In this document: positions 1 through 64,000 of the stretch, piece by piece
How positions within the stretch are numbered: position 1 is the first letter of the stretch
Layout: every line of letters starts with the position of its first letter
Assembly: GCA_963695095.1 (NCBI GenBank)
Contig: CAVOFT010000001.1
Span: 2,752,001-2,816,000 of the forward strand
DNA from: an uncultured bacterium
GTDB lineage: Bacteria; Krumholzibacteriota; Krumholzibacteriia; JACNKJ01
DNA length: 64,000 bases
Reading direction: 5' to 3'
Translations under genes and position numbers: made by a program
Notes under the pieces: generated by a model
The model's input: the letters and a program-made list of their open reading frames with translations, nothing else
Database searches by the model: none
What the model was told of the DNA's origin: nothing

Positions 1-1278
1 GTTCCGCACTGCCCGCCGCGGCGCGGTGGCTGCATCTGGGTAACGCTCGTCCTGCTCGCCGCCGGCTGCACGAACGAGCGCGCCGGCGAGCGCGCCAGCC
101 TCAGTCTCTGGGCGCATGCCGGCCAGGCCGGCGAGCGCGCGGCGCTCGAGGCGACCGTCGCCCGCTTCAATGCGGCGCAGGACACGCTGCATCTCGAAAT
201 CACGCTGCTGCCCGAGGGCGGCTACAACGCCCAGGTCCAGGCCGCCGCGCTGGCCGGCGACCTGCCCGATCTGCTCGAATTCGACGGCCCCTTCCTCCAC
301 GCCTATGCCGCCGCCGGCCACCTGCAGCCCATCGCGCCCCTGCTACCCGATAGCCTGCGCCGCGATCTGCTGCCGAGCCTGATCGCCCAGGGCAGTCTGG
401 GGGATAGCCTCTATGCCGTCGGCCAGTTCGACTCCGGACTCGGCCTCTACGGACGCCGCAGCCACATCGTCGCCGCCGGCGCCCGCCTGCCATCGGGGCC
501 GACCGACGCCTGGAGCGAGGCGGAGTTCGCGGCGCTGCTGGAGGCGCTGGCCCCGGCAGACCCCGACGGCGCAGTGCTGGACCTGCATCTGGACTACCGC
601 GGGGAGTGGCTCAGCTACGCCTTCCTGCCCTGGCTCTGGTCGGCAGGCGGCGGCCTGCTTGGCGCGGGACCGGCGCCGCGCGCGACCGGCACGCTGGATT
701 CTGCCGCCAACCTGCGCGTGCTGCGCGCGCTGCAGGGCTGGCTCGCCGCCGGTCGCATCGATCCCAACGTGGACGGCGCTGCCTTCACGGCCGGCCGCGT
801 TGCGCTCTCCCTCGGCGGGCACTGGAACTACCCCGCCTACCATGCGGCCTGGGGGGATGATCTGGTCCTCCTCCCCCTGCCCGACTGGGGCCGGGGCAGC
901 ATCTCCGCGCAGGGCTCCTGGCAGTGGGGCGTCACGCGGGGGGCCGCCGCCGAGGCGGCCGGCAGCTGCCTGCGCGCCTTGCTCGCACCGGAAGCGCTGC
1001 TCGCGGTCTGCGCCGCCAACGGCGCGGTGCCGGGCCGCCAGAGCCTCCTCGCGCGCTCGCCGCTCTATGCGCCGGGCGGTCCGCTGCGTCTCTTCGCCGA
1101 GTTGCTGCTGGGCGGCTTCACCCGGCCGCGCCCGCGCTCGGCCGCCTACCCGCTGCTCAGCTCCCGCTTCCAGGCGCTCTTCGAGGACCTGCGCGCGGGT
1201 GCGGAACCGGCGGCCCTGCTCGCTCGCAGCGCCGCTGCCATCGACGCCGAGCTGGCCGCGCAGGAAGCCGCGCCGTGA
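1..1278 (+). CDS. Sugar ABC transporter substrate-binding lipoprotein (5' end truncated by window edge)
   Basis: Frame 1 is open from base 1: hydrophobic stretch with lipobox LLAAGC, then SLWAHAG..RFNAAQ..ALAGDLPDLLEFDGP, typical of family 1 extracellular solute-binding proteins. The ORF track only shows it from 574. Confidence 0.9.
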   Translation, partial: VPHCPPRRGGCIWVTLVLLAAGCTNERAGERASLSLWAHAGQAGERAALEATVARFNAAQDTLHLEITLLPEGGYNAQVQAAALAGDLPDLLEFDGPFLHAYAAAGHLQPIAPLLPDSLRRDLLPSLIAQGSLGDSLYAVGQFDSGLGLYGRRSHIVAAGARLPSGPTDAWSEAEFAALLEALAPADPDGAVLDLHLDYRGEWLSYAFLPWLWSAGGGLLGAGPAPRATGTLDSAANLRVLRALQGWLAAGRIDPNVDGAAFTAGRVALSLGGHWNYPAYHAAWGDDLVLLPLPDWGRGSISAQGSWQWGVTRGAAAEAAGSCLRALLAPEALLAVCAANGAVPGRQSLLARSPLYAPGGPLRLFAELLLGGFTRPRPRSAAYPLLSSRFQALFEDLRAGAEPAALLARSAAAIDAELAAQEAAP

Positions 1279-2171
1279 GGCGCGGGCAGCGACTGGACCT
1301 GGACACCCCGGCCGGCCCCCTCCTGGCCGCTCCCGCCCTCGCCGGCCTCCTCCTCTTCGTGGCGCTTCCCTTCGCGCTCGCCCTCGGCCTCTCGCTCACG
1401 GATGCGCGGCTGGGCGCGCAGGCAGCGCCGCGCTTCATCGGCCTCGCCCAGTACGCGACCCTGCTCCGCGATCCCGAGTTCCGGCGCACGCTGGCCAACA
1501 CCCTGCTCTTCGCCGCGGGCATCGTGCCGGCGCAGACGGCCCTGGCCCTCGGTCTGGCCCTGCTGCTGGCCGGCAGGCAGCCCGGCAACGCGGCCCTGCG
1601 CCTGGGCTTCTTCCTGCCCGTGGCCTTCCCGCTCTCCCTCGTGTCCGTGATCTGGATTCTCATCCTCGCCCCCGGCGAGCAGGGCCTGCTCAATGCCCTG
1701 CTCGGTCTGCTCAGCGGCGGCGCCTGGCGGACCCGGGACTTCCTGCGCGATCCGGTCCTGGCCCTGCCGGCCCTGATGCTGGTCAGCCTCTGGCAAGGTG
1801 TCGGCCTGCAGATGATCATCCTCATCGCCGGCCTGCAGGGCATTCCGAGCGCGCGCTACGAGGCGGCGGCGGTGGACGGCGCCGGCCGCTGGCAGCGCTT
1901 TCGCCACGTCACCTTGCCCGGCTTGCGGAGCCCCCTGGCCTTCGTGATCGTCATCACGACCATTCTGGCCGCGCGCCTCTTCGACCAGGTGCAGATCATG
2001 ACGCGCGGCGGCCCCAGCGGCCGCACGAGCGTGATCGTCTTCGCGACGGTGCGCGCGGTCTTCGAGCGCCAGCAGCTCGCGCGCGCCAGTGCGATGACGG
2101 TGCTACTCGCGCTCCTGGTGCTGGGCCTGGCGCTACTGCAGCGGCGCCTGCTCGCGGGGGACCGCCGATGA
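1275..2171 (+). CDS. Carbohydrate ABC transporter permease (MalF/UgpA-like)
   Basis: GTGA overlap with the upstream stop; multiple TM segments; EAA motif YEAAAVDGAGRWQRFRHVTLP. Confidence 0.92.
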   Translation: MRRGQRLDLDTPAGPLLAAPALAGLLLFVALPFALALGLSLTDARLGAQAAPRFIGLAQYATLLRDPEFRRTLANTLLFAAGIVPAQTALALGLALLLAGRQPGNAALRLGFFLPVAFPLSLVSVIWILILAPGEQGLLNALLGLLSGGAWRTRDFLRDPVLALPALMLVSLWQGVGLQMIILIAGLQGIPSARYEAAAVDGAGRWQRFRHVTLPGLRSPLAFVIVITTILAARLFDQVQIMTRGGPSGRTSVIVFATVRAVFERQQLARASAMTVLLALLVLGLALLQRRLLAGDRR

Positions 2172-3004
2172 GCGCCCGCGGCGGCCGCCGCCTGCTCTGG
2201 CGCCAGAGCCTGCTCTTCGCGGCACTGGCGGTCTATCTGCTGCCGCTGCTCCTGATGGTGCTCGGCAGTTTCAAGCCCGACGCGCGCGTACTCGCCGAGG
2301 CCGGCACGCCGAGCGGCTTCCTGCCGCGAGACCTCGACCTGCAGAACTACCGCGACGTCTTCCAGCGCGTGGCCTTCACGCGGCTCTTCCTCAACTCCCT
2401 CCTCGTCACCGGGCTCATCACCGTGGGCAGCCTCGCCATCAATGCGGCGGCCGGCTACGCGCTGGCCCGCCTGCGCTGGCGCGGACGCGGCCTGGCGATG
2501 ACGGGCGTCCTCGCCCTGCTCGTCGTGCCCCTGGAGGCCTTCGTGGTGCCGCTGTTCACCGTGGTCGGCCGCCTCGGCCTGCGCGACACCTACGCCGCCC
2601 AGGTGCTGCCCTTCCTGGCCGATGCCTTCACGATCTACCTCTTCGCCTCGTTCTTCCGCGACCTGCCGCGCGAGCTGGAGGATGCCGCGCGCGTGGACGG
2701 CGCCGGCGCTCTCAGCACTTTTCTGCGCATCATCCTGCCCAACGCCCGCCCGGCCCTGGCCGCGGCAGCCCTCGTCACCTGGCTCTTCCGCTGGGGCGCC
2801 TATCTCTGGCCCTTGCTGGTGACGGTGGGGCCGCGCGTGCGTCCCCTCCCGGTGGGCCTGGCCGCCTTCTACACGTTGCCGCCCCTGCAGTGGGGCGACA
2901 TCCTCGCCTTCGGCGTCTTGATGGTGCTACCCATCCTGCTGCTCTTCCTGTTCGGGCAGCGCTACCTCGTCGCCGGCCTGGCCGGCGGCGCGCTCAAGGA
3001 GTGA
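2168..3004 (+). CDS. Carbohydrate ABC transporter permease (MalG/UgpE-like)
   Basis: ATGA overlap; EAA motif LPRELEDAARVDGA; TM segments. Confidence 0.92.
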   Translation: MSARGGRRLLWRQSLLFAALAVYLLPLLLMVLGSFKPDARVLAEAGTPSGFLPRDLDLQNYRDVFQRVAFTRLFLNSLLVTGLITVGSLAINAAAGYALARLRWRGRGLAMTGVLALLVVPLEAFVVPLFTVVGRLGLRDTYAAQVLPFLADAFTIYLFASFFRDLPRELEDAARVDGAGALSTFLRIILPNARPALAAAALVTWLFRWGAYLWPLLVTVGPRVRPLPVGLAAFYTLPPLQWGDILAFGVLMVLPILLLFLFGQRYLVAGLAGGALKE

Positions 3005-3888
3005 TGCGCATGGCCCCCGTGCTCTGCTTCGGCGAACTGCTCTGGGACGAGCTGCCCGCGGGCCCTCGCCTCGGCGGCGCCCCCGCCAACGTGGCCTACC
3101 ATCTCGCGCAGCTCGGCGTAGCGGTGCGCCTGGTCAGCGCCGTCGGCGCCGATCCGCGCGGGGACGAGGCCCTGGCCCGCCTCGCCGCTGCGGGCGTGGA
3201 CGTCGCTCTCGTGGCGCGGCAGGCGGAGCTGCCCACCGGACGCGTCCGCGTTCAGCTCGCAGCGGATGGACCGCACTATCGCATCGAGGAGGGCGTGGCC
3301 TGGGACGACATCGCCTTCGCTCCCGTTTTGCGCGAGGCGGCGACGGCGGCGAGCGCTCTCGTCTTCGGTACACTGGCCCAGCGCACGGCGCCGAACCGCG
3401 CCACGCTTTCCGCACTCCTCGCTGCGGCCGGCACCGCGGTCAAGGTCTGTGACCTCAACTTCCGGTCGCCCTTCATCGCCGCAGCAGCGGTCGCGGATAG
3501 CCTGCGCCGCGCCGACATCGTCAAGCTCAACGCGGATGAACTCGCGGCGTTGCCCGATTTGCTTGCGCTACCCGCGGGTGCGGAGTTCCCGCAGCGTCTC
3601 CTGGCGGAGTTCAACCTGCGACGGATCGTCATCACCCGTGGGGAACTGGGCTGCTGGATCCTGGACGCAGCAGGGCGGGTGGAGGCGGCGGCGCCGGCGG
3701 CGAGCGTCGCGGACAGCGTCGGCGCCGGCGATGCCTTCACCGCCGTGCTGGTCTACGGCGAGCTGCAAGGGTGGTCGCCGGCCCGCATCGCGCGCGCGGC
3801 CTGCGCCGCCGGCGCTTTCGTCGCCAGCCAGCCGGGGGCCATGCCCACCTGGCCGCCCGCGCTGCGCGAGCGGCTGCTGGCCGACTGA
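3004..3888 (+). CDS. PfkB-family carbohydrate kinase, probable fructokinase
   Basis: CFGELLWD, GGAPANVA, DLNFR, VKLN and the PfkB signature DSVGAGDAF; TGATG coupling to the permease; sucrose gene context. Confidence 0.88.
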   Translation: MRMAPVLCFGELLWDELPAGPRLGGAPANVAYHLAQLGVAVRLVSAVGADPRGDEALARLAAAGVDVALVARQAELPTGRVRVQLAADGPHYRIEEGVAWDDIAFAPVLREAATAASALVFGTLAQRTAPNRATLSALLAAAGTAVKVCDLNFRSPFIAAAAVADSLRRADIVKLNADELAALPDLLALPAGAEFPQRLLAEFNLRRIVITRGELGCWILDAAGRVEAAAPAASVADSVGAGDAFTAVLVYGELQGWSPARIARAACAAGAFVASQPGAMPTWPPALRERLLAD

Positions 3889-3909
3889 GCGGGGAACTCC
3901 AGGCCTGCT

Positions 3910-6357
3910 TCAGTGCAGCTCGGGCCAGGTCTCGGCGACCAGGCGGTCGAGCAGGAGGTGGTGCAGAGCCTCCACGTAGCCGCGGCGCACTTCACGCTGG
4001 AACGGAAAGAGCGCGTGCCAGAGACCGTAGAGCCCCTGGGCCTGGATCAGGCGGCGAGCGTGCCCCGGCCAGGAGAAGTGCTCGTGCACGCGGCGCAGGC
4101 CGGCGTGGCTGACCGCCTCCCAGCGCCCGTCGCCAGTCGGCGGCGCCAGCAGGGTCAGCACGGCCTGCTCGATCTCGACGGGCCGGTTGGGATCGACGAG
4201 GAAACCGCTCACCCCGTCCTCGATGATCGAGGCCGGCCCGCCGTAGCGCGTGGCGACCACGGGCAGGCCGCAGGCCATCGCCTCGATCACGGTGAGTCCG
4301 AAGGCCTCGTAAAGGGCCGGCTGCACGAAGACGCCGCGCCCGCGTGCCACGAAGCGATAGAAGTCCGCAACGAGCAGGCGTGCGCAGTCGGCAGGCAGCC
4401 AGCGCACGCAGCCGCGCATCGCCTCGCTGGCCAGCAGCTCGTGCATGAGCTTGATCTGTTCGCGCTCCTCGTGGTCCTTGCTGTCCTCCAGGCGCGTCAC
4501 GCCCGAGACGATGAGCAGATTGCAGGCCGCAGGCAGCCCGGGCCGCCGCGTGAAGGCGCGCACCAGTCCCGTCAGGTTCTTGATGCGATCCAGGCGCGCC
4601 ATCGTCAGCAGCAGCGGCTTGTCCGGATCGCGGAGCTCGCCGAGCGCTCCCGGCACGGCCTCTGCGCCGACGACCATCCGCTCCACCCGCCGCTCGCGGT
4701 CGGCGTCCCCGCTGCGCAGGTTGCCGGCGGAATGGAAGCGCTCGGTGTCCGTGCCCGGCGGATTGATCATGAAGCGCGAAGAATGGATGTTGAAGCCGCT
4801 GTGCACGCGGTAGCAGCCGGGCAGGGTGAAGGCCTCGTAGGTCTCGTACTGACCCATCTCGCGCCGGCCGCCTGCGATCTCCTGGTAAGAGCTGGTCTGG
4901 ATGATGTCCGCGGTGTTCGTCGCCAGCACGTCGGCGAGGAAGTGGATGGAGAAGTGGTAGTCGCGCTCCAGATCCCGCCAGTGAAGGTCGCTGAGCAGGT
5001 ACTTCGACTTTTCGAGGGCATGGGCGACGACGACGAGCGGCACGCCCCAGACGCGCGCGAGCAGGGAGGCCGTCAGGTTGCCGTCCGCATAATTGCCGAC
5101 CACGAAATCCGGGCGCGCCCCCCAGTGCCCCTCCACCACCGCCAGCGACTCCTCGGCGAAGCGCTCCAGATAGGGCCAGACCTGGAAGCGGGAGATCCAC
5201 GGTCGCAGCATCTGGCCGTCCGGACCGCGGAAGGGCACGCGCAGGATCGCCGCGCGGCGTGCGCCCTGGATGCGCTCCAGCGGCCGATCGCAGGTGCTGC
5301 CGGCTGCCTCGGGGATCAGCCGCGTGAGCACCAGCACCTCGGGCTCGAGCTCCACGCCGGCATCGCGCCACACCCGCCGCAGGTGCTTCTCCAGTGCGCG
5401 CGCCTGGTCGAGCAGGTAGACCACCTGGCCGCCGGTGTCCGGCCGGCCGAGCACGTCCTTCTGGGCAAACCAGCCGTGCACGCTCACGAGCAGCACCCGC
5501 TCGACGAGGGGCAGCCGGTTCATCAGTGCGCCGAGGTCCTCGGCACAGGGATCGCGCAGGAGGCGGTCGAGCAGGGCCAGGGTCTCGCAGGCCTGGCCGG
5601 CCGTGCGGCCCCAGCCCGGCGCCAGATCGAGGACGGCGAGCTCCGCGTCGAGGTCAGCCATCGGCACCGCGGCGGGCAGCCCCGCCAGCAGCTCCTGCGC
5701 CTGGCGCAAGCGGCGGCGCAGGACGGCGACATCGGCAGGCGGTGTCCGGAAGAACAGGGCCTGCCCGCCCCCGCGCCGGCCACTGAGCCAGGCCAGCAGG
5801 CGCGGCGGCAGCGCCGCGGGCTCGTCGCGAAGCGCCGCTTCGATCATGCCGGCCAGGCGCTGCGTGCCATTGCCGATGTCGGCCTGCGCGCCGGTCTCTT
5901 CCGGCAATACCTGGAAGGGTCGGAAGTCGATGCCGAAGTCGATGTGCCCATTCAAAGGCTGGCCCAGGATCAGGCCCTCGCGCAGGCGCAGGAACTCGCG
6001 CACGCCGAGCAGGCGCACGGCGCTATCGGCGCGGGCGCTCCCCGCCAGTGCGACGGCATAGGCCCGGCGCAGGCCGGGTTCCTCGCGCAGCACGAAACAC
6101 GCTGTGCTGTCGAGGAAGTCCACCTCTTCGGCGATGTCGACGCGGGCGCCGAGCCCGCGGCGCAAGCGCGCACGCTGCTCCGGCGGCCGCGTCTGCAGGA
6201 AGCGCTGGAAGCTCCGTCGCACCTGATCGCGCAGCACGATGCCCGCACGGCGATCGGGCAGGCCCTCGCGCAGGAGCGTCGCAAACTCGGCCAGCTCCGC
6301 GCGGTCCGCGTCGCACCAGGCACGCACGCTCCAATGGCTGATGTCGTGCTGCATCAC
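3910..6357 (-). CDS. susA: Sucrose synthase (GT4)
   Basis: 815 aa; HGWFAQKDVLGRPDTGGQVVYLLDQARALE, WISRFQVWPYLERF, GNYADGNL, HALEKSKY, MARLDRIKNLTGLV, EAFGLTVIEAMACGLP. Start is GTG 6357 or ATG 6354. Confidence 0.93.
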   Translation of the reverse strand: MMQHDISHWSVRAWCDADRAELAEFATLLREGLPDRRAGIVLRDQVRRSFQRFLQTRPPEQRARLRRGLGARVDIAEEVDFLDSTACFVLREEPGLRRAYAVALAGSARADSAVRLLGVREFLRLREGLILGQPLNGHIDFGIDFRPFQVLPEETGAQADIGNGTQRLAGMIEAALRDEPAALPPRLLAWLSGRRGGGQALFFRTPPADVAVLRRRLRQAQELLAGLPAAVPMADLDAELAVLDLAPGWGRTAGQACETLALLDRLLRDPCAEDLGALMNRLPLVERVLLVSVHGWFAQKDVLGRPDTGGQVVYLLDQARALEKHLRRVWRDAGVELEPEVLVLTRLIPEAAGSTCDRPLERIQGARRAAILRVPFRGPDGQMLRPWISRFQVWPYLERFAEESLAVVEGHWGARPDFVVGNYADGNLTASLLARVWGVPLVVVAHALEKSKYLLSDLHWRDLERDYHFSIHFLADVLATNTADIIQTSSYQEIAGGRREMGQYETYEAFTLPGCYRVHSGFNIHSSRFMINPPGTDTERFHSAGNLRSGDADRERRVERMVVGAEAVPGALGELRDPDKPLLLTMARLDRIKNLTGLVRAFTRRPGLPAACNLLIVSGVTRLEDSKDHEEREQIKLMHELLASEAMRGCVRWLPADCARLLVADFYRFVARGRGVFVQPALYEAFGLTVIEAMACGLPVVATRYGGPASIIEDGVSGFLVDPNRPVEIEQAVLTLLAPPTGDGRWEAVSHAGLRRVHEHFSWPGHARRLIQAQGLYGLWHALFPFQREVRRGYVEALHHLLLDRLVAETWPELH

Positions 6358-6396
6358 AATCCTCGCGATCGAACGACAGAAGCGACTTCACCTCGC

Positions 6397-6425
6397 ACTA
6401 TAGCCAGCAAGCCCTTGCTGCGCAA
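6397..6425 (-). promoter_or_regulatory. Putative sigma70 promoter for sucrose synthase
   Basis: TTGCGC-N17-TATAGT on the minus strand. Confidence 0.55.
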
Positions 6426-6519
6426 GGATTCGGGGTTTGCGCTTGGCCGTCGCTCAATCGCCGTGCTAGGCTGCATGCGTCAGAGTATGCCCTCCACACG
6501 CGAGCCAGAGGAGCGCGGC

Positions 6520-8709
6520 ATGGCGAATCGCCCGCTCTACATTCAGCTCTTCCATCTGCACGGCCTCTTCCGCGGCGAGAACCTGGAGCTCGGTCGCGAC
6601 GCCGACACCGGCGGCCAGACCAAGTACGTGCTCGAGCTGGCCAACGCGTTGGCGCGCGACGAGGGCGTCGCCAGCGTGGATGTCTTCACCCGACGCATCG
6701 AGGACTCGCGGGTGAGCCCGGACTATGCCCAGCCGCTCGAACACCTGGGCCGCAAGCTCCGCATCGTGCGCATCCGCTGTGGCGGGCCGCGCTACCGGCG
6801 CAAGGAGCTACTCTGGCCGCACCTCGACGAGTTCGTCGACAACTGCCTGCGCTTCATGCGGGCCCGCGATCTCGTCCCCGATATCATGCACGCGCACTAC
6901 GCCGATGCCGGCTATGTCGGCAGCCAGATGGCGCCCCTCTTCGGCGTACCACTGGTCTTCACGGGCCATTCGCTGGGGCGGGCCAAGCTCGAGCACCTGG
7001 CGACGGCCGGCATGAGCGAGGCGGAAGCCGATCGGCGCTACGCGATCCGTTATCGCATTGCCGTCGAGGAGCAGGTGCTCCAGCGCGCGGACCTCGTCGT
7101 CACCAGCACGCGGCAGGAGCAAAGGGACCAGTACGGCCTCTACGCCGCCGGCCTCGAGCGCAGCGCGGTAATCCCGCCGGGGATCGACGCCCGTGTCTTC
7201 CGGCCCTTCTTCCAGGCGCCGCGGGATCGCCGCAGCGTCGCCGTGCGCCGCCACCTCGAGGCAGAGCTGGCGCGATTCCACATGCAGCGGTCGAAGCCCC
7301 TCGTGCTTGCGCTGAGTCGGCCCGACCGGCGCAAGAACATCTCCGCGCTCGTCCATGCCTACGGCAGCGATCGCGCGTTGCGCCAGACGGCCAACCTGGC
7401 CATTTTCGCCGGCCTGCGCAAGGACATCAGCGGCATGCCCGACAACGAGCGCGAGGTGCTCAGCGAGATGCTGCTGCTGATGGACCGCTACGACCTCTAC
7501 GGATCGATGGCGATCCCCAAGCGGCACGACTCGGAGCAGGACGTACCGGAGCTGTACCGGCTGGCTGCGCGCAGCCGCGGGGTCTTCGTGAACCCGGCCC
7601 TCACGGAGCCCTTCGGCCTTACCCTCATCGAGGCGGCGGCGAGCGGCCTGCCGGTGGTGTCCACGCATGACGGCGGCCCGCAGGAGATCCTCGACAAGTG
7701 CGGCCACGGCGAACTGGTGGACCCGAACGACCCGGAGGCGATCGCCGCCGCGATCAAGGCCGTGATCGGCAATCCCCAGCGCTGGGCGAAGCTCTCGGCC
7801 AGCGGCATCCGCGGCGTGGAGAAGCACTACACCTGGCGGGCGCACGTGAGCAACTACCTCGCCGAGCTGGGCCGCTTCGCCCGCACCGCGCCCCAGCACA
7901 TCATCCATGGCGCCGCGCCTGAGCTGGCGATCGCGACTCGGCTGCGTCGCGTCAAGCACTTGCTGATCACGGACATCGACGACACCCTGATCGGGGATCC
8001 CGATGCCCTGCTCCGCCTCATCGCCCTGCTGGAGCGGCGCCGCGAGCTGCTCGCCTTCGGCGTGGCCACGGGCCGCCCGATCGAATCGGCCCGCGCCATC
8101 CTGGCCGCGCATGGCGTGCCGCCGCCGGATCTCACGGTCAGCTCGGTCGGTGCCGAGCTCTACTTCGGCGACGCCACCATCCCCGACCGCGGCTGGGAGA
8201 CGCACATCGCGCACCGCTGGGATCGGGAGGAGCTGGCCTCGCGCCTGGCGCGCGTGAAGGGTCTCCGGCTGCAGGAGGCGGCCACGCAACGCCGCTTCAA
8301 GCTCAGCTACTACGTGGAGCCGGCGCGTTTCCGGCGCCAGGCCCTGGACGCGGCGCTGCAGGGCGTGGAGAGCCGCTACACGCTGATCATCTCCGGCGAC
8401 GGCGCCTACCTCGACCTGCTGCCCTATCGCGCGTCCAAGGGCCAGGCCGTCCGCTACCTCGCCTACAAGTGGGACATCGCGCCGAGCACGATCCTCGTGG
8501 CCGGCGACTCGGGCAACGATCGCGAGATGCTCACCGGGCGCATGCCCGCGGTGGTCGTCGCCAATCATCGGCAGGAGCTGGCGGACCTGCGCCGACCGCG
8601 CCGACCCGGCATCTACTTCTCGGCGCACTCCCAGGCCGCAGGCATCCTGGACGGCCTGCAGCACTTCGATTTCGTTCCGGAGGAGGAGCTGCGCGCCGGC
8701 CCTTTTTGA
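6520..8709 (+). CDS. spsA: Bidomain sucrose-phosphate synthase / sucrose-phosphate phosphatase (GT4 + HAD-IIB)
   Basis: RBS GAGGAG before ATG 6520; LHGLFRGENLELGRDADTGGQTKYVLELA, HAHYADAG, TGHSLG, SRPDRRKNI, EPFGLTLIEAAA; C-terminal HAD domain with TDIDDTL, ATGR, SKGQA, GDSGND. Confidence 0.94.
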   Translation: MANRPLYIQLFHLHGLFRGENLELGRDADTGGQTKYVLELANALARDEGVASVDVFTRRIEDSRVSPDYAQPLEHLGRKLRIVRIRCGGPRYRRKELLWPHLDEFVDNCLRFMRARDLVPDIMHAHYADAGYVGSQMAPLFGVPLVFTGHSLGRAKLEHLATAGMSEAEADRRYAIRYRIAVEEQVLQRADLVVTSTRQEQRDQYGLYAAGLERSAVIPPGIDARVFRPFFQAPRDRRSVAVRRHLEAELARFHMQRSKPLVLALSRPDRRKNISALVHAYGSDRALRQTANLAIFAGLRKDISGMPDNEREVLSEMLLLMDRYDLYGSMAIPKRHDSEQDVPELYRLAARSRGVFVNPALTEPFGLTLIEAAASGLPVVSTHDGGPQEILDKCGHGELVDPNDPEAIAAAIKAVIGNPQRWAKLSASGIRGVEKHYTWRAHVSNYLAELGRFARTAPQHIIHGAAPELAIATRLRRVKHLLITDIDDTLIGDPDALLRLIALLERRRELLAFGVATGRPIESARAILAAHGVPPPDLTVSSVGAELYFGDATIPDRGWETHIAHRWDREELASRLARVKGLRLQEAATQRRFKLSYYVEPARFRRQALDAALQGVESRYTLIISGDGAYLDLLPYRASKGQAVRYLAYKWDIAPSTILVAGDSGNDREMLTGRMPAVVVANHRQELADLRRPRRPGIYFSAHSQAAGILDGLQHFDFVPEEELRAGPF

Positions 8710-8762
8710 AGCGGGCCCGCGCCGCGGGCCCACCTCGCTGAGCACAGGCCCGATCCCGGCCC

Positions 8763-8796
8763 GGGGGGAGAAGCGCTGGGCTCCCCCCCCCCCCCC
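8763..8796. terminator. GC hairpin running into a C14 tract between convergent spsA and leuS
   Basis: GGGGGGAG...CTCCCCCC stem; a second hairpin GGGCCCGC-GCC-GCGGGCCC lies just after the spsA stop. Confidence 0.45.
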
Positions 8797-8833
8797 AGCT
8801 CCTGGACTGTGGTCGCGCGCAGCGCCGTGAGGC

Positions 8834-11257
8834 CTACTTGACGACGAGGTTGAGCAACTTGCCCGGCACGTAGACGGCCTTGACCACCTGCTTGCCCGCC
8901 AGCCAGGGCGCGAGCTGGGCGCTGGCGAAGGCGATCGCCTTCACTTGCGCCTCGTCGATGTCGGCGGGCAGCTCGTGGCGGTCGCGCACCTTGCCGTTGA
9001 CCTGCACCACCACGGTCACGGTCTCGACACTGAGGTAGGCCGGATCGTGCTCCGGCCAAGGCGCCCAGGCGATGGACTCCGCGTGGCCCAGGCGCTCCCA
9101 GATCTCCTCGGCCAGGTGCGGCGCATAGGGCGCCAGGAGGCGCAGGAAGGCCTCGAGCGCGGCGCGCGGCCGCTCGCTGCGCGGCGTCATCTCGTTGACG
9201 AAGACCATCAGCTGGCTGATCGCCGTGTTGAAGTGCAGGCCATCGGTCATCGCCGTGACCTCGGCAATCGTCCGGTGGAGGATCCGCAGCGTCTCCGTAT
9301 CCGGGGGCGCCTCCGTCAGCGCCGGATGCAGGCGGTCGTCCTCGTCGAAGAAGAGCCGCCAGGCGCGCGCCAGGAAGCGGTGGATGCCCTCGATGCCCTG
9401 GGTGTTCCAGGGCTTGTCCCGCTCGAGGGGACCCAGGAACATCAGAAAGAGGCGCAGGCTGTCGGCGCCGTGCGCGCGAATGACCTCGTCGGGGTTGACG
9501 ACGTTGCCGCGGCTCTTGCTCATCTTCTCGCCGTCCTCGCCCAGGATCATGCCCTGGTTGCGCAGGCGCAGGAAGGGCTCGGGGGTGGAGACGAGGCCGA
9601 GGTCGAAGAGCACCTTGTGCCAGAAGCGGGCGTAGAGCAGGTGGAGCACGGCGTGCTCCGCCCCGCCGACGTAGAGGTCCACCGGCATCCAGTAGCGTTC
9701 GGCCTCCGGCGACCAGGCCGCTTCATCGTTGTGCGGATCCAGAAAGCGCAGGTAGTACCAGCAGCTGCCCGCCCACTGGGGCATCGTGTTGGTCTCGCGC
9801 CGCGCAGGGCGGCCCGTGCGCGGGTCCGTGGTCTCGATCCACTCGCGCATGGCGGCCAGGGGGCTCTCGCCCGTGCCGGCCGGCTTGTAGGACTCCACCT
9901 CGGGCAGCAGGACGGGCAGCTCCTCTGCTCCCAGCACGCGCAGGCTGCCGTCTTCCAGGTGCAGCAGCGGGAAGGGCTCGCCCCAGTAGCGCTGCCGGCT
10001 GAAGAGCCAGTCGCGCAGCTTGTACTGCACGGTCGCCTTGCCCCTGCCCTCGGCCTCGAGCCAGGCCGTGATCTTGGCCTTGGCGGCGCCGATCGCCAGC
10101 CCATCGAGGAAGCCGCTGTTGATGGCCGGCCCCTCGCCCGTGTAGGCCTTGCCCTCCCAGCCGGCGGGCGGCGCCACCGTGCGCAGGATGGGCAGGCCGA
10201 AGGCTTCGGCGAACTCCCAGTCGCGCTCGTCCTGGCCGGGCACGGCCATGATCGCGCCCGTGCCGTAGCCCATCAGCACGTAGTCGGCAACCCAGATCGG
10301 GATGGGCGCCTCGGTCACCGGGTTCACGGCATAGGCGCCCGTGAAGACGCCCGTCTTCTCCTTCGCCATGCCGCGGTCGAGCTCGCTCTTGCGCGCGGCG
10401 GCGGCGCGATAGGCGGCCACCGCCTGGCGCTGCTCGGGGCTCGTGAGCTGATCGACCAGCGGATGCTCGGGCGCCAGGACCATGTAGGTGGCGCCGAAGA
10501 GCGTGTCCGGGCGCGTCGTGAAGACGCGGATGGTCGCCGGCGGCGCGGCGTCGGCTACCGGGAAGTCCACCTCGGCGCCCTCGCTGCGGCCGATCCAGTT
10601 GCGCTGCAGCTCCTTGATGTTCTCCGGCCAGTCGAGGTCCTCCAGGTCGGCCAGCAGCCGCTCGGCGTAGGCGGTGATGCGCAGCATCCACTGGCGCATG
10701 GGCCGGCGGATCACCGGGTGGCCGCCGATCTCGCTGAGCCCGTCGACCACTTCCTCGTTGGCCAGCACGGTGCCCAGGGCCGGGCACCAGTTCACGGCGA
10801 CCTCGGCCTCGTAGGCCAGGCCCCGCTCGAAGAGCTTCGTGAAGATCCACTGCGTCCACTTGTAGTAGCGCGGCTGCGTGGTGTCGATCTCGCGATCCCA
10901 GTCGAAGCTGAGACCGAAGAGCTTCAGCTGCCGCCGGAAGTTGGCGATGTTGCGGTCCGTCGTCGCGCGCGGATGGGTACCGGTCTTGATGGCGTAGTTC
11001 TCGGCCGGCAGGCCGAAGGCGTCCCAGCCCATCGGGTGCAGCACGTTGAAGCCGCGCATGCGCCAGAAGCGGGAGACGATGTCCGAGGCCGTGTAGCCCT
11101 CGGGATGGCCCACGTGCAGCCCGTCGCCGCTCGGATAGGGATACATGTCCAGCACGTAGCGCTTGGGGCGCGCCGGATCCAGCTCCGCCTTGAAGGTGCG
11201 GCGCTCCTCCCAGTAGCGCTGCCACTTGGGCTCGATGCGTGCAGGATCGTAGGGCAT
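8834..11257 (-). CDS. leuS: Leucine--tRNA ligase
   Basis: 807 aa; [14 protein letters not shown] (HIGH), [13 protein letters not shown]1 editing motif [29 protein letters not shown]. Confidence 0.98.
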
Positions 11258-11435
11258 GGGTCATCCTCGCCGGTGCGGCTGCGGGGGCGGGCCGGTCGCG
11301 GCCGACATAGGCGGCGTTATAAAGCAAGCTGCGCCGCGGCGCAAGCGCCCAGCTCCCGCCGGTCGCGCGCATCCAACTGCCGGTGGCCGGCATCCAAGCA
11401 GGGATCTGCGCCGCCCCCAGCCGAGGAAGCCGCCC

Positions 11436-12056
11436 ATGGAACGCATCGGAATCCTGCTTTGCCTCTGCCTGCTGGCCACCACCCCGGCCGGCGCCTTCGA
11501 CCTGCTCCTGGACATCGACGCCGACGGCGACCCGGCCACGCTGGCCACCGCCACGGAGGCCGGCAGCGCCGACCTGCGCCTCGTCCTGGCGCCCAGCGAC
11601 GGCGCCGAGTGGATCGCCGGCATCTCATTCGGCCTGGGCGGCACCTGCTGGGAGTGCTTTGGGCAGGGCGTGCCCTTCACCTACGGCAGCGAGGCGGACA
11701 TCTTCGGCGTCTTCGCCGACTGGCACGAGAGCCCGCTCTTCGCAACGAGCTGGGGCGACGTCAGCCTGTGCCTGGGCTGCTGCAACGGCGCCGGGGACGG
11801 CCCCGGCTACCACTTCATCTATGGCGCCGAGGCCGCCGATGGCGGCTTCTGGCTCACGGCGCCGGTCTTCATCGCCAGCTTCCAGGCCCGGGTGTCGGAC
11901 AGCGCTGTCTTCCCTCGCTGCCCGCGGCCCCCCGCCGACCTGATCAGCTTCCCCCTGCTCACCCAGGGCGCAGGCAACCGCGTGCTCATGGGCGGAGAGG
12001 CCCCGCCCACGCCCGCAGCCACGCAGAGCTGGAGCGCGATCAAGTCGCTCTACTAA
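11436..12056 (+). CDS. Secreted Cys-rich hypothetical protein with C-terminal SWSAIKSLY motif
   Basis: 206 aa; signal peptide MERIGILLCLCLLATTPAGA; CWEC and CLGCC; ends PTPAATQSWSAIKSLY. Confidence 0.8.
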   Translation: MERIGILLCLCLLATTPAGAFDLLLDIDADGDPATLATATEAGSADLRLVLAPSDGAEWIAGISFGLGGTCWECFGQGVPFTYGSEADIFGVFADWHESPLFATSWGDVSLCLGCCNGAGDGPGYHFIYGAEAADGGFWLTAPVFIASFQARVSDSAVFPRCPRPPADLISFPLLTQGAGNRVLMGGEAPPTPAATQSWSAIKSLY

Positions 12057-12071
12057 TCGAGGAAAGCAGCA

Positions 12072-13169
12072 TCAATCGAGCCCCGGAAGTTCTCCATCCC
12101 CGGTCGCGGGCAGGGGCAGGTAGCGCCGCAGGATCTTGCGGCTGAAGGCGGGCAGGCCCAGGCGCGGCAGCTCGGCCGGCGCCGCCCAGCGATACTCGAC
12201 GGCCCGCTCCCCGGCGCGAAACTCGGCGACGCCCGCCGTCACGCGCTGCCGCAATCGGTAGCGGGTGATGCCATGGCGCTCCTCGCCCAGGCGGCGCCTC
12301 GCGCTGAGGCGCAGGCCGAGCTGGCTCCAGCGCTCGACCGGCAGATCGCCGCCGCCGGCGAGGCGGTAGGGGAGATTCCAGAGCTCGCCCAGGAAGGGCC
12401 GCTCGCCGCGGGCGAGCAGCAGGCGCGCGCCGCCGGCGGGATGCCGGAGCAGGCCCACCTCGACGAGCAAGTCCTGCGGCCCGGGCGCGCGCGCGAGCTC
12501 CGGGTAGGCGGCCGCGCTGCCGCCGGCCAGCGCCCGGCAGTGCGGGGCCAGCGGACAGGCCGGGCAGCGGGGCGCCCGGGGCCGGCAGACGCGCGCGGCG
12601 AGTTCCATCACCGCCTGGTTGAGATCCCCCGGGCGCGCCGCGTCGACCAGGTCGGCCAGCCGCTGCCGGAGCTGGGTGGCCAGGGGCTGGCGGCGGGGAT
12701 CCCCCGCCAGGGCATCCAGACGGGTGAGCAGGCGGATGCCGTTGCCGTCCAGCGCGGGCACGCGCTCGCCGAAGGCGATGCTAGCGATCGCCCCCGCGGT
12801 ATAGGGCCCCACGCCGGGCAGAAGGGCCAGGGCGGCGGCGCTCGCCGGCACCTGCCCGTCGAGTTCGTCCTGCACCTGGCGGGCGGCGGCAAGCAGGTTG
12901 CGCGCGCGGCGGTAGTAGCCCAGACCGCTCCAGAGCGACAGCAGCTCTTCCTCGTCGGCGGCGGCGAGGGCGGCCAGATCCGGGTAGCGCGCGACGAAGC
13001 GTTCGAAGTAGGGGATCACCGTGGCCACCTGCGTCTGCTGGAGCATGATCTCCGAGACCCAGATGCGGTAGGGCGTCGCGGCCTCGCGCCAGGGCATGGG
13101 GCGGCGCTCCCGGTCGAACCAGGCCAGCAGGAGGCGGCGCAGGGCGCTGTCGCGGCGGGGGGAGAACAT
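12072..13169 (-). CDS. mutY: A/G-specific adenine DNA glycosylase
   Basis: MPWR..PYRIWVSEIMLQQTQV, WSGLGYYRRARNL, HhH motif LPGVGPYTAGAIASIAF, DGN, and 4Fe-4S motif CRPRAPRCPACPLAPHC. Confidence 0.95.
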   Translation of the reverse strand: MFSPRRDSALRRLLLAWFDRERRPMPWREAATPYRIWVSEIMLQQTQVATVIPYFERFVARYPDLAALAAADEEELLSLWSGLGYYRRARNLLAAARQVQDELDGQVPASAAALALLPGVGPYTAGAIASIAFGERVPALDGNGIRLLTRLDALAGDPRRQPLATQLRQRLADLVDAARPGDLNQAVMELAARVCRPRAPRCPACPLAPHCRALAGGSAAAYPELARAPGPQDLLVEVGLLRHPAGGARLLLARGERPFLGELWNLPYRLAGGGDLPVERWSQLGLRLSARRRLGEERHGITRYRLRQRVTAGVAEFRAGERAVEYRWAAPAELPRLGLPAFSRKILRRYLPLPATGDGELPGLD

Positions 13170-13253
13170 CGGCACCTCGTCTGGCAATCGCCGGTGAACC
13201 AGGGTATCCTGCCGCCGGGGCCGGCACAAGGACAGCGCCCCCGCAGGAGAGCC

Positions 13254-13835
13254 ATGCACCGGAGCGACAGCGAAGAGAGCGCCTCACCGGCGGAGGCCGG
13301 CCCCGCGCAGCATCGGCGGGAGGGGCTCGGGGCCCTGGGCCTGGCCCTGATCACGGTAAGCGATACCCGCAGCCTGGCCGATGATCGCTCCGGCGCCCTG
13401 ACCATCAGCTTGCTCGAGGCGGCGGGCCACCGCGTGCTCAGCCGCAGCCTGGTGGCGGACGAGCCGGCTCGCATCGAGGCGGCGATCCTGGCGGCGCTCG
13501 CCGTCCCGGATTGCGCTGCGGTGCTGCTCACCGGCGGCACGGGCGTGAGCCCGCGCGACGGCACGCCAGAAGTGCTCGCCCGCCTCTGGGAGCGCGAGCT
13601 GCCGGGCTTCGGTGAGCTGTTTCGCTGGTTGAGCTGGCAGGAGATCGGTCCGGCAGCCATGCTGAGCCGCGCCTGCGCCGGCCAGCGCGAGGGTCGACTC
13701 CTCGTCTCCCTGCCGGGCTCCCCCGCTGCCGTGCGCCTGGCACTCGAGGGCTTGCTGCTGCCGGAGCTGGGCCACCTCGTCGCTCAGTTGCAGAAGGCCG
13801 AAGGCCCGCAAACAGAGGGGCCGGCCCCTCGCTGA
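13254..13835 (+). CDS. moaB: Molybdenum cofactor biosynthesis protein MoaB/MogA family
   Basis: RBS AGGAG; ITVSDTR, TGGTGVSPRDGTPE, LPGFGELFR, AMLSRA, SLPGSP. Confidence 0.92.
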   Translation: MHRSDSEESASPAEAGPAQHRREGLGALGLALITVSDTRSLADDRSGALTISLLEAAGHRVLSRSLVADEPARIEAAILAALAVPDCAAVLLTGGTGVSPRDGTPEVLARLWERELPGFGELFRWLSWQEIGPAAMLSRACAGQREGRLLVSLPGSPAAVRLALEGLLLPELGHLVAQLQKAEGPQTEGPAPR

Positions 13836-14036
13836 AGAGGAGCCGGCCTGACAGAGTGGGCGGAACGAATCCTGAACCCCCTCACCGCTTCGAAGACCGG
13901 ACTACCTGCTTACCCCTCACTGCTCACCACGGCGAACAGCCAACCAGTCCGACGATCCTCGAAGCCCTCTCAGTCCGTTCGTTCGTCCCGCCCAGAATCG
14001 ACGGCCCGATCGGGTTCACCCTAACCGGGCCTTGTA
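13815..14036 (-). ncRNA. Candidate structured ncRNA (~220 nt; 5' hairpin plus 138-nt rod), family unassigned
   Basis: Own sigma70 promoter and terminator. Rod 13857-13994 has two 13-bp stems and an apical 9-bp stem whose mismatches are G-U only on the minus strand. 5' hairpin at 14003-14031. Ends are approximate. Confidence 0.65.
13819..13848 (-). terminator. Intrinsic terminator-like hairpin, possibly bidirectional (candidate ncRNA / moaB)
   Basis: Minus strand GGCCGGCTCCTC-TTCAGC-GAGGGGCCGGCC (12 bp with one G-U) followed by CCTCTGTTT. Confidence 0.6.
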
Positions 14037-14042
14037 GTCCAG

Positions 14043-14071
14043 AATCTACCGAAAAAAAGGGGCTAATGCAA
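14043..14071 (-). promoter_or_regulatory. Sigma70 promoter for the candidate ncRNA, overlapping the Rrf2 gene stop
   Basis: TTGCAT (14066-14071)-N17-TAGATT (14043-14048). Confidence 0.6.
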
Positions 14072-14509
14072 CCCCTTCTCCGCGAGCAACCGACGCTTTT
14101 CTTCCAGCTTCCCGACCATCTGCGCCAGGTTCTTGCCCTCGAGCGTCAGGCGGATCTGGCCGCGAATCTTCGACCACTCGTCGTGCAGCGGGCAGGGGGC
14201 CTCGTCCGAGCAGACATCGATGCCCAGGATGCAGATCTCGTCGTAATTGGCGATGTGGTCGATCGGGTCGACGATATCGTAGAGGGTGATCTCCTCGGGC
14301 TTGCGGGAGAGGCAGAAGCCGCCCCGCGGCCCGCGATGGGAGCGCACCAGGCCCTTGCGCGAGAGGATTTGCATGGTCTTGGCCAGGAAGTGGAAGGGGA
14401 CGTCTTCCTTCTCGGCCACGTCCTTGAGCTGGATGAGCTGGCCAGGGGGCTGCTCGGCCAGGTAGACCATGGCTCGAATCGCGTATTCAGCGGCCTTGGA
14501 GTAGAGCAC
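14063..14509 (-). CDS. Rrf2-family transcriptional regulator (Fe-S binding type)
   Basis: GTG start after GAGGAGG; YAIRAMVYLA, FLAKTMQIL, VRSHRGPRGGFCL, ITLYDIV; Cys motif CILGIDVCSDEAPCPLH. Confidence 0.93.
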   Translation of the reverse strand: MLYSKAAEYAIRAMVYLAEQPPGQLIQLKDVAEKEDVPFHFLAKTMQILSRKGLVRSHRGPRGGFCLSRKPEEITLYDIVDPIDHIANYDEICILGIDVCSDEAPCPLHDEWSKIRGQIRLTLEGKNLAQMVGKLEEKRRLLAEKGLH

Positions 14510-14572
14510 GGAGCCTCCTCGGGCAGGGTGCTATCGAATGCGGGAAGATGAAAATATTGCCTTGAAGCGGCT

Positions 14573-14601
14573 AAGCTAACCAGCACGGCAGCCGCTGTCA
14601 A
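14573..14601 (-). promoter_or_regulatory. Sigma70 promoter for the Rrf2 gene
   Basis: TTGACA-N17-TAGCTT on the minus strand. Confidence 0.6.
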
Positions 14602-14628
14602 TAGGCATCGCGGATCCGAACTGGTTTT

Positions 14629-15825
14629 TTAGGCCGGCTTCACGACCAGGACAGTGAGGTCGTCCGCCCAGGGAGCCGAGCCCCCGAAAGCCCTCGCCTC
14701 GGCCACGATGCGCTCGACGGTTTCGGCAGAGGAGAGGTGGAAGCAGGCGCGGAAGGCCTCGAGCAGGCGCTTCTCCCCCCACTCGTCGTCCCCCCGCCGC
14801 CTCTCGATGAGGCCGTCCGTGAAGAGGATCATCTGGCGGCCCGGCGTCAGCTGCGTGAAGCCCCGGCTGTAGTTGGAATCGCTCCGCGGCCCCAGGATGG
14901 TGCCGCCGACGGCCAGGCGCTCCACGGCCTGCCCCGGTCCGATGAGGATGGGCTCGCAGTGGCCGGCGTTGACGTAGATCAGCGTTCCGTTGCGCTCGAG
15001 CTCACCGTAAAACAGGCTGACGAAGCGCGTCGCCAGCCGGCTGGCATGGATCACCTGGTTGAGCCGGCGGATCATGACCGTGATCTTCATTTCCTTCTCC
15101 ACGCCCATGCGCAGACCGGTCACCACGTCGCGGGCCTGCAGAGCCGCGGGCAGGCCATGGCCACTGGCGTCACCCACGGCGATGCCCAGCGCCTCCTCGC
15201 CGAGGTCCATGAAGTCGTGGATGTCGCCCCCCACCTCCGCGGACTCGGCGGCGAAGGTGCAGGCGCTGATGTCGAAGCCCTCGAAGCGAGGCGGGTGCGT
15301 GGGCAGGAGGCTGAGCTGGATGGCCTCGGCTTCGTTGATCTCCGCCGCCATCTGCGCCTGCTTCAGGCGCAGGCCGAGGCTGTGCTGGATGGCGCCAAGA
15401 GCGAAGAGCAGCGCCTCCTCTTCAGCCTGCCCCTCGAGGCCGAAGGAGATCAGAAAGCGGCCGGCGTCGAGGACGAAGGCGGCGAAGTTGCGCACGCCAA
15501 TGCGTGACTCCAGCTTCGAATCGTAGCCGGGAAAGTCCTCGTGGATGGCGACGATGCGCTCGCTGAGGATGGCCTGGATGGGCGGATAGCTCGCCGGGAT
15601 GGCGAAGCCCTTGAGATCGGCGCCCAGCGGGGCCGTGCTATGCCGCAGGTAGTAGTGGCTATCGTTGAGAACGTAGAGCCGGCCGCTGATCGTGCCCAGG
15701 TCCTCGCGGAAGGCCTGGACGATCTGGTCGACGGCGCGGGCAAGGTCATGGTGCGGGCTGCGCTCCACGACGATGCTGCCCAGGAGCGCGTCCAGCTTGC
15801 GGTAGAAGGCTTTGTTATTGAACAT
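14629..15825 (-). CDS. PP2C/SpoIIE (RsbU-like) Ser/Thr phosphatase with N-terminal GAF-like region
   Basis: AEAIQLSLLP, EVGGDIHD, GDASGHGLPAAL, FVSLFYG, YVNAGH, LFTDGLIE, DDLT. Confidence 0.9.
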   Translation of the reverse strand: MFNNKAFYRKLDALLGSIVVERSPHHDLARAVDQIVQAFREDLGTISGRLYVLNDSHYYLRHSTAPLGADLKGFAIPASYPPIQAILSERIVAIHEDFPGYDSKLESRIGVRNFAAFVLDAGRFLISFGLEGQAEEEALLFALGAIQHSLGLRLKQAQMAAEINEAEAIQLSLLPTHPPRFEGFDISACTFAAESAEVGGDIHDFMDLGEEALGIAVGDASGHGLPAALQARDVVTGLRMGVEKEMKITVMIRRLNQVIHASRLATRFVSLFYGELERNGTLIYVNAGHCEPILIGPGQAVERLAVGGTILGPRSDSNYSRGFTQLTPGRQMILFTDGLIERRRGDDEWGEKRLLEAFRACFHLSSAETVERIVAEARAFGGSAPWADDLTVLVVKPA

Positions 15826-15827
15826 CG

Positions 15828-16061
15828 CTAGCGTGCCGCGGCAATGGCCGCGTGAATCTCCTCGTCCTCGGGGAAGCGACCCAGGGCCTTCTTGGAGAAG
15901 ACCAGCTTGCCGCCCACGGTCACTTCGAAGACGCCGCCGCCGGAGCGAATGAGCGTGGGCGCAATTCCGAAGCGGTCCTGGATGTCCGCCGCCAGACCGG
16001 CGGCGCGTGGCTCATAGTTTCAAACGACGCAGAACTCGATGCTGACCACTGGCTCGGCCAT
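15828..16061 (-). CDS. SelW/SelT/SelH (Rdx) family selenoprotein, CxxU, 77 aa
   Basis: Absent from the ORF track. RBS AAGGAG, ATG 16061: MAEPVVSIEFCVVU(TGA 16020-16022)NYEPRAAGLAADIQDRFGIAPTLIRSGGGVFEVTVGGKLVFSKKALGRFPEDEEIHAAIAAAR. Rdx motifs GGVFEV and FSKK..GRFP follow the UGA in frame. Confidence 0.92.
15987..16005 (-). promoter_or_regulatory. Bacterial SECIS element
   Basis: CGCCGCC-GGTCT-GGCGGCG hairpin starting 14 nt 3' of the UGA; apical loop begins with G. Confidence 0.7.
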
Positions 16062-16146
16062 GGCCCTCTCCTTTCGCCGCGTGAGGTGGACAGGCAGGTG
16101 AGCGCAGGGAAGCACAGGCCGCCCGCCCTGTCAACGCGCCGGAGCC

Positions 16147-18336
16147 CTAGCGCCGACTGCCGAAGCTGAAGGTGCGCAGGCGCAGGCTGTTGGTGACGAC
16201 GAACAGGCTGCTCGCCGCCATGGCCGCCGCGGCGATCATCGGATTGAGGATGCCCAGGGCGGCCAGCGGAATGGCCAGCACGTTGTAGATGAAGGCCCAG
16301 AAGAGATTCTCGCGGATGGTGCGCAGGGTGCGCGCCGACAGGCGGAAGGCATCGAGCACGCGGCCGAGATTGCCGTGCACGAGGGTGACCGGCGCGCTGG
16401 CCACCGCCAGATCCGTGCCGCTCGCGAGGGCGATGCCCACCTCGGCCGCCGCCAGCGCCGGGGCGTCGTTGACGCCGTCCCCGAGCATGGCGACGCCCCG
16501 CCCCTGGGCCGACTCCTCGCGGATGCGCCGCGCCTTCTGATCGGGCCTGAGGCCGGCGGCGTAGCGCGTGATGCCCGCCTGCGCCGCTGCCCGGCGCACA
16601 GCCTCCGGCCTGTCGCCGGACAGGAGCAGGGGCTCCACGCCGAGGGCCTTGAGCTGAGCCACGAGGGCCGGCACTTCGGGGCGCAGCTCGTCCTCGAGGC
16701 CGAAGGCCGCCTCCAGGCGGCCCTCGAGCGCCGCCAGCACCGGGGTGAGTCCGCTCTCCTCGAGCTCGGCCAGCAGGCCGGCCTGCTCGGAGAGGTCCAC
16801 CCCCTCGCTCTCCAGATACCAGGACGAGCCGACGAGCAACTGCTTGCCGGAGATCTCGGCCCGGAGGCCGCCGCCGGGCCGGGTGACGACCGCCAGCGCA
16901 AAGGCCGTGCCCTCGCTGCGATCACGGCAGTAATCGCGCAGGGCCTGCGCCAGGGGATGGCTCACCGAGCTCTCGGCCGCGGCGATGAAGCGCAGGAGCC
17001 GCTCCTGCGGTTCGGTGCCCACCGACTGGAAGCGGGCTACGCGCGGCCGGCCGCGGGTGATGGTGCCCGTCTTGTCCATCGCCAGGAGGTGAACGCCCTG
17101 CAGGGCTTCCAGGCTGGCGGCTTCGCGGAAGAGGATGCCGTGGCGCGCGGCCAGGCCGCTGCCGACGAGGATGGCGGTGGGCGTGGCCAGGCCGAGGGCG
17201 CAGGGGCAGGCGATGATGAGCACCGCCACGCCGCGCATCAGGATGGGCACCAGGCCGAGCTCCGGCACGAGCGCGAGATGCAGCAGCACGGTGAGCAGCG
17301 CGAGGCCCAGCACCACGGGCACGAAGATGCCGGCCACGCGGTCGGCAAGGCGCTGCACCGGCGCCTTCGAGGCCTGAGCATCGCGGACGAGGCGGAGAAT
17401 GCCGGCCACCACGGTCTGCTCGCCGATCGCGCTCACGCGCATCTCGAAGGAGCCGTCCAGGAGCAGGGTGCCCGCGGTGAGGCGCTCGCCCACCTGGCGG
17501 CGGACCTGGCGGCTCTCGCCGGTGAGCAGCGACTCGTCCAGGGCCCCCTCGCCCAGGATGAGCATGCCGTCGACCGGCACCTTGCTGCCCGCGCGCACGC
17601 GGAGTCGGTCGCCGGGGACGAGGGCGCTGGCCGCGACCTCCTCCTCGCTGCCGTCATCGTTGACGCGCAGGGCCCGCTCGGGCAGCAGGCGCGCCAGCTC
17701 GCGCAGGGCGTCGGCGGCGCTGTCGCGAGCGCTGCCCTCGAGCCGGCGGCCCAGGAGGATGAGCGCAATGATGACGGCCGCGCTTTCGAAGTAGAGGTGG
17801 GTGCTGTGGCCGGGCTGCGCGATGCCGATCAGCAGGCTGGCCCAGGAGCCGAGCCAGGCGGCGCCCGTGCCCAGGGCGATCAGCGTCTCCATGGCGCTCT
17901 GGCCGTGGCGCGCCAGCTGCCAGGCGCGCTGGAAGAAACGCCGGCCGGGGCCGGCCAGCACGACGGTGGCCAGGATGCCCTGGACGAGTCCCCAGGCGAG
18001 GTCCATGGGGCCGAACATGGCCAGCGCCATGAGCAGGGCGCCCAGCGGCAGCGCGATGAACAGGTCGCGCTTCAGCGCGGCCGGGTTCTCCACGGTCGAG
18101 GGGATGGCGTGCAGGAACTCGTCGTCGTCCAGCGGATCGGCCTCGAAGCCCACGCGGTGGACAGCTTCGAGGAGGCCCAGGGCCGGCAGGTGCCCGCCGC
18201 CGTGCACGCGGGCCTCCGCGGTGGCCAGGTTGACGCTCACCTGGTCCACGCCGGGAATCGCCGCCAGCGCCTTCTCCACCTTGCTCACGCAGGAGGCGCA
18301 GCTCATGCCCTTGATCCGAAGGCGAAGTTCAGCCAC
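16147..18336 (-). CDS. copA: Copper-translocating P1B-1 ATPase
   Basis: HMA motif GMSCASC, TGES, CPCALGLATP, DKTGT, SHP, GDGVNDAPAL, YN and MAASS Cu(I) ligands; probable GTG start at 18336. Confidence 0.93.
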   Translation of the reverse strand: MAELRLRIKGMSCASCVSKVEKALAAIPGVDQVSVNLATAEARVHGGGHLPALGLLEAVHRVGFEADPLDDDEFLHAIPSTVENPAALKRDLFIALPLGALLMALAMFGPMDLAWGLVQGILATVVLAGPGRRFFQRAWQLARHGQSAMETLIALGTGAAWLGSWASLLIGIAQPGHSTHLYFESAAVIIALILLGRRLEGSARDSAADALRELARLLPERALRVNDDGSEEEVAASALVPGDRLRVRAGSKVPVDGMLILGEGALDESLLTGESRQVRRQVGERLTAGTLLLDGSFEMRVSAIGEQTVVAGILRLVRDAQASKAPVQRLADRVAGIFVPVVLGLALLTVLLHLALVPELGLVPILMRGVAVLIIACPCALGLATPTAILVGSGLAARHGILFREAASLEALQGVHLLAMDKTGTITRGRPRVARFQSVGTEPQERLLRFIAAAESSVSHPLAQALRDYCRDRSEGTAFALAVVTRPGGGLRAEISGKQLLVGSSWYLESEGVDLSEQAGLLAELEESGLTPVLAALEGRLEAAFGLEDELRPEVPALVAQLKALGVEPLLLSGDRPEAVRRAAAQAGITRYAAGLRPDQKARRIREESAQGRGVAMLGDGVNDAPALAAAEVGIALASGTDLAVASAPVTLVHGNLGRVLDAFRLSARTLRTIRENLFWAFIYNVLAIPLAALGILNPMIAAAAMAASSLFVVTNSLRLRTFSFGSRR

Positions 18337-18361
18337 GGGGACCTTCTCAGGCAGGGAAGCC

Positions 18362-18390
18362 TTGAATCGGGCTCCGCTCCAAGCTAGAAT
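18362..18390 (+). promoter_or_regulatory. Near-consensus sigma70 promoter for the 82-aa secreted protein
   Basis: TTGAAT-N17-TAGAAT. Confidence 0.6.
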
Positions 18391-18431
18391 AGTGCCCACA
18401 ACCGGAACCGACGACAAGCAGGAAGGAACCC

Positions 18432-18680
18432 ATGCCCCTCCGCGCTCGCCTGTTGCTCGCTCTGCTCATCGGCGTGGCCAGCGTCGGCGCCGCCTTCGCC
18501 GCCGAGCAGGCTGAGGAGCTGCAGGTCTGTCAGCCGGCCCCGGAATCGACACAAGAAGGTAATCAGAGTGAGCCCGCCGGCAATGGGCTCGAGGCAATGG
18601 CTGCTCCCGCCTCCCCGGCGCAGAGGGCAGCCGATGTGACGCCGACCAGCTGGGGCAACGTCAAGGCGCTCTGGGGCTGA
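18432..18680 (+). CDS. Small secreted protein with C-terminal SWGNVKALWG motif
   Basis: 82 aa; RBS AAGGA; signal peptide ending AFA; low-complexity linker; ends DVTPTSWGNVKALWG. Confidence 0.75.
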   Translation: MPLRARLLLALLIGVASVGAAFAAEQAEELQVCQPAPESTQEGNQSEPAGNGLEAMAAPASPAQRAADVTPTSWGNVKALWG

Positions 18681-18731
18681 TCACGGCGAGGCCCCATTGG
18701 CGATGCCGGCTTCCGGACTCCGCAAATCCGC

Positions 18732-18760
18732 TTGCCAGCTCTGTGTGCGCCGCGTAGAGT
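18732..18760 (+). promoter_or_regulatory. Putative sigma70 promoter for the ParA-family gene
   Basis: TTGCCA-N17-TAGAGT. Confidence 0.5.
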
Positions 18761-18844
18761 GCGCCCTTCGGCTTGCGCATCGACCTCTGGTTCACAGCTC
18801 CTGCAGCGCGACCAGACCCAAATCGGCACCAGCAAGGAGGTCTC

Positions 18845-19993
18845 ATGGGACGCAGTGTGGCCGTTGTCTGCCCAAAGGGCGGCGTCGGCAAGACGACCAT
18901 CGCGGTGAACCTGGCTGCCGCCCTGGCCGAGCAGGGACAGCGCTGCTTGCTCGTGGGCGTCGACCCCCAGTGCGGCATCGTGAGCTGCTTCGGCAAGGAT
19001 CGCTTCGACATCGACAACGGACTGCTGGATTTCTTCGACCCCGACGGCGATCCTGCAGCCGCCGTCCAGGCCAGCGGCACGCCGAACCTCGATTTCATCA
19101 CGAGCAACGTCTGGTCGCGCGACGAAGAGCGCGAGCTGACCGAGGGCGCTGCGCACTTCCCCGAACGCCTCGCGGAGCAGGTGGCCCGCCTGAGCAGCGC
19201 CTACGATCTCGTCATCCTCGACTGCCCGCCGAACCTCGGCGCGCTCACGGCCGCGGCCCTGCAGGCCGCCGACTACTGCCTCGTGCCGCTGCAGGCCGAG
19301 GAGCTGGCCTATCGCGCGCTGCCCCGTCTCTTCGACGGCATGGATGAGATGCGCCGTCAGGGCCGGCGCCTGCCCGCGCTGCTGGGCGTCGTACTCAACC
19401 TCGTCGATCCGCGCACGCGCTTGTCCGCAGACATCGTGGCGCGCGTGCGCGAGGACTACGCAGGCCAGGTCTTCGCGACGGCCATTCCGCGCAGCGTGCG
19501 CCTGGCCGAAGTGGCCCAGCGCGGCCGACCCGTGAATCAATTCAATCGCAGCGGGCTGGCCGCAGGCGCCTTCGCCGCGCTGGCCGACGAAGTGCTTGCC
19601 GCACTGGCCGGCGAGGAGGCCGCGGCCAACGCGGTCGGCGGCGGTGAGCTGCGCCGGCTGGCACTGGTCGTTGCTCCGGATGCCGAGGAGGAGCCGCCCG
19701 CCCGGCAGGCCCAGGCCACGCTGGCGACAGCCGGCGCGTTCGGCGCCCAGGGGAGGATCGGCGCTGCGAGTGCGGCCGGCGCAGTGAGCGGGCCCGGCGC
19801 TCGCGAGCCCGAGTCCGAGCGCGAGCCCGACTGGGCCCTCGAAACGGCGGGTGAGCGCGATGGCGAGAGCGGCGACGAGGATCGCCTGCTCTCCCTCGAC
19901 GAACTCGTCGAGGACGAGGATGACGACGGCAGCCGCCATCGGCCGAGCCTTGACGACTACGACAGCGCCAATGATGAGGACTACTACCACTAG
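18845..19993 (+). CDS. ParA/Soj-family ATPase with long acidic C-terminal extension
   Basis: RBS AAGGAGG; deviant Walker A KGGVGKTT, VDPQ, ILDCPPNLG, IPRSVRLAE; about 125-aa extra tail. Confidence 0.9.
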   Translation: MGRSVAVVCPKGGVGKTTIAVNLAAALAEQGQRCLLVGVDPQCGIVSCFGKDRFDIDNGLLDFFDPDGDPAAAVQASGTPNLDFITSNVWSRDEERELTEGAAHFPERLAEQVARLSSAYDLVILDCPPNLGALTAAALQAADYCLVPLQAEELAYRALPRLFDGMDEMRRQGRRLPALLGVVLNLVDPRTRLSADIVARVREDYAGQVFATAIPRSVRLAEVAQRGRPVNQFNRSGLAAGAFAALADEVLAALAGEEAAANAVGGGELRRLALVVAPDAEEEPPARQAQATLATAGAFGAQGRIGAASAAGAVSGPGAREPESEREPDWALETAGERDGESGDEDRLLSLDELVEDEDDDGSRHRPSLDDYDSANDEDYYH

Positions 19994-20016
19994 CGGCTCT
20001 CCGCAGGTCTCGCAGA

Positions 20017-20050
20017 GGGGGGTGGGCCGCCAAGCGGCCCACCCCCCCTT
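20017..20050 (+). terminator. Hairpin terminator after the ParA-family gene
   Basis: GGGGGGTGGGCCGC-CAA-GCGGCCCACCCCCC, 14-bp stem, short U tail. Confidence 0.6.
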
Positions 20051-20200
20051 CATTCGGCGGCCGGGGCGGCTGCAGCGCCCTGCAGCGCAGAGCGGGCCGG
20101 CGGCGAAGTCGGCATTAACGACAGAATTGGCCTAATTGCCATAGTATTGATATTCCAGCATTTGTGCGCCATGTCCGGGCCGCGGTGGGGCCGCGCTGGG

Positions 20201-20229
20201 TTGACATCCCCTGGGGGGCTCAGTACTTT
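20201..20229 (+). promoter_or_regulatory. Sigma70 promoter of the vor operon
   Basis: TTGACA-N17-TACTTT; AT-rich patch upstream at about 20120-20165. Confidence 0.65.
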
Positions 20230-20337
20230 GTGGGCGTTCCGGCTGTTGCTTGTCTGCTTTTCCGCTTAGGCCGCGGTCGCCAGGAAGCCCAGGCGGCGAC
20301 GGCCCCCGCTGACGCCGAGAAGAAAGGCGGGCCCGAA

Positions 20338-20580
20338 ATGAGCCGCATTCTGGATGAGGCCCTCACCTTCGTCTCCCCTGAACACTGCAAGGGCTGCAGC
20401 CTCTGCGTGATCTCCTGTCCCCAGGACTGCCTCGCCCTGCTCAGCAGTTTCAACAGCCGCGGCTATCACCCGGCCCACTACCGGGGCGACGGCTGCACGG
20501 GCTGCGGCATGTGCTTCTACGCCTGCCCCGAGCCCTCAGCGATCACGGTCTACAAGAAGGGCGCCGAGTACCCGGACTAG
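20338..20580 (+). CDS. 2x[4Fe-4S] ferredoxin-like delta subunit of 2-oxoacid oxidoreductase
   Basis: [12 protein letters not shown] and [20 protein letters not shown] is typical of delta subunits. Confidence 0.9.
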
Positions 20581-20592
20581 GGAGGCATTGCC

Positions 20593-21659
20593 GTGGCCAA
20601 GGAGTTCATCAAGGGGAACGACGCCATCGTGAAGGCCGCGCTCCTCGCCGGTTGCCAGTCGTACTACGGCTACCCGATCACCCCCGCCAGCGAGATCGCC
20701 CACGCCGCCGCCAAGTACTTCCCCCGCGTGGGCCGCACCTTCCTGCAGGCCGAGAGCGAGATCGCGGCGATCAAGATGGTCTACGGCGCCGCCGCCTCGG
20801 GCGAGCGCAGCATGACGGCTTCCTCGAGCCCGGGCATCAGCCTGAAGCAGGAGGGCCTCAGCTACCTGGCCGGCAGCGAGCTGCCCTGCGTCGTGGTCGA
20901 CATCATGCGCGGCGGTCCCGGCCTGGGCAACATCGCCCCCGAGCAGAGCGACTACAACCAGATGGTCAAGGGCGGCGGCCACGGCAACTACAAGCTCATC
21001 GTCCTCGCGCCCAACGGCGCTCAGGAGATGTGCGACCTCACGATCAAGGCCTTCGACCTGGCCGACCGCTACCGCAACCCGGCGGTGATCCTGGCCGACG
21101 GCTTCATCGGCCAGATGATGGAGCCGGTGGAGTTTCCCGCCGCCGGTCGCCGACATCCCGGCCAAGCCCTGGGCGCTCAAGGGCGAGAAGATCGACAGCG
21201 AGAACCTGATCAACTCCATCTTCCTCGATCCGGACGAGCTGGAGGCGCACAACGTGCACCTTCAGGAGAAGTACGCGCTCGATCGCCGAGCGCGAGGTGA
21301 TGATCGAGGAGTACCTCACCGGACGACGCCGAGCTCGTGCTGGTCGGCTACGGCATCGTCAGCCGCATCCTGCGCTCGGTGGCGGAGCGGGCGCGGGCCG
21401 ACGGGCATCAAGGTCGGCCTGCTCCGGCCGATCACGCTCTGCCCCTTCCCGAGCGTTCGCATCGCCGCCCTCGCGGGCCAAACGCAAGCCTTCCTCGCCG
21501 TGCGAGCTGAGCAACGGCCAGATGGTGGACGACGTGCGCCTGGCCGTCTCGGGCCGGGTCCCCGTGCACTTCTACGGCCGCATGGGCGGCAACGTGCCGA
21601 CGGTCGAAGAGATCTACAAGGTCGTGAAGGGCCATCTGGCCGTTGCCACGAGCGCCTGA
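20593..21659 (+). CDS. vorB: 2-oxoacid (ketoisovalerate-type):ferredoxin oxidoreductase alpha subunit; five apparent +1 frameshifts
   Basis: [54 protein letters not shown]. The C-terminal part is recoverable across shifts near 21137, 21281, 21321, 21404 and 21502 ([27 protein letters not shown]). Confidence 0.88.
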
Positions 21660-21668
21660 GGAGGAACC

Positions 21669-23095
<1,427 letters not shown>

Positions 23096-23115
23096 GCCCG
23101 CGACAAGGAGCGCCC

Positions 23116-25161
23116 ATGCTGCCCGGCCAGTTCCCCACCAATCTGCTCTTCACGCTCGTCCTCATCGCCACGCTCGTCTTCTTCGTCTGGACCCTGAGGC
23201 GGCTCGTCGCGATTCTCAAGCTCGGCAAGCCCGACGCGCGCAGCGAACGCATGGGCGAGAGGTGGCGCGCCATCCTCGTCTACTTCTTCGGGCAGAGAAG
23301 CGTGCTGCGCGAGCCGGCGGGGCTCGGCCACTTCTTCATCTTCTGGGGCTTCCTGATTCTCAGCCTGGGCACCCTGGAGACCTTCATCCGCGCCTTTGCG
23401 GGCGATTTCACCTTCGCGGCCGTCGTCGGCCCGAGCGCCTACGCGCTCTTCGGGCTCCTGCTCGACCTCTTCGGCCTCGCCGTGCTGGTGGCGATCGGGG
23501 TGGGCCTGGCCCGCCGCTGGTTCGTGAAGCCCCTTCGCCTGCAAAGCGACGACCCCGGCACCAAGCGCGACGCCACGCTGATCCTGAGCTGGATCGTGGC
23601 GCTCGTGCTGCTCATGTGGATCGGCCGCGCCGCGGAGGCGCGCCTGGCCTGGGTGCATGGCGCCCGCGAGTGGTCAGCGGGCATGCGCCTGTCCTTCGTC
23701 AGCCAGTGGCTGGTGGACGCCTTCCGCACCCGCGGGGTGCAGGGCCTGGAAGTGATCATCGCGGCGAGCTGGTGGGCGCACACCCTGCTCATCCTCGGCT
23801 TCCTCGCCTACATCCCCTATAGCAAGCACCTGCACATCTTGATGGCCGCGCCGAACATGATCTTCCGCCGCCTGCCGGGGCAGCCCAAGGCGCGGCTGAG
23901 CACGCTCGACTTCGCCGACGAAACGCTGACCAAGTACGGCAAGGACGAGATCCAGGACCTCACCTGGAAGCAGATGCTCGACCACTACGCCTGCACCGAG
24001 TGCGGGCGCTGCCAGAATGAGTGTCCGGCCTACGCAACGGGCAAGCCGCTGTCCCCCTACATGATGGTGCACCATGTGAAGGAACACGTGCTCGCCAAGG
24101 GCGGAGCGCTGCTCGCGAGCAAGGACGGCACGCTGCCGGAGAGCGCGCCGGCGGCGGTCACGGCCGCCCTCGTCGGCGAGGTCTTCAGCGTCGATGCGAT
24201 CTGGAGCTGCACCACCTGCGGCGCTTGCGAAGCCGCCTGCCCGGTCTTCATCGAGCACATCCAGGAGATCGTCGACTTCCGCCGCGGCCTGGTGATGATG
24301 CAGGGCGCCATCGCGCCCGAGGTGCAGCTCGCCCTCAAGAACCTGGAGACGAACAGCAACCCCTGGCAGATTCCGCACACCGAGCGCGGCGCCTGGGCAG
24401 CGGGCCTGGACCTGCCACTGTATAGTGAGAAGCCCGACGCCGAGTACCTCTTCTACGTGGGCTGCATGGGCAGCTTCGACGAGCGCAACAAGAGGATCAG
24501 CGTGGCCTTCGCCCAGCTCCTCAAGCAGGCGGGCGTGGACTTCGCCATCCTCGGCGCTGAGGAGAAGTGCTGCGGCGACCCGGCGCGGCGCATCGGCAAC
24601 GAGTACCTGGGCGACATGCAGGCGCGGGCCAACGTCGAGCAGTTCAATGCGCTCGGCGTGAAGAAGGTGCTCACGGCCTGCCCGCATTGCTTCAATACCC
24701 TGGCCCACGAGTATCCGGATTTCGGCGGGCGCTTCGAGGTGATCCACCACGCCGAGTTCCTGGCCCGGCTGGTGGTGGCCGGCAAGCTGAAGCCCGCGGC
24801 ATCGCTCGCCGGACAGAAGGTCAGCTATCATGACTCCTGCTACCTGGGCCGGCACAACGGCATCTACGACGCGCCGCGCGCCCTGCTCGAGGCGGCGGGC
24901 GCCGAGCTGGTCGAGATGCCGAGGACCCGCGAGAAGGGCTTCTGCTGCGGCGCCGGCGGCGGCCGCATGTGGATGGAAGAAACCCTGGGCACGCGCATCA
25001 ACGAGAATCGCGCCGAGGAGGCCATCGCCACCGGCGCCGCCACCGTGGCCAGCGCCTGCCCCTTCTGCCTGACCATGCTCTCCGACGGCGTCAAGGCCAA
25101 GGGCGCGGGCGAGAGCGTGGCAACCAAGGACGTGGCGGAGCTGCTGGCGTCCAGCCCCTGA
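23116..25161 (+). CDS. Membrane Fe-S oxidoreductase (NarI-like TM + 2x[4Fe-4S] + two CCG domains; FadF/EMO family)
   Basis: RBS AAGGAG; TM domain with [78 protein letters not shown]. Confidence 0.92.
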
Positions 25162-25171
25162 GGAGAGCGGC

Positions 25172-25552
25172 ATGGAGACGCGCGACCGCAAGCTGATCGG
25201 CAGCCTGCACATCGCCCTCGCCCTGGTCGGCCTGCTGCCGGCCATCCTGCTCTCGGCAGTCCTCCTCTTCAGCCGCGGCTTCCTGGTGCCGGGTTTCCCG
25301 CTGCCGGTGGAGAATCTCCTGCGCCTGGTCGCGATCCTCCTCGGCGCACTGGCGGTGCCAGGCTTGATCGGCGGTCTCGGCTTGATCGCCGGAGCGCGGT
25401 GGGCGCCCGTGCTCGTGCTCGTGGTCTCCGGCCTGCACCTGCTCAACCTGCCCTTGGGCACCGCAGTGGCCATCTTCACGATCATCCGCTACTGGCAGAG
25501 CACTCCCCCCGATCGTGAAACAGAGGCCGGCAGCCCCGTCGAAGCCTCCTGA
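25172..25552 (+). CDS. Hypothetical membrane protein
   Basis: RBS GAGGAG; three or four hydrophobic segments; LLNLPLGTAVAIFT. Confidence 0.75.
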   Translation: METRDRKLIGSLHIALALVGLLPAILLSAVLLFSRGFLVPGFPLPVENLLRLVAILLGALAVPGLIGGLGLIAGARWAPVLVLVVSGLHLLNLPLGTAVAIFTIIRYWQSTPPDRETEAGSPVEAS

Positions 25553-25768
25553 GCTGCAGTTCCCTGCACGCGCCGAGGGGAAGCCGCGCTTCCCTGGCCG
25601 AGCCGCACTGCGGTGGGCCTGCCTCCTCGCACATCATCTCGCATAGACTGCGATAAACTTGACCATTGGTCCGAGATGGGCGATAATGGGCTTTGCCCCG
25701 CCCGGAGCCTGCATCGATGCGCGCTTCGACACCCCTGTCCACGCGAACCGAACCCAGGAGCCGGATTC

Positions 25769-26482
25769 ATGCGCATCCCCAGCCTATTCCGATCGCCCTC
25801 GCGCCTGCTCGCCCTTGCCGCTTGCGCGCTCATCGCGGGCACGGCCTGCAAGGAGGACTCCCCCTCCGCCCCCGCTGCAGTCGAACCCTTCACCCTGAGC
25901 TACACCTTCAAGTCGGGGATCACGGAGGACGGCTTCGACTGGCCGGCCTCCTTCGTGGACGATACGCCGAGCTCCTGGTACACGAATCCCGATGGCGTCG
26001 TGTTCTTCCACGACATCGGCAATCTGCTGTTCATCGACAGCAACACGCTGCTACCGGATGAAGTGGCGGTCGGCAACGGCATCGTCGACGAGTGCCTCTG
26101 GGGCAACCCGCACCCGCGATACTACCCGGTCGCGCCGGTGGTCTACATCATCCTCCCCGCCAAGGCGGATAGCGTGTCCTTCGACTACGCCTGCGTGTTC
26201 GGCGGCGAATCGCCGCCCGATACGCTCTCGGTCTCGATCGGGGACGCACCTGGCGCTGGTTTCGTGACCTTCATCCTGCCGGACTCCTGGAACGCCGGGG
26301 CGCCCTACCAGAATTCCCTTGGCCGCTCGGGCAGGATCGCTTTCTCGGTCGAATCGCTCGCCGCCGATCACGATCACCACATCAGCGGGATCCGCTACCT
26401 CGGCATCTTTGTCGATACCCTCGCCGACGAGGCCGGCAACAGCGCCTTCGCCATCGACAACTTCACGGCCGTCAGGCGCTAG
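25769..26482 (+). CDS. Hypothetical lipoprotein (beta-rich)
   Basis: RBS AGGAG; signal peptide ending IAGTAC; ends FAIDNF; upstream TTGACC-N17-GATAAT at 25659-25687. Confidence 0.75.
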   Translation: MRIPSLFRSPSRLLALAACALIAGTACKEDSPSAPAAVEPFTLSYTFKSGITEDGFDWPASFVDDTPSSWYTNPDGVVFFHDIGNLLFIDSNTLLPDEVAVGNGIVDECLWGNPHPRYYPVAPVVYIILPAKADSVSFDYACVFGGESPPDTLSVSIGDAPGAGFVTFILPDSWNAGAPYQNSLGRSGRIAFSVESLAADHDHHISGIRYLGIFVDTLADEAGNSAFAIDNFTAVRR

Positions 26483-26630
26483 CGGCCTCCCGTCGCCCGG
26501 CGGCAGGGGCCCAAGGCTGGGCGGGCGCCAGGATAGCGGCGGCCGCCGAGCTGGTGGAGATGCCGAAAAGCCGGGAGAAAGGCTGCTGCAGCGGCGCGCC
26601 GCAGCACTGCAGCAACCCTGGCGTGGATGT

Positions 26631-27257
26631 CTAGTGGCCGTGACCCTCGGCGCCCTGCCCGCTCTCGGCGTGGTGGGCGCCAGCAGCGATGATCGCGGCA
26701 TGCAGGTTCTCGACGTAGTGCACGTAGGTCACGTAGGCCGCCACGTACTCCCGTCCCGCCTCGACGCTCTCGTCCTTGTGCTGCCTTGCCGCCGCCGCCT
26801 GCGCATATTTCTCCCTGACGATCTCCGCCATGTGGCCGTCGAGCGCCTTGATCATCGCATCGGCCGAGCCGGCGGCAAGGGCCTGGTCGGCCATGGCGGT
26901 GATCGGCTCAGCCGGCGCGTCCGTGATGCCGGTGAAGGGCGCCCCTTCGCCGGCGCGATGCAGGCGGACCAGGGTCTCGAGAAAGTGCTGGTCGACCAGC
27001 GCCTTCGCCTCGGGACTCTTCGCGCGGACGGCAACCGTCTGGGCGAAGACCGCCTTGATCGCTGCTTCGTCACCCGGGCCCACCCACTTCAGGACTGGGG
27101 TGACGTCCCCCCGCTCCAGCGCCGCTTTGGCTTCCGGGATGAGGGGACCGCCAGTCGAATCGCAGTGGGCCAGGGCGCTTGCAGCCAGAACCGCCGACAT
27201 CCCCATCGCCACCACCATCGCCACCATCGCGCCGCCGATCCTCCATTCATACTTCAT
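26631..27257 (-). CDS. Secreted helical protein with N-terminal His-Cys-Asp motif (DUF6448-like)
   Basis: RBS GAGGAGG; signal peptide ending ALA, then HCDSTGGPLIPEAKAALERGDVTPVLKWV; FLETLVRLHRAGEGAPFTG; GREYVAAYVTYVHYVE; His-rich tail. Family name is from recognition, not a search. Confidence 0.8.
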   Translation of the reverse strand: MKYEWRIGGAMVAMVVAMGMSAVLAASALAHCDSTGGPLIPEAKAALERGDVTPVLKWVGPGDEAAIKAVFAQTVAVRAKSPEAKALVDQHFLETLVRLHRAGEGAPFTGITDAPAEPITAMADQALAAGSADAMIKALDGHMAEIVREKYAQAAAARQHKDESVEAGREYVAAYVTYVHYVENLHAAIIAAGAHHAESGQGAEGHGH

Positions 27258-27304
27258 GACAGCCCTCCTCGCGTGTTGGTTTTCGCATCTCAGCATCCAG
27301 CCGA

Positions 27305-27961
27305 TCATGGCACCCTCGTCGGCCTTTCGCAACCGTTCTCGCCGGGGCCCGCCGGCAGGTAGCGATAGTGGCTTGTGATCGCGTAGCTGAAGAGGACATC
27401 CTCCTCCCGCGTGCCGCGGCCGATGTTGTGGATGACCAGCGGCGTCCCCCCCGCGCTCGCGCGATCCGAGACGATGCCGATATGCGGCACGCCCGAGGGC
27501 AGCCGCCAGGTGACGATGTCACCGGCGGCATAGTCCGCGGCCGCGCGGCTCACCGGCAGGCGCTCGCCGTGGCGGGCGAAGTAGGTCGCCAGGTTCGGCA
27601 CGCGCCGGTGGTCGATGTTGGGATCGGGCCGGGCAAGGCCCCAGAGCTTGGGATAGGCGTCCCAGGCGGCCAGCATGTCCTCGTGCACGAGTACCTGCAG
27701 GTCGAGCTCCAGTCCGCGGTAGGTGCGCACGAGCACGTCCGTGCAGACCCCGCGGTCGGCAGGCAGGTCGCCGCCCGGATAGTCGAGGCGCCGGTAGGCG
27801 GGATCGTAGTGCAGGGTGACGCCGACCTGCTCGCGGGCGGCGGCCACCAGGCGCCGGCCCGCCTCCTCGGCTTTGGCCGGCGCCGCGCCGAGCAGGGCGA
27901 GAACCACCACGGCGAGGGGGCCAGCGAGCGCCGCGCGGCGAGCCCCGCGCGCCTGGCTCAC
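27305..27961 (-). CDS. DUF1287 (YijF-like) exported protein
   Basis: YDPAYRRLDYPGGD..RGVCTDVLVR, DLQVLVHEDM, DPNIDHRRVPNL, GDIVTW, PHIGIVSD, HNIG. Confidence 0.85.
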   Translation of the reverse strand: MSQARGARRAALAGPLAVVVLALLGAAPAKAEEAGRRLVAAAREQVGVTLHYDPAYRRLDYPGGDLPADRGVCTDVLVRTYRGLELDLQVLVHEDMLAAWDAYPKLWGLARPDPNIDHRRVPNLATYFARHGERLPVSRAAADYAAGDIVTWRLPSGVPHIGIVSDRASAGGTPLVIHNIGRGTREEDVLFSYAITSHYRYLPAGPGENGCERPTRVP

Positions 27962-27971
27962 CGGCGCCTGC

Positions 27972-28304
27972 CTAGTCCACATCCTCGTCCAGGAGCTCGT
28001 AGTCGCAGAGATCCTCGACGATGCCGTGCATCTCGATCTCGAACCACTCCTTGAAGGTCTCGAGGTCGCGGTTGCGCGGCCAGGCCGATTCGTCCGTGTG
28101 CCAGCCCCAGAGTTCGTTGGCGAAGACCTCGGCGTGGACGGCATCCAGGATGGCCTCCGCCTCCTCGTCGGACTCGAAGACCGGGATCAGGTAGACCGTC
28201 TGCTCGGCTTCGAGCTCGGGCACATCGCCGTCCTCGCCGAGCCCTGCCGCCCAGTCGAGATAGGGCTGCTTGGGGCGCACGATGAGCGCAGCGCGATTGA
28301 TCAT
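27972..28304 (-). CDS. Conserved acidic hypothetical protein
   Basis: RBS AGGAGG; MINRAALIVRPKQPYLDW..TVYLIP..ELWGWHTDESAWP. Confidence 0.75.
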   Translation of the reverse strand: MINRAALIVRPKQPYLDWAAGLGEDGDVPELEAEQTVYLIPVFESDEEAEAILDAVHAEVFANELWGWHTDESAWPRNRDLETFKEWFEIEMHGIVEDLCDYELLDEDVD

Positions 28305-28430
28305 GGCCGTCCTCCTGTCGGGCGCCTGGCCGTGGGGTCGGCGTCGGCGCCGAGACTGGCGTAGGCGAGCATGGCATCCCGGCTGCCGCCAGCGCAAGAC
28401 AAAGCCCGGAGCCCAGCCTGCGTTCGCCGC

Positions 28431-29119
28431 CTAGCCCGTGAACTTGTAGCCCACCCGGTGCACGGTGACGATCCAGCGTGGATCGGCGGCATCCTCCTCG
28501 ATCTTCGCGCGCAGCTTGGAGACGTGCATGTCCACCGTGCGCGTCAGCGGCGCCGTGTCATAGTCCCAGACGGCGTCGAGAATCTGCTCGCGGCTGAGCA
28601 CCTGGCCCGAGTGGCGCAGGAAATACTCGAGCAGGCGCAGCTCGCGCCTGGAGATCTCCACGACCTGGCCGCCCCGGCGCAGCTTGCCCTCGCCGAAATC
28701 CACCTCGATGTCGCCGAAGCGCCGGCGGCCCAGGGTGGGCTCGATCGGCGGCCGCCCCGCGGCGCGGCGCAGCACGGCCTCCACGCGCGCCAGCAGCTCG
28801 GCGAAGCTGAAGGGCTTGGTCACGTAGTCGTCGGCGCCGAGCTTGAGGCCGAGCACCTTGTCCAGCTCCTGGCTCCTGGCCGTGAGCAGGATCACCGGCA
28901 CCGTGTTGCCCGCCGCGCGCAGCTCCTTGAGGACGTCCAGGCCGCTCTTCTTGGGCAGCATGATGTCCAGCACCACGAGATCGGGGGGCTCTCGTCCAAT
29001 GCGTCGTGGGCGGCCTCGCCGTCGCCGGCCAGCTCCACCTTGTAGCCCTCGTAGGCGAAGCCGTCCATGAGCGCCGTGGCCATGGCCGGCTCGTCCTCCA
29101 CGATCAGGATTCTAGGCAT
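28431..29119 (-). CDS. OmpR/PhoB-family response regulator; one apparent frameshift
   Basis: [31 protein letters not shown], winged-helix [16 protein letters not shown]. Frame changes at the C6 run (28983-28988 on + coordinates), where C7 would restore it. Confidence 0.9.
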
Positions 29120-30779
29120 GCTCCTCCTTGGTGGGCGCTGCCGGCGCCGTACCCGCGGTCGGCAACTCGATTTCCCGGCCCAGGGGCAGATGCAGCGTGA
29201 AGACGCTGCCCTGCCCCAGCTCGCTGGCCACCGACACCCGGCCACCGTGAGCCTGCAGGATGTGCTCCACGATGGGCAGCCCCAGGCCGCTGCCTTTGAC
29301 GTCGTGCACGAGGCCCTTGCTCACCCGATGAAAGCGCTCGAAGATGCGCGACTGCTCCTCGCGCGGGATGCCGATGCCGTGATCGATCACCGCCAAGCGC
29401 GCTTCGCCACCCACCGCGGCGAGCGTGACGGCGATCTCGCGCGCGCCCTGCGAGTACTTGCAGGCGTTGTCCAGCAGGTTGCCCAGCGCGCGGCCCAGGG
29501 CCTCGGCGTCGCCGGCGATGAGTGGCAAAGGCGCTTCCGGCCCGCGATAGCTGACGGCGTAATCCTGAGCGGCGGGACGCTGCCGGAAGGCGGCCAGGGT
29601 CTCGGCCACCACGGCCTCCAGGCTGATCGGCGCCAGCCGGTAGCCGCGCCGTCCGCTCTCGATGCGCGAGAGGTCGAGGATGTTCTCGATCAGATGCGAG
29701 AGGCGCCTCGTCTCGGCCTCGATCGTCTCGCCATACGCGCGCACCTGGGCGGCATCCCGCGTCCGCCCGCTGCGCAACAGCTCGGCATGTACTCGAATGG
29801 AGGCCAGCGGCGTGCGCAGCTCGTGGCTCACGTTGGAAACGAAGTCCGACTTCATCGCGGACAGGCGCATGGCGCGGCGCGAGGCGCGCAGGGAAAGGAG
29901 CAGGCCACCGGTCAGGACGAGGGCCAGCAGGAGCGAGAGGCCCAGGTTGAGCGCGAAGTTGCTGCGCGCCCAGGCCTCGGCGGCGCGGCCGGAGCTGGCC
30001 AGGTGCAGGGTCCAGTCGCTGTAGAGGAAAGGCAGGGGTTTGCTGGCGATCGCCTGGGCCGATCGAGCCGCCTCGCCCAGCACCGGCGCACCCGCGGCGT
30101 CGTTGACCCAGACCCCGATGTCGCCCCTGCCCTGCGGCGGCAGGTAGGCGTAGAGCGCCTTCTCTATGATGGAGGGCAGCAGCTCCCGCCGCAGGTAGTC
30201 CTCGTCGACGACGAAGCCGGCGATGCCGACCAGCGTGCCGTTCTCATCGGTCACGGGATTGAGGAGGATGCGGTGGGCCGGATCCCCTTCGTCCACGCGC
30301 AGGGGACCGGGGGTCGCGAGCGCCCGCGTGGCGCCGCGGGCCTGCCAGGGCGCGCAGGCGATGATGATGGCCAGGCTCTCGTCCGAAGACGGCGGCGTGA
30401 CCAGGGCGCCCTCGGTCTTCCGGTAGACGAGGAAGTTGCCGAACTCGGTCCGGGTGAAGTCCACCAGGAAGACGGTGCGCGTGCCCGCCAGATCCTGGCT
30501 CTGCCAGACCTTTGCCTGCTTCTGCAGCCAGCCCTCGGTGAAGAACTCGGCCGGCACGTTGAGGAGTCGCTCGGCGCGGGCGCGGTAGTAGTACTCGAAT
30601 TCGGTGCCCACCGCTTCGAGGAAGTTGCGCAAGGTAGCTTCACGCTGCAGTGCGCCGGCCTCCCCGGCGCGCTGCAGCCAGCGATACTGGAGCGCCAGGA
30701 GCAACAGGAGTGGCGCGAGCACCGCGGCGAGTCCGATCCAACCCCCAGCACGGCGCGCGATGTTCTGCCAGCGGTCCAC
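29112..30779 (-). CDS. Membrane sensor histidine kinase
   Basis: Two TM segments around a periplasmic domain; H-box [41 protein letters not shown] start after GGGAGG. Confidence 0.93.
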
Positions 30780-30854
30780 GATGCCTCCCCGGATGGGGAA
30801 TTCTAGCGCCCCCTGCCGCCTCGCCTGGCGGCAAAGCTCCCCGGAAGCGCTCAT

Positions 30855-30889
30855 TTTACAGCCCCGATACAGCTTTGACAGCATTTTAC
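30855..30889. promoter_or_regulatory. Candidate OmpR/CpxR-type direct-repeat operator
   Basis: TTTACAG, GATACAG, TTGACAG, TTTACC at 9-11 nt spacing; includes TTGAC-N5-TTTAC (30875-30889). Confidence 0.5.
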
Positions 30890-30999
30890 CACCCTCCTCA
30901 CCCCTTTTACGGCGCCCGGCCCTACACTCCTGTCACGAGCCAAGCCGACAGCGTCACCTGCGCCATGGACGGCTCCCCACCGAAACCGAAGGAGATGCA

Positions 31000-31500
31000 A
31001 TGCAGCGAGTCACCGTTTCCCTGGCGGCCGTGCTGGTGCTCTTCCTCCTCGCCGTCTCGAGCGCGATTCCGACCTGGGCCGGCGAGTCCGAGAAGAAGTG
31101 CACGGCAAGCACCCAGGAGTGCCTGAACAAGATGACCGAGATGCTCAAGACCACCGGCTGGGTGGGCATCGAAATGGAAACGGACGAGGCCCTCGGCAAG
31201 TACCGCTTGACCAAGGTCGTTCCCGGTAGCCCTGCAGAAGCGGCCGGCCTGAAGCCCGGCGATATCCTCTTCGCCATGTACGGCATCGAGTTCAGCGAGG
31301 CCAACGGCGAGAAGCTCAAGGCCGCCCGCAAGGACTGGGCGCCCGGCCAGGAGGTGAGCTACACCATCAAGCGCGGCGACAGGGACAAGGAGATCAAGCT
31401 CACGCTGGCGCCGATGCCCGCCGATGTGATGGCCACCTGGATCGGCCGCCACATGATGGAGCACGCCCAGCTGGCCAACGTCGCCGAGGCAAAGCCCTAG
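31000..31500 (+). CDS. Secreted single-PDZ-domain protein
   Basis: RBS AAGGAG; signal peptide; CTASTQEC; GWVGIEM..VVPGSPAEAAGLKPGDIL. Confidence 0.88.
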   Translation: MQRVTVSLAAVLVLFLLAVSSAIPTWAGESEKKCTASTQECLNKMTEMLKTTGWVGIEMETDEALGKYRLTKVVPGSPAEAAGLKPGDILFAMYGIEFSEANGEKLKAARKDWAPGQEVSYTIKRGDRDKEIKLTLAPMPADVMATWIGRHMMEHAQLANVAEAKP

Positions 31501-31540
31501 GCCGGATCTGCTCCACCCTGCTCTACCTGCCAGCGCGCCC

Positions 31541-31575
31541 GAGGCCGGCCGCCCACGCGGTCGGCCTCCTTTTTC
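31541..31575 (+). terminator. Intrinsic terminator after the PDZ gene
   Basis: GAGGCCGGCCGC-CCAC-GCGGTCGGCCTC followed by CTTTTTC. Confidence 0.75.
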
Positions 31576-31631
31576 TATCCCCCGCACGAGCTTCGCGCTA
31601 TGCATTCGGATGCAGCCAGGAGGCAGGTCCA

Positions 31632-32393
31632 ATGGCTTTCGCTCCACATCGGCGAGCGCTCGTCACCGGCGCCTCGCGGGGAATCGGGCGCGCCTGCGCC
31701 GAGGCCCTGGCCGAGGCCGGCTTCCAGGTGGCGCTGCACTTCCACCGCGAGGAGGCCGCCGCCGCTGGCCTGGCGGCGGCGCTGCCGGGCGGGCCGCACG
31801 CTGTCCTCCAGGCCAACCTTGGCGATGCCGAGGCCGCCGGCCTGCTCGTCGAGCGGGCGGCGAGCGCCCTGGGCGGGCTCGAGTTGCTCGTCAACAATGC
31901 CGGGATCTACGCGGAGCACCCGCCGCTGGGCAGCTCACCCGCGCTGTGGCGCGAGGCCTGGGAGCGCACCCTCTCCGTGAACCTGCTGGCTCCGGCCCTG
32001 CTCTGCCAGGCGGCCGCGCAGCGGATGGCCGCGGCCGGCGGCGGGCGCATCGTCAACATCTCCAGCCGCGGCGCCTGGCGCGGTGAGCCGACGGCTCCAG
32101 CCTACGGCGCCAGCAAAGCGGGGCTGAACGCGCTCGGACAGTCCCTGGCACTGGCCCTCGCGCCGGCCGGGGTCTTGGTTTTCACCGTGGCACCGGGTTG
32201 GGTGGACACGGACATGGCCGGGGACTACCTTGGTGGTCCCGGCGGCGATGCGGTGCGCGCCCAGAGCCCGCTGGGGCGGGTGGCGACGCCGGCCGAGATC
32301 GCCGCCACCGTGCTGTGGCTGGCCACCGAAGCGCCGGCCTTCGCCACCGGGGCCATCGTGGACGTCAACGGGGCCTCGTACTTGCGCAGCTAG
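31632..32393 (+). CDS. SDR-family NAD(P)-dependent oxidoreductase
   Basis: TGASRGIG, VNNAG, NISS, YGASK, PGWVDTDM. Confidence 0.93.
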   Translation: MAFAPHRRALVTGASRGIGRACAEALAEAGFQVALHFHREEAAAAGLAAALPGGPHAVLQANLGDAEAAGLLVERAASALGGLELLVNNAGIYAEHPPLGSSPALWREAWERTLSVNLLAPALLCQAAAQRMAAAGGGRIVNISSRGAWRGEPTAPAYGASKAGLNALGQSLALALAPAGVLVFTVAPGWVDTDMAGDYLGGPGGDAVRAQSPLGRVATPAEIAATVLWLATEAPAFATGAIVDVNGASYLRS

Positions 32394-32478
32394 GCGGAGG
32401 AGCCGGCCACCCGGCCATTGAACTTGATTGAGCAGAGCGGGGCGGGGGCTCCGCCGAAACCGAACCCAAGAGGTGAAC

Positions 32479-33159
32479 ATGAAGCGTCGTATCATTTCCT
32501 CCCTGGTCGTGCTGTGTCTGGTGCCCCTGCTCGTCGGCCCCACGGGCTGCGCGAGCATGTCGCGTCAGGAAAAGGGCGCCGCCATCGGCGGCACCGCGGG
32601 CGCCGTCATCGGCGGCATCATCGGCAAGCACAACAAGAACACGGCGGCCGGCGTCATCATCGGCGCGGCCGTGGGCGGCGCCGCTGGCGCCGTCATCGGC
32701 GATTACATGGACGATCAGGCTGCCGAGCTGGAGCAGGATCTCGAAGGCGCCCGCATCGAGCGCGTGGGCGAGGGCATCATGATCACCTTCGACTCGGGCA
32801 TCCTCTTCGCCGTCAACAAGGCCGATCTCAGCAGCCAGGCGCGGGAGAATCTCGTCAAGATGGCGGAGATCCTGAACAAGTACGAGGACACGAACGTGCT
32901 CATCGAGGGGCACACCGATTCCGACGGCAGCGAGCAGCACAACCTCGAGCTTTCGGATCGGCGCGCCGCCTCCGTCAAGCAGTTCCTGGCGGCGAACCAG
33001 GTGATGAACGCCCGCATGAGTACCATGGGCTATGGCGAGAGCAAGCCCGTCGCCGACAACGGCACTACCACCGGCAAGGCAGCCAATCGCCGCGTCGAGG
33101 TGGCGATCATGGCCAACGAGAAGCTCAAGAAGGCCGCCGAGTCCCAGGCCGGCGGTTGA
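32479..33159 (+). CDS. OmpA-family lipoprotein with glycine zipper (YiaD-like)
   Basis: Lipoprotein signal ending TGC; GAAIGGTAGAVIGG zipper; EGHTDSDG, NLELSDRRA, GYGESKP, NRRVE. Confidence 0.93.
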   Translation: MKRRIISSLVVLCLVPLLVGPTGCASMSRQEKGAAIGGTAGAVIGGIIGKHNKNTAAGVIIGAAVGGAAGAVIGDYMDDQAAELEQDLEGARIERVGEGIMITFDSGILFAVNKADLSSQARENLVKMAEILNKYEDTNVLIEGHTDSDGSEQHNLELSDRRAASVKQFLAANQVMNARMSTMGYGESKPVADNGTTTGKAANRRVEVAIMANEKLKKAAESQAGG

Positions 33160-33177
33160 TGCACTGAGCGCCCCGCC

Positions 33178-33220
33178 GCGCAGTGGGGAGCCCCGGCCGG
33201 CCGGGAACTCCCCGCTGCGC
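33178..33220 (+). terminator. Long GC hairpin after the OmpA-family gene (stabiliser or terminator)
   Basis: GCGCAGTGGGGAG...CTCCCCGCTGCGC 13-bp outer stem plus inner CCCGG/CCGGG; no U tract. Confidence 0.45.
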
Positions 33221-33285
33221 AGCGCGTTGGCGAGCGGGTCCCGGCGGCTTCCCCACCCTGTCCCCACCAGATTGGAGGCTGCGCC

Positions 33286-34596
33286 ATGTCCCTCCGCGAT
33301 CGCCTGCCTGTTCCCCTCCGCCCTTGCCTGGCCCTGCTCCTCTTGCCGCTCCTGGTCCTGCCGGCCGGCGCCGCCTGGCAGGGCAGCGTGGGCAGCGAGA
33401 ACGGCGTCGAAAGGGTCCAGAACCCGGCGGCGCCCGCTGCCGGCGAACTCACGCTCGCGCCTACCCAGCTCTGGCACCTGGGCGCCGATGAGGACGCCGA
33501 CGAGAGCGAGCTCTTCGGCCGCGTGAGCGAAGCCCTCGTCGATGCGGCCGGCAACAGCTACCTGCTCGACACCCAGCTCCACGAGATCCGCGTCTTCTCA
33601 CCCACGGGCGAGTTCCTCAAGAGCCTGGGCCGCAACGGCGAAGGGCCAGGGGAGTTCGTCAACGGCATGCACCTGTTCTTCCTGCCCGGGGACAAGATCG
33701 GCGTGGCCCAGATGATGCCCTCGCGCATCGCCGTGCTCGGCACCGGCGGCGAGGGCTACTCGGACTTGCACATCCCCGGCACCGAGGGCGGCTCCTTCTC
33801 GATGATACAGGGCGCCCGGGGCGCCGACGGCCACTGCGTCCTCGCCCTGGTCACGCCCGTGCCCGGGCCCGAGCGTTCGGAGACGCGGCGGCGGCTGATC
33901 GCCGTCGACGCCGACGGCAAGCTGCTGGCCACCTACAGCCAGCTCTCCGAGTTCCACGAGGGCGGCGGCATGGTCTTTCGCTTCGGTGCGGACGAGGGCG
34001 GCGCCGAGGATTTCATCGGCCAGTGGGACATCGACGGCGCGGGCCGCGTCACCACGGCGCCCCTCTACGACGAGTACCTGCTGCGCGTCTACGCGCCAGA
34101 CGGCCGGCTCCAGCGTCTGATCCGCCGCGACTACGAGCGCGTCAAGCGCAGCCGCGCGCAGATCGCGGAGATCGAGGAGAACTACGAGGGCATGCCGGCG
34201 GGCTTGCCCAGGCCTCCGATCAATCCCTACCACCGCGCTATCCAGGGCATCACCGTGCGGCCGGATGGGAGCGTCTGGGTGAGCACCGGCGCCGGCCGCC
34301 AGGAGCGGCAGGCCGGCAGGGTCGGCCCCTTCGACCGCTTCGACGCCCAGGGCCGCTTCCAGCAGCGCCTCTGGCTGACGGCCGACTTCGACCCCGAGCG
34401 GGACGACGCGGTCATCTGCGGAGACCGCCTGTTCGTCATCAAGGAGGCGCAGATGGTCACCAGCGCCTTCTCCGCCAGCTCCGGCAACATGGCGATGGAG
34501 ATTCGCATGGGCGGCCGCGAGGAAGACGACGCGGAGGACGAGGGCGAGGTCGCCCCCCTGTCCGTGATCAGCTATCGTCTGCCGGCGGGCTACTGA
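33286..34596 (+). CDS. Secreted NHL-like / 6-bladed beta-propeller protein
   Basis: Signal peptide; VDAAGNSYLLD..IRVFSPTGEFLKSLGRNGEGPGEF; further blade-like repeats. Confidence 0.8.
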   Translation: MSLRDRLPVPLRPCLALLLLPLLVLPAGAAWQGSVGSENGVERVQNPAAPAAGELTLAPTQLWHLGADEDADESELFGRVSEALVDAAGNSYLLDTQLHEIRVFSPTGEFLKSLGRNGEGPGEFVNGMHLFFLPGDKIGVAQMMPSRIAVLGTGGEGYSDLHIPGTEGGSFSMIQGARGADGHCVLALVTPVPGPERSETRRRLIAVDADGKLLATYSQLSEFHEGGGMVFRFGADEGGAEDFIGQWDIDGAGRVTTAPLYDEYLLRVYAPDGRLQRLIRRDYERVKRSRAQIAEIEENYEGMPAGLPRPPINPYHRAIQGITVRPDGSVWVSTGAGRQERQAGRVGPFDRFDAQGRFQQRLWLTADFDPERDDAVICGDRLFVIKEAQMVTSAFSASSGNMAMEIRMGGREEDDAEDEGEVAPLSVISYRLPAGY

Positions 34597-37500
34597 CGAG
34601 CCAGAAATCCCGCGGAGCGAGGCGCTCCACGACGGTGGGCGCCTCCTCCGCAGCGATCAGCGCCTCCAGGGCCGCGAACTGCGCTTCGGGCCCGATCAGG
34701 AAGAACACTCCCTCCGCGCTTTCCGCCAGCGGCCGCCCGAGGCCGATCAGCACCTGCCCGTAGACCCGCCGCAGCCGCGCCGCCAGCGTGGCCGCCAGGC
34801 CCGGCTCGTCCCTGAGCGCGAGCAGAGCCCGCCGGCAGGCGCGCACGCGCTCGGGCTCGAGGCCGTCGGCGAGGTCGGCGGCCATCGCCTCGCCCCGCTG
34901 CTCGAAGGGGCCGGCGGCGCGCGACTCGTTGAAGGCCACGGCCAGGGCATAGGGCAGCAGCGCCTCGTCCACCTGCCCCGCGCGGATCACGGAAGCCGCG
35001 AAGCGCAGGGTCTCGGCGACGTCCGGGCAGCGCTCGGCGAAGTAACTCGCCAGGCCGCTGCGGGGGCGGTAGCGATAGCCGTTGCTGTAGGCGAGCCCCG
35101 CGGCCCAGGTGCGCATGAAGAGCCCGTGCCCGCCTCCCCCGCCGAAGAGATTCCCCGCCAGCGCATCGAGCAGCTGCTCCCGCTCCGCGCTCCAGGGTTC
35201 TCCGGCACAGGCGCTGAATAGCAGGGTGCCGCTCCTCGTGTTGGCATCGAGGAGCCCGACGTAGACCGGCGACTTCGCCTCGGGCCGCCGCTCCTGGAGC
35301 CGAGCCAGGATGTGCGGGGTCTCCCCATGGCAGACCCGCTGCGAGGGTGAATCGTCCAGCGTGGCGGCCCAGGCCTTCAGCGCCGGCAGCAGGGCCGCGC
35401 AGTCGTCGCCACCGGCGATCAGGAAGGCGCGCCAGTTGTCGGCATGCGCGAGCGCTGCGAGCAGCGCGGCCAGGGCGGAGAGCGTCGCCGCAGGCGGCTT
35501 GAAAAGGTCCGCGCGCAGGGTCGCGCAGAGACTCCGCCAGTCGGCGGCCAGGCTGACCTCCGGCAATTCCGGTAGCAGTGCCCCGAGGGAGGCAAGGATC
35601 TCCTCCGCCAGGAGGGCGGCCGCGGGCGAGGCGGAGGGGGCGAGGACCGGCGGCCGCGCGCAGCGCGCCGCCAGGGCGGCGCGGCCCGAGGCGGCCGCCG
35701 GGACGAGGGCATCCAGGAAGCTCGCCAGCGCCGCTCGGTCCTGGGCGTCGCCCGGGTCGGCGAGCAGCCACTGCAGCCGGAGGGCGTGATGGAGTTCGGT
35801 CAGGAAGCAGGCCACGCTGAGGTAGAGCGGATTCGTCTGGTAGCGATAGGCCGCAACCGGTTCCACCATCCAGGCCTCCTCAGGGGCCTGCATGCGCGTG
35901 CGCAATCGGCTGAAGGCCTGGGCGGCGAGATCGCGCAGGCGGGGCAGATTGTCCGGCGCCAGGTAGCTGCGGCGGAGCGCAGCGTCCAGCCAGGGCAGCA
36001 GGCGCGCGCGCTCGGCGGGCCCGGCGGCCGCGGCCCTGAGCACCAGCTCGACGCGCCTACTGCGCGGGTTGGCGTCGAAGTAGGCGCTGTAGCCCGTCAG
36101 CTCGTGGCGCCGACGCGCCTGCATGCCCTCGGTGTCGAGCAGGGCGCCGTCCAGGGCCAGCCCGGCCCGCGTGAGCAGGTCGGGCAGGAGCGGCAGCAGA
36201 TGGAGCTGCGCCGCCGGCACGACATCGAGCCCGAAGGCGAGGCCCAGCGTGGCCGTGCTGAGGTGCTCGAAGCGCGCGACCACGAGCGGGGCTCCGCCCG
36301 CGAGCGCGATCGTCTCGACAGCGAGGTTGTCGTCCAGGCCCAGCGGGGGCGCCTTGACGAAATCGGGAATGGGCTCGGCAGCGGCCGCCGCCGCCAGGGC
36401 GGCGCCGGCGGCCTCCACCTCGCATTGGTAGGCGGCGAGGGCGACTTGCTCATCCTGACCCGGGCCGCCAAGACGGGCGCAGAGCTCGGCGCCGAAGGCG
36501 GCAAGGCGGGCCGCCTGCGCGGCGGCCCTGGCCGCAGGCAGCGCGGGGTCCGGCCGCACCGCAAGGCCGACAGGCGCTTCCAGGAGTCCCCAGCGTTCGA
36601 TGGCCTCCCGCCAGGGATTCCGCTCCTCGACGACGGCAGCGGCCAGGCGCCGGTAGCGATCCTCGAGCACGAGCGACTTGCGCGCGCCAGGCGCGCGCTC
36701 GAGCAGGCCGAGCACGCTGTGCCAGTAGTCCGCATGCCCGCGCCGAAAGCCGAACATCGGCGGACGATCCAGGGCCTCGCGCGCCTCCTTGCGCTGAGCG
36801 GCAAGACGGCTGGCCGCCTCGCGGTTGAAGGCGGCGAGGGCGGGGTCGCCATCTCGCCAGGCATGCACGCCGGCGCAGGGTGTCCCCGATCGCGCGGCGG
36901 ATGGCGGCCAAGCGCTCGCGGTCCAGCGCGTCCGGATCGAGCCCGGCCAGGCCGATCATCAGCGGATGGCCCGGCTCGTCGCTGTGATAGCCGAAGACGG
37001 CGCTCGCGCCCGTCTTGAGCACGCGCGTCCGCGAGGCGATGAGCGCCGCGTAGAGCGGCGTGCCGGGTCCGCCGGCGATGCTGTCGAGGAAGAGCTCGGC
37101 CAGGGCGATCTCGTCCGGGTCGAGATCCAAGCGCGCCGGCCAGGCAAAGACGGCCTGGCCGGGACTCGCGGCGCTCTCGCTCGCGTAGGGCCGGATCTCC
37201 AGCGCCCCCGGGCGGGCCGCAGGCGCCGGCGGCGGCAGTCGATGCGTCTGGATGCCCGGCGCTTCGCTGCGGTCGCCCCCCGGCCACAGGCGCGCGAGCA
37301 CGGCGTCGAGATGGACGAGCACCCGCTCGGCCGGGAGCGCCGCGGGCAGGCTGGCGATCAGCCCCATGCCGGCCGGATGATAGAACTCGGCGTGGAAGGC
37401 GCGCAGGTCGGCGGGGTTGAGCGCGCGCATCGCCTCCGGCCGGCCGCCGGCGTTGTTGGCCTGGACGTGGCCGGCCCCGTAGAGCAGTTCCGAGATGCCC

Positions 37501-38009
37501 GTCCACAGGGGGTAGCTCGGCCCCTCCGAGCTGCTCATCATCTCGGTGAAGACCGTGCCCTTCTCCTCGAGACCGAGGCGGCCCGTCGCCGGATCCCGGG
37601 CCACGGCGACGTGGGCCACCTCGCGGCGGATCTCCTCGTCGCTGAAGTCCGGATGCAGCAGGGCGTCCAGGCGAGCCTCGAGGTTGCGCAGGAAGCCCTC
37701 CTCGCCGGCCAGGGTGTTGAAGTGGTAGGCGGTGCTCAGCTGGCCGGTCCAGGCGCTGCTGGCAGAGAGGGTCATCTCCTCCAGCGCGGCCACGGCCCGC
37801 CCCTTGGCGCCCTTGCCGAGCAGCAGGTGCTCGCAGGCATGGGCCTCGCCGCGCTCCGTGCGGGCCAGGGTCTTCACCCAGAAGAAGCCCTGGGGCACGG
37901 ACTGGATCTCGAGCAGGTCGACGAGAAAGCCCGTGCGCGCGTGCAGGAAGCGGCTGCCCATGCCGCGACCGGCCGCGTCCTCGTAGACGTTGAGCAGGAC
38001 GAAGTCCAC
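34568..38009 (-). CDS. Large M16 (insulinase / PreP-like) metallopeptidase, about 1146 aa; one apparent frameshift
   Basis: Inverted zincin HACEH, EKGTVFTEM, AFHAEFYHP, C-terminal GLAYS. Joins ORFs 36450-38009 and 34568-36868 across an extra base near 36870. Confidence 0.8.
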
Positions 38010-38072
38010 TCTCGGCTTCCTCCATCGCGCAGTGGACCGGCCTGCTCGGCCCGCACCGGGCGGAACGGCACT

Positions 38073-39182
38073 CTAGCAGAGGGACGGCGGGTCCGAACAG
38101 CCGCAAGCAAGCTCCTCGAGCAGGTCCACCCAGCGGCGGGCGCAGACGGCGAGCGAGAACTCCCGCTCGAGCCGGGCCCGTCCGGCCAGGCCCATCCGCC
38201 GGCGCAGGGGAGCGTCTCCCGCCAGGCGGAGCAGCGCCGCCACCCAGTCATCCTCGCTCGTGGCCAGGAGCCCGGTCTCGCCCTCGGCCACGAGCTGGGC
38301 ATTGAAGCCGACCGGGGAGACCACCACCGGTCGCGCGGCGGCCCAGTGCTGCAGGATCTTGAAGCCCGCCTTCGCCTGCGTGTAGGGATTGTCCGCCAGG
38401 GGCATCAGCCCCGCGTGACAGCTCAGCAGCAGGGCCACCTCTTCCTCAAGGGACCAGCGCCGATTGAGCACCCTCAGGCCCGCACCCGCGAAATCCCATT
38501 CGGAGACCACCAGCAGTTCACAGCCGGTCTGCTCCTGCACCCGGCGCAAGGCGGGCAGGATCTCCGCGAGATGGCGCAGGTTGCCCCCGGTGCCGAACCA
38601 ACCCAATCGCAAGGGACCCCCCGGTTCGGGAGTCGGCGCCGGGAAGCGGGCCAGGTCCACGGGGGTGGGGATCACATGGACCGGGACGGGCACATCCTGC
38701 AGGCGCGCGGCGAGGATCGCCGTGCTCGCCACGACGCCCCGGCTCATCGCCGCGATGCGGCGGATCTTGCCTGCGTCGCGCAGGCCGCCGCCCAGCGGGC
38801 GGAGCTGGGGCGGCGTGAGATCGAGCGCGTCGTCCACGTCATAGATGAGGCGGGGATTGAGCCGCGCCAGCCATCGCTCCAGCACGGGAGGGCCGAGGCT
38901 GAGCAGCTCGCGCTGCACGACGACCGCATCGGCCCGCCGGGCGGCGAGGATCTGCGCGATGCGCACGAGGGCAACGATGGCGAGGTAGAGCAGCTTCGCC
39001 GGCACGCGCAGGGGGCCACGGCGGGGGTTGAGCACCCGGGCGAGCGCGGTTGGCGCCGGCGGCCGGAAGCGAAGCTGCCAGCCCGCCGCGCGCAGGGGCA
39101 CCTGATAGGCCAGGCCCCGGCAGCGGGAGCTCGCATTGCTCGCGTCCCGCCAGGCCAGGAAGTCGATCCGCCGCGGAGACAC
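38073..39182 (-). CDS. Glycosyltransferase family 4
   Basis: ASSRCR, YDVDDA, LGWFGT, GLMPLADN..KAGFKILQHWAAARPVVVSPVG. Confidence 0.88.
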   Translation of the reverse strand: MSPRRIDFLAWRDASNASSRCRGLAYQVPLRAAGWQLRFRPPAPTALARVLNPRRGPLRVPAKLLYLAIVALVRIAQILAARRADAVVVQRELLSLGPPVLERWLARLNPRLIYDVDDALDLTPPQLRPLGGGLRDAGKIRRIAAMSRGVVASTAILAARLQDVPVPVHVIPTPVDLARFPAPTPEPGGPLRLGWFGTGGNLRHLAEILPALRRVQEQTGCELLVVSEWDFAGAGLRVLNRRWSLEEEVALLLSCHAGLMPLADNPYTQAKAGFKILQHWAAARPVVVSPVGFNAQLVAEGETGLLATSEDDWVAALLRLAGDAPLRRRMGLAGRARLEREFSLAVCARRWVDLLEELACGCSDPPSLC

Positions 39183-39847
39183 TAGCCCCCCTTGCGCAGG
39201 AGAAAAAGATTCTGGAAGACGAAGAGGTGGCGAAACAAGCCGAGGCTGAGCGGAATCGCCACCCAGCGGTCGTAGCGAAGGCCGCGGCGCTCCCAGAGTC
39301 TGTAGTTGCGCCCTTCCCGCTCGATCGCGAAGCCGAAGGACGCCGAGAGCCGGCGGAAGCTCCCGCGCGTGAAGAAGCGCAGGTGTCCCCGGTCGAGAAT
39401 GCCGCGTTCGGCGGGGTCCCAGCGATCGCCGAGCAGCGAGAGGACGACGGAGTAGTGGGAGACATTGGGCAGGCTCACCACGACATGTCCGCCGGGCAGG
39501 AGCAGGGCCGCGGCCTGAGCGAGGATCGCGCTCGGCTCGGCGGTATGCTCCAGGATGTCGGCCATGACGATGAGATCGAAGCGGGCCCCCGCCGTCGCGA
39601 GTCGGGGCAGTTCGGAGTCGAGGCTGCCCGCGAGCACCTGATCATAGTGCCGGGAGGCCTCGGAAGCGGCTGCGGGCTCCCACTCGATGCCGGTGAGCTC
39701 GAGCTGCCCCTCTCGCGCTCGCAGCTGCCGGCCGAGTTCACCACGGCCGCAGCCCAGGTCGAGAACGCGCCGGCAGCCCTCGGGGATCAGGGCCAGCACA
39801 TCCGGTCGGGGGTAGCCGTAGTAGCCTTCTTCGCGCTTGTCGTGCAT
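39182..39847 (-). CDS. Class I SAM-dependent methyltransferase (polysaccharide-associated)
   Basis: VLDLGCGRG, FDLIVMADILEH, SLPNV, GILDRGHLRFFT. Confidence 0.9.
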   Translation of the reverse strand: MHDKREEGYYGYPRPDVLALIPEGCRRVLDLGCGRGELGRQLRAREGQLELTGIEWEPAAASEASRHYDQVLAGSLDSELPRLATAGARFDLIVMADILEHTAEPSAILAQAAALLLPGGHVVVSLPNVSHYSVVLSLLGDRWDPAERGILDRGHLRFFTRGSFRRLSASFGFAIEREGRNYRLWERRGLRYDRWVAIPLSLGLFRHLFVFQNLFLLRKGG

Positions 39848-41045
39848 CAGCAGGTCCCCGGAATTGAGCCCAGCGCTCGCCGGCCAGCCAGCTCGGCGAG
39901 GCAGGCCTCGTAGGCGGTGAGCATGGCCGTCTCACTGAACAGGTCCTGCGCCCGCGCGCGCGCCGCCTGCCCGAGCCGCGCCCGCTCGGCCGGCGCCGCC
40001 AGCAGCGCGCTCAGGGCGACGGTCAAGCGATCGAGCTCGGCGCGCGGCAGCAGGACCCCTTCTTCGCCGTCGCGGACGGCCTCGCCGAGGCCGCCCCGCG
40101 CCACCGAGAGCACGGGCAGGCCGCAGGCCATGGCCTCGAGCACGCTCAGCGGCAGGCCTTCGTCGCGCAGGGTGGGCAGGGCGAGCAGGGCCGCAGCGGC
40201 GTAGTGCTCCTGCATGCGAGCGTGGGCGACTGGCCCGATCAGCTCGACCCGCTCGCTCAGGCCAAGTCGCTCGATCCGGGCACCCAGAGCGACCAGCGAT
40301 CCCCCCCCACGAAGCGCAGGCGCCAGGTGGGTTGAGCCGGGGCAATGCGCGCGAAGGCATCCAGGAGCAGGAAGACCCCCTTCTCGGCGATCACGCGACC
40401 GGCATAGAGAATGAGTCGGCTCCCTGCCGGATCCCCGAGGCGCAGGCCACTGGTATCGACGCCGTTGGGAATCACGCGCGGCGCGGCGACCCGGCCGGCA
40501 TGCTCCCTGCCGATGCTGCGCGCCACGGCCTGCGATACCGCGACCAGGGCCGCGCAGCGCGGCAGGCGGCGCCGGTCCAGCGCGTGCGAGTAGGGCGCCA
40601 GGACCGTCTTGGCCCAGGTCTTCGGATGCCAGGGCGCGCTTCGCCAGGCCGTCGCCAGCTCGCCCCCCAGATTGCCGTGGAGAACAGCCAGGCAGGGCGG
40701 GCGCTCGGTCGCCGGCAAGTCCAGCGCGCCCCAGGCGCCCGCGCTCTGCGAGAGCAGCGCGTCGAAGGGGGCCGCCGCCTGCTCGGCGGCGAAGGCCACC
40801 CGCGAACGGGACCAGTAGCCGCCGCGATAGACGCCCGGGCGCGTGCCGGCCAGGTAGCAAAAGACGAGGCCGGGTTCCTCGGCATCGGGCGCCGCGCCGG
40901 CGGCGAGGGCCGTCGTGAAGACCGTCACCGCGTGGCCCCGCCGGGCCAGGCCCCGCGCGAGCTGATCGGTGTGGCGCTCCATGCCGCCGGCCGGATGGTG
41001 GGCCGGCGTGGAGCGGCAGAAGAGAGCGATGCGCAGAGGCGACAT
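39847..41045 (-). CDS. Glycosyltransferase family 4; frameshift in a G8 tract
   Basis: GGMERH, VIPNGVD, YAGRVIAEKG, then EGLPLSVLEAMACGLP in another frame. The shift is at 40301-40308. Confidence 0.87.
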
Positions 41046-42259
41046 CAGCGCGGCTCCCGGGCCGGGCCGCCATCGGCCTTGCGCGCGAGCGCCTCGACCA
41101 CCGCCGACTCGATCTCGACCATGCGCGCGGGCCAGGCGTGCTCGCCGGCCTCGGCGCGTCGGGCAGCGCGGGCGGCCGGATCGGCCGCGTCCGCGAGCGC
41201 GGCGGCGATGGCGGCGGCGAAGTCCGCCGGACCGGTGGCGAAGCGGCAGAGCGCCGGTCGGTCCCGGTAGTCGGCCAGGGCAGGCAGGGGCGTCGACACG
41301 ATGGGCTTTCCGGCGGCCATGTACTCGTAGAACTTGAGCGGGAAGGAGGCCCGGGTCGAGGCGCTGAGACGGAAGGGAATGAGACAGACATCGAAGGCGC
41401 TCACGAGGGCGGGCAGTTCGGCATAGGGTCGCGGCCCGAGCAGGTGGACATTGGGCAGGCGCTCGAGCGCGGCCAGATCCGTGGCGGGATCCCCCGCGCC
41501 TCTCGGCCCGACGAGGCAAAAGCTCCAGTCCGGCCGTGCCGCCGCCACCGCTGCGAGCAGCTCGAGATCCAGCTTGTAGCCCGCGAGATTGCCGACGTAG
41601 CCGAGCAGGGGCCGCGGCAGGGCAGCCAGTTCGGCCGGCACCGGGCCGCCGGCAGCGAAGTGCTTGGCATCGGCCACGTTGGGCAGGTAGAGCGCCCGCC
41701 CCTGCGCGGGCCGCTTCTCGGCGAAGAGAGCCGGCGAGGTCGCGAAGACGAGATCGCAGCGCGCGAGCAGCCGCGCCTCCATGGCCAGGATCGCCGCTCG
41801 GTCCACGCCCGGGTTCTCGGCATAGGCGTCCACGCAGTGGTAGACGAGCAAGCGCTCGGCCAGGGCCCCTGCAAGCACTTCGCCCGTGGGCAGGAAGATC
41901 CACAGGATGGGCCGGCGCATGCCGAGCCGGCGCATCGCCCGGCGCAGGCTCGCCAGGAGCAGGCGGCGGTTCAGCGCGCGCAGCCAGCGCTTGCCGTGCC
42001 AGGGCAGGACGAGCGGCGACAGCAGCCAGACGCCCTCCGGGCTGCGGGCGAGCCCGCGCAGCCAGCCGCGCAGGCGGCGGGCAACCTTGCGCCAGTCCCC
42101 CGCACTGGCCGCCGGCGGCCGCAGACCCAGGGACTCGACGTAGAGCACGCGATTGCGCCCGGCCAGCCGCCCCATCACGTGGTGCACGTTCAGCGGCGCC
42201 TGGGTCGCCCAGAGCGCAGAGCCCACGCAGACGATATCCTGTTCCCGCAGCTCAGCCAC
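41045..42259 (-). CDS. Glycosyltransferase (TuaH-like GT4)
   Basis: RVLYVE, LVYHCVD, DLVFATS, LGPRPYAELP, FPLKFYEYMAAGKPIVST. Confidence 0.88.
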   Translation of the reverse strand: MAELREQDIVCVGSALWATQAPLNVHHVMGRLAGRNRVLYVESLGLRPPAASAGDWRKVARRLRGWLRGLARSPEGVWLLSPLVLPWHGKRWLRALNRRLLLASLRRAMRRLGMRRPILWIFLPTGEVLAGALAERLLVYHCVDAYAENPGVDRAAILAMEARLLARCDLVFATSPALFAEKRPAQGRALYLPNVADAKHFAAGGPVPAELAALPRPLLGYVGNLAGYKLDLELLAAVAAARPDWSFCLVGPRGAGDPATDLAALERLPNVHLLGPRPYAELPALVSAFDVCLIPFRLSASTRASFPLKFYEYMAAGKPIVSTPLPALADYRDRPALCRFATGPADFAAAIAAALADAADPAARAARRAEAGEHAWPARMVEIESAVVEALARKADGGPAREPR

Positions 42260-43538
42260 GGCTGCGCTCGCCGCGCATCGCCCGGCGCGCACCCCAGATG
42301 TAGAGCAGCAGCAGCAGGCCATGGGACAGGTAGACGGCGAGCACCGCCCCTTGCCAGCCCTGGCGCGGAATCAGCACCAAATTGAAGCCCAGGTTGGCCA
42401 GTGCCGCCACGAAGATGCTCGCGCTGCGGAAGCCGAAGTGGTCCGCGCCCGACAGCGCGTCGCCCAGGGGCAGGTAGAGGGCCTGGAGCAGCAGCGCCCA
42501 GACCAGGGCGCGCAGGACCTGCGGCGCCTCGGGGTACTCGGCGCCGAGGATGGACCCGAGCAGCGGGGCGGCGAGGTAGAGCAGGATGCTCACCGGCAGC
42601 GCATAGGCGAGCACGAGCGGTGCGCTGCGCCGCCAGAGGCTCAGGCTGCCGGCAAAGGAGCCCTGCCCGCGCTGGAAGAAGCGCGGATAGAGCGCCGACA
42701 TGAAGGCCTGCACGGGCAAGAGGGCGAAGGCATAGGCCCGGAAGCCGGCCGCGTACTGGCCGGCCACGACAAGCCCGGCCATGGCCGGCAGCAGCATCTT
42801 GTCGATGCCGATCAGGAAGCTGCGTCCCGAGGCCGCCAGGGCAATGTAGAGGCCGTCGCGGAAGCTGCTGCGAATCTCGGCCCAGCCCGTCGGCGCCAGC
42901 GGCCAGGCCCAGCCGCGGCCGAAGGCGGCCAGCGCGGCGATCAACCACAGGACGCTGCCGGTCAGGTGGGCGACGGCGAAGCGCGGCAGGTCCAGGCCCA
43001 CCATCAGGGCCACGCTCCCCACCGCGGCCAGGCGGCTGAGCGCCAGGCCGACCTCGATGACCGCCATGCGATCCAGGCGCTGGTCGCCCTGCATGATGCC
43101 GCTCAGCAGCGTGAGCACCGCGTAGACGACGAGTTCCGAGATGGCGAGCAGGAGCAGGGGCAGGCGCGGGAAGTCGATGTGGAGCAGCTGCGGTCCCAGG
43201 AGCGCCACGGCCAGCGAGAAGCCACCGCCCAGGACAAGGGTCACCCGCAGGCCCCCGCTCCAGATGGCGGCACGGCCGCGGGCGTCGCGGGCGACCGCCC
43301 GCAGGGCGAGGATCGGATAGCCGAGATTCGTGAAGGAGACGAGCCCCAGCAGCAGGGCCTGCAGGCCCGTGTAGCGCCCGAAATCCTCCACGCCGAGGCC
43401 CCGGGTGGTCAGGATGAAATAGGCGGACTGGATGACGATGCGCAGCAGATGGCCGGCGAGCAGGTGCAGGGAACCCCGCAGGAGCTGCTGGCCGCCCAGG
43501 CGGGCGCGCAGGCGCTCCAGTCCCTTCGGGGTTCGCAT
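42252..43538 (-). CDS. Wzx-like polysaccharide flippase
   Basis: Multi-TM protein; TRGLGVEDFG, IDKMLL, AGQYAAG, LYPRF, FNLVLIPRQGWQGA. Start is ATG 43538 (alternative 43547). Confidence 0.88.
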   Translation of the reverse strand: MRTPKGLERLRARLGGQQLLRGSLHLLAGHLLRIVIQSAYFILTTRGLGVEDFGRYTGLQALLLGLVSFTNLGYPILALRAVARDARGRAAIWSGGLRVTLVLGGGFSLAVALLGPQLLHIDFPRLPLLLLAISELVVYAVLTLLSGIMQGDQRLDRMAVIEVGLALSRLAAVGSVALMVGLDLPRFAVAHLTGSVLWLIAALAAFGRGWAWPLAPTGWAEIRSSFRDGLYIALAASGRSFLIGIDKMLLPAMAGLVVAGQYAAGFRAYAFALLPVQAFMSALYPRFFQRGQGSFAGSLSLWRRSAPLVLAYALPVSILLYLAAPLLGSILGAEYPEAPQVLRALVWALLLQALYLPLGDALSGADHFGFRSASIFVAALANLGFNLVLIPRQGWQGAVLAVYLSHGLLLLLYIWGARRAMRGERSRG

Positions 43539-43593
43539 GCCGGGCATTATCCCCCCTCGCCGGCCAGGCCGCAAGCGCGCCGACGCCCGCCGC

Positions 43594-43923
43594 TCATGAA
43601 CCCAGCCCGCCCAGGCGCCCGCGCAGGTGCGCCTTCAGCGCGCGTTCGGCGGCCGCGAGCAGCTCCGGCAGCCGCGGATCAGCGAGGGCATAGTAAACCC
43701 GGGTGCCCTCCTTGCGGCGGGCGAGCAGGCCCTCGCTGGCCATGCGGCCGAGCTGGCGCGAGGTGTGCGATTGGCCCAGCCCTGTCGCGGCGACGATCTC
43801 GAGTACCGAGAGCTCGCCGCCGGCAAGCAGGTCGACGATGGCCAGGCGCGCGGGTTCGGCGAGCAGGCGGAAGTAGGCCGCCAGCTCCTGGAGCACAGCC
43901 TCAGAGCGCCGGGTCGAAGCCAT
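43594..43923 (-). CDS. ArsR/SmtB-family transcriptional regulator
   Basis: FRLLAEPARLAIV, ELSVLEI, QSHTSRQL, RRKEGTRVYYAL. Confidence 0.9.
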   Translation of the reverse strand: MASTRRSEAVLQELAAYFRLLAEPARLAIVDLLAGGELSVLEIVAATGLGQSHTSRQLGRMASEGLLARRKEGTRVYYALADPRLPELLAAAERALKAHLRGRLGGLGS

Positions 43924-44015
43924 GGCCCTCGCCGCAAGATGCCGGGAAGGGGACGGGCCCCTCCCCGGCTTTCTCTCACCATCTCCTGCATGCTGCGGGA
44001 GACGTTCCCGGGTTC

Positions 44016-44052
44016 TATATATGCCTATACAGCTATATTGTCAAGTAGGCAT
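44016..44052 (-). promoter_or_regulatory. Promoter with overlapping inverted repeats (candidate ArsR operator)
   Basis: TTGACA (44039-44044)-N17-TATATA; ATATA-N12-TATAT and ATGCCTA..TAGGCAT inverted repeats in an AT-rich island. Confidence 0.55.
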
Positions 44053-44122
44053 TTTTAAGCGCAACGGCGCTGCGCGCTTGCCGCCGATGGCACCCCTTGC
44101 TAGCGTGCCCAGCGGCTGACCG

Positions 44123-46192
44123 ATGGGCGGGACGGCCGGGAAGGATGCGTGCGTGGGCTTCCCCCGATTCGAGCGAATCTATGCCGATTTCCGCGCGCAC
44201 GACTACCGCTTCACCATGGTCCTGGCCCTGATCCTGGGCGTGCTCGGCGGCCTGGGCAACCTCGTCTTCCAGAGCCTGATCGACCTCTTCCGCGTTCTCG
44301 CCTGGGGCGGCGCGGACGATTTCCTCGGCCGCTTCAGCGCGGCGCCCATCTGGCTCAAGCTCGGCGTGCCCATCCTGGCGGGCTTTCTCGGCGGACTGGT
44401 CATTCACTTCATCTCACCGGAGGCCAAGGGTCACGGCGTCCCCGCGGTGATGAAGGCCGTGGCCCTGCGCGGGGGCGTCATCCCCCGGCGCACGGTGGCC
44501 GGCAAGACCCTCGCCAGCTCGCTCTGCCTGGCCGCCGGCGGCAGCGTGGGCCGCGAGGGGCCCATCGTGCAGATCGGCAGCGCGCTCGGGTCGGCCCTGG
44601 GGCAACTGCTGCGGCTCAACACGCCCCGGATGCGCACGGTCGTGGCCTGCGGCGCCACGGCGGGCATCGCCGCCACCTTCAACTCCCCCATCGCCGGCGC
44701 CTTCTTCAGCGCCGAAGTCATCCTGGGCGATTTCGGGCTGGCCAACTTCGCGCCCCTGGTGGCGGCGGCCGTGGTGGCTACCCTCGTCAGCCACATCTCG
44801 GCCGGCGGCAATGACCCGGCCTTCGCGGTGCCGGTCGAGCTGGGGCTCAGCGACGGGCGCGAGCTGATCCTCTACGCCCTGCTCGGACTGGGCGCCGCCC
44901 TCGTCGCCGTGGGCTTCATGAAGCTGCTGCACAAGACCGAGGACCTCTTCGACGGCATCCCCCTCTGGCCGCCCCTGCTCACCGCCATCGGCGGCCTGGG
45001 CTTCGGCCTCATCGGCCTCTTCGCGCCCGAGGTGCTCGGCAACGGCTACGCCTCGATCACGGCCGCCCTCCGCGGCGAGCTGGTCCTGGGCACGCTCGCC
45101 CTGCTGCTGGTCATGAAGGTCCTGGCCACCAGCATCACCCTGGGCTCGGGCAATTCGGGCGGCATCTTCGCGCCCAGCCTCTTTCTCGGCGTCATGTACG
45201 GCGGCGCGCTGGGCACGCTCTTCCACAGCTGGTTCCCCGAATGGACGGCAACCCCGGGCGCTTACGCGCTGGTCGGCATGGGCGCGGTGGTGGCGGCGGC
45301 CATCCACGCGCCGATCACGGTCATCCTCATGATCTTCGAGATGACGCGCGACTACGCCCTCATCCTGCCCCTCATGCTGGCCGTGGTGCTGGCCACGCTC
45401 ACCAGCCAGCGCCTGCAGCGGCACTCGATCTACACTTTCAAGCTGGCGCGGGAGGGCATCGATCTCCTGCGCGGCCGCGACGCCAGCGTCCTGCGCCGGC
45501 TCAAGGTCAAAGACGTGATGGACCGCCACTACGACGCCATCGAGGCGGGAGCGCCCCTGGCGGCCGTCCTCCGGCACCTGGCGCAGAGCAGCCATCAGGA
45601 GAGCCTGGTGCTGGATGCCGAAGGCCGCCTCGCGGGCATCCTCACCGTGGAGGAGATCAAGCGCGCCCTGCCCCAGCTCGAACAGCTGGGGGGACTGCTC
45701 ATCGCCCAGGACATGGCGGTGGCCGATCCACCGACCCTCGGCCCCGACGATGACCTCGACGCCGCCATGCGCGCCTTCGGCCGCCTCAACATCCAGGAGA
45801 TCCCCGTGGTGGACAGCGAGGATCTGCGGCGGCCCATCGGCCTCATCGTGCGCCACACGGTCATCAACGCCTACAACCAGGCCGTCCTCGAACTGGATCT
45901 GGCCGACGGCGCCTCCAGCCGCATGGCCAGCACCCTGGGACAGCGGGTGACGGAAACCCTGGGCGGCTACCAGCTCGTCGAGATGGAGGTGCCGCACGGC
46001 ATGCGCGGGTGCAGTCTGGGTGAGCTCGACTTCCGCGAGCGCACGGGCTGCCAGGTGCTGCTCATCCGGCGGGCCGGCCGGCTCGGCGAGGAGGCCTTCG
46101 CGCTGCCTGACGCCACTACCCCCCTGGCTCCGGACGACGGCATGCTCGTCTTCGGCAGCCGCGAGGACGTCCAGCGCCTGCGCCACGGCTGA
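44123..46192 (+). CDS. CLC-family chloride channel/antiporter with CBS pair and TrkA-C domain
   Basis: GHGVP, GREGP, TFNSPIAG, GGIFAP, SIY; two CBS domains; C-terminal RCK-C-like domain. Start may be GTG 44153. Confidence 0.92.
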   Translation: MGGTAGKDACVGFPRFERIYADFRAHDYRFTMVLALILGVLGGLGNLVFQSLIDLFRVLAWGGADDFLGRFSAAPIWLKLGVPILAGFLGGLVIHFISPEAKGHGVPAVMKAVALRGGVIPRRTVAGKTLASSLCLAAGGSVGREGPIVQIGSALGSALGQLLRLNTPRMRTVVACGATAGIAATFNSPIAGAFFSAEVILGDFGLANFAPLVAAAVVATLVSHISAGGNDPAFAVPVELGLSDGRELILYALLGLGAALVAVGFMKLLHKTEDLFDGIPLWPPLLTAIGGLGFGLIGLFAPEVLGNGYASITAALRGELVLGTLALLLVMKVLATSITLGSGNSGGIFAPSLFLGVMYGGALGTLFHSWFPEWTATPGAYALVGMGAVVAAAIHAPITVILMIFEMTRDYALILPLMLAVVLATLTSQRLQRHSIYTFKLAREGIDLLRGRDASVLRRLKVKDVMDRHYDAIEAGAPLAAVLRHLAQSSHQESLVLDAEGRLAGILTVEEIKRALPQLEQLGGLLIAQDMAVADPPTLGPDDDLDAAMRAFGRLNIQEIPVVDSEDLRRPIGLIVRHTVINAYNQAVLELDLADGASSRMASTLGQRVTETLGGYQLVEMEVPHGMRGCSLGELDFRERTGCQVLLIRRAGRLGEEAFALPDATTPLAPDDGMLVFGSREDVQRLRHG

Positions 46193-46335
46193 GGCCCTCG
46201 CTCCGCCGTCGGGGCCATCAAGCTATCCTGCAATGATTCGGCGGGAGTGGAAGCCCGTCTTACAGCCTTAGGGCGAATCGTGATTCCTCCCCGACATCGT
46301 TGCGCCATGCCCGGCGTTCGCCTATCCTGGCCGGC

Positions 46336-46815
46336 ATGGAAACCGTCCGCCTCGATGCCATGGACCGCCGGATCCTCGAGATCCTCCAGTCCGAAGGCCG
46401 CCTGCCCAACGCCCGCATCGCCGAGCGCGTGGGCCTGTCCCCCCCCAGCGTGCTCGAGCGCATCCGCAAGCTCGAGACGAAAGGCGTGATCCGCGGCTAC
46501 GCGGCGATGGTCGACGGCCCGCGCCTGGGTCTGCGCACGGAAGTCTACGTGGCCGTGGCGCTCAGCCTGCACCGGCGCGAGAGCATCGAGGAGTTCCGCG
46601 CCGCCATCCTCGCCATGCCGCAGGTGCTCGAGTGCCACCACCTGACCGGCGAAGAGGACTTCCTGCTGCGCGTGGTCGTGCCTGAGATCCGCGACTACGA
46701 GGACTTCCTCCTGCACACCCTCACCCGCGTCGAGGGCGTGAGCAAGCTCAAGAGCGCCTTCGTGCTGTCCACACTGAAGCGAGACACCCGGCTGCCGCTG
46801 CCGGAGACGACCTAG
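46336..46815 (+). CDS. Lrp/AsnC-family transcriptional regulator
   Basis: LDAMDRRILEILQ, VGLSPPSVLERIRKLE, ECHHLTGEEDFLL. Confidence 0.94.
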   Translation: METVRLDAMDRRILEILQSEGRLPNARIAERVGLSPPSVLERIRKLETKGVIRGYAAMVDGPRLGLRTEVYVAVALSLHRRESIEEFRAAILAMPQVLECHHLTGEEDFLLRVVVPEIRDYEDFLLHTLTRVEGVSKLKSAFVLSTLKRDTRLPLPETT

Positions 46816-46845
46816 CCGCCCGCGCGGCCCCCCTTGGAGGTTGGG

Positions 46846-47879
46846 ATGCAGAAGATCGCGATGATCGGTTTCGGGAACGTGGGCCAGGGGCTGGCCGAGA
46901 TCCTCCAGCGCAAGCAGGCCGCCCTCAAGCGCCGGCAGGGCTACGAGTACCGCGTCGTGGCGATCAGCGACGCCCGCCTGGGCGCCCTCTGCGATCCCGA
47001 GGGCCTGGACCTGGGCCGCGCCCTCAAGGTGCTCGGCGAGACGGGCAGCCTGACGGCCTACCGCGGGCAGCGGGTGCAGAAGGGCTGGGATGCCCTGCGC
47101 ACGATCCGCGAGAGCGAGGCCGACGTCGTGGTGGAGCTGGCCTGGACCGACCTCGCCACCGGCCAGCCGGCCATCCGCCACTGCGAGACGGCCCTCAAGC
47201 TGGGCAAGCACGTGGTGACCAGCAACAAGGGCCCGGCCGCCCTGGCCCAGCCGCGCCTCGCCCGCCTGGCGGCCAGGCACGGCGTCCAGTTCCGCATCGA
47301 GGGCACGGTGATGAGCGGCACGCCCGTGCTCAGCCTCGCCCTCGAGAACCTGGCCGGCAACGAGGTCCTCGCCATCCAGGGCATCCTGAACGGGACGACC
47401 AACTACATCCTCAGCGAGATGGAGGCCGGCGCCGACTACGCCGCGGCCCTGGCCAAGGCCCAGGCCCTCGGCTATGCCGAGGCCGATCCCACGGGCGACG
47501 TCGAGGGCCACGACGCGGCGGGCAAGGTGGCCATCCTCGCCAACCTGCTCATGGGCGCCTCGCTGGTGCCCGCCGACGTGAAGTGCAAGGGCATCACGGG
47601 CATCAGCGCCGCCGACGTCACCAAGGCCCGCGCCGCGGGCAAGCGCTGGAAGCTGATCGGCAGCGTCAAGCGCCTGCCCACGGGCGACCTGGACGCCCGC
47701 GTGGCGCCCGTGGCCCTGCCGCTGGCCGATCCGCTGGCCGGCGTCATGGGCCCCACCAACGCCGTCAGCTTCGAGACCGACCTGCTGGGCAAGGTGACCA
47801 TCGTCGGCCCGGGGGCGGGCCGCGTAGAGACGGGCTTCGCCATCCTCAGCGACCTCTTGGCCATCGAAAGGAGCCGCGC

Positions 47880-47883
<4 letters not shown>
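46846..47883 (+). CDS. hom: Homoserine dehydrogenase (short form, no ACT domain)
   Basis: GFGNVGQG, HVVTSNKGP, EGTVMSGTP, GILNGTTNYIL, GYAEADPTGDVEGHD, GPGAG. Confidence 0.94.
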
Positions 47884-48899
<1,016 letters not shown>

Positions 48900-48909
48900 G
48901 CGGCAGCCC

Positions 48910-50037
48910 GTGGCCGCGCCCGGCACCCTGGTCCTCAAGTTCGGGGGCACCAGCGTCCAGGACGCCGCGGCCCGCGCGGCCGCCCTCCGCCGCGTGCGCG
49001 CGCGCGGCGCGAGCGGCCGGCGCCTGGCCCTCGTCGTCAGCGCCATGGGCAGGAAGGGCGATCCCTACGCCACCGACACCCTGATCGGCCTGCTCGCCGC
49101 CGTCGGCGAGCCCGTCGCCCCGCGCGAGCTGGACCTGGCCATGAGCGCGGGCGAGTTGCTGACGGCCGCCCTCTTCGCCCACCTGCTCAACCTGGCCGGT
49201 CTGCCGGCCCAGGCCTTCACGGGCCCCCAGGCCGGCGTCCTCACCGACGATCGCGCCGGCGAGGCCGAGATCCTCGCCGTGGCGCCCGCCCGCGTCGCCG
49301 CCTGCCTGGCGGCGGGGCGCATCGCGGTGGTCGCCGGCTTCCAGGGGGCCGACCGCGAGGGCGAGATCCGCACCCTGGGCCGCGGCGGCAGCGACACCAG
49401 CGCCGTCGCCCTGGGCGCCGCCCTCGGCGCCGACGAGGTGGAGATCTACACGGATGTGCCCGGCGTGGCCACTGCGGATCCCCGCCGCGTGCCCGGCGCG
49501 CGCTTCCTGCCGGAGATCGGCGCCGCCGCCATGCTGGCGATGGCCGAGGAGGGGAGCCGCGTGCTGCACCCCCGCGCCATCCGGGCGGCTCAGCCCACGG
49601 CCACGCCCCTGCGCGTCCTCAGCACCTTCGACGAGGGGGAGGGCACGCTCATCCACCACCGCCCGGCGGCGGGACCGCCGCGCCCGCTGGCCCTGGCGCA
49701 GCGCGAGCGCCTGGTGCTGCTGCGCGCCGGGCGCGCGGGGCTCGAAGCCAATGATCCCGAGTTGCTCGCTCTGGGCGAGGGCCGCTACCTCGCAGCCGAC
49801 GACCTCGCTCTCGCCGCGCGGCTCGCGCGCCTCGCCGCGGCCGGCTGCCCGGCCAAGCCGGAGCGCGGCTGGGCCACGCTGTCCCTGATCTTCAGCGGTC
49901 CCGGTGGCGAGGTGCCCGAGTTCCCCGCCGGCCAGCCCATCCCCGCGCCGCCCGACCGCTGCCGCTGGCTGCTGCCCGAGGCCGCGCTCGAGGCCGCGCT
50001 CGCGACGCTCCATGCGAGCCGGCTCGCCGGCGCCTGA
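48910..50037 (+). CDS. Aspartate kinase (DapG/LysC-like, degenerate C-terminus)
   Basis: KFGGTSV, VVSAMGRKGDPYATD, VAGFQG, TLGRGGSDTSAV, YTDVPGV.TADPR. Confidence 0.92.
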   Translation: MAAPGTLVLKFGGTSVQDAAARAAALRRVRARGASGRRLALVVSAMGRKGDPYATDTLIGLLAAVGEPVAPRELDLAMSAGELLTAALFAHLLNLAGLPAQAFTGPQAGVLTDDRAGEAEILAVAPARVAACLAAGRIAVVAGFQGADREGEIRTLGRGGSDTSAVALGAALGADEVEIYTDVPGVATADPRRVPGARFLPEIGAAAMLAMAEEGSRVLHPRAIRAAQPTATPLRVLSTFDEGEGTLIHHRPAAGPPRPLALAQRERLVLLRAGRAGLEANDPELLALGEGRYLAADDLALAARLARLAAAGCPAKPERGWATLSLIFSGPGGEVPEFPAGQPIPAPPDRCRWLLPEAALEAALATLHASRLAGA

Positions 50038-50181
50038 GCCCGCCCGAGCCCCGCTGCGTTTTTTTTTGCCCGCCGTGCGATTCTTGCTTGCACCCTCCGG
50101 CGCAACGGCGCGATATTGCGCGCCAAGAGCAAGCCGGGACCATCCCGGCAAATCCCTTCCCTACTACGCGGAGAAACTACA

Positions 50182-50241
50182 ATGGCTGGCAAGAAGAAGG
50201 CCGCTAAGAAGGCCACCAAGACCACGACCAAGAAGAAGTAA
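50182..50241 (+). CDS. 19-aa Lys-rich micropeptide MAGKKKAAKKATKTTTKKK
   Basis: GGAG RBS 8 nt upstream; all nine Lys codons are AAG; TAA stop; upstream TTGCAC-N18-GATATT; followed by a terminator. Confidence 0.65.
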   Translation: MAGKKKAAKKATKTTTKKK

Positions 50242-50278
50242 CTTCTACTGGCCGCTTGTCGGTCATGTGGCTTGATCG

Positions 50279-50310
50279 GGGGAGGGACCAGTGCCCTCCC
50301 TGTTTTTTTT
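50279..50310 (+). terminator. Intrinsic terminator after the micropeptide
   Basis: GGGGAGGG-ACCAGTG-CCCTCCCT followed by G and T8. Confidence 0.75.
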
Positions 50311-50338
50311 GGGGGATACCCGCGGGCCCGCGCTGGGG

Positions 50339-50725
50339 CTAGCTCTCCAGGGGCGGTTCCTCGCTCGCAGCCTCGGGGGCGCGCGAAGCCCGCTCTCGGT
50401 CCCGCCGCCGGCGGCCGCCGGGCACATCGCGCTCGGCGATGAGCTCCATGTGCTCGGCGATGCGGAAGAAGACCATCACGAGCTCCACCACCACGCGAGC
50501 CAGCAGGCTGTAGACGATGAAGAGCAGCGGCGCGAGCAGGAGCGCGCCGAGGCCGGTCCAGATGCCGCGGCCGAAGCCGGCGCCGATGAAGCGCACCGCG
50601 CCGAAGAGGGCGGCCAAGAGGCCGATCGTGTACAGGAGCTTCAGCACGCCGGGCGTGACGAAGTCCGTGAAGCTGAAGTCGAAGAGGGTGGCGAGGAAGC
50701 CGCGCTGTCTGCGCTCGTCGTTCAT
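50339..50725 (-). CDS. DUF4282-like small membrane protein
   Basis: RBS GGGAG; LFDFSFTDFVTP..LY; RVVVELVMVFFRIAE; two TM segments. Confidence 0.8.
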   Translation of the reverse strand: MNDERRQRGFLATLFDFSFTDFVTPGVLKLLYTIGLLAALFGAVRFIGAGFGRGIWTGLGALLLAPLLFIVYSLLARVVVELVMVFFRIAEHMELIAERDVPGGRRRRDRERASRAPEAASEEPPLES

Positions 50726-50736
50726 GGCTACTCCCT

Positions 50737-51948
50737 TCACAGCCCCAGCCAGGTTTCGGTGACCGCCCGGGCGCGATCGCGGTCCTCCAGCGCCGTGTAG
50801 ACGGCGAAGACCGTGTGCGAGGACTCCTTCTCGGCCAGGGCCCGGGCCAGGGCCGACAGCTCGTAGAGATCCACCCGCTCGCCGTTCTTGCGCAGGATGG
50901 CCAGCTCCACTCGCTGCAGGCGGGGCTCGCTGAAGGCGAGCACGTCCACGGGCATGTCCACGAGCAGGGCGCCCGGCCCGAAGCCGCAGCGCTCGGTGAG
51001 CAGGGCCTCCACCTCGTGGCGGCTCAGTCCCGCGCTGGCCTCGACGAGGGCGCTGCGGAGCTGGCTCTCCCCGCGGCTGGCGATGCTGAAGGCCATCTTG
51101 TAGAGGTCCCGGTACTGGATCTTGTCCACCAGCAGGGCGCTCACCCCGCCGGCCAGGCGCAGGCGGGCCATCAGCTCGCCGTCGGTCAGCTCGTACCAGC
51201 CCTCGATGCTGCTGACCGCCAGTTCCATCGCCCTGAGCAGCATCGTCTCGGCGATGCGGCCCGTCCGGTGGGCGTAGACGGCCGAGTACATGTGATCGCG
51301 GGCGACCATCATCTCCTCGATGGCGTCCAGGCCCTTCTCCATGAGGTAGAGGCTGCCCCGGACCCGGTCCGCCTTGAGCGTGTGCAGGATGCGGTGCAGG
51401 TCGATGTTGCCGTGGGCGATGCCCGTGAAGTAGCTGTCGCGCAGCAGATAGTCGAGCTGGTCGGCGTCGATGGGCCCGTGGATGACATGCTGGAGAATGG
51501 CGTCCGGGTGGTCGCCGGTGACCAGATCGGCCACCTCCTCGGGATCCAGCCCGTAGCGGCGCAGGATCTCCGGAATCCAGCCCGCCCGCGGGAAGGTGTA
51601 GCGCGCCCGGCCCGTGATGATGCTGCCCGTCAGCTCCATGTGATCCTCGGGCAGCAGGCTCTCCAGGGCGTGGCTGAAGGGCGTGTGGCCCACGTCGTGG
51701 AGCATGCCGGCGGCCTGGGCCAGCCACTTCTGCTCGGGCAGCAGCTGCAGGGCCTGGGCCAGGAGACCGGCGACGTGGCTCACCCCGATCACGTGGCAGG
51801 CCCGGGTGTGCACGCCGCCCGGGTAGCTGAGGAAGCTGAGGCCCAGCTGGCGAATCCACTGCAGGCGCTGCAGCTCGGGCAGCTCGAGCAGGCCGCTCTG
51901 CAGCTCGTTCAGCTCGATGAAGCCGTGGATGGGGTCGTTGACGAACAT
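50737..51948 (-). CDS. HD-domain phosphohydrolase (SAMHD1/dNTPase-like)
   Basis: DPIHGFI, QRLQWIRQLG, HTRACHVIGV, LHDVGHTPFSH, DADQLDYLLRD, MYSAVYAH. Confidence 0.9.
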   Translation of the reverse strand: MFVNDPIHGFIELNELQSGLLELPELQRLQWIRQLGLSFLSYPGGVHTRACHVIGVSHVAGLLAQALQLLPEQKWLAQAAGMLHDVGHTPFSHALESLLPEDHMELTGSIITGRARYTFPRAGWIPEILRRYGLDPEEVADLVTGDHPDAILQHVIHGPIDADQLDYLLRDSYFTGIAHGNIDLHRILHTLKADRVRGSLYLMEKGLDAIEEMMVARDHMYSAVYAHRTGRIAETMLLRAMELAVSSIEGWYELTDGELMARLRLAGGVSALLVDKIQYRDLYKMAFSIASRGESQLRSALVEASAGLSRHEVEALLTERCGFGPGALLVDMPVDVLAFSEPRLQRVELAILRKNGERVDLYELSALARALAEKESSHTVFAVYTALEDRDRARAVTETWLGL

Positions 51949-51957
51949 GGCCGCCTC

Positions 51958-53394
51958 TCAGGCGTCGAAGTAGAGGGAAATCTCGTAGGGGTGCGGCCGG
52001 TTGCGCACCGCGTTGTACTCGTTCTCGATCTTGGCCTGGATCCAGGCCGCGATCAGCTCGCGGCTGAAGACCTCCCCCGCCAGCAGGAAGTCCTGATCGG
52101 CCTCCAGGGCCAGCATGGCCTCGCGCAGGCTGGTGGGCAGGCTGCCGAGCTTGGCCTTTTCGGCCTCGGGCAGGGTGAAGACGTTCACGTCGTAGGGCCC
52201 GAAGCCGAGCTGCGTCGGATCGAGCTCGCGACGGATGCCGTCCAGGCCGGCCAGGAGCTGGGCCGCCATCGCCAGGTAGATGTTGCAGGTGGCGTCCGGC
52301 GGCCGGAACTCGATGCGCTTGGTGGCCGCGGTATCGGCGTACTTGGGAATCCGCACGGAGGCGCTGCGGTTGGCCAGGCCGAAGATGGTCTTCACCGGCG
52401 CCTCGAAGCCGGGCACCAGGCGCTTGTAGCTGTTCGTGCTCGGGTTGGTGAAGGCCAAGAGCGCCGGCGCGTGGGCCAGCAGCCCGCCGATGTAGTGGAG
52501 CGCCGTGCGGCTCAGCCCGGCGTAGCCCCTGGGATCCCAGAAGAGGTTCCTCTGCCCCTTCATCAGGCGCTGGTGGAAGTGCATGCCGCTGCCCGCCTCG
52601 TTGAAGAGCGGCTTGGGCATGAAGGTGACCGTCTTCTTGTGGCGGGCCGCCGTCATCTTGACGATGTACTTGATGCGCAGGGCGTTATCGGCCGCCGCGC
52701 GCAGGGGCTGCTCGAGGATCTCGATCTCGCTCTGGCCGGGCCCGCCCACCTCGTGGTGGTGGTAGCGCACGGGGATGCCCGCGGCCTCCACCTCGGCCAC
52801 CATTTCAGCGCGCAGGTTGTAGAGCTGGTCCAGGGGCGGGCAGGCGTGGTAGCCGCCCTGGCGGGGGATCTTGTGGCCGAGGTTGTCCTCGGGGCGCACG
52901 GCGCTGTTCCAGTCCGCCTCGGCGCTGTCGATGCGATAGCTGGCCGTGTTGATGTCGTTCAGGTAGGTCACCGCATCGAAGATGTAGAACTCGAATTCGG
53001 GCGCCCAGAGGCTGCCGGTCGCCACGCCGCTGGCCGCCAGCAGGGCGTCCGCCTTGGCGAGGATGGCCCGCGGGTCGCGAGGGAAGGGCGCCTTGCTGTC
53101 CGCCTCGAAGGGCTGGGCGATCATCGAGAGCGTGGGCCGGTCCCAGAAGGGATCGCGTGCGGCCGTCGCCGGGTCGGGGATGAGCAGCATGTCGCCGGCC
53201 TCGAGGGACTTGAAGCCGGGCACGCTGGAGCCGTCGAAGGCGACGCCCTCGCTGAACAGGGCCGGCCCGACCTGGCTCAGCGGCACGCTGATGTGATGCC
53301 AGCCGCCGAAGAGGTTGACGAACTTGAAGTCGACGACTTCGATGCCCTCGCGCTTGACCTGTGCGAGGACGCGCTCCACCGCTGAGGCGGGCAT
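51958..53394 (-). CDS. glnA: Glutamine synthetase type I
   Basis: FDGSS, PEFEFYIF, HHHEVG, TFMPKP, GSGMHFHQ, NSYKRLVPGFEAP, NRSASVRIP, RIEFRPPD. Confidence 0.97.
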   Translation of the reverse strand: MPASAVERVLAQVKREGIEVVDFKFVNLFGGWHHISVPLSQVGPALFSEGVAFDGSSVPGFKSLEAGDMLLIPDPATAARDPFWDRPTLSMIAQPFEADSKAPFPRDPRAILAKADALLAASGVATGSLWAPEFEFYIFDAVTYLNDINTASYRIDSAEADWNSAVRPEDNLGHKIPRQGGYHACPPLDQLYNLRAEMVAEVEAAGIPVRYHHHEVGGPGQSEIEILEQPLRAAADNALRIKYIVKMTAARHKKTVTFMPKPLFNEAGSGMHFHQRLMKGQRNLFWDPRGYAGLSRTALHYIGGLLAHAPALLAFTNPSTNSYKRLVPGFEAPVKTIFGLANRSASVRIPKYADTAATKRIEFRPPDATCNIYLAMAAQLLAGLDGIRRELDPTQLGFGPYDVNVFTLPEAEKAKLGSLPTSLREAMLALEADQDFLLAGEVFSRELIAAWIQAKIENEYNAVRNRPHPYEISLYFDA

Positions 53395-53576
53395 GGGGGC
53401 TCCTTAGTGATTCGGCAAGTTGTCGGGTAGGCGGTTCACGCATTCTGCCTGAGCGCGGGCGCCGATGCAAGGGCAGCCGGCGGGGATCAGCGGGACGATC
53501 GCCGCAATTGAAGCGAGCGCCTCGCTGGCCTATATTGGCCCCGGGTCCGCGGCCCGGACCCGGAAGCGAGGCCGGC

Positions 53577-54458
53577 ATGAAGACCATCCCCGATCTGGAA
53601 ACCCACCTGCTCGAGCTGATTCGCCGAGCGAGCACCAAGTTGCCGGCGGACGTGACCGGCGCCCTCCGCGCCGGCCAGGCCCGCGAGGCGGCCGGTTCGG
53701 CGGCGGCGACGACGCTCGCCACCATCCTCGAAAACGTGGAGCTGTCCGCCGAGGCCGTCTCCCCGATCTGCCAGGACACGGGCACGCCGGTCTTCTACGT
53801 CAAGCACCCCTGGGACTACCCGGTGCGGCCCATTCGCGAGGCGGCCCTCGCCGCCCTGCGCCGGGCGACCCAGGAGAGCCTGCTGCGCCCCAACGCCGTC
53901 GACAGCGTGACCGGCGCCAACAGCAACGACAACACGGGGGAGGCCTTCCCCGCCTTCTACTTCGAGCAGTGGGAGGAAGCCGACACCGTCCGCTTCGACC
54001 TGCTGCTCAAGGGCGGCGGCAGCGAGAACCAGAGCGCCCAGTACAGCCTCCCCCACGGCGGGCTCAAGGCCGGCCGGGACATGGAGGGCGTCAAGCGCGT
54101 GATCCTCGACGCCGTGGTGAATGCCCAGGGTCAGGGCTGCGGCCCGGCCGTGCTGGGGGTCTGCATCGGCGGCGACCGGGCGACCAGCTACTCGCTGGCC
54201 AAGAAGCAGCACCTGCGCCCCCTCGCTGACAGGAGCCCGGACCCTCTGCTCGCCTCCATGGAGGAAGAAATCACCGAGAAGGCCAATGCCCTCGGCGTGG
54301 GGCCCATGGGCTTCGGCGGCGCCACCACCGTGCTGGCCACCAAGATCACCAAGGCGCACCGCCTGCCGGCCAGCTTCTACGTCTCCATCAGCTACCTCTG
54401 CTGGGCCTCGCGCCAGGCCGGCATGAACGTCCAGGGCGGGAGGGTCGCGCATGATTGA
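53577..54458 (+). CDS. Class I fumarate hydratase / tartrate dehydratase family, alpha subunit
   Basis: PICQDTG, LRPNAVD, KGGGSEN, QGCGP, GVGPMGFGG, HRLPAS, CWASR. Confidence 0.92.
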   Translation: MKTIPDLETHLLELIRRASTKLPADVTGALRAGQAREAAGSAAATTLATILENVELSAEAVSPICQDTGTPVFYVKHPWDYPVRPIREAALAALRRATQESLLRPNAVDSVTGANSNDNTGEAFPAFYFEQWEEADTVRFDLLLKGGGSENQSAQYSLPHGGLKAGRDMEGVKRVILDAVVNAQGQGCGPAVLGVCIGGDRATSYSLAKKQHLRPLADRSPDPLLASMEEEITEKANALGVGPMGFGGATTVLATKITKAHRLPASFYVSISYLCWASRQAGMNVQGGRVAHD

Positions 54459-55071
54459 CCTCAGCACCCCCATCAGCGAGGCCGCCATCCGCGCGCTCAA
54501 GGTGGGCGACGTGGTCTCCGTCAGCGGCGTGGCGGTGACCGCCCGCGATGCCGCCCACAAGTACATGGTCGAGCGCTGGATCGACAGCACGCCTTACCCC
54601 GACAGCGAGGACGGCAAGCTGCTGGCCACGCTGAAACCCGTGCTCGCGGGCGGGGTCATCTACCACTGCGGGCCGGTGGTGCGCCAGGACGAGACCGGGA
54701 AGTGGCATTTCGTGGCCGCCGGGCCCACCACCTCGAGCCGCGAGGAGCCCTACGAGCACAAGGTGATCGCCGCCCTCGGGGTGCGCGCGGTGATCGGCAA
54801 GGGCGGCATGGGCGAGAAGACCCTGGCCGCCTGCAAGGAGCATGGGGCCGTCTACCTGCACGCCGTGGGCGGGGCGGCCACGCTGATCGCCCAGCGGGTG
54901 CGGGAGGTCGAGGCCGTCTACAAGACCGAGTTCGGACTGCCCGAGGCCTTCTGGCAGATCCGCATCGAGGACTTCCAGTGCGTGGTGACGATGGACAGCC
55001 ACGGCGAGAGCCTGCACGCCAAGGTGCTGGCCGACAGCCGCGAGCGCTTCAACGAGATCTACGGCCTCTAG
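54451..55071 (+). CDS. Class I fumarate hydratase / tartrate dehydratase family, beta subunit
   Basis: TARDAAH, IYHCGPVV, AGPTTSSREE, IGKGGMG, VTMDSHG. Confidence 0.92.
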   Translation: MIDLSTPISEAAIRALKVGDVVSVSGVAVTARDAAHKYMVERWIDSTPYPDSEDGKLLATLKPVLAGGVIYHCGPVVRQDETGKWHFVAAGPTTSSREEPYEHKVIAALGVRAVIGKGGMGEKTLAACKEHGAVYLHAVGGAATLIAQRVREVEAVYKTEFGLPEAFWQIRIEDFQCVVTMDSHGESLHAKVLADSRERFNEIYGL

Positions 55072-55090
55072 CGGCGAAGGACGGCGGCGC

Positions 55091-56044
55091 TTGATCTACG
55101 ACACTATCCTCCAGGCCGTGGGCAACACGCCGGTCGTGCGGCTGGGCCGCATCGGCGCGGGCCTGCCGGTCGAGCTCTACGGCAAGTGCGAGTTCCTCAA
55201 CCCGGGCGGCTCGCTGAAGGACCGCATCGCCGTGCGCATGGTGGAGCGGCTCGAGCGCGAGGGCGCGATCGCCCCGGGCGCCACCCTGGTCGAGCCCACC
55301 AGCGGCAACACGGGCATCGGGCTGGCCATGACGGCGGCCGTCAAGGGCTACAAGATGGTGGTCACCATCGCCCAGAAGATCAGCGAGGAGAAGGAGATCA
55401 TCCTCGAGGCCCTGGGCGCCGAGGTCCACCGCGCCGACGACGACAGCGCCCCGCACACGGACCCGCGCAGCCAGTACGGCAAGGCGGCCTGGATCCTCGA
55501 GCAGCGGCCGGGCGCCGTGATGCCCAACCAGTACAAGAACCCCGAGAACGCGGCGAGCCATTACGCCACCACGGGGGCCGAGATCTGGGCCGACTTCGGC
55601 GCCAGCCTGACGGCCATGGTGATCGGGGTGGGCACGGGCGGCAGCATCATGGGCATCTCGCGCTACCTGCGGGAGAAGAACCCGGAAATCCTCATCGTGG
55701 CGGTCGAGCCGGTAGGCTCGCTGCTGGGCGGGGGCACGCAGACGAGCCCCTACCATGTCGAGGGCATCGGCTACGACTGGATCCCGGACATCTTCGACGC
55801 CAAGGTCGCCGACCGCTTCCTCTCGGTGCACGACCGGGACAGCTTTCGCATGGCGCGCCGCCTGATCCGGGAGGAGGGCCTCCTGGTCGGCGGCAGCTCG
55901 GGCACCGTGGCCCAGGCCATGCTGGAGGTGGCGGGGACCCTGCCGCCGGGGTCCAAGATCTGCGGCATCCTGGCCGACGGCATTCGCAACTACCTGCGCA
56001 AGTTCCCCGACGACGCCTGGCTGGCCCGCCGGGATCTGCTCTAG
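55091..56044 (+). CDS. PLP-dependent cysteine synthase / cystathionine beta-synthase family enzyme
   Basis: TTG start; GNTPVV, KCEFLNPGGSLKDR, EPTSGNTGIG, NQYKNP, GTGGS, VEGIGYD, EGLLVGGSSG. Confidence 0.92.
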   Translation: MIYDTILQAVGNTPVVRLGRIGAGLPVELYGKCEFLNPGGSLKDRIAVRMVERLEREGAIAPGATLVEPTSGNTGIGLAMTAAVKGYKMVVTIAQKISEEKEIILEALGAEVHRADDDSAPHTDPRSQYGKAAWILEQRPGAVMPNQYKNPENAASHYATTGAEIWADFGASLTAMVIGVGTGGSIMGISRYLREKNPEILIVAVEPVGSLLGGGTQTSPYHVEGIGYDWIPDIFDAKVADRFLSVHDRDSFRMARRLIREEGLLVGGSSGTVAQAMLEVAGTLPPGSKICGILADGIRNYLRKFPDDAWLARRDLL

Positions 56045-56215
56045 CGCGCGCACCCGCCCCCGGGGGCGTTTGCCACGTGGCAACTCGCGGCCGGCGACCT
56101 GTCAGGTGACAAGTCCAGCCGGCTGATCGCCGGCGTAACAGCCGCGTAACGGCCTCCCGGTTCAATGGACGCGACCCGGCCCGCCCTGGGCCAAGCCGTC
56201 CTTGGGAGGAAAGCC

Positions 56216-59081
56216 ATGCCGTCGCGCCATCTCGCCACCGCCTGCCTGCTCGCCCTCACCATCGCCCTCGGGGCCGGCTGCGGCTCGGACTCCACCGGCC
56301 CCGGCACGACCCGAGACCCCGCCACCCTATCCCGAGTCCGGAATCGGGCTGCTGCCCGCAGACAGCACGACCTTCGCCGGGGTTTGGGCCCGCTACGGTG
56401 AATTGCGCGGCGCGCAGAGCGCGGAGGCCGCCCGCGCGGCCCTGCTGGCCGAGCTGGCGAGCTGGCCGAATGTCGCCGACGCTCGCCTGGCCGGCGACGG
56501 CTGCTCCTTCACGCTGGAATTCGACGACGGCGCCATCGCCTTGCTCTTCACTGCCGAAGACGGCCGCGGGCCCGCGCCCCGCGGCGCTGCGCAGCGCGCC
56601 CCGGCGGCGACCCGGCGCGCGGCGAGCCCGCCCCCGGGGGCGGGTCGGAGCGCGCATCCGGCGGCCGCGCGCGAGGCCATCCCCTGCATCTCCTGCGGCA
56701 GCCTGCAGATTCCAAGCACGCACCGCGTGCACATCGTCAGCAGCGTTGAGGGCGCGAGCGCCCGCGCTGCGGCCATCCGCCAGGCCTTCCTGGATCTGGG
56801 CTGGGCGCCCGAGCTCATCGACATGAGCCTGCGCGACGACGCCGGCGCCACGCGCTTCGTGCCCGAGGACCTGCTCGACCAGGAGGCCTACGGGCTCGCG
56901 GTGATCCTGGGCACGGGCGGCGCCTTCGTGGACGGCACCGGGCACGAGGCGTTCGTGCTCGAGGGCTTCCGCGGCGGCGACTTCGCCGACGGCTACGCGG
57001 GCAGCATCGCGCCCGCCGACTGGGCGGACTACGAGGACTGGCTCGCCGCTGAGCAGATGATCATGGGCGCGGCCTGGAGTCCCGGGCTCGCGGCGCCCGA
57101 GTTCGGCGTCTGGATGCGCGCGGAGCTGCTCGCCGGCCAGCTCGAGGTGGCCCCCTGCGAGATGGTGGCCCTGCTCGCCGGCAACTCCCTCGGCCTCGCC
57201 GACCTGCTCACCGACGGCGGCCCCGGCAGCTTCAGCGGCTGGGACGGGCCCGTCGCGCCTGCGGACGCCGATGCCGCCTACGCGGCGCTCATCGAGGCCA
57301 TGCTCGCCGGCGGCGGCGCCACCGACGAGGAGGCGCTCGATGCCTTGCTCGACGAGGGTCTGGGCACGAGCACCGGCCCAGGCGGCAGCGTCTCGCACTT
57401 TCAGGTCGCCGACATCGAGGGCGACTACCTGCTGCCGGGCTGGGGCACGGTGGCCCTGCCCACGGAGGACTTCCCCGCGGGCACCGTGAGCGTCGAGATC
57501 GAGTTCGCCTGGTCGGCCTGCCCCGACTACACGGTGAGCGCCACGGGCACGCCCGGCGGCGAGGTCGAGGTGACGGGCCTCCTGCCCGGCACCGCCCAAG
57601 TCAGCAGCACCGCGCTCGACGGCGCCGGCAACCCCTTCGCCTTCGGCTACGACGAGCAGCCCGTGGCCGCCGGGCCCAATACCTTCGCCGCCCAGACCTG
57701 CCTGGCCGATCTCGATCTCACGATCGGCGTCTACCCGGATGACCCGGACCACGAGACCAGCCGCATCCACGTCGAGATCGACTACCTCCACGGCCCCGAC
57801 ATCGAGTACGACATGGACCCCCAGCAGCCCATCGTGCCCGACGAGCTGGCCCCCGGCGCGGCGATCATCACGACCACGGCCTACAGCGAGCACGACTCCG
57901 TGCGCGGCGTGGACCGCTCCCACGTGTCGCTCCAGTGCAACCAGATGGCCACGGTCGAGCATTGCTACGGCTGGTTGCGCGTCGTGCTGGGCCAGGTGCC
58001 GCCGGGCACGGAGGAGATCCTCGTGCGCAGCGCCACGCCTGACATCGCCGACGTGGTGCCGCTGCTCATGGTGCCGCAGACTGAGGGCACGATGACCGGC
58101 TTCACCACGGGCACCGTGCCGATCATTCGCGCCAGCGCCCACGACGCCCAGGGCGACGAGCTGGGCCACACGGACCTGCCGATCACCATCGACTGCGGCG
58201 AGCAGACGGTCACCGTGGACATCCTCGGCATCGGCATCGCCCTGCGCGCGAGCCCGCCCTTCCCCGTCGCCGACGGGACGAGCGAGGCCAGCTTCACGGC
58301 GACGGTGCGCCACTGGCAGTGGGGCGACATCAACGAACCCTCCGGCGAGACCGTGCCGGACGTGCACGTGGACTTCGAGACCGACCTCGGCACCTGGGTC
58401 GGGCCCGCCGGCGGCTACTCGGACGACGAGGGCGTCGTGACGGCCCGCCTGGTCAGCACCGAGAGCGGCACGGCCACCGTGCGCGCCCACGTCAGCCAGA
58501 CGGGCAGCCAGTCGCAGCCGGCGCAGGTGACCTTCGTCGGCGAGATCAGCGTCTGGGTAGACGGCAGCCCCGCCGCTATCGAGGACACCGGGCTGGGCGG
58601 CACCTTCACGATCTCCTGCGCCCTGCTGCGCTACTACTTCAACGGCAGCCTGCTCGTCGAGCGGCTGATCGGACCCGTGCCCGGAGGGGGCGGCTGGGGC
58701 GCTTACATGCCCGGCTGGGCCGAGCCCGGCGACATCTTCAGCCTGGAGTTCACGCCCCGCGGAGATCTCGAGCACTGCAACGAACCGGAGGCCGGCTATC
58801 ATCCTGCCGTGGGCGCGGTCTGGGTGCACACCGTGCGCGAACCGGACTTCGAGCACCAAGGGGTCTTCCTGCTCTTCGGCGGGGCAAATCCGCTGGGCGG
58901 CTCCGCGGGCGGCTCCGTCACCGTCGAGGAGATCGACTACGGGCTGCTGGGCAAGGGTGGCCCGGCAGGGGCGCCGCGGGCGCGCAGCTGGTTCGAGCCG
59001 GACGGGCGCTACATCGTCGAAATCATGCCGGCCGGCGAGCGCACGCTCGTCTGGCGGCCGTTGACGCGCCGCTACGACTAG
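56216..59081 (+). CDS. Large acidic surface lipoprotein (about 950 aa) with a Big_1-like Ig domain; one apparent frameshift near 56310
   Basis: RBS GGGAGG; signal peptide with lipobox LGAGC in one frame and the body in ORF 56202-59081; invasin-like segment VADGTSEASFTATV..VDFETDLG..SDDEGVVTARLVSTESGTATVRA. Confidence 0.75.
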
Positions 59082-59126
59082 GGCCCGACCAGGCAGGCGG
59101 CACCAAGTCCGGCGGCGGCTCTAGGG

Positions 59127-60170
59127 CTAGGCCATCACCTCGGCGAGGATGGCGAGCGCCCGCTCGATGTCGGCCATCGTCAGGCCGAAGTGCGTGACCA
59201 TGCGCAGGCGGCGACCCTGCTCGCCGAGGAAGTTGAGGCCCCGCTGCCGGCAGCGGATGACCAGCTCGTCGGCCTTGAGGCCCGGCTTGGTGATATCCAG
59301 GTAGACGATGTTCGTGCGCACGCGGGCGGGCTCGGTGGTCAGCCCCGCGATGGCCGCGATGCCCGCGGCCAGGCGCTTGGCCATGGCGTGGTCATCGGCC
59401 AGGCGCTCCACGCGGTGATCGAGGGCGTAGAGGCCGGCCGCGGCGAGCACGCCCACCTGGCGCATGCCGCCGCCCAGCTGCTTGCGCATGCGGTGGCAGC
59501 GCTTGATGAAGGCCTTGTCGCCGCAGACCATGGAGCCCACGGGCGCGCCGAGGCCCTTGGACAGGCAGAAGCTGACCGAGTCGGCGGCGGCGGCGAGGTC
59601 GCGCACGCTGACCCCTTCCGCGAGGGCGGCATTGAAGAGCCGGGCCCCGTCCAGGTGCAGCTTCAGATCGCGCTTCTCGCAGAGGGCGCCCACGGCGTCC
59701 AGGTAGCCCAGGCCGAGCGGGCTGCCCCAGCAACGGTTGTGCGTGTTCTCCAGGCAGACCAGGCGCGTGCGCGGGAAGTGGACGTCGTCGCCGCGGATGG
59801 CGCCCTCGATGCGCTCCAGGTCGAGGGTGCCGTCGGGGTTGTTGGGCACCGTGCGCGGGTGGAGGCCCCCGACCGCCGAGCTGGAGCCGGCCTCGTAGTA
59901 GAAGATGTGCGCCTGGTCGCCCACGATGAACTCGTCGCCCCGCTGGCAGTGGGCGAGCAGGCTGACCAGGTTGGCCATCGAGCCGCTGGGGACGAAGAGG
60001 GCCGCCTCCTTGCCGGTCAGGGCCGCGGCGCGGCGCTCGAGCTTGTCGACCGTGGGATCCTCGCCCCAGACGTCGTCGCCGAGCTCGGCCCTGGCCATGG
60101 CCTCGCGCATGGGTTGATCCGGCAGGGTGAAGGTGTCGCTGCGCAGTTCGATCGTGCCCACGGCTGTCAT
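59127..60170 (-). CDS. ltaE: Low-specificity L-threonine aldolase
   Basis: ELRSDTFT, GDDVWGEDPTV, ENTHN, HLDGARLFNA, CLSKGLGAPVGS, GGGMRQVG. Confidence 0.95.
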   Translation of the reverse strand: MTAVGTIELRSDTFTLPDQPMREAMARAELGDDVWGEDPTVDKLERRAAALTGKEAALFVPSGSMANLVSLLAHCQRGDEFIVGDQAHIFYYEAGSSSAVGGLHPRTVPNNPDGTLDLERIEGAIRGDDVHFPRTRLVCLENTHNRCWGSPLGLGYLDAVGALCEKRDLKLHLDGARLFNAALAEGVSVRDLAAAADSVSFCLSKGLGAPVGSMVCGDKAFIKRCHRMRKQLGGGMRQVGVLAAAGLYALDHRVERLADDHAMAKRLAAGIAAIAGLTTEPARVRTNIVYLDITKPGLKADELVIRCRQRGLNFLGEQGRRLRMVTHFGLTMADIERALAILAEVMA

Positions 60171-60313
60171 TGGGAACCTCCCGCCAGGTGTGGCCGGGCA
60201 GTGTAGACCGCCGGCCGCCGAAAGGAAAGGGCCTGACGCGGCCGCGCGGGCTGCGCTAGACTGGGCCCCAGCCGGCTGCAGCCGGCCGCCAATCCCGCCA
60301 CGGAGGAGCGCCC

Positions 60314-62098
60314 ATGGCCATCGCCCCCCTGTTTGCACTCGCCGCCGCCCTGTGGTCGGGCGGCGACCTCGCGCCGGACAGCCTGCCCGCCGCCCGCGCC
60401 CTGCCCGCGGCCGGTCGCCCCGCCCTGACGGCCGCCCGCGCCATGGTGGCCAGCGCGCATCCCCTGGCCAGCGAGGCGGGCGCGCGCATGCTGGCCGCGG
60501 GCGGCAACGCGGCCGACGCGGCCGTCGCCGTGCAGGCCATGCTCGCCGTGGTCGAGCCCGAGAGCAGCGGGCCGGGCGGCGGCTGCTTCATTCTGCTCCA
60601 CGACATGGCCACGGACAGCCTCTACGCCATCGACGGGCGCGAGGAGAGCCCCGAGTGGGTCTGGCCGCAGATGTTCCTCGATCAATGGGGCGAGCCCTAC
60701 CCCGACGCCATGACCGGCGGCCGGCCGGTGGGCGTGCCGGGCACCCTGGCGGCGATGAGCCTGCTGCACGCGGACTTCGGGCGCCTGCCCCTGGCCGCGC
60801 TGCTCGCGCCGGCCATCGCCGTGGCCGAGACGGGCTTCGCCGTGCCGCCCGACATGGCGCGCGCGATTCGCAGCGAGGCGCCGCGCCTGGCCTTCTCGGA
60901 GGCTGCGGTGGATCTCTACTTCACCGCCGATCGCCGGCCCTACCGCGAGGGCGAGCGCTTTCGCAACCCCGACCTCGCGCGCACGCTGCGGGCCTGGGCG
61001 GCGGACTCCACGGCCGGCTTCTTCTACCGCGGCCAGCTGGCCGAGCTGATGGCGGGCGTCGTCGGCCACAGCGCCGCCCGGCCCGGGCGCCTGCAGCCCG
61101 GCGACCTCGCCAACTACCGGGCGGTCTACCGGCAGCCGATCCGCGGCAGCTTCCGCGGGACGCGGCTCGCGGTCTTCCCGCCGCCCACCTCGGGCGGCAT
61201 CACCCTGCTCGAGATCCTGGGGCTCTACGCCACGCAGCCGCGCCTGACGGGCGACCTGCGCGAGCCCAGCGTGCTGATCCCCCACCTGGACCGCCTCGCC
61301 CGCGCCTCGCGCGTGGCCTATGCCGACCGCGACGCCTGGCTGGGGGACCCCGACTGGAGTCCGCAGCTCCCCATGGCGAGACTCTGCAGCGCCGGCTGGA
61401 TGGCCGCGCGGGCCCCGATCGCCTTCGATCCGGCGGCGGATCTCGCCCTGCCGGCGGCGCCCGGCGAGCTGGAGTCGCACACCACCCACTTCTCGATCGT
61501 GGATGCCGCCGGCAGCATGCTCGCCTGCACGAGCACCATCGAGACCACCTTCGGCAGTGCCATGGTCGTGCCCGGCTGGGGCTTTCCGCTGAACAACGAG
61601 CTGACGGACTTCAACTGGGTGCCGGCGCCGGGCGACACGGCCGCGCCCAACGACATCGAGCCCAGCCGCAAGCCGCGGGCCGGCGCCCTCGATCAGCCCG
61701 CGGGCCGCGGCGGCAAGCGGCCGCGCAGCAGCATGTGCCCGGTGATCGTCTACGGAGCGGACGGCCGGCCGGCGATGGCCCTGGGCTCGCCGGGCGGGGC
61801 GAGGATCATCGGCACCGTGGCGAACGTGCTGCTCGGCGTGCTGGAGTTCGGCCTGCCGCTGCAGGAGGCGGTGGACTTCCCGCGCCTGCACTGCCGCAAC
61901 CGGCCGGTCGAGATCGAGACCTTCGGCTGGAACGCGCAGGCCGTAGGTGATTCCATGGCCGCGCGCGGCTGGCCGCTGGCGCCGCTGGCCGAATGGCCGC
62001 TCTTGCAGGGTGACCTGCACGCCGTGCGCGTGCTGCCCGACGGCCGCCGCGAGGGCGCCTGCGATCCGCGGCATGACGGCGGGGCGGCGGGATACTAG
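60314..62098 (+). CDS. ggt: Gamma-glutamyltransferase
   Basis: GGNAADAAVA, VEPESSGPGGG, IDGRE, VGVPG, PPPTSGG, nucleophile HTTHFSIVD, LNNELTDF, KRPRSSM, GSPGG. Confidence 0.94.
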   Translation: MAIAPLFALAAALWSGGDLAPDSLPAARALPAAGRPALTAARAMVASAHPLASEAGARMLAAGGNAADAAVAVQAMLAVVEPESSGPGGGCFILLHDMATDSLYAIDGREESPEWVWPQMFLDQWGEPYPDAMTGGRPVGVPGTLAAMSLLHADFGRLPLAALLAPAIAVAETGFAVPPDMARAIRSEAPRLAFSEAAVDLYFTADRRPYREGERFRNPDLARTLRAWAADSTAGFFYRGQLAELMAGVVGHSAARPGRLQPGDLANYRAVYRQPIRGSFRGTRLAVFPPPTSGGITLLEILGLYATQPRLTGDLREPSVLIPHLDRLARASRVAYADRDAWLGDPDWSPQLPMARLCSAGWMAARAPIAFDPAADLALPAAPGELESHTTHFSIVDAAGSMLACTSTIETTFGSAMVVPGWGFPLNNELTDFNWVPAPGDTAAPNDIEPSRKPRAGALDQPAGRGGKRPRSSMCPVIVYGADGRPAMALGSPGGARIIGTVANVLLGVLEFGLPLQEAVDFPRLHCRNRPVEIETFGWNAQAVGDSMAARGWPLAPLAEWPLLQGDLHAVRVLPDGRREGACDPRHDGGAAGY

Positions 62099-63823
62099 GC
62101 TCTGGGAGCCCCAACCTCGAGCGCGACGCGCGCAAATGCCTCCACATCCACCAGCCCCTGGTCCGTGAGCTTGAGCTTGGGGATCACCGGCAGGGCCATG
62201 AAGCTCAGCGTCATGAAGGGTTCGGGGAACGTGCAACCTAGCCCCCGCGCAGCGGCGGCGAGGCGCTCGAGGCCGGCGGCGGTCTCCGCGATGGGCGCGT
62301 CGCTCATGAGGCCGGCCACCGGCAAGGGCAGCGCGGCGATCACGCCGTCCTCGTCCGCCACCAGCTTGCCGCCGCCCAGCTCGCGCATGGCGGCAAGCGC
62401 AACTTCCATGGCCTTGTCGCTGGCGCCCAGGATGATCAGGTTGTGCGAGTCGTGGGCCACGGTGCTGGCGAGCGCGCCGCGCGCGAGGCCGAAACCCTGA
62501 TGAACCCCAGCCCGACGTTTCCCGTGCCGCGATGGCGCTCCACCACGGCCAGCTTGAGCAGGTCGCGCGCGGGGTCGGCCACCAGGAAGCCGCCGTCGCG
62601 GCGCGGCTCCTCGATGGCCTCGCCGGTGAGAAGCTGGTCGCCCTCGGCCACGATCACGCGAACGCTGCGCGGCCCCGCGGTCGGGAATCGCGAAGGGATG
62701 CCCGGCGAGCGCGCCCAGATTCATGCCGCCCGCTGGCGGCGGCGGCCCGGCAGCGGGCTCCTCGAGCAGCGCGCCGTCTTCGACCACCAGGCGCCCGCCG
62801 TGGAAGACCTGCCGCACCTTGAAGCCGACTAGATCTTCAAGCACAACAAAGTCCGCCCGCCGGCCGGGCGCGATGGCCCCCCGGTCGGCGAGGCCGAAGT
62901 GCTCGGCGGCATTGAGCGTGGCCATCTGGAGGGCCGTCATGGCGTCGAGGCCCTCGGCCACGCAGCGGCGCAGCAAGTGATCCACGTGACCTTCGTGCAG
63001 CAGGTCCGCCGGCGTGCGGTCATCGCTGCAGAGCAGCCACTGGCGCGCATTGGCCGGCGTCACGCCGCGGACCAGCGCGGCGAGATTGCGCGCGCTCGAG
63101 CCTTCGCGGATCATCACGCGCATGCCGAGGGCGAGCTTGGCTTCCGCTTCCTCGCGCGTGGTGCACTCGTGGTCGGTCTGGATGCCGGCGGCGGCATAGG
63201 CCGCCAGATCGCGGCCGGCGAGTCCGGGCGCGTGGCCATCGATGGGCCGCGCGCCAGCGGCAGCGAGCTTGGCCAGCACCGCGGGGTCGCGGTGGATGAC
63301 ACCGGGGAAGTTCATCATCTCGGCCAGACCCAAGCACACCGGGTTCGGCGAGCAGGGCGGCAATGTCCTCGGGGCTGAGCGCGGCGCCCGCGGTCTCCAG
63401 ATGGGTGGCAGGCACGCAGCTGGGCGCCATGATCTCGATGGAAAGCGGCAGCCCGCGCGCGGCCTCCAGCATCCAGCGCACGCCGGCCGCGCCATGCACG
63501 TTGGCGATCTCGTGCGGGTCGGCCACCACCGTGCCGGTCCCCCGCGGCACCACCGCGCGCGCGAACTGGCGTGGCGTGGCCATGCTGCTCTCGATGTGGA
63601 TGTGCGCGTCGATGAAGGCCGGCGCGAGGTAGGCCCCGTGCAGGTCGATCGTGCTGCGTCCGGCGTAGCCACTCCCCAGCGCGGCGACTTCACCGCCCAC
63701 CACCGCCACCTCGCACTCCATTATAGTGCCTGTGTGCACGCTCACCACGCGCCCGCCCCTGAGGACGAGATCCGCCGGCTCGTCACCGCGGGCAACTGCA
63801 ATGCGCCGAGCGAGTTGCTCCAT
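62095..63823 (-). CDS. ade: Adenine deaminase; three apparent frameshifts
   Basis: IDAHIHIESS, DPHEIANV, PSCVPAT, LAEMMNFPGV, DGHAPG, DHEC, IREGS, SDD, VAHDSHN, LPVIP. Shifts near 63332, 62670 and 62497. Confidence 0.92.
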
Positions 63824-63919
63824 GCTTTCCCCTTCCAAAACGGGACGCGCCTGGCTAGAATTCGGCCGACGCGGCGCCGTCAGGCTACTCCTCCCCAGCC
63901 CCGAGGTCAAAGGCCAGGC

Positions 63920-64000
63920 ATGAATTCCACCCAGCACCAGCTCGAACTCGAGGCGCGCATCCCCGAGATCGTGGGCGCCACCCACCCCGTGCCCCTGCTC
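63920..64000 (+). CDS. Partial CDS running off the window end (MNSTQHQLELEARIPEIVGATHPVPLL...)
   Basis: ATG divergent from ade, open to the end of the window. IVG..VPLL resembles the N-terminus of some class V aminotransferases, but it is too short to call. Confidence 0.45.
   Translation, partial: MNSTQHQLELEARIPEIVGATHPVPLL

What the first reader, a model, noticed from the sequence alone, without database searches (positions are those of the whole stretch)
13815..14071. Stand-alone structured ncRNA behind the Rrf2 gene, with a duplicated internal-loop motif
Seen on the minus strand: promoter TTGCAT-N17-TAGATT, a 5' hairpin (14003-14031), a 138-nt rod (13857-13994) and a terminator hairpin. 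Rod stems are UGGGCGGGACGAA/UUCGUUCCGCCCA, GCUUCGAGGAUCG/CGGUCUUCGAAGC and GCUGUUCGC/GUGAGCAGU. Imperfect pairs are G-U on this strand only, as expected for selection on RNA structure. Two nested modules repeat: CGGACUG on the 5' arm (13971-13977, 13945-13951) and AGCRGUGAGGGG...CAGG on the 3' arm (13913-13924, 13878-13889). SRP, RNase P and tmRNA hallmarks are absent. The CUGAG/GGUUCAG pairing recalls 6S RNA, but the central bubble is small. Inference: a divergent 6S-like RNA or a new protein-binding sRNA with two sites.
Basis: partly seen in the sequence, partly recalled or inferred. Interest (0 to 1): 0.75.

Follow-up and report, generated by a model that had tools for sequence, protein, structure and literature searches.

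The report
New conserved rod-shaped bacterial RNA family
One family of uncultured bacteria carries a strongly conserved gene for a roughly 140-letter non-coding RNA, predicted to fold as a rod, that matches no catalogued RNA family and is separate from their 6S RNA; it is likely a stable protein-binding RNA built around a predicted kink-turn and a repeated G-rich motif, possibly switched by the iron-sulfur regulator encoded next to it.

Summary
The rod at 13857-13994 (minus strand) is real. It is single-copy, folds better than all 200 shuffles, and recurs between rrf2 and moaB in 9 of 12 family genomes plus 4 new metagenome loci. Twelve of 43 pairs show compensatory change, and it is more conserved than the 6S RNA of the same genomes. 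No Rfam family matches. The 6S reading is not supported as the housekeeping 6S: a canonical 6S gene lies elsewhere in all 12 family genomes. Metatranscriptome contigs cover the rod in 6 of 8 runs laid, several stopping near its base, a hint of a processed ~140-nt RNA. The repeated core is GUGAGGGG; the 5' hairpin and CAGG are not conserved. The outer copy fits a box C/D-type kink-turn (9 of 9 unselected loci; 12 of 1500 loop shuffles). The apical hairpin is predicted to slip between registers that expose or hide the inner copy. A palindrome over the -10 resembles sites at rrf2 promoters. Best reading: a protein-binding RNP/decoy RNA likely under Rrf2 repression (0.4); rival: a G-rich base-pairing sRNA or sponge (0.25). 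Function is untested. This scan's earlier notes held nothing similar.

The parts
13857..13994 (-). Conserved RNA rod, the likely mature ~140-nt RNA
   Evidence: z -4.54 for the transcript region; 13 loci, 95.9% of cells paired, 12 of 43 pairs compensatory; RNA-library contigs stopping near its base
13981..13994 (-). Closing helix, 5' strand (pairs with 13857-13871)
   Evidence: 8 of 14 pairs with compensatory change, no invariant column on this strand
13967..13976 (-). Outer loop 5' strand with CUGA (13973-13970), predicted non-bulged strand of a box C/D-type kink-turn
   Evidence: 9 of 12 columns of this strand invariant; pattern test
13874..13887 (-). Outer loop 3' strand with GUGAGGGG (13885-13878), predicted bulged kink-turn strand; Shine-Dalgarno-like
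   Evidence: 9 of 14 columns invariant; anti-SD duplex -13.0 kcal/mol
13955..13964 (-). Middle helix, 5' strand (pairs with 13888-13897)
   Evidence: 3 of 10 pairs compensatory, 98.5% of cells paired
13946..13950 (-). Short helix (pairs with 13899-13903)
   Evidence: 1 of 5 pairs compensatory
13909..13940 (-). Apical hairpin plus inner GUGAGGGGUAAG (13920-13909); predicted to slip between a register that exposes the motif and one that pairs it
   Evidence: 12 of 12 columns of the motif strand invariant; both registers have probability of at least 0.19 in 12 of 13 sequences; neither register has a compensatory pair
14043..14071 (-). Sigma70-type promoter of the RNA (-35 at 14071-14066, -10 at 14048-14043)
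   Evidence: position and spacing kept in 13 of 13 loci; fails the strict scan in G000 alone
14023..14044 (-). Candidate Rrf2 operator (consensus TTCWGGAC-N6-GTCCWGAA) over the -10 and predicted start; degenerate in this genome
   Evidence: 7 of 7 symmetric in 3 of 13 loci, 3 of 7 in G000; the matrix finds similar sites at rrf2 promoters
14003..14031 (-). 5' leader hairpin, not conserved, likely removed
   Evidence: contig ends
13819..13848 (-). Intrinsic terminator-like hairpin of the RNA, facing the end of moaB
   Evidence: a hairpin follows the rod closely in most loci, weak or unclear in L049
14052..14077 (-). Terminator-like hairpin and T-run at the end of rrf2, overlapping the RNA's -35
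   Evidence: read from the sequence; similar in L042, L043, L045, L067
14063..14509 (-). Rrf2-family regulator, 148 aa, with C-X6-C-X5-C-X2-H (likely Fe-S ligands)
   Evidence: TIGR00738 above cut-off; IscR, NsrR and CymR equivalogs below cut-off; PF02082; upstream of the RNA in 13 of 13 loci

Best explanation
This is a single-copy non-coding RNA gene conserved across one bacterial family, whose product is likely trimmed to a stable ~140-nt rod and likely acts as a protein-binding scaffold or decoy through a predicted box C/D-type kink-turn and a repeated GUGAGGGG motif, with transcription possibly repressed by the adjacent Rrf2 protein. Steps: (1) shown: own promoter-like and terminator-like signals, fixed synteny, covarying helices, invariant loops. 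(2) Hinted by RNA-library contigs: the leader and terminator are removed, leaving the rod. (3) Inferred: the outer loop folds as a kink-turn (CUGA 13973-13970 with N-G-U-G-A-G-G 13886-13880), bending the rod and offering a site for the genome's L7Ae-family (YlxQ-like) protein or another binder. (4) Predicted: the apical hairpin slips by 7 nt to expose or hide the second GUGAGGGG, a second recognition site. (5) Inferred: the Fe-S-type Rrf2 protein sits on a palindrome over the -10 and releases the promoter on a redox, iron or nitric-oxide signal.
For: Covariation lies in the outer helices while the loops and apical hairpin are nearly invariant, the pattern expected where bases, not only pairs, are recognised. 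Identity to G000 exceeds that of 6S in 8 of 8 relatives (0.74-0.93 against 0.66-0.91) and is within 0-7 points of SRP RNA in 7 of 7. The strict box C/D-type kink-turn pattern is in register in 13 of 13 sequences (9 of 9 not selected by motif), 0 of 32 6S RNAs and 12 of 1500 loop shuffles; its variable positions are the first bulge base and a C-to-U that keeps the closing pair. A natural kink-turn with a single closing G-C pair binds L7Ae (PMC5539422, passages), and a bacterial ncRNA uses a kink-turn to recruit an L7Ae homologue (PMC9723947, passages). An L7Ae-family gene is present in G000 after nusA. Hfq was not found in 5 of 5 genomes searched. Rod contigs in 6 of 8 RNA runs, with adapter-like ends at 13859 in three studies and at about 13984-13988 in three. 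An operator matrix built only from the RNA promoters picks the same place just behind the -10 in 11 of 13 rrf2 leaders and scores p<=0.05 in 8 of 21 paralogue leaders and at G000's closest paralogue.
Against: No binding partner is shown. The kink-turn was spotted after looking, has a one-pair closing stem followed by a 4-nt bulge, has no covariation of its own, and the loose kink-turn pattern does not discriminate (25 of 32 6S RNAs, 1494 of 1500 shuffles). At least three other pairings of the same loop fit the alignment about as well. The inner copy lacks the needed CUGA, so the two motifs cannot both be standard kink-turns. The L7Ae-family gene is also in G003 and G006, where the RNA was not found. 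Operator: only 4 of 13 rrf2 leaders reach p<=0.05 in register, G000's own scores p 0.23, and G000's RNA site is 3 of 7 symmetric. Runs X1 and X2 hold close-relative rrf2 contigs but no rod; a long X7 contig runs from the rod through rrf2, so read-through or DNA contributes; contigs cannot establish ends, strand or level.
Confidence: 0.4

Rival explanations
1. An Hfq-independent base-pairing sRNA or RNA sponge: the two G-rich tracts are seeds that pair with C-rich leaders just upstream of ribosome-binding sites, or with a C-rich sRNA, as RosA does with RoxS and FsrA.
For: The G-rich tracts are the best-conserved strands and mostly unpaired in prediction. A 12-nt perfect complement of the outer motif abuts the SD of a FabL-like reductase in G000; the 8-nt core is kept in 3 of 10 orthologue leaders from three genera and C-rich variants in 3 more. 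The 10-nt complement is in 3 of 1690 leaders against 0.11-0.19 expected. Precedent: RosA uses single-stranded G-rich regions (PMC8216469, passages).
Against: The site is missing in 4 of 10 orthologue leaders (all genus g3) although the RNA motif is unchanged. The 8-mer is in 4 leaders against 1.1-1.8 expected, and 9 of 56 permutations do as well. The seed-before-SD pattern also occurs in G003 (5) and G006 (2), where the RNA was not found, and not in RNA-bearing G004, G005 or G010. No stand-alone C-rich partner RNA stood out among intergenic sites (crude gene calls). Whole-rod conservation near the SRP level is more than a seed needs.
Confidence: 0.25
2. A second, 6S-like RNA that binds RNA polymerase (perhaps with another sigma factor), with the soft outer loop as central bubble.
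For: Rod shape, processing hints and CUGAG/GGUUCA words shared with 6S P2; some bacteria have two 6S RNAs and truncated 6S still works (PMC8876501, passages).
Against: No RF00013 match at this locus while the family's true 6S is found elsewhere in 12 of 12. Length 138 against ~200 nt. The 6S-like helix has no compensatory pair and its first pair is broken in 3 of 13. The loop is G-rich and invariant, not an open unstructured bubble.
Confidence: 0.12
3. A Shine-Dalgarno mimic that occupies the anti-SD of free 30S subunits, or titrates an SD-binding factor, to damp translation under redox stress.
For: The outer tract pairs with the genome's 16S 3' end at -13.0 kcal/mol, against -11.6 for rrf2's own SD; no conserved reading frame follows; the apical switch could gate the second tract.
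Against: The inner tract pairs more weakly (-9.1); any G-rich hexamer pairs with an anti-SD; the invariant bases exceed what SD pairing needs; no precedent seen in the 8 listed of 12 papers (listing only).
Confidence: 0.08
4. A CsrB/RsmZ-type decoy for CsrA.
For: CsrA is present in 5 of 5 genomes searched.
Against: G000's csrA sits in flgK-flgL-fliW-csrA-flagellin, the FliW-antagonised type (own knowledge); the GGA triplets lie in stems or vary, and the repeated motif holds none.
Confidence: 0.04
5. Not a free RNA: a 3' UTR stabiliser of rrf2 mRNA, a DNA repeat or a small ORF.
For: One RNA-library contig joins rod and rrf2.
Against: Single copy; own promoter behind a terminator-like hairpin; G-U-rich strand-specific fold and covariation; no ORF of 15 aa or more shared across loci; rod-only contigs in X9, X14 and X20.
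Confidence: 0.05

Closest known systems
6S RNA (RF00013)
   Same: Stand-alone rod with imperfect helices, likely processed and stable; shares short CUGAG and GGUUCA words.
   Different: 138 nt, no model match, no open central bubble, other genomic context; the genome's own 6S is elsewhere; more conserved than that 6S.
OLE RNA with its YbxF/OapC kink-turn (PMC9723947)
   Same: Conserved bacterial ncRNA in which a kink-turn competes with an alternative pairing and recruits an L7Ae-family protein.
   Different: OLE is ~600 nt and multi-branched; no Rfam match here; here the kink-turn and partner are only predicted.
Archaeal box C/D kink-turns (consensus as given in PMC5539422)
   Same: CUGA opposite RUGA-N-G with a 3-nt bulge.
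   Different: G instead of U at the fifth and A-to-G at the seventh box C position; no guide regions identified; box order is D then C; methyltransferase partners not searched.
RosA RNA sponge of Bacillus subtilis (PMC8216469)
   Same: Processed RNA with repeated G-rich regions; Hfq not found here.
   Different: No C-rich partner sRNA found; rigid rod with near-SRP conservation; no sequence or model match.
Small bacterial SRP (4.5S) RNA (RF00169)
   Same: Rod of similar size and conservation level with conserved internal loops.
   Different: No model match and no GNRA-capped helix 8; the true SRP RNA is elsewhere.

Membership tests
6S RNA | Match to the RF00013 covariance model | tested here: not met
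   No hit at E<=5 locally, at gathering score in the window, or in four relatives' loci at E<=1
6S RNA | ~200-nt rod with an unstructured central bubble between two arms (PMC8876501) | tested here: not met
   138 nt; both loops asymmetric, G-rich and with competing pairings
6S RNA | Is the genome's ssrS gene (usually single) | tested here: not met
   Canonical 6S at G000 C1:1977803-1977978, E 1.6e-5, 35.8 bits (below gathering 46.4), between zapA and ymdB; homologues in 12 of 12 family genomes
6S RNA | Binds RNA polymerase holoenzyme and templates product RNAs | not testable with these tools
   needs biochemistry
SRP RNA | RF00169/RF01854 match and helix 8 motif | tested here: not met
   True SRP RNA elsewhere; none here
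tmRNA / RNase P RNA | ARAGORN tmRNA call or RF00010 match | tested here: not met
   Both found elsewhere in G000
Kink-turn motif (box C/D type) | 3-nt bulge followed by tandem G.A and A.G pairs, CUGA on the non-bulged strand | tested here: met
   Pattern in register in 13 of 13 (9 of 9 unselected), 0 of 32 controls, 12 of 1500 shuffles; sequence pattern only
Kink-turn motif (box C/D type) | Canonical stem closing the bulge | tested here: inconclusive
   One pair (13969 with 13887, kept 13 of 13), then a 4-nt bulge before the middle helix
Kink-turn motif (box C/D type) | Folds kinked and binds an L7Ae-family protein | not testable with these tools
   Candidate protein present; binding untested
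CsrB/RsmY/RsmZ decoys | Multiple conserved GGA motifs in hairpin loops (own knowledge) | tested here: not met
   GGA in stems or variable; single terminal loop without GGA
G-rich RNA sponges (RosA type) | Repeated, accessible G-rich regions | tested here: inconclusive
   Two invariant tracts; mean unpaired probability 0.68-0.83 outer, 0.28-0.70 inner
G-rich RNA sponges (RosA type) | A cognate C-rich sRNA or conserved target | tested here: inconclusive
   No partner RNA found; one leader site exact in 3 of 10 orthologues
REP/MITE-like repeat | Many dispersed copies | tested here: not met
   One full match; the 15 others have E>=0.16 and are at most 32 nt
Riboswitch / leader RNA | Lies 5' of a co-oriented gene; Rfam match | tested here: not met
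   Followed by a terminator and the convergent moaB

The most novel reading that the evidence does not exclude
A new class of small housekeeping-grade bacterial ribonucleoprotein: a processed rod, induced when an Fe-S Rrf2 sensor lets go, that is kinked by a box C/D-type kink-turn (giving the YlxQ-like protein a dedicated RNA) and presents two Shine-Dalgarno-mimic strands, one behind a slip-register switch, to capture 30S subunits or an SD-binding factor and throttle translation under redox stress.
Probability: 0.1. Interest if true: 0.85.

Novelty: new variant of a known kind. Interest (0 to 1): 0.55.

Why it matters
Small structured bacterial RNAs conserved nearly as tightly as SRP RNA are few, and each known one turned out to be a machine part or a global decoy. 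This is a new family, with clear ends, a tiny size and specific testable motifs, so its structure and partners can be tested in vitro without culturing the host. If the kink-turn holds it offers a natural target for bacterial L7Ae homologues outside the OLE system; if the operator holds it adds an RNA output to Rrf2 Fe-S sensing. The limit on importance is range: so far one family of uncultured bacteria. In passing, Rfam's filtered 6S search misses the true 6S in most genomes of this family, which could have led to this RNA being misnamed 6S.

Tried and rejected
1. 'Missing 6S': attractive after (no hit in G000; 132 of 140 class genomes outside the family have a hit, 1 of 10 inside), rejected when G010's hit led to the syntenic true 6S. 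2. Wider homologues: DNA search of 208 class genomes gave 5 weak 19-24-nt matches outside the family that lack the rod; model R1 found 0 of 140 outside the family (only 20 candidates scored per genome) and 2 partial hits at E 0.49 and 0.93 in a second draw of 151; an exact two-motif pattern over 185,579 genomes gave 5 loci identical to family loci already held; 2 of 7 metagenome matches were chance and 1 duplicated G001; viral contigs gave 1 chance repeat and 0; phages and plasmids none. These searches favour close relatives, so distant homologues are not excluded. 3. 23S rRNA A-loop mimicry: a shared 13-mer occurs in 48 of 2000 shuffles, the A-loop hairpin costs 9.4 kcal/mol and is not kept in relatives (the label A-loop is recalled). 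4. A GNRA mini-hairpin in the outer 5' strand: folds on its own in 2 of 13, with the GAGA loop in 1. 5. Pairing the outer ACUG with CRGU to make the modules identical: fits the alignment (98.1%) but probability is at most 0.01. 6. Small ORF: none shared. 7. CsrA decoy. 8. Genome-wide leader target ranking was uninformative in a 70% GC genome. 9. Operator scan of G000 gave no clear regulon; most of the top 40 sites lie inside genes.

Full report
Observation. The 231-nt region folds at -120.4 kcal/mol with z -4.54 and 0 of 200 shuffles as stable; the other strand is weaker (-88.3, z -3.01). The region is single-copy in the 3.64-Mb, 93.5% complete genome. Rfam gives nothing credible locally (one chance miRNA hit at E 4.6), nothing in the window at gathering score, and only three E 0.4-0.84 hits in four relatives' loci. 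The neighbours are a SpoIIE-like phosphatase gene and rrf2 upstream on the same strand, and a convergent moaB-like gene followed by mutY downstream, so the RNA leads no gene.

Conservation and range. Searching 61 genomes with the Rrf2 protein found 79-92% identical orthologues in 8 of 11 other family genomes, and the rod follows all 8. Of the other three, G011 (77% complete) has moaB 41 bases from a contig end, and G003 and G006 showed neither the Rrf2 orthologue nor a close moaB with these queries. A motif pattern over metagenomes added 4 new loci in the same gene order (7 matches: 4 new, 1 identical to G001, 2 chance). These 4 were selected by the motifs, so statements of motif invariance rest on the 9 genome loci. 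Outside the family nothing was found in the genomes searched, nor in viruses, phages or plasmids. The lineage is not named by the tools; Atlas neighbours of a small secreted protein of the window point loosely to Eisenbacteria/Krumholzibacteriota-type bacteria, a lead only.

Structure. In the 13-sequence alignment a five-helix rod has 95.9% of 559 cells paired and 12 of 43 pairs with compensatory change; no shuffle reached these values and slid controls pair 33-58% (the shuffle control ignores relatedness). Covariation sits in the closing helix (8 pairs), the middle helix (3) and the short helix (1). The loops and apical hairpin are instead nearly invariant: 12 of 12 columns of the inner motif strand, 9 of 14 of the outer, 9 of 12 of the outer 5' strand, 14 of 22 of the hairpin. 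Against G000 the rod is 74-93% identical in 8 relatives, 6S 66-91%, SRP 87-98% in 7. The 5' leader varies from 21 to 53 nt and is unstructured in about half the loci; no reading frame is shared.

It is not the housekeeping 6S. The first genome search found no 6S in G000, and the family stood out as lacking hits (1 of 10 against 132 of 140 outside). But G010's hit lay at another locus; its G000 orthologue (67% identical, syntenic) carries the class's 6S signature, matches RF00013 at E 1.6e-5 (35.8 bits, under the gathering score) and sits in pheT-zapA-ssrS-ymdB-folD. Homologues are in 12 of 12 family genomes. SRP, RNase P and tmRNA genes are also elsewhere.

Expression hints. Twenty runs hold a small share of the region; I laid 8. 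The rod is covered in 6 (X5, X7, X9, X11, X14, X20) and not in X1 and X2, which hold close-relative rrf2 contigs at depth 2-4. In X9, X14 and X20 only the rod is covered by convincing pieces. Letters I recognise from memory as sequencing adapters join the contigs at 13859 (X7, X9, X20) or 13881 (X9, X14) and, at the other end, at about 13984-13988 (X9, X14, X20); the X11 contig stops at about 13994 and runs on past the terminator; one X7 contig runs from the rod through rrf2. All are contigs of relatives, which cannot show ends, strand or level, so this is a hint, repeated across studies, of a processed ~140-nt RNA.

Signals for control. A -35/-10 pair with 17-18 nt spacing precedes the RNA in 13 of 13 loci, though G000's alone fails a consensus scan. 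In G000 and four relatives the -35 lies inside a terminator-like hairpin that ends rrf2. A 22-bp palindrome starts in the -10; it is 7 of 7 symmetric in 3 loci and 3 of 7 in G000. A matrix built from these sites alone picks the same place behind the -10 in 11 of 13 rrf2 leaders (p<=0.05 in 4; 0.23 in G000) and reaches p<=0.05 in 8 of 21 paralogue leaders and at G000's closest paralogue (simple shuffles, related sequences). Rrf2 proteins bind inverted repeats and autoregulate (PMC5015018, passages; its 11-3-11 spacing differs from this one). The protein has three cysteines and a histidine spaced like IscR ligands (spacing recalled) but meets no named equivalog cut-off. Repression by Rrf2 is therefore plausible, not shown.

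How it most likely works. The repeated core is GUGAGGGG. In the outer loop it faces an invariant CUGA, giving N-G-U-G-A-G-G opposite CUGA, the box C/D kink-turn pattern (consensus and a single-pair natural example in PMC5539422, passages). The strict pattern is in register in 13 of 13 sequences, 0 of 32 6S RNAs and 12 of 1500 loop shuffles; the loose pattern is uninformative. The test was designed after seeing the motif, and other pairings fit as well. An L7Ae-family gene follows nusA, but is also in the two genomes where the RNA was not found. The inner copy lacks CUGA; there the 5' strand of the apical hairpin can pair in two registers 7 nt apart, one exposing and one hiding the motif, both with probability of at least 0.19 in 12 of 13 sequences and both about 97% paired without compensatory change. 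Base-specific conservation of loops on a covarying rod, near the SRP level, with Hfq not found, fits a protein-bound RNA best (0.4). OLE RNA is the working analogy: a kink-turn competing with another pairing and bound by an L7Ae homologue (PMC9723947, passages).

Rivals. G-rich seed pairing (0.25) has a precedent in RosA (PMC8216469, passages) and one candidate, a FabL-like reductase leader with a 12-nt complement beside its SD, exact at the 8-nt core in 3 of 10 orthologues, C-rich in 3, absent in 4; the same leader pattern occurs in genomes without the RNA and is missing from three with it. A second 6S-like RNA (0.12), an SD mimic for 30S (0.08), a CsrA decoy (0.04; flagellar csrA) and a non-RNA element (0.05) are less likely.

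Novelty. No Rfam family matches. Literature searches found no paper with both 'Krumholzibacteri' and 'noncoding RNA', one unrelated paper for novel structured RNAs in uncultured Eisenbacteria, and no described match in the listings (titles and abstract starts only). The library lacks most subscription papers, and I did not search supplementary tables of large RNA-motif screens, where this RNA could be listed. Earlier notes of this scan held nothing on it. Verdict: a real, new, family-restricted structured RNA of untested function; interest 0.55.

Noticed in passing
L109:2804-2979 (G000 C1:1977803-1977978, minus): Divergent canonical 6S RNA gene that scores below Rfam's gathering threshold and is lost by filtered genome searches in most of the family.
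   Followed up: yes
L121:530-979 (G000 C1:1466829): Rrf2 paralogue, 52% identical, with the same cysteine spacing and a symmetric operator-like site behind its -10.
   Followed up: partly
L019, L032, L036, L038: More distant Rrf2 paralogues in other families of the class head genes that look like respiratory oxidase or nitric-oxide reductase subunits (read from sequence, not scanned).
   Followed up: no
L116:105-905 (G000 C1:1659301-1660104, minus): FabL-like short-chain reductase found in 10 of 12 family genomes and not in the two that also lack the RNA locus; short C-rich leader that might fold onto its own SD.
   Followed up: partly
window 13881: Contigs of two RNA runs end with adapter-like letters inside the outer G-rich motif, possibly a cleavage or priming site.
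   Followed up: no
L046, L047, L048, L049, L065, L066 inner loop: In genera g3/g4 the 5' strand of the inner loop reads GGUGA opposite a GA, a possible second kink-turn in the opposite orientation that genus g1 lacks; it did not pass the pattern test.
   Followed up: partly
window 11436-12056 (+) and 18432-18680 (+): Small secreted-looking proteins ending in an S-W-x-x-[IV]-K-x-L-[YW] motif; no NCBIfam family for the first, Atlas clusters unnamed.
   Followed up: partly
L115:1405-1746 (minus): YlxQ-like L7Ae-family gene directly after nusA, barely over the Pfam cut-off in G000.
   Followed up: partly
L110:2676-11744: Flagellar cluster flgK-flgL-fliW-csrA followed by what look like three tandem flagellin genes (first confirmed).
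   Followed up: partly
G005: No SRP RNA hit in this 99% complete genome with the filtered search; probably a miss.
   Followed up: no
window 6060-8709 (+), within ORF 3913-8709: Sucrose-phosphate synthase/phosphatase-like fusion protein, judged from its sequence.
   Followed up: no
G000 C1:3240604 and C1:147886: Operator-matrix hits upstream of a cytochrome c-like gene and a thioredoxin reductase-like gene; conservation not tested.
   Followed up: no
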